Source: a virus. From it: a stretch of DNA of 13,291 nucleotides. The stretch's first letter is position 1, and every line of letters begins with the position of its first letter. Location of the stretch: the UHGV virus genome UHGV-0257054; one strand, written 5' to 3'. Of this stretch, positions 1-13,291 are shown one piece after another. A model generated the notes under the pieces. That model made no database searches. It saw only the letters and a list, made by a program, of their open reading frames with translations, and was not told where the DNA came from. Made by a program: the position numbers and the translations under genes.

Positions 1-65
1 AGGCTGACAGCCTGATTGCAAAATTCAAAGAAGCTGGCGGAACGCTCAGAGAGAGTGAGGTATGA
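1..65 (+). CDS. 3' end of endolysin (lysozyme) gene, partial
   Basis: Frame 3 is open from the window edge ([20 protein letters not shown]) to a TGA at 63-65 that overlaps the Rz ATG at 62 in an ATGA junction. Position directly upstream of Rz/Rz1 matches the holin-endolysin-spanin order of lambdoid and P22-like phages. Too short to confirm by sequence alone. Confidence 0.45.
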
Positions 66-499
66 GCAGAATAACCGCGATTATCTCCGCTCTGGTTATC
101 TGCGTCATCGTCTGCCTTTCATGGGCGGTTAATCATTACCGTGATAACGCCATCGCCTATAAAGACCAGCGCGACAAAGCCACATCCATCATCGCTGATA
201 TGCAGAAGCGTCAACGTGATGTAGCAGAACTCGACGCCAGATACACAAAGGAGCTTGCTGATGCTAACGCTACTATCGAAAGCCTTCGTGCTGATGTTTC
301 TGCTGGGCGTAAGCGCCTGCAAGTCGCCGCCACCTGTGCAAAGTCAACGACCGGAGCCAGCAGCATGGGCGATGGAGAAAGCCCAAGACTTACAGCAGAT
401 GCTGAACTCAATTATTACCGTCTCCGAAGTGGAATCGACAAGATAACCGCGCAGGTTAACTACCTGCAGGAGTACATCAGGACTCAGTGCCTGAAATAA
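62..499 (+). CDS. Rz: Rz-like i-spanin (inner-membrane spanin subunit)
   Basis: 145 aa with an N-terminal hydrophobic segment ([20 protein letters not shown]) followed by a charged, helix-prone periplasmic domain. Has a +1-frame embedded lipoprotein gene (Rz1). Lies after the endolysin 3' end. Confidence 0.85.
261..446 (+). CDS. Rz1: Rz1-like o-spanin (outer-membrane lipoprotein), embedded in Rz in the +1 frame
   Basis: ATG at 261 is preceded by AAGGAG at 248-253. Product [20 protein letters not shown]|[13 protein letters not shown]... has a signal peptide, a lipobox (VSAC) and a proline-rich mature part, as in lambda/P22 Rz1. The ORF track's 255 start is a TTG; the ATG at 261 is more likely. 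Confidence 0.8.
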
Positions 500-530
500 T
501 TTTTTTGCAAATCACAAAGTCAATTTAATG

Positions 531-553
531 AGCCTCGCGATGCGGGGCTTTTT
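531..553 (+). terminator. Rho-independent terminator candidate (first of a tandem pair)
   Basis: GC-rich stem GCCTCG/CGGGGC (one G-U pair), loop CGATG, then a run of five T (549-553), 32 nt after the Rz stop. Confidence 0.55.
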
Positions 554-560
554 GCAATAA

Positions 561-584
561 ATGCGTACCGCAACGCATGTTTTT
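561..584 (+). terminator. Rho-independent terminator candidate (second of a tandem pair)
   Basis: Perfect 6-bp stem ATGCGT/ACGCAT with loop ACCGCA, followed by GTTTTT. An A-tract lies upstream (CAATAAA). Confidence 0.5.
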
Positions 585-699
585 ACACCGAACCTGCCCC
601 TTTGGAATGGGCCTTTGAGGATACCAGTTAGTGCTGGCGAGCCTCGGTGGGCTGGTTTCCTGTGCGGCAAAGGTTCATTTCAAAGAGTAGGTACACGCT

Positions 700-1197
700 A
701 TGAAATCATTAACCCTCTTCAATCAACCAATTCGTATCGGTGAAGATGGCATGATCTGCCTCACTGATATGTGGAAAGCCAGTGGTAAAAGTGAATCTGA
801 ATCTCCGTACCACTACCTGCGAAACAAGCAGACCAAAGAGTTCTTAGCCGAGCTGGAGAAAAACCACGAATCTGTGGTTTTTACTGAGCGCGGTGTACAC
901 GGTGGAACATATGGCGGGAAGTTTGTTGCTTACGATTATGCGGCTTGGTTAAACCCCGGGTTCAAGTACGCGGCCTATAAAGTCCTCGATGACTACTTCA
1001 CCGGAGAACTTCAGCATCGCAACAGCTTAAGTGCGCAGCTCAACATGAAATGTCATGAGTTTGACCAGAAGAAAGACATGGCGAGCTTCTGCGGACAAGG
1101 ACTGGCGGCATGGCGCTATACGAAGCCAGTGTTGGTCGCTGAGATTAACTCCCTGGCTAACCAGCTGCAGATTACGATCCCCGGGCTTCCGGGATGA
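700..1197 (+). CDS. KilA-N domain protein (APSES-type DNA-binding domain; antirepressor/Bro-like family)
   Basis: 165-aa ORF. The N-terminal ~100 aa match the KilA-N pattern as I remember it (IRIGEDGMICLTDMWKASGK..., ...GTYGGKFVAYDYAAWLNPGFKYAAYKVL). Stop overlaps the next ORF's start in ATGA (1194-1197). Confidence 0.6.
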   Translation: MKSLTLFNQPIRIGEDGMICLTDMWKASGKSESESPYHYLRNKQTKEFLAELEKNHESVVFTERGVHGGTYGGKFVAYDYAAWLNPGFKYAAYKVLDDYFTGELQHRNSLSAQLNMKCHEFDQKKDMASFCGQGLAAWRYTKPVLVAEINSLANQLQITIPGLPG

Positions 1198-1451
1198 GTG
1201 ATCGTGTCATTGAATGCGCCTCCAGAGCGGGGCGCGACTTCTCAGAGTTCATGAAAGGCGAGAAGGGCATGATGGAAGCATTGGCCTCGGTGGATGAGTT
1301 TGGCGAGCAGCTGCGCCTCAACGGCTGTGTCAATCATCACTTTGTTAGCTACATGATGCGGAACTCGATCATGCAGGCATTCATGGACATGGCAAAAGCC
1401 GAGAGGAAAGAAGAGCGCCGGCGTAAGCGAGCGGAAGCAAAAGCGAAGTAG
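1194..1451 (+). CDS. Hypothetical 85-aa protein with a highly basic C-terminus, translationally coupled to the KilA-N gene
   Basis: ORF start overlaps the upstream stop (ATGA). C-terminus is KAERKEERRRKRAEAKAK. No family recognised from sequence. Confidence 0.5.
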   Translation: MSDRVIECASRAGRDFSEFMKGEKGMMEALASVDEFGEQLRLNGCVNHHFVSYMMRNSIMQAFMDMAKAERKEERRRKRAEAKAK

Positions 1452-1453
1452 CC

Positions 1454-1488
1454 ATTACAAAGCCTACCTACGGGTGGGCTTGATAATG
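1454..1488 (+). repeat. Copy A of a repeated hairpin element (ATTACAAAGCC ... CCTAC ... GGCTT-GATAATG)
   Basis: Begins 3 nt after the stop at 1449-1451. 9-bp stem AAGCCTACC/GGTGGGCTT (one G-U pair), loop TACG, immediately followed by GATAATG. A second copy lies at 2037-2075. Confidence 0.6.
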
Positions 1489-1677
1489 AAACCGGAGTTA
1501 ATTTCTGGTCACTAATTAACGGCAGTACAGCGATACAACCCAAGCCAGTAAGTGGGGAAATAACACTGGCAGCCACTGAAAGATGAACCTCCTGCCTTAT
1601 GGCAAAAAAGATTCTTTGTGGTGGCGGACTGATGGAAAGACATCCTAATCAAGCAACCACTCCACAGGGTCATAATT

Positions 1678-2034
1678 ATGAACGATCAGCAAATCGAAAA
1701 AGAAATCGTTGAGAAAGGAAAAACCGCTCCGCGAGTTACGCCTCAATATATCGAAAGCATCATTCTTGAAGAGCATTTCTTTACTGCTTATGACGGCATT
1801 CGTGCTGCCAATATGGGCGTTGGCGATTCATGGACAGCGCATAAATCTACAGACCTCCTGACTTTCTGCGTACTGGTGCTGAAGAATGGCTTCACCGTCA
1901 CCGGAGAGAGTGCCTGTGCAAGCCCGGAAAACTTTGATGCAGAAATTGGTCGGAAGATTGCCCGGCAGAATGCTGTAAACAAAATCTGGATGCTCGAAGG
2001 TTACTTGCTGAAGCAGAAGCTAAGCGAACAGTAG
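1678..2034 (+). CDS. Phage protein of the N4-gp49 / Sf6-gp66 family (function unknown)
   Basis: 118-aa ORF. The motif stretch ...TVTGESACASPENFDAEIGRKIARQNAVNKIWMLEGYLL resembles this family as I remember it. Recollection only, no alignment. Confidence 0.5.
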   Translation: MNDQQIEKEIVEKGKTAPRVTPQYIESIILEEHFFTAYDGIRAANMGVGDSWTAHKSTDLLTFCVLVLKNGFTVTGESACASPENFDAEIGRKIARQNAVNKIWMLEGYLLKQKLSEQ

Positions 2035-2036
2035 TT

Positions 2037-2075
2037 ATTACAAAAGCCATTCCCTACAGAATGGCTTTGATAATG
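2037..2075 (+). repeat. Copy B of the repeated hairpin element
   Basis: Begins 3 nt after the stop at 2032-2034. Perfect 10-bp stem AAAGCCATTC/GAATGGCTTT, loop CCTACA, immediately followed by GATAATG. Shares the ATTACAAA(A)GCC prefix, the CCTAC loop core and the GGCTT(T)GATAATG suffix with copy A. Confidence 0.6.
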
Positions 2076-2137
2076 GCTTATACCCTACACGGGATAACTT
2101 AACTGATATCCCTTTTAACGGATAAACGGAGCCAACA

Positions 2138-2380
2138 ATGGCAGAGATTATTCCCATGACTGAAGAACAGAAATTCCAGCTAGAGATTTACAAACTGGTC
2201 ATGAACCAGAACGCAGCCGCAGAGGAAGCATTTCAGTTCATTGGCACTGACGAACTGAAGCTTGAGCTATTCAAAATTCACTTCCAGTCAGGCGGCGCTA
2301 ATTCGGATATCACGATCCGCACATTTGAAGCGGTGCGTAAATCGAAGGAAGCGTTAGACCTGTTCACTACCGGAGCATAA
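2138..2380 (+). CDS. Hypothetical 80-aa protein directly upstream of the small terminase gene
   Basis: ORF with RBS-like AACGGAG upstream. Its stop TAA is 2 nt before the small-terminase ATG at 2383. No family recognised. Confidence 0.5.
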   Translation: MAEIIPMTEEQKFQLEIYKLVMNQNAAAEEAFQFIGTDELKLELFKIHFQSGGANSDITIRTFEAVRKSKEALDLFTTGA

Positions 2381-2382
2381 AC

Positions 2383-2823
2383 ATGGCGCGCCCAACAAAG
2401 TATCAAGAGGCGTATGCCGAACAGGCACGCAAACTGTGCTTGCTGGGCTACACCGATGCAGAACTTGCTGATTTCTTTGAAGTCAGTGAGTCAACTATTA
2501 ACAAGTGGAAGCTTGATTATCCTAAGTTTTCGGAGTCCATAAAAAAGGGTAAGGCCGTCGCTGATGCAGAAGTTAGTGACCGTCTTTATCAACGCGCTAT
2601 GGGCTTTGTGGCTCCAGACATCGATATTCGTGTTATTGAAAACAGAATTGTCGAAACTCCGCTTGAGAAGTATTACCCGCCTGATACAACCGCCGCCATC
2701 TTCTGGCTTAAGAACCGACAGAAGGATAAATGGCGCGACAAGGTTGATCACGAGCTAACAGGCAAAGACGGCGGCGCAATTCAGATTGAAACATCACCGA
2801 TGAGCACTCTATTCGGAAAATGA
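2383..2823 (+). CDS. Terminase small subunit (TerS)
   Basis: 146 aa. The N-terminal helix-turn-helix-like region (GYTDAELADFFEVSESTINKW) is typical of TerS DNA-binding domains. The C-terminal tail ...TGKDGGAIQIETSPMSTLFGK matches my recollection of Sf6 gp1. Stop overlaps the large-terminase ATG (ATGA at 2820-2823). Confidence 0.85.
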   Translation: MARPTKYQEAYAEQARKLCLLGYTDAELADFFEVSESTINKWKLDYPKFSESIKKGKAVADAEVSDRLYQRAMGFVAPDIDIRVIENRIVETPLEKYYPPDTTAAIFWLKNRQKDKWRDKVDHELTGKDGGAIQIETSPMSTLFGK

Positions 2824-4235
2824 CCTCGATTAATCCTATCTTTGAACCGTTCATTGAGGCGCATCGCTACAAAGTTGCCAAAGGCGGTCGAGGTAGCGGT
2901 AAGTCATGGGCAATTGCGAGGCTGCTTGTTGAGGCGGCGCGTCGGCAGCCGGTGCGTATTCTCTGCGCTCGTGAACTGCAAAACAGTATCAGCGATTCGG
3001 TAATCCGGTTGCTTGAAGATACCATCGAGCGTGAAGGGTATACGGCTGAGTTTGAAATTCAGCGTTCCATGATTCGTCATCTCGGAACGAATGCTGAGTT
3101 CATGTTCTACGGCATCAAAAACAACCCGACGAAGATTAAATCGCTCGAAGGCATTGATATCTGCTGGGTGGAGGAAGCGGAAGCGGTAACGAAGGAATCA
3201 TGGGATATCCTGATACCAACCATCCGCAAGCCATTTTCCGAAATATGGGTGAGCTTCAACCCGAAAAACATCCTCGACGATACCTATCAGCGATTCGTAG
3301 TAAACCCTCCCGATGATATTTGTCTGCTGACGGTGAACTACACCGACAACCCGCACTTTCCTGAAGTTCTCCGTCTGGAGATGGAAGAGTGTAAACGCAG
3401 AAACCCGACACTGTATCGTCACATCTGGCTTGGTGAGCCAGTAAGCGCAAGTGATATGGCAATCATCAAACGTGAATGGCTTGAAGCCGCAACCGATGCG
3501 CACAAGAAACTCGGATGGAAAGCGAAAGGCGCTGTTGTCTCTGCGCATGACCCATCAGATACAGGGCCAGATGCTAAAGGTTATGCATCGCGTCACGGTT
3601 CGGTAGTTAAGCGCATTGCCGAAGGTCTGCTGATGGACATCAACGAGGGTGCTGACTGGGCTACTTCGCTGGCGATTGAAGACGGCGCTGACCATTACCT
3701 GTGGGATGGTGATGGCGTCGGTGCGGGCCTACGCAGACAGACAACGGAAGCGTTCTCCGGCAAGAAAATCACCGCCACGATGTTCAAGGGCAGTGAATCG
3801 CCATTCGATGAAGATGCGCCATATCAGGCCGGAGCATGGGCTGATGAAGTCGTACAGGGCGACAATGTTCGCACTATTGGCGATGTGTTCCGCAATAAGC
3901 GAGCACAATTCTATTACGCGCTGGCTGACAGGCTGTATCTGACATATCGGGCGGTTGTTCACGGTGAGTATGCAGACCCAGACGACATGCTGAGTTTCGA
4001 CAAAGAAGCGATAGGCGAGAAGATGCTGGAGAAGCTGTTTGCAGAACTGACGCAGATTCAGCGCAAATTCAATAATAACGGGAAGCTGGAGCTTATGACT
4101 AAGGTCGAAATGAAGCAGAAGCTCGGTATTCCATCTCCTAACCTGGCTGATGCGCTGATGATGTGTATGCATTGCCCAGAGTCGGCTGCGCAACACGACT
4201 ATTCCAGTTACTCAATTCCTTGTGGTGTAGGTTGA
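2820..4235 (+). CDS. Terminase large subunit (TerL; ATPase plus nuclease)
   Basis: 471 aa with a Walker A motif (KGGRGSGKS at residues 21-29) and a Walker B-like motif (ICWVEEAE). Start and length match my recollection of Sf6 gp2. Sits between TerS and portal. Confidence 0.95.
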   Translation: MTSINPIFEPFIEAHRYKVAKGGRGSGKSWAIARLLVEAARRQPVRILCARELQNSISDSVIRLLEDTIEREGYTAEFEIQRSMIRHLGTNAEFMFYGIKNNPTKIKSLEGIDICWVEEAEAVTKESWDILIPTIRKPFSEIWVSFNPKNILDDTYQRFVVNPPDDICLLTVNYTDNPHFPEVLRLEMEECKRRNPTLYRHIWLGEPVSASDMAIIKREWLEAATDAHKKLGWKAKGAVVSAHDPSDTGPDAKGYASRHGSVVKRIAEGLLMDINEGADWATSLAIEDGADHYLWDGDGVGAGLRRQTTEAFSGKKITATMFKGSESPFDEDAPYQAGAWADEVVQGDNVRTIGDVFRNKRAQFYYALADRLYLTYRAVVHGEYADPDDMLSFDKEAIGEKMLEKLFAELTQIQRKFNNNGKLELMTKVEMKQKLGIPSPNLADALMMCMHCPESAAQHDYSSYSIPCGVG

Positions 4236-4236
4236 T

Positions 4237-6435
4237 ATGGCAGAAAAAAAGATGACTGACTGGCATCGCAATGTGCTGTGCAACTTTGATAATGCCTGGT
4301 CAGCAACGCAGGATATGCGTGAGCAGATTATTGAAGCTCAACGTTTCGTCCGGGTGTCCGGCGCACAGTGGGAAGGCAGCACAAACGCTGGTTACTCATT
4401 TGATGAAGGCAGGTTTGAGCATTACCCGCGCTTTGAGCTGAATAAGATTGCCCGTGAATGTGATCGCATCATTGGCGAGTATCGACAGAATCGCATCAGC
4501 GTTAAATTCAGGCCGAAGGATGACAAGGCATCGGAAGCGTTAGCCGAAAAGATGAACGGCAAATTCCGCGCTGACTATCAGGAAACATCCGGTGGCGAAG
4601 CGTGTGATAACGCATTTGATGATGCTGTAACGGGCGGATTCGGTTGTTTCCGCATGTGTGCCGATTACGAAGATGAAATGGATCCGAGTAACGAGCAGCG
4701 ACGCATCAGCCTTCTTCCTGTTTACGACCCAGCGACATGCGTCTTCTTCGATCAGGACAGCAAGCAATATGACCGCTCTGATGCTATGTGGGCTATGGAA
4801 ATGTTCTCCATGACGCCTAAAGCGTTCGAGGCTGAATACCCTGATTCCATCGCAGCAAGCCTTTCTCGTGATGACACTGGCACTCAATATGACTGGTCAA
4901 CGCCAGATGCCATCTATGTTGGGCGCTACTACGAAGTTCGCATAGAGAAGGTGAAGCTCACGGCATGGCGCAACCCTGTTAGCGGAGAGACGGCAATCTA
5001 TGATGAAGATCAAATCAAAGATATTGTCGATGAGCTAACCGATGGTGCATTCGAACTGATCGGTGAGCGGACGGTGAAGAAACGCAGAGTTTATTGCGGT
5101 CTTCTGTCTGGCGCTGAATGGCTGGAAGAACCTAAGCGTATTCCTGGCGAACATATTCCTCTCATCCCGGTATATGGGCGTCGTTCATTTGTTGATAATC
5201 AGGAGCGAATCGAAGGCCACGCAGCAAAAGCGATGGATGCACAGCGTCTTGAGAACCTGATGGTTTCCATGATTGCAGATAACGCTACTCAGGCTGGCGG
5301 TGATGGCATTCCTATCGTGGATGTTGATTTCATTCCCGGTCCATTAATGAATCACTGGGCAGAGAGGAATAAAAAAAGACCTGCAGTTCTTCCCATGACC
5401 AGCAAGAAGGACAAAAACGGAACGGTCATTTCAGAGGCTCAGGTTGCTGGCTGGACACCTCCGACACAAATGCCTCCTGCTCTTGCCGGGCTATTGCAGT
5501 ACACCGGAACGGCTATTCAGCAAATTACAGGTGCGTCGCAGCTTGAGAACATGCCGAGCAACGTCGCTACCGATACCGTTGATAGCATCTTTAATCGGAT
5601 GGACACGCAGTCCTATATCTACATGGACAACATGGCTAAATCCATGCGCCGTGCTGGCGTCGTGTGGCTTTCTATGGCTCGTGAAGTCTATGGCAGCGAT
5701 ACGCCAATGCGCATCGTTAATGAGGATGGCAGCGATGACGTGGCGCTGATGACTGGTGAAGTGGTTGACCGTCAGACAGGGCAGGTTATCGCGCTTAACG
5801 ACCTTTCGCAGGGTAACTATGAAGTGACTGTCGATGTCGGTCAGTCGTTCGCTACTCGCCGTGATGCAACGGTTAAGTCGTTACTTTCCATGCTGGCACT
5901 TATCCCACCAGGAACGCCGAAGCACGACCTTGTATCGTCGATGATTCTCGACAATATGGACGGCGAAGGGATGGACGACCTGAAAGAATACAACCGCAAT
6001 CAGTTGCTTCTGTCTGGCGTTATCAAGCCGAGAACGCCTGAAGAACAGCAGATGGTTGAACAGGCGAAACAACAACAGGCCAGTCAGCCAGATCCGGCTA
6101 TGGTTGCTGCGCAAGGTCAGCTTCTTGCTGGTCAGGCTGAATTGCAGAAAGCGCAGAACGAGCAGGCAGCCATTCAGGTTAAAGCATTCCAGGCACAGAC
6201 GGATGCTCAGGTTGCAGCGGCAAATGTTGTGAAAATCCTCGCATCTGCCGATAGCCAGCAGAAATCTGATATCCGCGAGGCTCTGAAACTGCTCGGACAG
6301 TTCCAGCAACAGCAAGGAGACAATGCCCGTGCTGATGCAGAGCTTGTCCTGAAAAGTCAGGCACAGGGCCATGCGCAGCGCATGGACATCAGCAGCATCC
6401 TGCAAAAATCAACTCAGCAACAACCACAGCAGTAA
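4237..6435 (+). CDS. Portal protein (P22 gp1-like)
   Basis: 732 aa. Several stretches match my recollection of P22 portal: PGEHIPLIPVYG, DPAMVAAQGQLLAGQAELQKAQNEQ, RMDISSILQ. Q-rich C-terminal helical barrel. Starts 1 nt after the TerL stop. Confidence 0.95.
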   Translation: MAEKKMTDWHRNVLCNFDNAWSATQDMREQIIEAQRFVRVSGAQWEGSTNAGYSFDEGRFEHYPRFELNKIARECDRIIGEYRQNRISVKFRPKDDKASEALAEKMNGKFRADYQETSGGEACDNAFDDAVTGGFGCFRMCADYEDEMDPSNEQRRISLLPVYDPATCVFFDQDSKQYDRSDAMWAMEMFSMTPKAFEAEYPDSIAASLSRDDTGTQYDWSTPDAIYVGRYYEVRIEKVKLTAWRNPVSGETAIYDEDQIKDIVDELTDGAFELIGERTVKKRRVYCGLLSGAEWLEEPKRIPGEHIPLIPVYGRRSFVDNQERIEGHAAKAMDAQRLENLMVSMIADNATQAGGDGIPIVDVDFIPGPLMNHWAERNKKRPAVLPMTSKKDKNGTVISEAQVAGWTPPTQMPPALAGLLQYTGTAIQQITGASQLENMPSNVATDTVDSIFNRMDTQSYIYMDNMAKSMRRAGVVWLSMAREVYGSDTPMRIVNEDGSDDVALMTGEVVDRQTGQVIALNDLSQGNYEVTVDVGQSFATRRDATVKSLLSMLALIPPGTPKHDLVSSMILDNMDGEGMDDLKEYNRNQLLLSGVIKPRTPEEQQMVEQAKQQQASQPDPAMVAAQGQLLAGQAELQKAQNEQAAIQVKAFQAQTDAQVAAANVVKILASADSQQKSDIREALKLLGQFQQQQGDNARADAELVLKSQAQGHAQRMDISSILQKSTQQQPQQ

Positions 6436-6525
6436 TTAACCCATAACGTGCAATGGCTGTCTTTATGAGGCCTGGCACCCTATTGCCTTCCGATGGGCTG
6501 AACATCGAGTAAACAGGGGTAACAA

Positions 6526-7419
6526 ATGGACCAGATGGCAGAAAACACACCAGAAGTTGAAATCGAAACCGACGCGTCAGAGCAGATTCCTGATGATGTC
6601 GAACTGGCTGAAGAAGTCGAAACAGAAGATGGCAGTGAGTCCTCCGGCAATGCTGCAGAGGAAGCTACTGAAACTGATGACGACGAATCAGAACAGGAAT
6701 TCTACTTTGGTGACGAAAAGCTGGATTCGCCAACCAGCGAAGATGGCGCAGAGCATGGACTGGTAAAACACCTGCGCAAGACGATTAAAGAGAAAGACCG
6801 CGAGCTGAAAGAGCTGATGCGTCAGTCTCAGAAACCCGTCGAGCAGCAGCCGGTAATCACTCAACCACCGCGAATGCCAAAACTGGACGATGAGGACATC
6901 GGTTTCGATGAAGAAATCTACCAGCAACGCATGGCTAAGTGGGCAGAGGATAACGGCAAGTACCAGCAACAGGAGATGGCTCGCAAGCAGAAGGAGCATG
7001 AGCTTCAGGCTGCCTATCAAGAGCGATTATCCAAATATCAGCAACGTGTTAAGGCTCTCAAAGTTCCTGGCTATCAGGAAGCTGAGCAGGCCGTACTCGA
7101 GGAAATTCCCATCGAGACACAAAACGCGATCCTGTTTGAGTCAGAGAAGCCGGAAATCGTTGTTCTGGCGCTCGGTCGCAACGCTGAACTGCGCAAGCAA
7201 CTGGCAGAAGCTACCAACCCCGTAGCAATTGGTCGTCTGCTGGAACGTATCGAATCGAAGGCCAGAATCATGCCAAAAGCAAAAACCACGGCAGCCACAA
7301 CCCCGACAGTTAAGGGGAGCAACGGCGCAGTAATCAATAACCTCGACAAACTGAAAGCCAAGGCGCTGGAAACTGGTGACTGGACGCCGTATTTCGCCGC
7401 TAAAAAGGCAAAAAAATAA
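6526..7419 (+). CDS. Scaffolding protein (P22 gp8-like)
   Basis: 297 aa in the expected position and size. Very acidic N-terminal region and a basic C-terminal helix-rich end (…GDWTPYFAAKKAKK), consistent with a coat-binding scaffold. Confidence 0.85.
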   Translation: MDQMAENTPEVEIETDASEQIPDDVELAEEVETEDGSESSGNAAEEATETDDDESEQEFYFGDEKLDSPTSEDGAEHGLVKHLRKTIKEKDRELKELMRQSQKPVEQQPVITQPPRMPKLDDEDIGFDEEIYQQRMAKWAEDNGKYQQQEMARKQKEHELQAAYQERLSKYQQRVKALKVPGYQEAEQAVLEEIPIETQNAILFESEKPEIVVLALGRNAELRKQLAEATNPVAIGRLLERIESKARIMPKAKTTAATTPTVKGSNGAVINNLDKLKAKALETGDWTPYFAAKKAKK

Positions 7420-7437
7420 CCTATCGGAGCATTAAGC

Positions 7438-8697
7438 ATGGCTAACCAATTAGCAAAAGACCTTGAAATCATGTTCGAAAACTACGTTGAAGGCTTTGAG
7501 GCCGCCTGCGTAGTTTCCCGTAACGCTAAAAAATTCCGTCCCGGTGATACAGCAATGCAGCGAGCAGGTGATGTTCTGTATCGTCCGCAGCATTACCACA
7601 TGAACATTGAGGAAGGCCTCGACCTCAGCGGAAAAACGCCTACAGCACTGGTTCAGCGCCTTGTTCCTTCTGTATTCAAGGAGCCGAAAAACATTCTGTA
7701 CACTCTGGATGCGCGTGAAATGCGTGACCCTGAGCATAAAACTGAAGCTGGTCGCGCCGCAGGTATGCGCCTTGCTGCACAGATTGACTCTGACCTGATT
7801 TCCATGGTCACGCAGCGTGCTACTAACGTGATCACAATGGCTGACTCAACCACAGGTACACAGGGCCGTGATTTGTGGAACTGTGCGGCAGGTATTGATG
7901 CCACCATGACGGCGATTGGTGTACCTCAGGGTATCAACCGTCGCTCTTTCTGGAACCCCTTCAACTACAAAGACCTTGCTGGCGAGCTTGGTCACCGTGC
8001 CTATGCTCAGGGCGCAACCCTGACAGCATACGAAAAAGCGCAGATCCCTCCGGTTGCTTCCTTTGATAGCTACAAGACCGATATTTCCGGTCGATTACCG
8101 GCAGGAAGCGCTGAAACCTTGACAGTATCAAATCAACCTGAACACAAGGTTGAAGCGAAAGATTCAAATGGCATGCCTGTTGATAACCGACAGGGGACCA
8201 TTACGGTATCTGCTAAAGGCTTGCAGGTTGGCGATGCGTTTACCATCGCGGGTGTGAATTCCGTACACCAGATCACCAAAGATACCACCGGGCAGCCGCA
8301 GGTATTCCGCGTTCTGGCAGTAGACACAGCAGGAACCACCGTAACAATCTCTCCAAAGATTCTCCCTGTTGGAAATGCCGATGTTGCGAGTCGTCCATAT
8401 GCAAACGTCGATGCCAAACCGGCAGAATCAGCAGCAATCACCATTCTCAACAAGAAAGCAGCACCGGCTAACCTGTTCTGGGCTGATGGTTCTGTTGAGC
8501 TGATGTACGGCAAACTAGCGTTCCCGACTGGTCAGGGTCCACAGGTAATGACAGCAACCACCGAGCAGGGCGCTACGCTGATCATGTCTTACGCCTTCGA
8601 CCACATCAAAGGCGTAACCACTGCTCGTTTCACCACTCTGTACGGTTGCTCTGTACTGGTTCCTGAATATACGGGCATCGTTATTGCCGGGCAGTAA
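7438..8697 (+). CDS. Major capsid (coat) protein (P22 gp5-like, HK97 fold)
   Basis: 419 aa immediately after the scaffold gene, with a GGAG RBS. Size and position match P22-like coat proteins. Followed by a strong terminator. Confidence 0.9.
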   Translation: MANQLAKDLEIMFENYVEGFEAACVVSRNAKKFRPGDTAMQRAGDVLYRPQHYHMNIEEGLDLSGKTPTALVQRLVPSVFKEPKNILYTLDAREMRDPEHKTEAGRAAGMRLAAQIDSDLISMVTQRATNVITMADSTTGTQGRDLWNCAAGIDATMTAIGVPQGINRRSFWNPFNYKDLAGELGHRAYAQGATLTAYEKAQIPPVASFDSYKTDISGRLPAGSAETLTVSNQPEHKVEAKDSNGMPVDNRQGTITVSAKGLQVGDAFTIAGVNSVHQITKDTTGQPQVFRVLAVDTAGTTVTISPKILPVGNADVASRPYANVDAKPAESAAITILNKKAAPANLFWADGSVELMYGKLAFPTGQGPQVMTATTEQGATLIMSYAFDHIKGVTTARFTTLYGCSVLVPEYTGIVIAGQ

Positions 8698-8703
8698 TTT
8701 TAG

Positions 8704-8724
8704 TGGGGCTTCGGCCCCATTTTT
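8704..8724 (+). terminator. Rho-independent terminator just after the coat gene
   Basis: Stem TGGGGC/GCCCCA with TTCG tetraloop, followed by TTTTTATT, 7 nt after the coat stop codon. Confidence 0.7.
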
Positions 8725-8738
8725 ATTGGGAGAAGACA

Positions 8739-8927
8739 ATGGCACGAACAATGCTCTATAAGCCTGGCAACATGATCACCTGTGGTCAGTTTGCTGTCGA
8801 TTACATCATTGTTGATGACGAAGAAGTTAAATCTCACCTGAAAAAAGGCTGGGTAAAAACCCCTGAAGAAACCGCAACGAAGCAAAAAGTGGCTAAGGCG
8901 GAAGAAGATGGCGAAAACGAAGGGTGA
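8739..8927 (+). CDS. Hypothetical small protein (62 aa) between the coat and gp4-like genes
   Basis: ATG at 8739 with GGGAGAAG upstream. The ORF track's 8703 start is a GTG inside the terminator stem and is unlikely. The 3' end overlaps the gp4-like start by 20 nt in another frame. Confidence 0.5.
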   Translation: MARTMLYKPGNMITCGQFAVDYIIVDDEEVKSHLKKGWVKTPEETATKQKVAKAEEDGENEG

Positions 8928-9369
8928 TCTCGTTCTTAAGGCTTTACGAAAAGCCGGGCTGTATTCCAATGCCACGTTGACAGATGCTGACCCTCAGGCA
9001 ATTGAAGATGCCATTAATGACCTCGAAGACATGATGGCAGCATGGCAGGCGAAAGGTATCGAGCTTGGGTATCAGTTTGCTGATACAGAAAACGGCATCA
9101 TGCCGTTACCTGACGATGATTCAGGTATCCCTGCATGGGCAAATGATGGCGTCGCTTTGAAGCTCGCTGTGCAAGTGTGCATGGATAACGTCATTCAGCC
9201 GTCGGATGCTCTCCTTACCGCTGCTGACAGTGCATATCAGACAATCTGCATCGCTTTAACCAAAATACCACCACTTGAGCGGCGAAATGACATGCCTCGC
9301 GGTAGTGGTAACAAAAGCGCGTTTACGTGGAATCGGTTTTACATCGAGAAAGATGATCCGAGTACGTGA
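8908..9369 (+). CDS. Head-to-tail adaptor / head completion protein (P22 gp4-like)
   Basis: 153 aa. The N-terminus MAKTKGDLVLKALRKAG...ATLTDADPQAIEDAINDLEDMMAAWQ matches my recollection of the P22 gp4 N-terminal pattern. Correct synteny position. Confidence 0.85.
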   Translation: MAKTKGDLVLKALRKAGLYSNATLTDADPQAIEDAINDLEDMMAAWQAKGIELGYQFADTENGIMPLPDDDSGIPAWANDGVALKLAVQVCMDNVIQPSDALLTAADSAYQTICIALTKIPPLERRNDMPRGSGNKSAFTWNRFYIEKDDPST

Positions 9370-9378
9370 GGTGAATAA

Positions 9379-10797
9379 ATGCCGATTCAGCAACTTCCGC
9401 TTATGAAAGGTGTCGGCAAAGATTTCAGAAACGCCGACTATATCGACTATCTGCCAGTGAATATGTTGGCTACACCCAAAGAAATCCTGAACAGCAGCGG
9501 ATATCTTCGCTCATTCCCGGGCATTGCCAAACGTTCTGATGTGAACGGTGTATCGCGCGGAGTCGAGTACAACATGGCGCAGAATGCTGTATATCGCGTG
9601 TGTGGCGGCAAGCTGTATAAGGGCGAAAGCGAGGTCGGTGATGTTGCCGGAAGTGGTCGCGTATCAATGGCACACGGTAGGACATCACAGGCAGTAGGCG
9701 TTAATGGTCAACTGATCGAGTATCGCTATGATGGCACGGTTAAAACCGTCTCAAACTGGCCTGCAGACAGTGGATTCACTCAGTATGAGTTAGGTTCAGT
9801 TCGCGACATTACGCGCTTGCGTGGGCGTTATGCGTGGTCAAAAGACGGCACTGATTCATGGTTCATCACTGACCTTGAAGACGAATCGCATCCTGACCGT
9901 TACAGCGCACAATATCGCGCAGAATCGCAGCCGGACGGCATCATCGGTATCGGCACATGGCGAGATTTCATCGTCTGTTTTGGTTCATCGACGATTGAAT
10001 ATTTTTCCCTGACTGGTGCAACCACAGTTGGTGCTGCTTTGTATGTCGCACAGCCATCGCTGATGGTGCAGAAAGGCATTGCCGGGACTTACTGCAAAAC
10101 GCCGTTTGCTGATTCGTATGCGTTCATCAGCAATCCGGCAACAGGTGCGCCGTCTGTATATATCATCGGCTCCGGTCAGGTGTCACCAATCGCCAGCGCG
10201 AGCATTGAGAAAATTCTCCGCTCCTACACTGCTGATGAACTGGCTGATGGTGTGATGGAATCGCTGCGGTTTGATGCTCATGAGTTGCTGATTATCCACC
10301 TTCCGCGCCACGTCCTCGTGTACGACGCATCTTCAAGCGCCAATGGTCCGCAATGGTGTGTGTTGAAAACTGGCTTGTATGATGATGTGTACCGCGCTAT
10401 CGACTTCATTTACGAAGGAAATCAGATAACGTGCGGCGATAAGCTGGAATCTGTTACCGGGAAACTGCAATTCGACATCAGCAGCCAGTACGACAAGCAA
10501 CAAGAACACCTGCTGTTTACACCCCTCTTCAAAGCGGATAACGCCAGATGCTTCGATCTGGAGGTGGAATCATCGACGGGTGTTGCTCAGTATGCTGACC
10601 GCCTTTTTCTCTCTGCAACCACTGACGGCATCAATTACGGGCGTGAGCAGATGATTGAGCAGAATGAACCGTTCGTTTACGACAAACGCGTTTTGTGGAA
10701 GCGAGTAGGGCGCATCAGGAAAAATGTCGGCTTCAAATTGCGCGTTATCACGAAGTCACCTGTCACTCTGTCTGGCTGCTCTATTAGGCTGGAGTAA
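9379..10797 (+). CDS. Tail hub protein (P22 gp10-like)
   Basis: 472 aa, the same length as P22 gp10, in the syntenic position between the gp4-like and gp26-like genes. Confidence 0.85.
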   Translation: MPIQQLPLMKGVGKDFRNADYIDYLPVNMLATPKEILNSSGYLRSFPGIAKRSDVNGVSRGVEYNMAQNAVYRVCGGKLYKGESEVGDVAGSGRVSMAHGRTSQAVGVNGQLIEYRYDGTVKTVSNWPADSGFTQYELGSVRDITRLRGRYAWSKDGTDSWFITDLEDESHPDRYSAQYRAESQPDGIIGIGTWRDFIVCFGSSTIEYFSLTGATTVGAALYVAQPSLMVQKGIAGTYCKTPFADSYAFISNPATGAPSVYIIGSGQVSPIASASIEKILRSYTADELADGVMESLRFDAHELLIIHLPRHVLVYDASSSANGPQWCVLKTGLYDDVYRAIDFIYEGNQITCGDKLESVTGKLQFDISSQYDKQQEHLLFTPLFKADNARCFDLEVESSTGVAQYADRLFLSATTDGINYGREQMIEQNEPFVYDKRVLWKRVGRIRKNVGFKLRVITKSPVTLSGCSIRLE

Positions 10798-10799
10798 TA

Positions 10800-11294
10800 A
10801 TGATTTCACATGAAGAGTTGAAGCGTCATTTATCATATGACCCAGAAACCGGGGTTTTTACCCGAAAAATATCAAATACAGCGAGCGTCACCGTTGGTGA
10901 TGAAGCGGGAACCATGTGCACTGGTTATTTAAGGATAATGGTCTGTGGTAAGAGATACTTAGCGCATAGGCTTGCTTGGTTTTATATGACAGGAAAACCT
11001 GCAAATTGCTTAATAGATCATATTAACGGAGACAGAACGGATAACAGATTTTCAAATTTAAGATTGGCAAATAGATCCCAGAATGGGATGAACAGGAATA
11101 TTCAAAGAAATAATAAGTCAGGATATCCTGGTGTCTGTTGGCACAAAAATCTCTGCAAGTGGACTGTTTCTTTCAAGAAAAATAAAAAACAGGTTCACGT
11201 TGGATGCTTCGATGACCTGGACGAAGCTATCTCAGCATCAATGATGGCAAGAGCAGAAAATTTTGGAGAGTTTGCAAGGCAGAGGATTGAGTAA
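10800..11294 (+). CDS. HNH homing endonuclease with C-terminal AP2-type DNA-binding domain
   Basis: 164 aa. HNH motif region [43 protein letters not shown], followed by an AP2-like segment ([36 protein letters not shown]). Visibly AT-rich compared with flanking genes. Start is 2 nt after the gp10 stop; stop overlaps the gp26 ATG (TAATG). Confidence 0.85.
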
Positions 11295-11995
11295 TGGCGG
11301 ATTCATCACTGAATAATCCTGTCGCGGTTCAGGCTACGCGCCTTGATGCTTCAATTTTGCCACGCAATATATTCAGCCAGTCTTACCTGCTGTATGTCAT
11401 AAATCAGGGTGCTGATGTTGGCGCAATTGCCGGGAAGGCAAATCAGGCTGGTCAGGGCGCTTACGATGCTCAGGTAAAAAACGATGAACAGGACGTCGAA
11501 CTGGCAGATCACGACGCAAGAATCACCGCAAACACAAAAGCGATAAATCTCCTTGAGGTCAGGTTAACAACCGCCGAAGGGAAGATAGTCGTACTGCGTA
11601 GCGATGTTGATTACTTGCTGGATGAGGTTATCGATATTCAGGCGCATCTGGTCACAGTTGACCAAAGACTGGATGGCGTAGAAAGCGATGTATCTGACAT
11701 TAAGAGTGATTACGTATCGAAAACCGTAACCGAATTGCAGTCTCTTGAGTCACCGCTGGATGTAAAAACATCATATTCAGTTGATGGAATTCAGGTTGTT
11801 GGAGCAAGAAATACCGGATGGACTGCAGCCACAGGTACGCCACTTCTTGGCTCATTCAACGCTAACCAGTCATACACTGTCGGCACTACGTACACACAAT
11901 CCGAAGTCGCAGCTCTCGCTACAGGTTTGCAGCAGGCGCGGCAGCGTATTCTGGCGCTTGAAACGGCACTTAGATTACATGGGCTGATTGACTGA
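11294..11995 (+). CDS. Tail needle / plug protein (P22 gp26-like)
   Basis: 233 aa. The N-terminus [35 protein letters not shown]...[31 protein letters not shown] and the C-terminus ...[13 protein letters not shown] match my recollection of P22 gp26. The central coiled-coil heptads differ. Confidence 0.9.
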
Positions 11996-12450
11996 TGATT
12001 ACATTCAAACCAACGCGAAACATCGACCTGATCGAAGCAGTCGGAAATCACCCTGACATTATCGCTGGTAGCAACAACGGTGATGGATACGACTACAAAC
12101 CTGAATGCCGTTACTTTGAGGTGAACGTACACGGGCAGTTTGGCGGCATTGTTTACTATCAGGAGATTCAGCCGCTGACATTCGATTGCCACGCCATGTA
12201 CCTGCCAGAGATTCGCGGCTTCAGCAAGGAAATCGGGCTGGCGTTCTGGCGATACATTCTGACTAACACCACCGCTCAGTGCGTCACATCGTTCGCTGCG
12301 CGCAAATTCCGCCACGGTCAGATGTACTGCGCAATGATTGGCCTTAAGCGAGTAGGAACCATCAAGAAATACTTCAAAGGCGTGGATGACGTGACATTTT
12401 ACAGCGCCACACGCGAAGAACTAATCGACTTCCTGAATCACGGGAGATAG
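11995..12450 (+). CDS. P22 gp14-like protein (position-based call; virion assembly or ejection-associated)
   Basis: 151-aa ORF whose ATG overlaps the needle stop (TGATG). Lies in the gp14 slot between the needle and the gp7-like gene. Not supported by sequence recognition. Confidence 0.6.
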   Translation: MITFKPTRNIDLIEAVGNHPDIIAGSNNGDGYDYKPECRYFEVNVHGQFGGIVYYQEIQPLTFDCHAMYLPEIRGFSKEIGLAFWRYILTNTTAQCVTSFAARKFRHGQMYCAMIGLKRVGTIKKYFKGVDDVTFYSATREELIDFLNHGR

Positions 12451-12452
12451 CC

Positions 12453-13145
12453 ATGTTATATGCATTTAAGCTGGGCAGGAAACTGCGCGGCGAGGAACCT
12501 TATTGCCCTGAAAAAGGCGGCAAAGGTGGCAGTTCTGATAAAAGCGCAAAGTATGCAGCAGAAGCTCAGAAGTATGCCGCAGACCTGCAAAATCAGCAGT
12601 TCAACACCATCATGAACAACCTGAAGCCGTTTACTCCTCTGGCTGATAAGTATGTCGGCAGCCTCGAGAACTTATCGTCTCTGGAAGGGCAAGGTCAGGC
12701 GCTTAACCAGTATTACAACTCCCAGCAGTACAAAGATCTTGCTGGTCAGGCTCGCTATCAGAGTCTGGCGGCAGCGGAAGCAACAGGTGGATTGGGTTCC
12801 ACCGCAACCAGTAATCAGTTAGCAACAATCGCACCAACGCTTGGTCAGCAATGGCTGTCTGGTCAGATGAACAACTACCAGAATCTGGCAAATATTGGTC
12901 TTGGCGCACTGCAAGGTCAGGCAAACGCCGGGCAGACATATGCCAACAACATGAGTCAGATTTCGCAGCAAAGTGCGGCTCTTGCAGCGGCAAATGCCAA
13001 CAGACCATCAGCAATGCAATCTGCTATTGGCGGAGGTGCTTCTGGTGCCATTGCTGGGGCTGGACTTGCGAAATTAATTGGTTCATCAACTCCGTGGGGG
13101 GCTGCGATCGGCGGTGGTCTTGGTCTGCTTGGCTCGTTGTTTTAA
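12453..13145 (+). CDS. Ejection (DNA transfer) protein, P22 gp7-like
   Basis: 230 aa. Q/N/A-rich, with a glycine-rich hydrophobic C-terminus (GGGASGAIAGAGLAKLIGSSTPWGAAIGGGLGLLGSLF) typical of an internal ejection protein. Correct position. Confidence 0.8.
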   Translation: MLYAFKLGRKLRGEEPYCPEKGGKGGSSDKSAKYAAEAQKYAADLQNQQFNTIMNNLKPFTPLADKYVGSLENLSSLEGQGQALNQYYNSQQYKDLAGQARYQSLAAAEATGGLGSTATSNQLATIAPTLGQQWLSGQMNNYQNLANIGLGALQGQANAGQTYANNMSQISQQSAALAAANANRPSAMQSAIGGGASGAIAGAGLAKLIGSSTPWGAAIGGGLGLLGSLF

Positions 13146-13155
13146 GGGGTAATCA

Positions 13156-13291
13156 ATGGCTACGTGGCAACAGGGTATTAATTCTGGTGGTTTTCTGGCT
13201 GGCATCGGTACGCAAAATGAGAATGCGCCAAAGGCAAGCGACATTAACGCAACGCTTGGTCTGATCCGCGAAAACAATGAACTGGCTCGCT
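13156..13291 (+). CDS. 5' end of the next ejection protein gene (P22 gp20-like), truncated by the window edge
   Basis: ATG at 13156 with GGGG upstream. Open to the window end ([45 protein letters not shown]). Position after the gp7-like gene. Confidence 0.65.

Follow-up and report, generated by a model that had tools for sequence, protein, structure and literature searches.

A variable slot between Rz and the small terminase gene of a P22-like prophage carries a predicted cyclic-dinucleotide sponge and covarying hairpins

Lambdoid phages carry morons in the sense of Hendrix and Juhala, that is, extra genes lodged between conserved late-operon genes and present in some relatives only. In phage P22, the interval between Rz and orf80 has been termed a moron locus (pid) and was deleted with viability kept; P22 lacking orf25 to orf80 is viable, and both orf25 and orf80 were found unnecessary for lytic growth or lysogeny (PMC3573128, PMC11016777, bioRxiv 10.1101/2023.08.15.553423). 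In lysogens of the P22-like prophage BTP1, the only gene of this slot to be highly expressed is pid, which lies on the opposite strand (TPM >100), and the late genes form one polycistronic operon whose sense-strand levels (TPM 10-20) were ascribed to spontaneous induction (PMC7067206). P22F and P22G have been reported as P22 small RNAs by a single small-RNA-seq study (PMC13397905). Acb4 is a family of anti-CBASS cyclic-dinucleotide sponges, defined by its authors as PF13876, whose founding member is the Acb4 protein of Bacillus phage SPO1 (PDB 9e4w), and 3'3'-cGAMP was bound by eight of the eight homologues assayed (Chang et al., PMC11722364).

The locus described here lies in a 13,291-nucleotide stretch of DNA (hereafter the window) from a P22-like (HK620/Sf6-type) E. 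coli prophage. The slot is bounded on the left by the i-spanin gene Rz (62-499; PF03245, 1.8e-36), in which Rz1 is embedded (255-446; PF06085, 2.3e-20), and on the right by the gene for the small terminase subunit TerS (2383-2823; phrog_309, 1e-67), with TerL (2820-4235) continuing the plus-strand run of late genes; all features given below are likewise on the plus strand. The order is Rz/Rz1, two hairpins, a P22F-like leader, a KilA-N gene and ORF85, hairpin A, a P22G-like spacer, the acb4 cassette, a second leader, DUF2560 and TerS. The four open reading frames proposed by a first-pass annotation are all present: a KilA-N and ORF11CD3 protein of the HK620 hkbK type (700-1197, 165 aa), ORF85 of the HK620 hkbL/HK97 gp61 family (1194-1451, 85 aa; phrog_875, 3e-54), an acb4 homologue encoding a predicted cyclic-dinucleotide sponge (1678-2034, 118 aa), and DUF2560 (2138-2380, 80 aa), which corresponds to P22 orf80, HK620 hkbM and Sf6 gp67. 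Pfam profile matches also upheld its two family calls, KilA-N (PF04383) and gp49/Sf6-gp66 (PF13876).

The same annotation had placed these genes in a known variable accessory slot and had suggested comparing gene content at the Rz-to-TerS junction. The placement proved sound: when 50 loci were anchored by a close homologue of Rz, their Rz-to-DUF2560 intervals showed 30 different gene contents, and the P22 counterpart is the published, deletable moron locus. The KilA-N, ORF85 and Acb4 genes are missing from most relatives (Acb4 is found in 14 of the 50 loci), so that, as with morons, they are present, absent or replaced at the same site, and the complete four-gene set occurs in two loci only, the window and L005. 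At least 80% of window positions 1-2900 was covered in 11 of 5,426 E. coli genomes, and no phage records with this coverage were found. Two sub-positions can be told apart. The first is filled in the window by the KilA-N gene, one of many alternatives of 160-200 aa, together with ORF85, and in relatives by Rha, a different KilA-N protein, a T5orf172 fusion or a sponge of the Tad2-like type; the second, according to alignments, holds the acb4 cassette with hairpin B here, and hairpin C alone in relatives lacking Acb4. Taken together, the block is quite probably dispensable, recombination-shuffled cargo of a Q-antiterminated late operon, with exchangeable coding inserts set in fixed non-coding scaffolding. 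It is real, yet largely explained by an already known swappable slot and by the Acb4 family.

The product of 1678-2034 matches Phage_gp49_66 (PF13876) over the entire profile (positions 1-82 of 82; 118.6 bits against a cut-off of 27; E = 1.7e-34). As PF13876 is the Acb4 sponge family (PMC11722364), the earlier statement that the sequence by itself assigns no gene of the block a function is outdated. The published list of 1,331 Acb4 homologues (Table S3) includes a Shigella dysenteriae protein, A0A2S8DH85, identical to the window protein at 116 of 118 positions, and also Q716B1 (Sf6 gp66), and the window protein matches the sequence of PDB 9e4w itself (phmmer E = 0.006; profile 7.8e-5). Its AF2 model (pLDDT 80.7; helices H and strands E at H3-12, H22-28, E29-36, H37-44, H56-60, E61-68, E73-79 and H88-117) is predicted to have the fold of the Acb4 protomer, with N-terminal helices, three antiparallel beta-strands and C-terminal helices (dsRBD-like core), and the top 13 Foldseek hits of this model were all chains of 9e4w (probability 1.00, TM 0.62-0.71). 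Sequence and model place the protein in the Acb4 family, and it is predicted to act as a cyclic-dinucleotide sponge.

The ligand-contact residues of SPO1 Acb4 (K36, F48, E49, V56, Y57, F62, N63, I66, T70 and K81) were compared by HMM alignment with native numbering; as the alignment does not reach K36 and K81, eight contacts can be compared, and only three of these are identical (F48=F72, F62=F86 and I66=I90). The others are changed (E49 to T73, V56 to C80, Y57 to A81, N63 to D87 and T70 to I94), and because of the substitutions at E49, Y57 and T70 the ligand range may differ from that of SPO1 Acb4. By homology to the latter, the window protein would form a tetramer and sequester CBASS signals of the cGAMP and cUA types and probably c-di-AMP; once these signals were soaked up, the host effector would stay inactive and the phage cycle could finish. 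With its gene placed after the lysis genes, the sponge would be made late, and this may limit the protection. The expectation that anti-defence genes reside in this slot agrees with the presence of Acb4 here and of a Tad2-like gene (PF11195, 86.6 bits) in relatives, where it occupies the first sub-position; in phage Huey it adjoins Acb4.

Upstream lie the KilA-N gene and ORF85. The KilA-N domain (PF04383; 1.3e-15, 57.6 bits against a cut-off of 23.8) is accompanied by a C-terminal ORF11CD3 domain (PF10549; 2.4e-13, 50.5 bits against 25), and the start of ORF85 overlaps the stop of this gene (ATGA), the two being translationally coupled. ORF85 follows in 10 of the 10 loci that have the window-type KilA-N gene. 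It has no Pfam match, and in a homologue search its family was narrow and enterobacterial (138 clusters), with no informative domains. Comparison with T5orf172 fusion proteins from the same slot showed 28% identity (3e-11) between ORF85 and their N-terminal domain. Single-sequence PDB searches with the KilA-N protein, ORF85 and DUF2560 returned chance matches only. A reading of the block as a defence system was dropped, since PADLOC gave just a weak local match of the KilA-N domain to the candidate PDC-S22 (1.2e-8), and none for ORF85, the Acb4 homologue or DUF2560.

The coding inserts are framed by conserved non-coding stretches. The leader 5' of the KilA-N gene (606-686) matches the P22F small RNA as published at 100% identity across 81 nt, and the spacer at 1509-1644, which corresponds to the core of P22G, is 95.7% identical to that RNA over 138 nt (PMC13397905). 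A P22G-like spacer is present in 49 of 50 DUF2560 loci, and spacer identity reaches 97.1%, against 89.5% and 93.8% at the third codon positions of the flanking genes. Structured small RNAs were ruled out for both stretches by their MFE z-scores (-0.6 for the 606-686 leader and -0.4 for the other), and P22F and P22G could be decay intermediates. An Rfam scan of window positions 1-3000 gave only a chance snoRNA match, and a small spacer ORF starting at 1600 (MAKKILCGGGLMERH...), which lacks a Shine-Dalgarno sequence and differs in its 3' portion according to the downstream insert, is probably non-coding.

Internal hairpin elements had also been pointed out by the first-pass annotation, and two are present: hairpin A (1454-1487) and hairpin B (2037-2074) fold at -20.9 and -20.2 kcal/mol, respectively (z = -6.0 each, 0/200 shuffles). 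Hairpin A is built as ATTA-CA-(9 bp stem, UACG loop)-GA-TAAT and hairpin B as ATTA-CA-(10 bp stem, 6-nt loop)-GA-TAAT; the hairpins of the slot share the architecture ATTR-CA-(stem-loop)-GA-YAAT, in which the 2x2 internal loop is invariant. Neither A nor B is followed by a U-tract (the 3' flanks are GAAACC and GGCUUAUAC), which rules them out as intrinsic terminators. Paired cells make up 98.6% of the hairpin alignment, compared with 88.7% after shuffling and 26-51% when the register is slid, and 5 of 13 pairs are altered on both sides, with G.U intermediates, on a base of three related hairpin lineages plus within-type variants and hence few independent events. Each of the 93 copies was located downstream of Rz, no more than 2.9 kb from it. 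Hairpins A and B bound the Acb4 cassette, which comprises a 33-nt leader, the ORF and hairpin B itself (1645-2074, from alignments) and is followed by the conserved DUF2560 leader (2075-2137, from alignments), the site of the pid insert in P22; hairpins B and C are mutually exclusive across loci. Hairpins A, B and C make up a conserved, covarying RNA motif restricted to this slot.

We infer that these hairpins are selected as RNA structures and that, within the late transcript, they are probably sites of processing or 3' stabilisation, in support of which the 3' end of P22G falls inside hairpin C; their shared arms would mark the points of cassette exchange. It is rather unlikely that they are DNA-level recombination linkers or plain terminators instead of elements of RNA processing or stability. 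Their position exactly at cassette boundaries, the outer arms common to the types, and the annotation of boundary sequences elsewhere in the Sf6 record would fit such roles, but the G.U intermediates at several stem positions pair only in sense-strand RNA, and the inner stems diverge in sequence while pairing is kept; the missing U-tracts and the P22G 3' end inside hairpin C also speak against this reading. Linker and RNA roles are moreover not mutually exclusive. A broader proposal, which we put forward only tentatively, is that the slot might be organised by the hairpin element together with the constrained P22G spacer; these would be RNase processing/stability sites that free cargo mRNAs from the late transcript and yield abundant small RNAs, the shared arms acting as joints by which P22-like podoviruses and HK97-like siphoviruses exchange anti-defence cassettes (Acb4, Tad2-like, pid).

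How the cargo is transcribed bears on the label 'moron-like' that the block had received. The tandem terminators annotated after Rz are found as terminator-like hairpins (531-584; -21.5 kcal/mol, z -2.3), at 531-551 followed by U5 and at 561-578 followed by GU5, and judging from their sequence, two GC-rich stem-loops each with a U-run, they resemble intrinsic terminators. Q, holin, endolysin, Rz, the four-gene block and the terminase genes are all on one strand, with the block downstream of Q. No sigma-70-like site was found on the plus strand at 480-720 or 1440-1700, even at 7/12 matches, although a consensus scan is a weak test and an unconventional or factor-dependent promoter in the block is compatible with it. 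From gene order, strand, the lack of promoter-like sites and the BTP1 transcriptomics, it appears most likely that all four genes are transcribed together with the late genes by Q-modified polymerase reading through the post-Rz hairpins, which would make them late-operon cargo and not classical morons.

A set of classical morons with their own promoter and terminator, expressed in the repressed prophage to the benefit of the lysogen (e.g. by superinfection exclusion or host regulation), is very unlikely here. The P22/BTP1 interval does hold a true moron in pid, strongly expressed in BTP1 lysogens, the upstream terminator-like hairpins could insulate the block, and the KilA-N protein has its weak local match to PADLOC candidate PDC-S22 (1.2e-8). 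However, pid has a Rho-independent terminator of its own and is encoded on the other strand, unlike the four window genes, which are on the late strand; there is no sigma-70-like site 5' of the KilA-N gene or acb4 even at 7/12 matches, hairpins A and B have no U-tract, and BTP1 sense-strand late genes reach only TPM 10-20, put down to spontaneous induction. A signal sponge expressed in the lysogen would, in addition, disarm the host's own CBASS. With no promoter-like sites, no U-tracts after the hairpins and all genes on the late strand, 'moron-like' is not supported in the strict sense, and we retain the reading of exchangeable late-operon cargo.

The fourth gene departs from this picture of exchange. 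DUF2560 (PF10834; 2.6e-42, 143.3 bits against a cut-off of 25) had been counted with the variable cargo; it is instead a narrow, near-constant P22-like gene at the right end of the slot, abutting the packaging genes, with its stop 2 nt upstream of the TerS start. It is 96% identical to P22 Orf80, shows 95-100% identity among phages of E. coli and Salmonella, and is reduced to a 28-codon stub in HK97-like siphoviruses; a DUF2560-profile scan of genome contigs yielded no more than 6 loci, none of them below 96% identity, and so was uninformative on cross-species architecture. Structure prediction, suggested earlier for every product of the block, paid off for Acb4, the model of which matches 9e4w, and not for DUF2560, whose AF2 model (a 4-helix protein, pLDDT 77) found nothing with E < 1 in a Foldseek search of the PDB. 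The gene is conserved, though dispensable in P22. A conserved function in the lysis/packaging machinery, for the whole block or at any rate for DUF2560, in place of a role as accessory cargo, is most improbable: DUF2560 does accompany the P22G spacer in 49/50 loci and always lies directly 5' of the packaging genes, 95-100% identical and ending 2 nt before TerS, but P22 lacking orf25 to orf80 is viable, with orf80 reported unnecessary for lytic growth or lysogeny, DUF2560 stays unchanged while the TerS type downstream switches, HK97-like siphoviruses retain the 28-codon stub only, and the remaining three genes are missing from most relatives.

With the slot read as exchangeable cargo, common temperate phages of E. 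coli, Shigella and Salmonella have a probable anti-CBASS sponge in their late operon, and the slot gathers signal sponges, Acb4 here and Tad2-like proteins in relatives. This is of use for re-annotating thousands of prophages that carry the label 'Gp49 family protein'. The slot can also guide the search for more anti-defence genes, for which the KilA-N/ORF85, T5orf172-fusion and DUF2560 genes are candidates, and its conserved hairpins and spacer are a tractable system in which to study how a phage late operon expresses and exchanges its cargo.

The P22 moron slot and the Acb4 family were known before, and the window protein is an additional member of the latter. Intergenic RNase III processing hairpins are found in the mRNAs of phage T7. 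By analogy only, the window hairpins resemble these in being long, internally looped and directly 3' of stop codons in a polycistronic transcript, and they would likewise leave 3' hairpins on upstream segments; unlike in T7, however, cleavage is putative, the stems, at 13-14 bp, are shorter and contain a symmetric 2x2 CA/GA loop, and there is no sequence similarity. Like lambdoid morons, the window cargo is present or absent among relatives between conserved late genes, but it is co-oriented with the late operon and has no detected promoter or U-tract terminator of its own.

Compared with SPO1 Acb4, the window protein keeps the hydrophobic/aromatic pocket residues F48, F62 and I66 and, in its prediction, the N-terminal helices, three beta-strands and long C-terminal helix. 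It is longer (118 aa against 96 aa), its N-terminal region is extended and its 41-60 loop hypervariable. T stands in place of the guanine-reading E49, and its gene, unlike that of SPO1 Acb4, is part of a temperate podovirus late operon. Tad2 (PF11195) genes occupy the same slot in relatives and stand beside Acb4 in Huey, echoing the frequent fusion of Tad2 and Acb4 in other phages (PMC12265669); the window, unlike those relatives, has KilA-N/ORF85 in place of a Tad2-like gene. The P22 pid/orf25-orf80 locus (Cenens et al. 2013, PMC3573128) lies in the same interval between Rz and orf80 (DUF2560), shares the conserved spacer, is dispensable and, like the slot of the window, has relatives with no insert or with another one. 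P22 has hairpin C where the window has the Acb4 cassette, and its pid gene is inserted just 3' of that hairpin, on the opposite strand and with its own terminator, whereas the window cargo runs on the sense strand.

The window is the late region of a P22-like E. coli prophage of the HK620/Sf6/CUS-3 type. As reported in the first-pass annotation, four ORFs, all on the plus strand, lie between Rz (62-499, with Rz1 at 255-446) and the terminase genes TerS (2383-2823) and TerL (2820-4235), and the family calls made for them were each confirmed by Pfam and PHROGs. They are a KilA-N plus ORF11CD3 gene (700-1197), an 85-aa ORF (ORF85, 1194-1451; phrog_875, no match in the Pfam search) that overlaps the KilA-N gene stop through ATGA, a 118-aa PF13876 (Phage_gp49_66) gene, here acb4 (1678-2034; Pfam 118.6 bits), and the 80-aa DUF2560 (2138-2380; Pfam 143.3 bits). 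The tandem terminators described at 531-584 correspond to two terminator-like hairpins 3' of Rz, at 531-551 (then U5) and 561-578 (then GU5). The internal hairpin elements are also there, hairpin A (1454-1487) directly 3' of the ORF85 stop and hairpin B (2037-2074) directly 3' of the acb4 stop, both at z = -6.0 relative to dinucleotide-shuffled sequence. In the genome most similar to the window, that of E. coli EC20 (99.6% over window 1-2900), a single strand carries nin genes, Q, holin, endolysin, Rz, the four genes, terminase and portal, in that order; this match (L094, NZ_JBXRYH010000004.1) is annotated on a 176-kb circular 'plasmid p3', not on the chromosome.

We compared gene content at the Rz-to-terminase junction in 80 IMG/VR loci, retrieved with a 93-99% identical Rz as sole anchor and therefore an unbiased sample of slot contents. 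Among 50 loci carrying DUF2560, a count that takes in the window and reference phages, 30 distinct gene contents were found from Rz to DUF2560, in agreement with the variable slot that had been proposed. The same four genes are clearly not present in every relative, given these 30 contents and a full set that co-occurs only in the window and one other of the 50 loci (L005). Coverage of at least 80% of window 1-2900 was found in no phage record searched and in 11 of 5,426 complete E. coli genomes. The sub-positions of the slot are, in order, an optional 50-aa ORF (Sf6 gene 65 type), one of many alternative genes of 160-200 aa, an optional PF13876 gene (14/50) and DUF2560. The middle position is most commonly occupied by Rha plus ORF11CD3, in the window type by KilA-N plus ORF11CD3 followed by ORF85, and otherwise by other KilA-N proteins, HNH, DUF551, an ORF85-like N-domain fused to T5orf172/MUG113, a Tad2-like protein (PF11195, 86.6 bits), or nothing. 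KilA-N/ORF11CD3 and Rha/ORF11CD3 proteins share a terminal IPGL motif (window 1170-1197), and the start of the spacer beyond hairpin A, CACTAATTAA (1509-1520), corresponds to the final rha codons in Rha-bearing loci, which places the left mosaic joint where the middle-position gene has its 3' end. The HK97-like siphovirus mEpX1 also has the block (KilA-N, 85-aa ORF, gp66, truncated orf80), so the block moves together with the genome's lysis side and not with P22-type packaging genes.

DUF2560 had been counted as variable accessory cargo, a misclassification given its constant position directly 5' of the packaging genes, whatever the cargo on its left or the TerS type on its right. It is a conserved late gene, dispensable in P22. 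The family is narrow: clustering at 90% identity gives 90 clusters from 5.8 billion proteins, each of them enterobacterial, and the phage records with a member number 158, almost without exception P22-like. HK97-like siphoviruses have its first 28 codons only; this stub (L092 3001-3138 in mEpX1; also HK140, mEp234, mEp506 and HK106) is followed by an HNH endonuclease, indicating a mosaic joint inside the DUF2560 gene. The predicted model is a small four-helix protein, for which a search for structural neighbours found none.

The claim that no function could be assigned from sequence is out of date for the PF13876 gene, whose sequence and predicted structure identify it as a homologue of Acb4 (anti-CBASS 4), and thus explain this cargo gene as a predicted cyclic-dinucleotide sponge of the Acb4 family. 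A single-sequence phmmer search of the PDB matched 9e4w, 'anti-CBASS 4 (Acb4)' of SPO1, at E = 0.006, and a 21-sequence profile improved the match to 7.8e-5. The AF2 model (pLDDT 80.7) comprises N-terminal helices, three strands and a long C-terminal helix; its best 13 Foldseek PDB matches are all 9e4w chains (probability 1.00, target-normalised TM 0.62-0.71), the following match being about 100-fold weaker. SPO1 Acb4, 96 aa long, assembles into a tetrameric pinwheel that traps four molecules of 3'3'-cGAMP (Kd about 157 nM); cUA and other cGAMP isomers are bound as well, and the protein rescued a T4 mutant from a CdnE CBASS (Chang et al., PMC11722364). The same authors' family definition is PF13876, with 1,331 homologues; of the eight homologues purified, all bound 3'3'-cGAMP and none c-di-GMP, and c-di-AMP was bound in addition by those whose phages infect Gram-negative hosts (PMC11722364). 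Table S3 of the same paper includes Sf6 gp66 and a protein of Shigella dysenteriae that matches the window product at all but 2 of its 118 residues. With residue numbering fixed by the native 96-aa sequence recovered from an SPO1-like phage, ligand residues F48, F62 and I66 are identical in the window protein, and V56 is changed to C, N63 to D, E49 to T, Y57 to A and T70 to I. Family membership and predicted fold are thus those of Acb4, with a putative ligand pocket conserved in part only. In RefSeq the product still goes by 'Gp49 family protein'; a homologue is named 'anti-CRISPR' in one phage record. In this clade, residues 1-40 and 61-118 are nearly invariant, and residues 41-60 (window 1798-1857) form a hypervariable loop of varying length, where 118-aa and 126-aa alleles mainly differ.

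The guess that the slot collects anti-defence genes gains support from phage Huey, where a Tad2-like gene (L004 2221-2721) adjoins the Acb4 homologue in this slot, together with the frequent fusion of Tad2 and Acb4 domains in other phages described by the Sorek laboratory (PMC12265669). The Tad2-like gene occupies the KilA/Rha position in Huey, L042 and L024; in L024 it is in two pieces (7660-7917 and 9826-10098), split by ~1.9 kb of inserted DNA. For KilA-N/ORF85, PADLOC gave a weak domain-level match only. ORF85 directly follows the window-type KilA-N gene in all ten loci with that gene and belongs to a narrow family of enterobacterial prophages, with HK97 gp61 among its members. Its sequence is homologous to the N-terminal domain of T5orf172 fusion proteins (28% identity, 3e-11), which take its place in other loci, suggesting that ORF85 may be a detached module of T5orf172/MUG113 fusion proteins. 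Such fusions, in which the T5orf172/MUG113 domain is GIY-YIG-like, are encoded at L016 7783-8268 and L014 670-1194.

The label 'moron-like' is too strong: no sigma-70-like site was detected upstream of KilA-N or acb4, even with a relaxed threshold, all block genes point the same way as the late operon, in which they lie downstream of Q, and hairpins A and B have no U-tract. In BTP1, a P22-like prophage, a single polycistronic operon comprises the late genes, and pid alone from the slot is highly expressed in lysogens (PMC7067206). From the lack of promoter-like sites, orientation and BTP1 expression, we infer that the late transcript includes the block. Q-modified polymerase would read it, unmodified polymerase would halt at the hairpins 3' of Rz, and hairpins A and B would exert their effect on the RNA.

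Non-coding anatomy was read from alignments of Acb4-plus versus Acb4-minus loci. Hairpin A and the ~190-nt spacer are kept whatever the upstream cargo, and the Acb4 cassette (window 1645-2074; 33-nt leader, ORF, hairpin B) stands in for hairpin C of Acb4-minus loci, hairpins B and C co-occurring in no locus. The P22 pid insertion point lies a few bases 3' of hairpin C. The three hairpins share the architecture ATTR-CA-(9-10 bp stem, 3-6 nt loop)-GA-YAAT, with pairing in 98.6% of cells across 27 distinct variants, against 88.7 +/- 1.0 in shuffles and 26-51% in slid registers. Five of 13 stem pairs are altered on both sides among these variants, which derive from three related lineages, with few independent covariation events; G.U intermediates within hairpin types point to the sense-strand RNA as the target of selection. 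The 93 typed copies are all confined to the stretch 156-2,866 nt beyond the Rz stop, whereas about 490 kb upstream held none. A role of hairpins A, B and C as terminators is rejected, all lacking a U-tract. A 58-nt optional insertion directly 3' of hairpin A in HK620, Sf6 and L027 (L001 about 3170-3230; L002) is absent from the window.

The spacer is present in 49 of the 50 DUF2560 loci, and its median identity to the window (97.1%, 45 loci) compares with 89.5% for Rz and 93.8% for DUF2560 at third codon positions and about 98% at first plus second. Exceeding flanking third codon positions, it appears constrained. It has no unusual structure (z -0.4) and no Rfam match. At window 1587-1644 the conserved spacer includes an anti-Shine-Dalgarno-like ACCUCC and the start of a conserved 15-codon ORF, MAKKILCGGGLMERH, which lacks a ribosome-binding site and whose 3' part varies with the downstream insert. 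Two sense-strand species from a 2026 small-RNA-seq of P22 infection (PMC13397905) map to the window: P22F to window 606-686 (100% over 81 nt) and P22G to 1509-1644 (95.7% over 138 nt), the latter with its 3' end inside the hairpin C 5' arm.

Overall, the block is as the first-pass annotation observed it; the variable, accessory slot is upheld, but not DUF2560 as cargo, the 'moron-like' label or, for the PF13876 gene, the lack of an assignable function. From Rz to gene 3, P22 has in order rha, orf25, pid (opposite strand), orf80 and orf59c. Annotated orf25 (L091 1816-1893), with its start ATG in the hairpin C loop and 3' arm, extends into the pid insert and probably does not represent a genuine gene. 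The pid locus, between orf25 and orf80, has been described as a genuine moron, with no insert or a different insert at its site in relatives (Cenens et al., PMC3573128). P22 with orf25-orf80 deleted gives viable phage. The varying inserts at the pid site and this viable deletion mean that the slot was already known as accessory and dispensable. The slot-specific hairpin motif and the apparently constrained spacer are the only features beyond documented knowledge, and the block is otherwise an ordinary example of this known, dispensable, mosaic slot.

Follow-up and report, generated by a model that had tools for sequence, protein, structure and literature searches.

What do two overlapping genes, encoding a KilA-N protein of 165 residues and a protein of 85 residues, contribute to a coliphage in which they lie between the lysis gene Rz and the terminase genes? 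The window analyzed here (the whole stretch of 13,291 nucleotides from the virus genome UHGV-0257054) was found, based on the gene assignments obtained with Pfam and PHROG, to represent the late region of a coliphage of the P22-like type (Lederbergvirus) that resembles CUS-3 and HK620, and its closest relative is CUS-3 (95.6% identity, with 85% of the window covered). The genes are carried on the + strand in the following order: Rz with the embedded Rz1, the pair, a gene of the Sf6 gp66 family and a DUF2560 gene, then those encoding the small and large terminase subunits, the portal, scaffold, and coat proteins, and the gp4-like and gp10-like proteins, and lastly an HNH_3/AP2 endonuclease gene and the tail needle, gp14-like, and gp7-like genes. 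No Rfam families or tRNAs were found in the window.

In temperate phages and large DNA viruses, KilA-N, Bro-N, Rha, and Ant count among the accessory genes most often encountered, and few proteins of this Bro network have, to our knowledge, a demonstrated function. If the small protein turned out to be a dedicated partner subunit, tests performed on single "antirepressor" genes could miss their activity, and the domain network would gain a new module linked to the nuclease-type proteins carrying T5orf172. The features of the locus are listed in Table 1.

Table 1. Features of the gene pair and its immediate surroundings, with positions numbered from the first nucleotide of the window.
Feature	Coordinates	Strand	Evidence or remarks
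Hairpin and U-run resembling an intrinsic terminator (GAGCCUCGC-GAU-GCGGGGCUUUUU)	532..556	+	Read from the sequence; directly after Rz
Gene for the 165-residue KilA-N + ORF11CD3 protein (HK620 hkbK), ATG start	700..1197	+	ORF, Pfam, phrog_129
KilA-N domain, residues 9-101, predicted beta/alpha DNA-binding fold	724..1002	+	Pfam PF04383
ORF11CD3 domain, residues 109-161, predicted long antiparallel alpha-hairpin	1024..1182	+	Pfam PF10549
ATGA start/stop overlap	1194..1197	+	cgggATGAgt at 1190-1199
Gene for the 85-residue protein (HK620 hkbL; phrog_875), ATG start	1194..1451	+	ORF, phrog_875, AF2, dN/dS
27-nt invariant block (TGCGCCTCCAGAGCGGGGCGCGACTTC) inside the 85-residue gene	1215..1241	+	Codon alignment of 11 copies, DNA alignment
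Basic helical tail of the 85-residue protein, residues 66-85	1389..1448	+	10 K/R, net charge +5.5
Strong hairpin without a U-run, directly 3' of the stop codon of the 85-residue gene	1453..1488	+	-20.9 kcal/mol, z -4.4

The two genes and their products

Both open reading frames are genuine coding genes, since they are under purifying selection and match known protein profiles. In each of the ten pairs of KilA-N genes compared, pN was much lower than pS; dS was saturated in nine of these pairs, and dN/dS amounted to 0.17 in the only pair showing unsaturated dS. The pairwise dN/dS values of the 85-residue gene ranged between 0.04 and 0.31.

The 165-residue protein matches phrog_129 ("transcriptional regulator") with an E-value of 2.7e-61. 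The presence of a KilA-N domain, which had been proposed in a preliminary description based on the DNA and its translations, was borne out by the profile comparison (E 1.3e-15, 57.6 bits versus a cutoff of 23.8, model positions 8-106 of 107), and the fold predicted for this domain is of the APSES-like type. The ORF11CD3 domain, which had gone unnoticed in that description, was identified in addition (E 2.4e-13, 50.5 bits versus a cutoff of 25, the full 54-position model being matched); helices occur at residues 86-130 and 132-156 in the AF2 model, and D3 orf11, the founder protein of ORF11CD3, aligns over 92% of the 165-residue query. No P22_AR_N, ANT, or P22_AR_C domain was detected in this protein with Pfam. 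In pairing a DNA-binding domain at the N-terminus (KilA-N) with a C-terminal domain that can be exchanged (ORF11CD3), the protein follows the pattern of domain shuffling of the Bro/KilA-N/Rha/Ant network (Iyer, Koonin and Aravind 2002, summarized in PMC10111431 and PMC8096241): ORF11CD3 homologs also sit behind other KilA-N, Rha, and P22_AR_N N-terminal domains, and KilA-N homologs also precede other C-terminal domains, which amounts to swapping on both sides. The passages describing the network in PMC10111431 and PMC8096241 list no separate small subunit, whereas the window contains one coupled at the 3' end.

The 85-residue protein has no match in Pfam but matches phrog_875 from end to end (E 3.2e-54, residues 1-85 versus model positions 1-85). 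Its AF2 model (mean pLDDT 93.3) consists of helices at residues 3-20, 26-42, and 48-84, the third of which runs on into the basic C-terminus, KAERKEERRRKRAEAKAK. The preliminary description had characterized this tail as strongly basic and helix-like, which agrees with both the residue charges given in Table 1 and the model. The three-helix bundle (residues 3-65) is acidic, with a pI of 5.2 for residues 1-65; DNA-binding domains are seldom acidic, which speaks against assigning the protein to a two-part DNA-associated regulator. Across the family, there is almost no variation in helix 1 (ECASRAGRDFSEF) or in the turn GCVNHHF, and the composition of the C-terminal tail is also conserved. The near-invariance of helix 1, another point against a two-part regulator, would be explained by an unchanging target (a host factor, for instance) at least as readily as by variable partners. 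Only one Cys is broadly conserved, and a Zn or disulfide site involving C8/C45/H48/H49 was considered and rejected, since neither C8 nor the histidines have been retained in the remote members. Searches with the model of the 85-residue protein retrieved only generic helical bundles, and sequence searches against the solved structures gave no meaningful match for either protein. The family was found to be narrow both in a word-indexed search and when an HMM was run exhaustively against 1.84 billion proteins (22 representatives at E<1e-3), and all its annotated members come from Enterobacterales.

Distribution, mobility and expression of the cassette

The pair corresponds to hkbK and hkbL of HK620, a phage which was reportedly published in 2001, the sequences of the pair having been in the databases since then. 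It is 95-100% identical in HK620, ECP1, the lambda-like PhiR49_1, many Stx1 and Stx2 phages, the Shigella phage Ss-VASD, and Salmonella phages, and is also carried by Klebsiella phages. The copies in HK620, ECP1, PhiR49_1, the Stx phages 1717 and 2851, and Ss-VASD consist of the same genes, with protein identities of 96-100%, and with the same ATGA junction, located after Rz, and show no structural differences from those of the window, whereas the flanks differ. Among 5,426 complete E. coli genomes, 389 (about 7%, i.e., roughly one in fourteen) carry the pair with at least 80% of the query covered, and Shiga-toxin phages are among its carriers; the products are annotated there as "KilA-N domain-containing protein" and "hypothetical protein". 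In each of the 80 retrieved IMG/VR loci that encode an identical 85-residue protein, the 165-residue coding sequence ends at the start of the 85-residue gene, and in one of these loci it is frameshifted near its 3' end. The backbones carrying it are P22-like, lambda-like, and of the Stx-phage type. As a cassette of two accessory genes, the pair is common in temperate phages of enterobacteria. The sequences themselves are already known and the KilA-N assignment is routine, but in the searchable literature, which is incomplete, no published function was found for either gene or for the small family.

The slot located between Rz and the terminase genes is filled in CUS-3 by a solo Rha+ORF11CD3 gene in place of the pair, and in ST104 by a solo KilA-N gene. 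Because these phages fill it differently, the slot can be regarded as an accessory position habitually occupied by Bro-network genes. The megablast matches with lambda-like and Stx phages extend from position 500 to position 1488 of the window (query position 989 being equivalent to 1488), so that the right-hand mosaic boundary coincides with the 3' end of the downstream hairpin, while the homology with HK620 and the Salmonella phages begins at about 695-700, which places the left-hand boundary at the start codon. Both genes together with this hairpin therefore make up the mobile unit. Of the features of a moron, the downstream hairpin (here without a U-run) and the replacement in CUS-3 were observed, and a promoter of its own was not found. 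A role in DNA packaging, envisaged in view of the proximity of the terminase genes and by analogy with the HNH protein gp74 of HK97, was rejected because the cassette accompanies terminases of the P22/Sf6, lambda Nu1/A, HK97, and Stx types, and also tail genes and immI.

The terminator-like hairpin located after Rz (-14.6 kcal/mol with a z of -3.2 for the fold of positions 525-560) marks where the lysis cassette ends, and a Q-modified RNA polymerase would have to read through it to reach the pair. A crude scan of the + strand between Rz and the pair (positions 500-700) yielded no convincing sigma-70-like promoter. Judging from this terminator and from the outcome of the scan, crude as it was, we infer that the pair is probably transcribed late, in a Q-dependent manner.

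The stop/start overlap between the two genes, to which the preliminary description had drawn attention, is present on the + strand, where the start codon (ATG, 1194-1196) shares two nucleotides with the stop codon (TGA, 1195-1197). No good Shine-Dalgarno sequence precedes the start of the 85-residue gene in the window (cuuccgggAUG) or in most of the other copies, and the overlap is consistent with translational coupling. The overlap in itself is ordinary and does not exceed what is expected by chance in the window: 2 of the 16 junctions are ATGA overlaps, 2 are 1-nt overlaps, and 9 of all 16 measure 5 nt or less, and ATGA junctions are frequent in lambdoid phages (PMC8022706). These figures are what a trivial by-product of compact gene packing, devoid of functional meaning, would lead one to expect; this explanation is scarcely credible, given that the adjacency has been kept with upstream genes of three architectures, at several genomic positions, and in several genera. 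What does exceed chance is the conserved tight juxtaposition of the 85-residue family to the 3' end of three Bro-network architectures. Natural fusions between KilA-N and the 85-residue protein were also considered as Rosetta-stone evidence and discarded, since the four candidates (P0001, P0002, P0004, and P0135) were only frameshift or read-through artifacts.

Upstream partners of the 85-residue family

Members of the 85-residue family abut the 3' end of a Bro-network reading frame in 98 of 100 full-length loci, and in one of the two exceptions the KilA-N gene is frameshifted. The upstream gene encodes KilA-N+ORF11CD3 in 82 of the 98 loci, KilA-N+P63C in 8, and Rha in 3, and truncated copies account for the other 5; since most of the loci are near-identical, the weight of these counts rests on the existence of three independent architectures and several genomic positions. 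The latter include sites after the lysis genes, among the tail genes, and in immI, in several genera.

The KilA-N+P63C proteins (242-251 residues, of the HK97 gp73 type) are encoded upstream of the small gene in HK97, mEp234, HK022, KP12, and the Klebsiella phage ST11-VIM1phi8.1, as well as in Scandinavium, Raoultella, and Trabulsiella. In these phages (HK97p61 being the small protein associated with gp73 in HK97), the small proteins belong to the same family as that of the window, with identities of up to 97%, and the pairs resemble that of the window in their tight junction and their position after Rz or within the tail genes, whereas P63C replaces ORF11CD3 and the KilA-N domain shares only 23% identity with that of the window. 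The junctions behind KilA-N+P63C are TGAtcATG or GTGA; the ATGA junction recurs in the Klebsiella copy and in a copy linked to Rha. The joint at which the DNA of one KilA-N context gives way to that of the other falls in the first ~20 nt of the 85-residue gene.

The Rha-type partner is illustrated by three metagenomic contigs (L110-L112), in which the gene for a divergent member of the family (P0177, E 1e-26) shares an ATGA overlap with that for a Phage_pRha protein of 234 residues (phrog_1726, "anti-repressor"). The gene cluster reads Arc / Arc / P22_AR_N-Ant / Rha / small gene, which is the layout of the P22 immunity I region, and Arc/Arc/Bro-N+P22_AR_C modules lie beside relatives of the 85-residue gene in two other loci (L113 and L107). 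Arc/Mnt-Ant modules of the immunity-I kind adjoin family members in three phage contexts other than that of the window. These relatives have neighbors similar to those of the P22 immunity I region (mnt, arc, ant), whereas the pair in the window lies outside immI and has no Arc or Mnt genes or operators nearby. Judged by gene content, the immI-like neighborhoods point to a possible regulatory function of the antirepressor kind. The constant coupling of phrog_875 behind Bro-network genes of three architectures appears not to have been described before.

This association might also reflect two independent functions, the 85-residue protein being a separate effector (for example, one binding a host protein via helix 1) which borrows the ribosomes of the upstream gene and forms no complex with its product. 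The near-invariance of helix 1 would fit this explanation, given that the C-terminal halves of the upstream partners are unrelated: no C-terminal sequence common to the three partner types was found, and a single docking surface shared by them is therefore not obvious. The small gene and the downstream hairpin also recombine as a module of their own, with the joint mentioned above, and the acidic nature of the bundle is a further argument of the same kind. Solo KilA-N+ORF11CD3 proteins are frequent as well: no 85-residue gene is present behind the distant KilA-N+ORF11CD3 genes D3 orf11, ST104 orf45, and those of SPN3UB and a Vibrio phage. On the other hand, all three upstream types belong to the Bro/KilA-N/Rha network and no type from outside it was found in the 98 loci, and the distant relatives fused to T5orf172, described below, belong to this network too. 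Although it is the main rival to a two-part regulator, we consider an independent effector somewhat unlikely.

Solo relatives, the unrelated C-termini of the partners, and broken copies are also observations which do not sit easily with a two-part regulator. Regarding the broken copies, the 85-residue gene of HK97 is frameshifted after residue 54 while the KilA-N gene is intact; in Actinobacillus pPE4, an intact KilA-N gene is followed by a partner reduced to a stump of 22 codons; and a Salmonella Kottbus contig carries an intact KilA-N gene beside a broken 85-residue copy. In another locus (L101), the stop codon of a KilA-N+ORF11CD3 gene is overlapped by 4 nt by an unrelated small helical reading frame with a basic end, which hints that an ORF11CD3 gene with a coupled small protein may be a recurring layout.

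The preliminary description had left the choice open between a two-component regulator and a toxic and neutralizing pair. The latter reading, in which the KilA-N protein would be toxic, as in the case of P1 KilA, and the small protein would neutralize it, or conversely, agrees with the tight coupling of the genes, with the resemblance of the small, partly basic partner to some antitoxins, and with the KilA-N domain shared with P1 KilA (29.8% identity over residues 17-127), from which the 165-residue protein nevertheless differs in its C-terminal part and its genomic context. Several findings contradict it: neither protein matches any toxin or antitoxin family in Pfam, NCBIfam, or PADLOC; no promoter or operator belonging to the pair was found, although this result carries little weight because the scan was crude, and the homology with HK620 and the Salmonella phages begins at the start codon; and the obligate co-occurrence typical of type II systems is absent, since solo relatives are common and the KilA-N gene stays intact in viable phages whose partner gene is broken. 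Genuine pairs (HicAB and HigBA) present nearby in related loci also look different. A toxin-antitoxin or kil/anti-kil system is therefore very improbable, and of the two proposals, it is the regulator that is favored.

Relatives fused to T5orf172 and the possible role of the pair

The same bundle was found N-terminal to a T5orf172/MUG113 (GIY-YIG-like) domain in two proteins, P0187 (164 residues) and P0190 (179 residues). The 85-residue protein of the window matches the fusion family phrog_4284 with an E-value of 4.3e-6, the fusion proteins in turn match phrog_875 (E 2.7e-9 and 4.5e-7), and the profile-profile comparison (hhalign) between the 85-residue family and the N-terminal domain of the fusions gave a probability of 97.7% with an E-value of 1.5e-12 over residues 5-68. 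Based on these profile matches, the three-helix bundle is assigned as homologous to the domain located N-terminally in T5orf172 nuclease-like proteins, a relationship which appears not to have been described previously. Only this shared N-terminal domain is present in the window, the T5orf172 domain itself (PF10544, PF13455) being absent from the 85-residue protein. The gene for P0190 is located between lysis genes and terminase, i.e., in the slot occupied by the pair in the window, and that for P0187 adjoins KilA-N+P63C, Arc, Arc, and Bro-N genes.

T5orf172 belongs to the Bro/KilA-N network, and the partner domains at its N-terminus are regarded as providing the DNA targeting. A precedent for such a domain occurring alone is CapR, a DNA-binding repressor encoded by a satellite (PLE), which is a stand-alone N-terminal domain of T5orf172 homing endonucleases (PMC8096241). 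Like the 85-residue protein, CapR is small, stands alone, is encoded by a mobile element, and is homologous to a T5orf172 N-terminal domain; it uses cysteines and binds DNA directly, whereas the bundle is acidic and has a single broadly conserved Cys. CapR would be the closest functional analogy available, the likeness being proposed as an analogy only.

In the light of the adjacency in 98 of the 100 loci, the three upstream architectures, the immI-like neighbors, the T5orf172 fusions, and the CapR precedent, we propose that the pair is an accessory, late-transcribed, two-part regulator of the Bro network, DNA-associated and of the antirepressor or Bro kind, and we give this reading a probability of roughly 0.45. 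The cassette, which occupies a variable slot between the lysis and terminase genes, would be dispensable for virion building. Lacking its own promoter, it would depend on the late operon for its transcription, the polymerase reading through the terminator located after Rz. Of the two products, the first would bind DNA via its KilA-N domain, and the ORF11CD3 alpha-hairpin would most likely serve for oligomerization or partner binding. The second product, translated by coupling to the first, would be a three-helix bundle with a basic helical tail, and the family to which it belongs would be a dedicated companion of Bro-network proteins. Both proteins might jointly regulate the expression of genes of the phage or of a co-resident mobile element, rather than taking part in virion assembly. 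By extension of the CapR analogy, the 85-residue family might even be an unrecognized detachable subunit of Bro, KilA-N, and Rha proteins, which would dock on varied partners and, via its tail, redirect or stabilize them on nucleic acid. This extension is doubtful; if it were true, temperate phages would have at their disposal a modular means of two-part antirepression or a tool for use in conflicts with prophages and satellites.

Relatives of T5orf172 are employed in conflicts between phages and satellites (PMC8096241, PMC8263062), and prophage crosstalk is mediated by antirepressor modules (PMC3121763) of the kind found near members of the 85-residue family. Together with the hyper-variable slot, the movement of the cassette between unrelated phage types, extending even to an Actinobacillus phage, and a weak match of the KilA-N protein to the candidate defense family PDC-S22 in PADLOC, these data might suggest a module directed against competing phages, prophages, or satellites (anti-satellite activity, superinfection interference, defense or counter-defense). 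Nevertheless, PADLOC gave no match for the 85-residue protein, no defense-island context was observed, and the apparent expression with the late operon speaks against a defense expressed in the lysogen, all of which makes this explanation improbable. A role in conflicts would be compatible with the mechanism of either the two-part regulator or the independent effector.

One further observation concerns the DNA of the 85-residue gene, which contains the invariant 27-nt block listed in Table 1. This block includes a 7-bp GC hairpin, the folding z of which is only -1.0 and hence insignificant. It lies at the recombination joint between the alternative upstream genes and is identical in ten enterobacterial copies, the synonymous sites of which are otherwise saturated.

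Antirepressor-like genes between Rz and terminase

The slot separating Rz from the terminase genes was compared in the window, CUS-3 and ST104, and in these related P22-like phages it was found to be occupied by differing Bro-network genes (antirepressor-like genes of the KilA-N, Bro-N, Rha and Ant types): the window has the KilA-N+ORF11CD3 gene plus the 85-aa gene, CUS-3 a solo Rha+ORF11CD3 gene, and ST104 a solo KilA-N gene. The very stable hairpin following the 85-aa gene ends exactly where homology with lambda-like phages and Stx phages stops on the right-hand side.

Positions of the features and loci compared
Feature	Sequence	Position	Details
Rz1 lipoprotein (o-spanin) gene	window	255-446	within Rz, +1 frame; Pfam Rz1, E 2.3e-20
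Slot	window	500-1700	
Slot	CUS-3 (L117)	800-1915	
Slot	ST104 (L093)	1752-2718	
Block TGCGCCTCCAGAGCGGGGCGCGACTTC	window	1215-1241	27 nt; codons 8-16 of the 85-aa gene; includes rare Arg codon AGA
Hairpin	window	1453-1488	immediately 3' of the 85-aa stop codon; -20.9 kcal/mol; without U-run
HNH_3 + AP2-domain endonuclease gene	window	10800-11294	164 aa
Lysis cassette with flanking genes	Salmonella Kottbus contig (L097)	60-3534	
KilA-N+ORF11CD3 gene with start of the 85-aa gene	Actinobacillus phage vB_Apl-pPE4 (L002)	1941-2566	
Locus of the small ORF	L101	2501-3183	ORF sequence MTKTEYNRIDASLEYL...KMAANKRGVTK
Small ORF counterpart	Erwinia phage phiEt88 (L100)	1190-1370	ATA for ATG; unannotated
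255-aa protein gene	Klebsiella phage ST11-VIM1phi8.1 (L113)	2752-3519	

An invariant block in the 85-aa gene

Nucleotide comparison showed that the 27-nt block near the start of the 85-aa gene is unchanged in all ten enterobacterial copies, which belong to four lineages with dS>1. The block lies at the position where the 85-aa gene is joined by recombination to its alternative upstream genes, and it contains a 7-bp GC hairpin, the z-score of which is insignificant. It could serve as a recombination linker, a re-initiation element or a protein-binding site.

Remnants of the pair and evidence of transfer

In the Salmonella Kottbus contig, a single lysis cassette is flanked by four Bro-network genes, namely a KilA-N+ORF11CD3 gene, a P22_AR_N+ORF11CD3 gene, a second KilA-N+ORF11CD3 gene with a truncated 85-aa remnant, and a further KilA-N gene. 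In vB_Apl-pPE4, a phage of the Pasteurellaceae, the KilA-N+ORF11CD3 gene is 96% identical to the E. coli gene, and of the 85-aa gene after it just the initial 22 codons are present, which indicates a recent transfer between bacterial families. Rz, a KilA-N gene with a frameshift, and the 85-aa gene, at about 99% identity to coliphage sequence, are present on a 4-kb contig labeled as a Candidatus Nanosynbacter (Saccharibacteria) MAG; the contig is probably a binning contaminant.

Other coupled ORFs and neighboring genes

In L101 the small ORF shares 4 nt with the end of a KilA-N+ORF11CD3 gene, including its stop; the ORF and its phiEt88 counterpart are distinct from and unrelated to the 85-aa family. 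In ST11-VIM1phi8.1, the gene encoding the 255-aa protein, for which no Pfam match was found, has a 4-nt overlap with the 85-aa gene at the stop of the latter and thus completes a coupled string of three genes, which adjoins an Arc/Arc/Bro-N+P22_AR_C module.

The HNH_3 + AP2 gene of the window has the gp10-like head-completion gene on one side and the tail-needle gene on the other. It is absent from CUS-3, where these neighbors directly adjoin each other, and it has the appearance of a homing endonuclease inserted into the virion module. The embedding of Rz1 in Rz is the ordinary arrangement.

Follow-up and report, generated by a model that had tools for sequence, protein, structure and literature searches.

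A conserved family of sense-strand stem-loops borders an accessory-gene cassette slot in lambdoid phages

Analysis of a 13,291-nt stretch of the virus genome UHGV-0257054 (hereafter the window), which is an Escherichia coli prophage of the P22/Sf6 type, revealed two stem-loops, hairpin A and hairpin B, that, judging from sequence comparisons, are real members of a small conserved stem-loop family. We consider it moderately probable that they act as RNA stem-loops, formed on the sense strand 3′ of accessory genes, which double as linkers, offering short stretches of homology at which cassettes are exchanged. The locus is arranged as follows:

1194..1451, + strand: hkbL-like gene, 85 aa (ORF list, HK620 hkbL annotation)
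1453..1488, + strand: hairpin A (sequence, fold, covariance model), composed of the outer 5′ arm CATTA (1453-1457), internal loop CA (1458-1459), inner 5′ arm AAGCCTACC (1460-1468), loop TACG (1469-1472), inner 3′ arm GGTGGGCTT (1473-1481), internal loop GA (1482-1483), and outer 3′ arm TAATG (1484-1488)
1489..1515, + strand: variable spacer with the small hairpin ACCGGAG..TTCTGGT (locus comparison)
1516..1644, + strand: conserved non-coding block, near-invariant among >120 phage contigs
1645..2034, + strand: gp49-like cassette, i.e., leader (1645-1677) and gene (1678-2034; PF13876, E = 1.7e-34)
2033..2078, + strand: hairpin B (sequence, fold, covariance model), composed of the outer 5′ arm AGTTATTA (2033-2040, overlapping the stop codon), internal loop CA (2041-2042), inner 5′ arm AAAGCCATTC (2043-2052), loop CCTACA (2053-2058), inner 3′ arm GAATGGCTTT (2059-2068), internal loop GA (2069-2070), and outer 3′ arm TAATGGCT (2071-2078)
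2079..2137, + strand: conserved right flank TATACCCTACACGGGATAACTT..., running up to the DUF2560/hkbM start codon
2138-2380: DUF2560/hkbM gene, at whose start codon the right flank ends

The earlier note had described two copies of a hairpin followed by GATAATG, and both are present at these places on the + strand, each forming, according to the sequence and the folds, one two-part stem-loop. Copy A reads ATTACAAAGCCTACCTACGGGTGGGCTTGATAATG (1454-1488) and copy B ATTACAAAAGCCATTCCCTACAGAATGGCTTTGATAATG (2037-2075); the former follows the stop codon TAG of the hkbL-like gene (1449-1451), with 1 nt between this codon and the start of hairpin A at 1453, and the latter is preceded by the TAG at 2032-2034. 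The stem lengths given, 9 bp in A and 10 bp in B, are correct, and the sequence past either stem indeed lacks a U-tract. However, the element is larger than was described, as an outer helix beyond the inner stem had been overlooked: CATTA pairs with TAATG in A, and AGTTATTA with TAATGGCT in B, with the CA/GA loop lying between this helix and the inner stem. GATAATG is therefore part of a helix, because it pairs as the 3′ arm of the outer one. In the family architecture, the outer helix is YATTR/YAATG and the inner one has 9-10 bp; a 2x2 internal loop (CA/GA) parts the two, and a loop of 3-6 nt caps the inner helix, giving 5 + 2 + 9 stacked positions in A and 8 + 2 + 10 in B and in B′, an allele of the B site described below. 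A CCTAC loop core, which the two copies were said to share, is not conserved, the loops of relatives being TACG, TACT, AAT, TATA, and others.

The folding energies, whose prediction had been proposed as a check, were computed, and both copies proved stable, with -20.9 (A) and -20.6 kcal/mol (B) when the outer helix is included, and z-scores of -4.4 and -6.9, respectively. When the 701-nt transcript 1440-2140 was folded, both hairpins were retained in the MFE structure as well as in the centroid, and the minus-strand folds of both were weaker. As to the statement that the pair directly brackets the gp49-like gene, it holds for B, which adjoins the gene, but approximately 190 nt (spacer and conserved block) separate the gene from A; the unit bracketed by the two hairpins is the spacer, the conserved block, and the gp49 cassette.

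The search against other phage genomes, also suggested earlier, was carried out, and it was found that the element recurs and marks mosaic boundaries. A structural-motif scan of the window returned exactly A and B, both on the + strand, and the same scan gave 194 matches in 1.14 Mb of related phage DNA versus 3-4 in shuffled DNA. The covariance model, which was built partly from A and B themselves, scored them at 54.1 and 51.2 bits, respectively, the next-best match within the window reaching 13 bits. Among about 240 related phage contigs, the family was found solely in the accessory region, where each stem-loop follows an accessory gene at a distance of a few nucleotides on the 3′ side. These sites belong to the lysis-to-terminase segment of the late operon and, in some cases, to its Q-to-holin segment; the carriers are lambdoid phages (P22/Sf6-like, HK97-like, and Stx). 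Application of a looser structural scan and of the covariance model to approximately 2.2 Mb of related loci and to the whole Sf6 genome added, beyond the A, B, and B′ sites, only two loci, L024 and L058, whose inner stems (AAGCGTCTA/TGGGCGCTT and GGATGCA/TGCATCC) are wholly unlike those of A and B and whose outer arms are the same. The whole Sf6 genome contains two copies, and each single-hairpin locus contains one. A scan of genome contigs anchored on the right flank yielded 11 loci with both the flank and a family hairpin, including one new variant, which came from E. coli, E. albertii, Shimwellia, and six MAG bins (these six being probably mis-binned), while the two remaining matches were unrelated, chance ones. 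No Rfam family was matched at the gathering threshold over the whole window, and a permissive search of positions 400-2400 gave chance-level matches only (E up to 10). No paper describing these hairpins was found in a literature search whose reach did not extend to Clark et al. 2001.

Comparison of the variants shows that the predicted helix, rather than its sequence, is conserved, and that it is conserved on the sense strand. Across 46 position-anchored, unfiltered variants, 96.4% of cells were paired, as compared with 33-50% in slid registers, and changes on both sides were found at 6 of 14 pairs; at the A site, the helix is kept in 17 position-anchored variants. The commonest B-site allele is B′, with the hexamer GACAAT (74 of 116 B-site copies), in which the T-to-C change is offset by, and co-varies with, ATTA-to-ATTG on the opposite arm. 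Between B and B′, moreover, the inner AAA/UUU is exchanged for GAG/CUC and an outer A-U pair for G-C. B′ is carried, with its compensatory changes, by phages in which the slot is empty; a 35-codon ORF runs through it in these phages, several B′ polymorphisms are synonymous in that frame, and coding constraint could mimic part of the pairing signal at B′. This 35-aa frame is the sole one called among the small ORFs of the block region, and it is called in a few metagenome annotations. Within the inner stem, 12 G.U states were counted against three A.C states, two of which derive from one chimera, and G.U is often the majority allele; the asymmetry, counted as states among variants related by descent, is modest (p = 0.035). 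Both the motif scan and the covariance model detect the elements on the + strand only. Maintenance of the helix by compensatory change implies a function beyond homology, and the G.U bias points to RNA.

The conservation is not uniform. Outer-helix mismatches are common (CATCA in 21 of 41 B copies, CATTC in 23 of 81 A copies), hairpin A is degraded in HK97 (-10.1 kcal/mol), and variants with GGGGGGCTT or GTCTA exist. Such degraded copies, as well as the fact that A, B, and B′ can be aligned and have arms in common, would fit the idea that the hairpins have no present function, having been inherited from a single ancestral 3′ untranslated segment that was copied together with neighbouring genes, and that they are visible only since intergenic joints are tolerated. 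We find this very doubtful, as 96% pairing is kept among alleles that diverge from each other at 6 of 14 stem pairs, the same architecture is built from unrelated inner stems, and the element survives beside at least eight left contexts and several right ones.

The hairpins are not likely to be terminators or promoters. Extremely improbable is the terminator-promoter unit proposed in the earlier note, in which the hairpin would halt upstream transcription and GATAAT would serve as the -10 hexamer of the next gene, similarly to the PeSLs (promoter-early stem-loops) of T4-type phages. GATAAT does have the A2 and T6 of a -10 hexamer, and PeSLs pair a stem-loop with a promoter (PMC2839356), but the promoter scan was empty at 1440-1500 and 2030-2090, the TG extension is absent, and the sole TTGACA-like hexamer, TTACAA (3/6 matches), is located upstream by 21 nt in A and by 25 nt in B, where a spacing of 16-18 nt is needed. 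Furthermore, most B-site copies carry GACAAT, co-varying with the 5′ arm, and the 3′ arm of the outer helix fully accounts for GATAATG. Neither the promoter scan nor the sequence gave a -35 element at a usable distance at either copy, no AT-rich UP region is present in the sequence, and the scan detected no promoter for the gp49 cassette.

Somewhat less remote, and still unlikely, is the idea that the hairpins are weak, non-canonical terminators or attenuators, which would insulate prophage-expressed morons and be read through by Q-modified polymerase in the lytic state. It is in line with the stable GC-containing stem located directly past the stop codon, with the U-containing tail past the inner stem (UUGAUAAU in A, UUUGAUAAU in B), and with the efficient termination of transcription by PeSL stem-loops in reporters (PMC2839356). 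Among the features of an intrinsic terminator, the GC-rich stem-loop is present, with inner stems of 9-10 bp, and a conserved U-tract (≥5 U in 8 nt) is absent, the tails being GAUAAUG. The terminator scan calls neither site, yet it calls canonical terminators in the window, and the phage has textbook ones at 531-553, 561-586, and 8702-8727. In B′, UUU is replaced by CUC with compensation in the 5′ arm, i.e., pairing and not U-richness is conserved, and a canonical U-tract terminator is located right 5′ of B in three cassette types and in E. albertii; both observations also speak against the terminator-promoter unit. For annotation purposes, GATAATG should not be taken here for a promoter, nor the hairpins for classic terminators.

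Another suggestion of the earlier note, a moron boundary or recombination joint, was supported by the comparison of loci. In BLAST comparisons with 123 related loci, the homology breakpoints gather at the edges of the hairpins, with pile-ups of HSP ends at window positions 1440-1459, 1490-1499, 2040-2049, and 2070-2079, and 102 HSP ends fall within 1640-1649; the cassette slot has its left joint at the right end of the conserved block, GACATC (1639-1644). In at least 120 phage contigs, a single A-type hairpin is joined straight to the right flank of B, and the junction of GGGCTTGATAATG with GCTTAT is present in at least 120 contigs without the conserved block (e.g., in Stx2 phages 1717 and 2851). 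With respect to such single-hairpin phages, window positions 1489-2075 (spacer, block, gp49 gene, and hairpin B) constitute an indel, whose ends fall in TTGATAATG, common to A and B. The two-hairpin state is found in HK620, Sf6, and the window prophage, and the one-hairpin state in Stx2 phage 1717, so that cultured phages represent both states. The slot, located just 5′ of B, accommodates at least six alternative cassettes, gp49 among them, all of which terminate at hairpin B. The hairpins stand out as islands of identity between stretches of unrelated DNA, bordering at least eight left contexts and several right contexts, and the stop codons of unrelated upstream genes precede the hairpin by 1-14 nt. 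The comparison also identified a single chimeric B/B′ hairpin (L116) and a single cassette placed inside the 5′ arm of B′ (L059), and the chimeras are joined at micro-homologies, e.g., GAGTGG and GCC. It should be stressed that clustered joints fit selection for any function, and that clustering does not prove crossovers inside the hairpins.

The spacer (1489-1515) is replaced by one of approximately 130 nt in HK620 and Sf6, and it is missing where the stop codon of a different gene adjoins the conserved block. The variation of the block (1516-1644) is too low for covariation analysis and its fold is not unusual (z -1.1), which leaves the idea of a structured RNA there without support. A Pfam scan of the 85-aa hkbL-like product gave zero matches. 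The query 1400-2140, which takes in A and B, the conserved block and gp49 gene between them, and the right flank, is matched at least in part by about half of the complete E. coli genomes.

The layout of the slot also raises the question of whether the hairpins are dedicated recombination sites at the DNA level, recognised as a hairpin or cruciform by a phage or host enzyme (in the manner of integron attC sites, of PeSLs with a helper protein, or of IS200/IS605-type ends) and driving cassette capture and excision. The cassette-like order of an ORF followed by a hairpin, the existence of both one-hairpin and two-hairpin states, the variation of the inner stem with the outer arms kept, and the position of the joints exactly at the ends of the outer helix are all consistent with such a role. 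We nevertheless regard it as very unlikely, given that no recombinase is associated with the elements, that they lack both the core consensus of attC and its extrahelical bases, that each genome has no more than one or two of them, and that the G.U bias indicates RNA. In addition, chimeras join at ordinary micro-homologies, as general recombination predicts, and the reciprocal (circle) junction was not found, GGCTTTGATAATGAAACC giving only five unrelated chance matches in viral contigs, where circles are not normally assembled. In the Sf6 genome annotation, there is no IntI-type integron integrase, only the prophage integrase, and no Y1/RAYT-type transposase, only that of IS911 (IS3 family).

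In a broader version of the same idea, which we hold to be quite unlikely, temperate lambdoid phages would possess a cassette-exchange system (PeSL/attC-like) with the hairpins as its functional core. Folded on the sense strand, either as ssDNA during recombination-dependent replication or as a cruciform, they would offer a preferred entry for annealing or junction-resolving enzymes of the phage itself (Erf/Red-beta, NinG/Rap-type), and single-gene cassettes such as gp49 would be captured, excised as circles, and exchanged at a defined slot among P22-like, HK97-like, and Stx phages. If this were true, a part of lambdoid mosaicism would be site-directed and not random.

Several known classes of DNA element were compared with the hairpins and rejected. 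Integron attC sites have RYYYAAC/GTTRRRY cores, and not the arms YATTRCA/GAYAATG with a symmetric 2x2 loop; REP or IS200-IS605 repeats, which are dispersed in many copies per genome, do not agree with two copies in the whole Sf6 genome and one per single-hairpin locus; a protein operator is at odds with a half-site spacing of 26 to 30 nt and an inner sequence free to vary; and a pac or cos site is incompatible with the presence of the same element in both cos and headful phages.

According to the reading that we prefer, i.e., sense-strand RNA stem-loops doubling as homology linkers, the hairpins would form in late mRNA, where their most likely role would be that of 3′-exonuclease barriers or RNase III-type processing sites, uncoupling neighbouring cistrons. 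Phage recombination of the Red/Erf type would swap, insert, and delete cassettes at the patches of homology that the hairpins may provide, because they are the only sequence common to otherwise unrelated cassettes; lambda Red recombination across short or diverged homology is established (PMC2327257). An RNA processing or stability hairpin, which the earlier note had listed as well, is compatible with the pairing conserved on the sense strand through compensatory and G.U changes, although in some cassettes a canonical terminator directly 5′ of B makes a stabiliser of the upstream gene redundant. The general and long-standing question is whether lambdoid mosaicism arises via homologous recombination at short conserved linkers or via random illegitimate joining followed by selection. 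It has stalled because most mosaic boundaries show no conserved sequences that could be found (PMC3029335). The locus described here presents a concrete, widespread, and testable case, with a structurally constrained hairpin of 36-46 nt exactly at the joints of a cassette slot.

Intercistronic mRNA hairpins are known as RNase III sites and 3′-exonuclease barriers, as exemplified by the T7 R sites and REP-type stabilisers, and RNase III sites span some two turns of dsRNA, in which an internal loop often breaks the helix. Similarly, A and B are predicted to be stable hairpins between the cistrons of a long polycistronic transcript, directly past stop codons and on the sense strand, and have a two-part helix with an internal loop and about 16 (A) to 20 (B and B′) stacked positions. 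A is short for an RNase III substrate.

The closest analogues are the boundary sequences of lambdoid phages, treated below, and the PeSLs of T4-type phages (Arbiol et al. 2010, PMC2839356; PMC4122927). The PeSLs are likewise conserved intergenic stem-loops around non-essential or variable ORFs in hyperplastic regions; where one phage has an ORF between two motifs, a related phage has just one motif. Crossovers have been mapped to the stem-loop or its immediate vicinity, chimeric motifs are the result, and a role as linkers for homologous recombination has been proposed. However, a PeSL consists of a strong sigma-70 early promoter and an efficiently terminating stem-loop, whereas A and B have neither a promoter nor a U-tract. 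They also differ from PeSLs in their location in the late, antiterminated operon of temperate lambdoid phages, in the two-part stem with a CA/GA internal loop (the PeSL stem being GGGG...CCCC), and in the presence of only one or two copies per genome. Recombination between flanking PeSLs also yields excised mini-circles; the corresponding reciprocal junction of A and B was not found in viral contigs, into which circles would not normally be assembled.

Boundary sequences of lambdoid phages and the linkers of the modular theory (Clark et al. 2001; Susskind and Botstein 1978, both as cited in PMC3029335) resemble the hairpins in being short conserved sequences at junctions of non-homologous modules in several lambdoid phages, for which a role as substrates of homologous recombination was proposed. 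In the Sf6 record, bsq2-bsq7 are annotated elsewhere, with nothing at 37835-37870 or 38499-38538, where the hairpins flank gene 66, and the HK620 record has no bsq features in the stretch 17,000-20,200, which covers hkbL-hkbM. The Sf6 record gives bsq as a plain 'boundary sequence', with structure unmentioned, whereas the helix of A and B is kept by compensatory change. Finally, the cassettes of the slot are similar to the morons of lambdoid phages (Juhala/Hendrix, a concept quoted in PMC2629481 and PMC2839356), as they are extra genes that occur in some relatives only and are inserted between late-operon genes, and some of the alternative cassettes carry their own canonical terminator; unlike in the case of morons, the slot has fixed limits here, set by a conserved block and by the conserved hairpins that flank it.

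The window corresponds to the late region of an E. coli prophage, P22/Sf6-like (Lederbergvirus-type); over the queried stretch 1400-2140 it shows 100% identity to NZ_OZ039045.1. In this region, a conserved, strand-biased, two-part helix lies precisely at the joints of a cassette slot, as hairpin A (1453-1488) and hairpin B (2033-2078), which confirms and extends the earlier observation of two hairpin copies flanking the gp49-like gene.

Gene order and canonical terminators (GC stem and T-run) of the window
62-499, + strand, Rz
531-553 and 561-586, tandem pair of terminators directly 3' of Rz
700-1197, + strand, KilA-N
1194-1451, + strand, hkbL-like gene
1678-2034, + strand, gp49/Sf6-gene-66 family gene (PF13876)
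2138-2380, + strand, DUF2560/hkbM
after hkbM, + strand, small terminase, large terminase, portal, scaffold and coat, assigned from position and size
8702-8727, terminator directly 3' of the coat gene ("t coat" of the Sf6 record)

The 146-aa ORF in the small-terminase position (2383-2823) had no Pfam match at E <= 0.01.

Re-reading of the sequence placed both copies where the earlier note had them, and folding extended them beyond its limits. Outside the inner stem of 9-10 bp there is, in A and B alike, a symmetric CA/GA internal loop followed by an outer helix (CATTA/TAATG in A, AGTTATTA/TAATGGCT in B). The GATAATG, previously described as following the stem, is therefore part of the structure, with GA in the internal loop and TAATG in the outer helix (3' arm). 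Predicted folding energies, a check proposed for the pair, were -20.9 kcal/mol for A and -20.6 kcal/mol for B (z-scores -4.4 and -6.9, respectively), and both hairpins were kept when the 701-nt stretch 1440-2140 was folded (MFE and centroid structures). A scan on structure alone (outer helix of 5 bp, CA...GA, inner stem of at least 7 bp with full pairing) indicated A and B as the sole matches within the window, both on the + strand. In related phage DNA (1.14 Mb), it gave 194 sites, versus 3-4 in shuffled DNA.

For the comparative analysis, 120 IMG/VR contigs were retrieved by anchoring the search in the non-coding block that separates A from the gp49 gene, a second scan gave at least 120 further contigs, and the phages HK97, HK620, Sf6 and Stx2 phage 1717 were also included. 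Within the related contigs there are two sites and three alleles, i.e., A, placed after hkbL or other genes, B, placed after a cassette, and B' (GGTTATTGCAGAGRCCATTCAATGAGTGGTCTCGACAATGG), found at the B site where the slot between GACATC (1644) and the B-site hairpin is empty. The CA/GA loop is identical in B and B', which differ at the inner-stem base (AAA/UUU vs. GAG/CUC) and the outer-helix top (A-U vs. G-C). Across 46 position-anchored variants, unfiltered for pairing, 96.4% of cells were paired, compared with 33-50% in slid registers, and both-sided change occurred at 6/14 pairs; as the sequences share descent, these figures overstate independence. Copies are few in any single genome: whole Sf6 carries two and each single-hairpin locus one. 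Two more family members, placed in the Q-holin interval around a NUMOD4-HNH endonuclease gene, keep CATTACA...TAATG with unrelated inner stems (AAGCGTCTA/TGGGCGCTT and GGATGCA/TGCATCC).

This NUMOD4 + HNH_3 homing-endonuclease gene lies between Q/tR' and the holin gene in L024 (5007-5663) and L058 (8753-9330, - strand); the hairpin with the wholly different GGATGCA/TGCATCC stem is 3' of it in both loci, and L024 has a second family hairpin 5' of it. In a B' copy of L054 (4043-4079), the GA side of the internal loop is changed to TG, so that the loop pairs and the helix is perfect over 19 bp (-26.7 kcal/mol).

Counted by states, the inner stems had 12 G.U versus 3 A.C (p = 0.035). At several positions most copies carry G.U (e.g., 77/81, 44/75, 39/41, 71/75), while the A.C states are singletons, two of them from a single chimeric hairpin. 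As G.U on the + strand equals A.C on the - strand, this excess, together with the weaker folds of the - strand, points to the sense strand as the one on which the structure is read, with late mRNA the simplest case. In empty-slot phages, a 35-codon ORF (MAKKILCGGG..., annotated in a few metagenome records only) crosses B', and several B' polymorphisms are synonymous in its frame, others being stop codons; since A and B are positioned after stop codons, this caveat is limited to B'.

The earlier note had considered GATAAT a plausible -10 hexamer and the element a possible terminator-promoter unit. The promoter scan found no promoter at either copy, the nearest TTGACA-like hexamer being 21-25 nt upstream; moreover, the B-site hexamer is GACAAT in 74/116 copies, and its T/C change is matched by ATTA/ATTG on the 5' arm. 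The promoter and terminator-promoter readings are therefore not supported. A terminator is not convincing, as A and B have no U-tract in the terminator scan and the stem-base UUU changes to CUC with compensation. Textbook terminators are used elsewhere in the window (531-553, 561-586, 8702-8727), in contrast to the U-less A and B, and a canonical GC-stem and T-run terminator stands immediately 5' of hairpin B in three alternative cassette types and one E. albertii copy.

The reading as a recombination joint or cassette boundary is supported by comparative sequence data, i.e., clustered HSP ends, alternative cassettes and single-hairpin junctions. BLAST of window 1-3000 against 123 loci gave HSP ends concentrated at or within the hairpins and at block and hkbM edges.

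HSP ends in the window
1440-1459, 70 starts, left edge of A
1490-1499, 37 ends, right edge of A
1500-1529, 76 starts, left edge of the block
1640-1649, 102 ends, GACATC
2040-2049, 21 starts, within B
2070-2079, 59 starts, within B
2370-2389, 66 ends, end of hkbM

Position 1644/1645 is a hot recombination joint, where the same GACATC leads, depending on the phage, into one of at least six alternative cassettes or into none.

Slot content
nothing, 73 loci
gp49 cassette, about 20 loci
23-aa ORF cassette, 12 loci
57-aa ORF cassette, 4 loci
80-aa or 71-aa ORF cassettes, 6 loci
1.3-kb cassette with a 246-aa ORF, inserted inside the 5' arm of B', 1 locus

One locus has a chimeric hairpin (B 5' half, B' 3' half). 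In at least 120 contigs, including Stx2 phages 1717 and 2851, an A-type hairpin is fused to B's right flank at a junction of GGGCTTGATAATG with GCTTAT; the gene on the left of the junction is one of at least six (in phage 1717 the order is Rz - KilA-N - hkbL - single hairpin), and among the matches listed the block is absent from every contig with this junction. In a four-way alignment, the Stx2 sequence tracks window A through GATAATG and then B's flank, so window 1489-2075 is an insertion/deletion relative to single-hairpin phages, with end points within TTGATAATG common to A and B. The reciprocal junction was not found in viral contigs. There are at least four contexts where an unrelated upstream gene ends 1 nt short of the hairpin, and a further three where the distance is 6-14 nt.

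The block itself (1516-1644, about 130 nt, non-coding) shows almost no variation across more than 120 phage contigs, although what lies to its left varies: in some hairpin A and a spacer (short or long), in others a different gene whose stop codon directly abuts it. It matched no Rfam family (Proteo-phage-1 at 1539-1574, 16.8 bits, is at chance level), its fold is ordinary (z -1.1), and small unproven ORFs in it are MNLLPYGKKDSLWWRTDGKTS and the one that runs through B'. The right flank (2079-2137, TATACCCTACACGGGATAACTTAACTGATATCCCTTTTAACGGATAAA) is conserved, contains two small hairpins and is followed by hkbM/DUF2560 in the window or GGTATTCAAGC... in Stx phages; the flank is possibly one more linker segment. 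Short contigs with this E. coli phage region in Cellvibrionaceae, Nanosynbacter, Bacillota and Collinsella MAG bins (L256, L257, L258, L264, L265) are probably mis-binned or contaminant.

An RNA role is plausible by analogy: the hairpin would provide 3' protection or a processing site in late mRNA, for which T7 RNase III sites and REP-type stabilisers are models. Being the sole sequence common to unrelated neighbours, it would likewise offer the homology patch through which phage recombinases, known to recombine diverged homology (PMC2327257), exchange cassettes. The RNA and linker roles are not mutually exclusive, and the locus is a concrete, common and manipulable one for the debate on linker versus illegitimate recombination.

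In the literature searched, no description of these hairpins was found. The concept of lambdoid boundary sequences fits A and B (PMC3029335). The carefully annotated Sf6 record has bsq features elsewhere and leaves its hairpins of the A/B type unannotated. PeSLs of T4-type phages, in which a regulatory stem-loop doubles as a recombination linker (PMC2839356), are a precedent for the dual role, but A and B, having no promoter, fall outside them. The hairpins are akin to boundary/linker sequences, PeSL-like motifs and intercistronic hairpins, of which they are a variant.

Follow-up and report, generated by a model that had tools for sequence, protein, structure and literature searches.

A gene at the tail hub/needle junction of P22-like phages is probably a free-standing, site-specific HNH-AP2 homing endonuclease gene

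A 164-aa open reading frame lies between the tail hub and tail needle genes of a 13,291-nt stretch of viral DNA (UHGV-0257054; the whole stretch is called the window below). From comparison of this locus with its relatives we conclude, with a probability of roughly 80%, that it is a free-standing, site-specific HNH(HNN)-AP2 homing endonuclease gene that colonised the hub 3' end of P22-like phages. An earlier note on this DNA, made from the window alone, had likewise proposed a free-standing homing endonuclease in a late operon, and that proposal is supported here by the optional presence of the gene, its confinement to one site and its near-invariance in diverse flanks.

The late region of a P22-like (Lederbergvirus) phage or prophage makes up the window, whose closest complete relatives are CUS-3 and phiv205-1 (~95-96% identity across ~85% of the window). 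Its genes run in the order Rz spanin, Rha-like regulator, small and large terminase, portal, scaffold, coat, gp4, hub gp10, the HNH open reading frame, needle gp26, gp14 and gp7. The genes at the junction are the following.

9379-10797, plus strand: tail hub (head-closure) gene gp10, 472 aa (PF11134 Phage_stabilise, E=1.7e-301; phrog_578); its 3' end holds the insertion site.
10800-11294, plus strand: HNH(HNN)-AP2 endonuclease open reading frame, 164 aa, ATG start.
11294-11995, plus strand: tail needle gene gp26, 233 aa (phrog_1219 tail needle, E=4e-113); its start is preserved by the insert.

The hub TAA stop (10795-10797) is followed by a 2-nt spacer (TA) and by the HNH ATG at 10800, and the HNH TAA (11292-11294) overlaps the needle ATG (11294). 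The earlier note had the geometry right throughout, with a gene of 164 aa starting 2 nt past the hub stop and meeting the needle in a TAATG overlap. It had also given the P22 arrangement as hub followed directly by needle, and this is indeed the usual layout: gp10 and gp26 overlap through TAATG in HK620, in Bas106 and in 75 of 80 sampled IMG/VR loci. The HNH open reading frame is a separate one, with its own start and stop between two others, and it lies within neither an intron nor an intein; no Rfam family, group I and II introns included, was matched anywhere in the window. A search for a promoter or terminator belonging to the gene returned no plus-strand sites, with counts at or below the shuffle expectation, and folding of 10755-10845 was no better than that of shuffled sequences (z=+0.98), giving no sign of an RNA structure masking the HNH ribosome-binding site. 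Read-through of the late operon is most simply the source of its transcription. Since the gene has no detectable promoter of its own, its product is probably made late, together with the virion genes. In base composition the gene stands apart from its ~50% GC neighbours, as the earlier note had remarked: its GC content of 0.394 (GC3 0.376) is the lowest among all 495-nt windows of the 13.3 kb (z=-5.1; mean elsewhere 0.501, sd 0.021, minimum 0.442).

Profile searches placed the product in the HNH-AP2 endonuclease class that had been proposed for it, with the HNH_3 match above threshold and the AP2 match below it. The two domains map as follows.

10956-11090, plus strand: HNH_3 nuclease domain, residues 53-97, with the boxes HRLAW, DH (D73, H74), DNR, NLR and QN (N95).
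11118-11258, plus strand: AP2-type DNA-binding domain, residues 107-153, with three strands and a helix.

Pfam HNH_3 was matched over its full profile (1-46) with 58.7 bits against a cut-off of 24.8 (E=4.3e-16). The AP2 match of the 164-aa protein has E=8e-5, below the Pfam cut-off, and AP2 was matched in 52 of 62 relatives. PHROGs assigned the protein to phrog_99 'HNH endonuclease' (E=4e-70), and no NCBIfam model matched it. By computational test the protein has the beta-beta-alpha-metal fold of HNH (His-Me finger) endonucleases; the profile match, the Asp-His dyad and the downstream Asn residues place it in the HNH_3 (I-HmuI-like 'HNN') subset, and the C-terminal AP2 domain following the HNH domain is the architecture of HNH-AP2 homing endonucleases. 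The HNH catalytic motif, whose absence the earlier note had named among the findings that would count against it, is intact. Residues D73, H74, N86 and N95 align with D74, H75, N87 and N96 of I-HmuI, whose catalytic roles were reportedly described in the 2004 paper on the I-HmuI structure, and they are invariant or nearly so among the 62 relatives.

The family is large, with 4926 proteins matching at E<=1e-10 and relatives present in 2188 of 50,697 phage records, often in several copies per genome. The closest members outside the hub/needle junction are only 45-54% identical. The protein itself is identical to that of Escherichia phage vB_EcoP-683R2, and the DNA of the gene is 100% identical to E. 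coli genome loci annotated WP_021529423.1. The assignment corrects two database labels, since the identical gene in vB_EcoP-683R2 (ON470594.1, L001:3501-3995) is called 'endolysin' and a 46%-identical relative in Salmonella phage S4lw (OQ660438) 'putative class I holin'.

We located the edges of the insertion by in-silico excision and by comparison with alleles that lack the gene. The features involved are these.

10786-11282, plus strand: inserted cassette, 497 nt, whose in-silico deletion restores the empty gp10/gp26 junction.
10780-10785, plus strand: hub codons Ser-Ile (TCTATT), where empty alleles of the same E. coli clade have Gln-Ile (CAGATA); four linked substitutions.
10786-10797, plus strand: left copy of a 12-bp imperfect direct repeat, AGGCTGGAGTAA, identical in all carriers.
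11283-11294, plus strand: right-hand repeat copy, AGGATTGAGTAA, which has the sequence found at the hub 3' end in empty alleles; formerly the end of the hub (R-I-E-stop), it now forms the last HNH codons.

Empty alleles read ...GGCTGC CAG ATA AGG ATT GAG TAA TGG C..., and the hub ends C-Q-I-R-I-E-stop with its stop overlapping the needle ATG. The window junction reads ...GGCTGC TCT ATT AGG CTG GAG TAA TA ATG...(HNH)...CAG AGG ATT GAG TAA TGG C.... Excision of 10786-11282 rebuilds the Bas106 junction at 90 of 94 nt, with all four mismatches within 10780-10785; the junction spans of GenBank relatives are 497 nt shorter, and 15 relatives align across the junction with a 497-nt gap. The alignment of insert-free alleles, which the earlier note had suggested as a check, fixed the insertion point to the base, between hub codons 468 and 469 of the empty allele (...TGC CAG ATA ^ AGG ATT GAG TAA TGG...). 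Since excision restores the empty junction, the cassette must lie inside the hub gene, four codons from its end. That the insert sits exactly between hub and needle, as first described, holds for the boundaries of the open reading frames and fails for the cassette, which lies within the last four hub codons.

The two repeat copies account for how both neighbouring genes stay whole. On the left, the copy supplies a replacement hub C-terminus, R-L-E-stop, and contains GGAG at 10791-10794, 5 nt ahead of the HNH ATG, which is likely the ribosome-binding site of the HNH gene. On the right, the copy keeps the AGGA ribosome-binding site of the needle and the TAATG stop/start overlap. Because the HNH frame continues through the original AGG ATT GAG TAA, the needle ribosome-binding site and the TAATG coupling are untouched, and because the cassette reuses the original hub end as its own C-terminus, the hub remains full-length and the needle translationally coupled. 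We read the four linked substitutions at 10780-10785 as a putative co-converted or immunity patch. The Ser encoded at 10780-10782 is the normal residue at this hub position in other P22-like clades, and the Ser and CTG/GTG codons of the replacement end are typical of the hub ends of those clades (C-S-V/I/L-R-I/V-E), a resemblance that fits import of the cassette and a few adjacent bases from another clade.

Empty alleles also often contain an 11-bp interrupted palindrome, CTGGC-T-GCCAG (window 10772-10782), which ends 3 nt before the insertion point and in place of which carriers show CTGGCTGCTCT. We considered this palindrome as a possible binding site and dropped it: it was found in only 45 of 75 empty loci, and it is therefore probably no required element.

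The gene is missing from this junction in ~96-99% of close relatives. It is carried by one of the 81 GenBank P22-like phage records that match the flanks (vB_EcoP-683R2), and by 16 complete E. coli genomes against ~914 with the same hub 3' end (of 5426 genomes). Exact junction matches in IMG/VR gave 11 carrier junctions and at least 120 empty ones. An IMG/VR sample of the 80 loci whose hub protein is closest to that of the window (98-99% identical) held three carriers, 75 empty TAATG junctions and two junctions of the P22 type (GAGTAAAATATG). The earlier note had held that its reading would fail if all P22-like phages carried the gene with host-like composition; the counts above (1/81, 16/914 and 3/80) and the GC content of 0.39 show the reverse. 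All full-length copies examined with their flanks sit at the hub/needle junction. Presence or absence at one precise site, with the empty site intact, is the polymorphism of a homing gene. The core of the empty site, CAGATA^AGGATYGAGTAATGG, is nearly invariant across the 75 empty loci (47 unique), and in carriers it is split by 497 nt and altered at four of its six left-hand bases, which is the arrangement of a self-immune allele if, as we infer, this core serves in recognition. Natural variants observed at the empty site are ATT/ATC, GGC/GGT and CAG/TCT. One carrier P22-like virion cluster lies on a 176,608-bp record labelled 'plasmid p3' (NZ_JBXRYH010000004.1, E. coli EC20); possible readings are an assembly issue, a phage-plasmid, or a plasmid into which a prophage has integrated.

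The carriers comprise 13 unique haplotypes with three needle types, including the Sf6-type needle knob. Their flanks differ by 3-17%, and their copies of the gene are at least 99.4% identical, with 0-3 differences over 495 nt. All carriers have one block in common.

10777-11297, plus strand: low-diversity block of all carriers; the nearest flank polymorphisms are at 10776 and 11298.

The block has four segregating sites in the 10 carrier haplotypes (of 13 overall) that have the needle type of the window. Nucleotide diversity (pi) is 0-0.008 in the block and 0-0.007 in the gene; it rises to 0.03-0.13 on the hub side and, over the first 100 nt of the needle, to 0.13-0.17, which leaves the HNH gene 20-50 times less diverse than the adjacent essential genes. 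For both flanks of each carrier, a 95-99.7% identical non-carrier was found in the sample, and the median difference between the left flanks of carriers is 7%. The gene is thus far less diverged than its flanks and occurs on several flank lineages, as is characteristic of horizontal spread. Transfer of the cassette between genomes with very short co-conversion would produce such a pattern, and the tract common to carriers extends over only ~6-9 nt to the left and 3 nt to the right. Biased inheritance of the flanking tail genes, which the earlier note had raised, is plausible, with this short tract as a reservation. Frequent ordinary recombination in the mosaic P22-like phages could contribute to the same pattern. 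The most diverse stretch near the junction among carriers is 11298-11397, that is, those first 100 needle nt; in the rest of the needle pi is 0.02-0.05 among carriers sharing a needle type. This jump in diversity at the needle start places the endonuclease gene on a sharp mosaic boundary.

More distant relatives suggest that the association with this site is old. Proteins 78% (P0003) and 75% (P0004) identical to that of the window are encoded at the same junction in metagenomic P22-like contigs, and their genes too start after a 2-nt gap and end in ...RIE-stop, with the stop overlapping the needle ATG. The P0003 contig has a hub 72% and a needle 45% identical to those of the window, and empty junctions are the rule in its clade as well. 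Comparison of the window gene with its 78% relative gave a pN of 0.10 and a pS of 0.62, and the resulting dN/dS of ~0.08 indicates that the protein has been kept functional. The P0003 and P0004 genes have a GC content of 0.40-0.41 against 0.51 for the hub. Since these diverged relatives keep the low GC, it is a stable trait of the gene and no mark of recent arrival, and the equation of AT-richness with recent acquisition is ruled out. Where the earlier note took AT-richness to point to horizontal acquisition, the acquisition itself stood, through the spread across 13 flank haplotypes, and low GC as a sign of recent arrival did not.

Degenerate copies occur as well, as in the usual life cycle of homing endonuclease genes. 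In E. coli FDAARGOS_1280 an IS2 element lies within the 5' part of the HNH gene (L016:2261-3489), leaving nt 109-495. Two more E. coli genomes (H58 and H59) have the same shortened match, nt 109-495, together with a second matching place, which suggests the same IS2 insertion. One IMG/VR copy (L150, ~745-1238) has a 1-nt deletion in the T5 run at HNH codon 20 (GGGGTTTTTACC to GGGGTTTTACC), which makes it a frameshifted pseudogene unless the deletion is a sequencing error in the homopolymer.

The main rival to homing is that the gene is a passive passenger, inserted once and now spread by ordinary homologous recombination, with the nuclease no longer driving. P22-like genomes are strongly mosaic and flank haplotypes are diverse in carriers and non-carriers alike, so that recombination around one old insertion could put a near-identical cassette into many flank backgrounds. 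The low occupancy of ~1-4% and the existence of disrupted copies (the IS2 insertion and the 1-nt deletion) would also suit a gene that has lost its drive. Against these points, a dN/dS of ~0.08 over a long divergence, together with intact catalytic residues, indicates a protein under selection; the edges of recombination match the edges of the cassette within 3-9 nt in many backgrounds; and the 20- to 50-fold deficit in diversity relative to the adjacent essential genes is unlike that of a passenger. We consider this explanation unlikely. Occupancy is nonetheless a counterpoint to homing, being only ~1-4% for a gene that seems old at its site. Strong drive would be expected to raise it, and homing may therefore be rare, costly or balanced by loss.

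Homing at this site would proceed as follows. A carrier would meet a related genome with an empty junction, either in a co-infection or because that genome is present as a prophage, resident or induced. Binding of the near-invariant empty site CAGATA^AGGATYGAGTAATGG would fall to the AP2 domain together with the N-terminal region, and the HNH domain would nick or cut near CAGATA^AGGATTGAGTAATGG; nicking of one strand is possible by analogy with I-HmuI. We infer both the recognition and the cut site from the position of the insertion point only. Recombinational repair off the carrier genome would then introduce the cassette, co-converting only a very short tract. Carrier alleles would be immune to the enzyme, an immunity that we propose to follow from the splitting of the site by the insert and its change at four of the six left-hand bases.

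A domesticated function, in which the protein acts against related phages or prophages as an exclusion or anti-competitor nuclease, or else works as an AP2-type DNA-binding regulator, appears considerably less probable still, and the data can be explained without it. The purifying selection on the gene would suit such a function, and marker exclusion can result from homing endonuclease genes, as with the T4 Seg proteins. There is also a precedent for the regulator: transcriptional silencing is a role into which AP2 domains of other phage proteins have been recruited (bioRxiv 10.64898/2026.02.23.707548). However, the gene is missing from more than 95% of close relatives and is therefore dispensable for the life cycle, its strict site fidelity and the recombination at the cassette edges are what homing predicts, and the intact nuclease motif speaks against a purely regulatory role. 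That the protein is a packaging helper, as the earlier note had entertained, and assists terminase like the HNH nuclease HK97 gp74 in cos phages, is highly improbable: although an HNH protein is encoded here in a late morphogenesis operon, the gene lies ~6.5 kb downstream of the terminase genes (2383-4235) rather than next to them, it is absent from nearly all relatives (more than 95%), which package normally, P22-like phages package by a headful (pac) mechanism, and the protein is of the I-HmuI-like HNH_3 plus AP2 class, unlike the small terminase-associated HNH proteins.

The hub/needle junction has also received a second, unrelated endonuclease gene. Phage HZ41 (OM022251; L003:2020-2565) carries at this position a 181-aa NUMOD4 + HNH_3 + HTH gene, copies of which at 95% identity or more occur in 16 E. 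coli genomes. Like the window gene it lies between hub and needle, is optional and is accompanied by a recoded hub 3' end; its DNA-binding module is a different one, and the HNH core alone aligns with that of the window protein (32% over 56 residues). It further differs in having a 21-nt spacer past the hub stop and a much longer diverged hub tract, and its own stop overlaps the first needle codons. In HZ41 approximately the last 110 hub codons are strongly diverged from those of relatives, possibly as one long imported stretch. A similar 181-aa open reading frame with the same N-terminus was found past the hub in a diverged clade (L253). We tentatively suggest that the junction may be a long-standing contested homing site, at which at least two unrelated HNH lineages (HNH-AP2 and NUMOD4-HNH-HTH) persist across diverged clades, each with its own replacement hub C-terminus, and where breaks at the boundary may promote the swapping of needle types. 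In that case a known mosaic boundary in the P22 tail module would be shaped by selfish nucleases, and the needle type, a determinant of DNA delivery, would be exchanged between phages.

In the literature that we searched, no endonuclease gene was described at the gene 10/26 junction; an earlier mention in Casjens and Thuman-Commike (2011) is possible. As a natural case of a homing gene in a temperate P22-like phage the locus is a clean one, with the empty site, the insertion point, the cassette edges and the self-immunity changes all defined to the base. It illustrates how an element can enter the end of an essential gene harmlessly, by carrying a spare end and reusing the old one for downstream coupling. 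The enzyme could serve as a site-specific nicking or cutting tool for the engineering of P22-like phages. The gene belongs to the already described HNH(HNN)-AP2 class of phage homing endonucleases (PMC10448857; PMC2248197), and the understanding of such elements is unchanged; what is specific here is the temperate P22-like host, the base-exact site, the 'spare gene end' arrangement and the strict site fidelity over diverged clades.

Among known systems, the free-standing SegF, SegG, SegE and MobE of T-even phages ('intronless homing') are of GIY-YIG (Seg) or another HNH (Mob) type, reside in virulent phages and are experimentally proven. The window gene resembles them in lying between or at the edge of conserved essential genes, in being optional among relatives, and in its expected course of cutting the empty allele, copying in and co-converting nearby markers. 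It differs in residing in a temperate P22-like phage or prophage and in its very short co-converted tract. I-HmuI of Bacillus phage SPO1 (PDB 1u3e) has the same DH...N...N pattern without zinc-binding cysteines, at weak overall similarity (E=0.19, 24% identity). Its gene is carried within a group I intron and its DNA-binding modules are of the NUMOD and helix-turn-helix types, whereas the window protein is free-standing with AP2; enzymes of the I-HmuI type nick one strand.

Members of the HNH(HNN)-AP2 class are present in phages, cyanobacteria and protists according to Magnani et al. (2004), as cited in PMC10448857, and multiple copies are found in T1, T5, Felix O1, Chi-like and Jersey-like phages. 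They have the same two-domain architecture as the window protein and the same boxes HRLAW, DH, DNR, NLR and (E/Q)N. In the Xanthomonas phages Xp10, OP1 and Xop411, HNN-AP2 genes fall into groups I-III and their insertion was judged to be sequence-independent (PMC2248197), whereas the window lineage occupies strictly one junction over three diverged clades. A further parallel is given by the IPA-HNH genes of Vibrio phage ICP1 and the 'nuclease genes at boundaries of genetic exchange' (PMC10448857); the ICP1 proteins are too divergent for the HNH_3 profile, while the window protein is a canonical HNH_3 member. Shared with the window gene are the combination of HNH and AP2, a place adjoining structural genes and a position at a mosaic boundary, which at the window gene separates a conserved hub from three different needle types.
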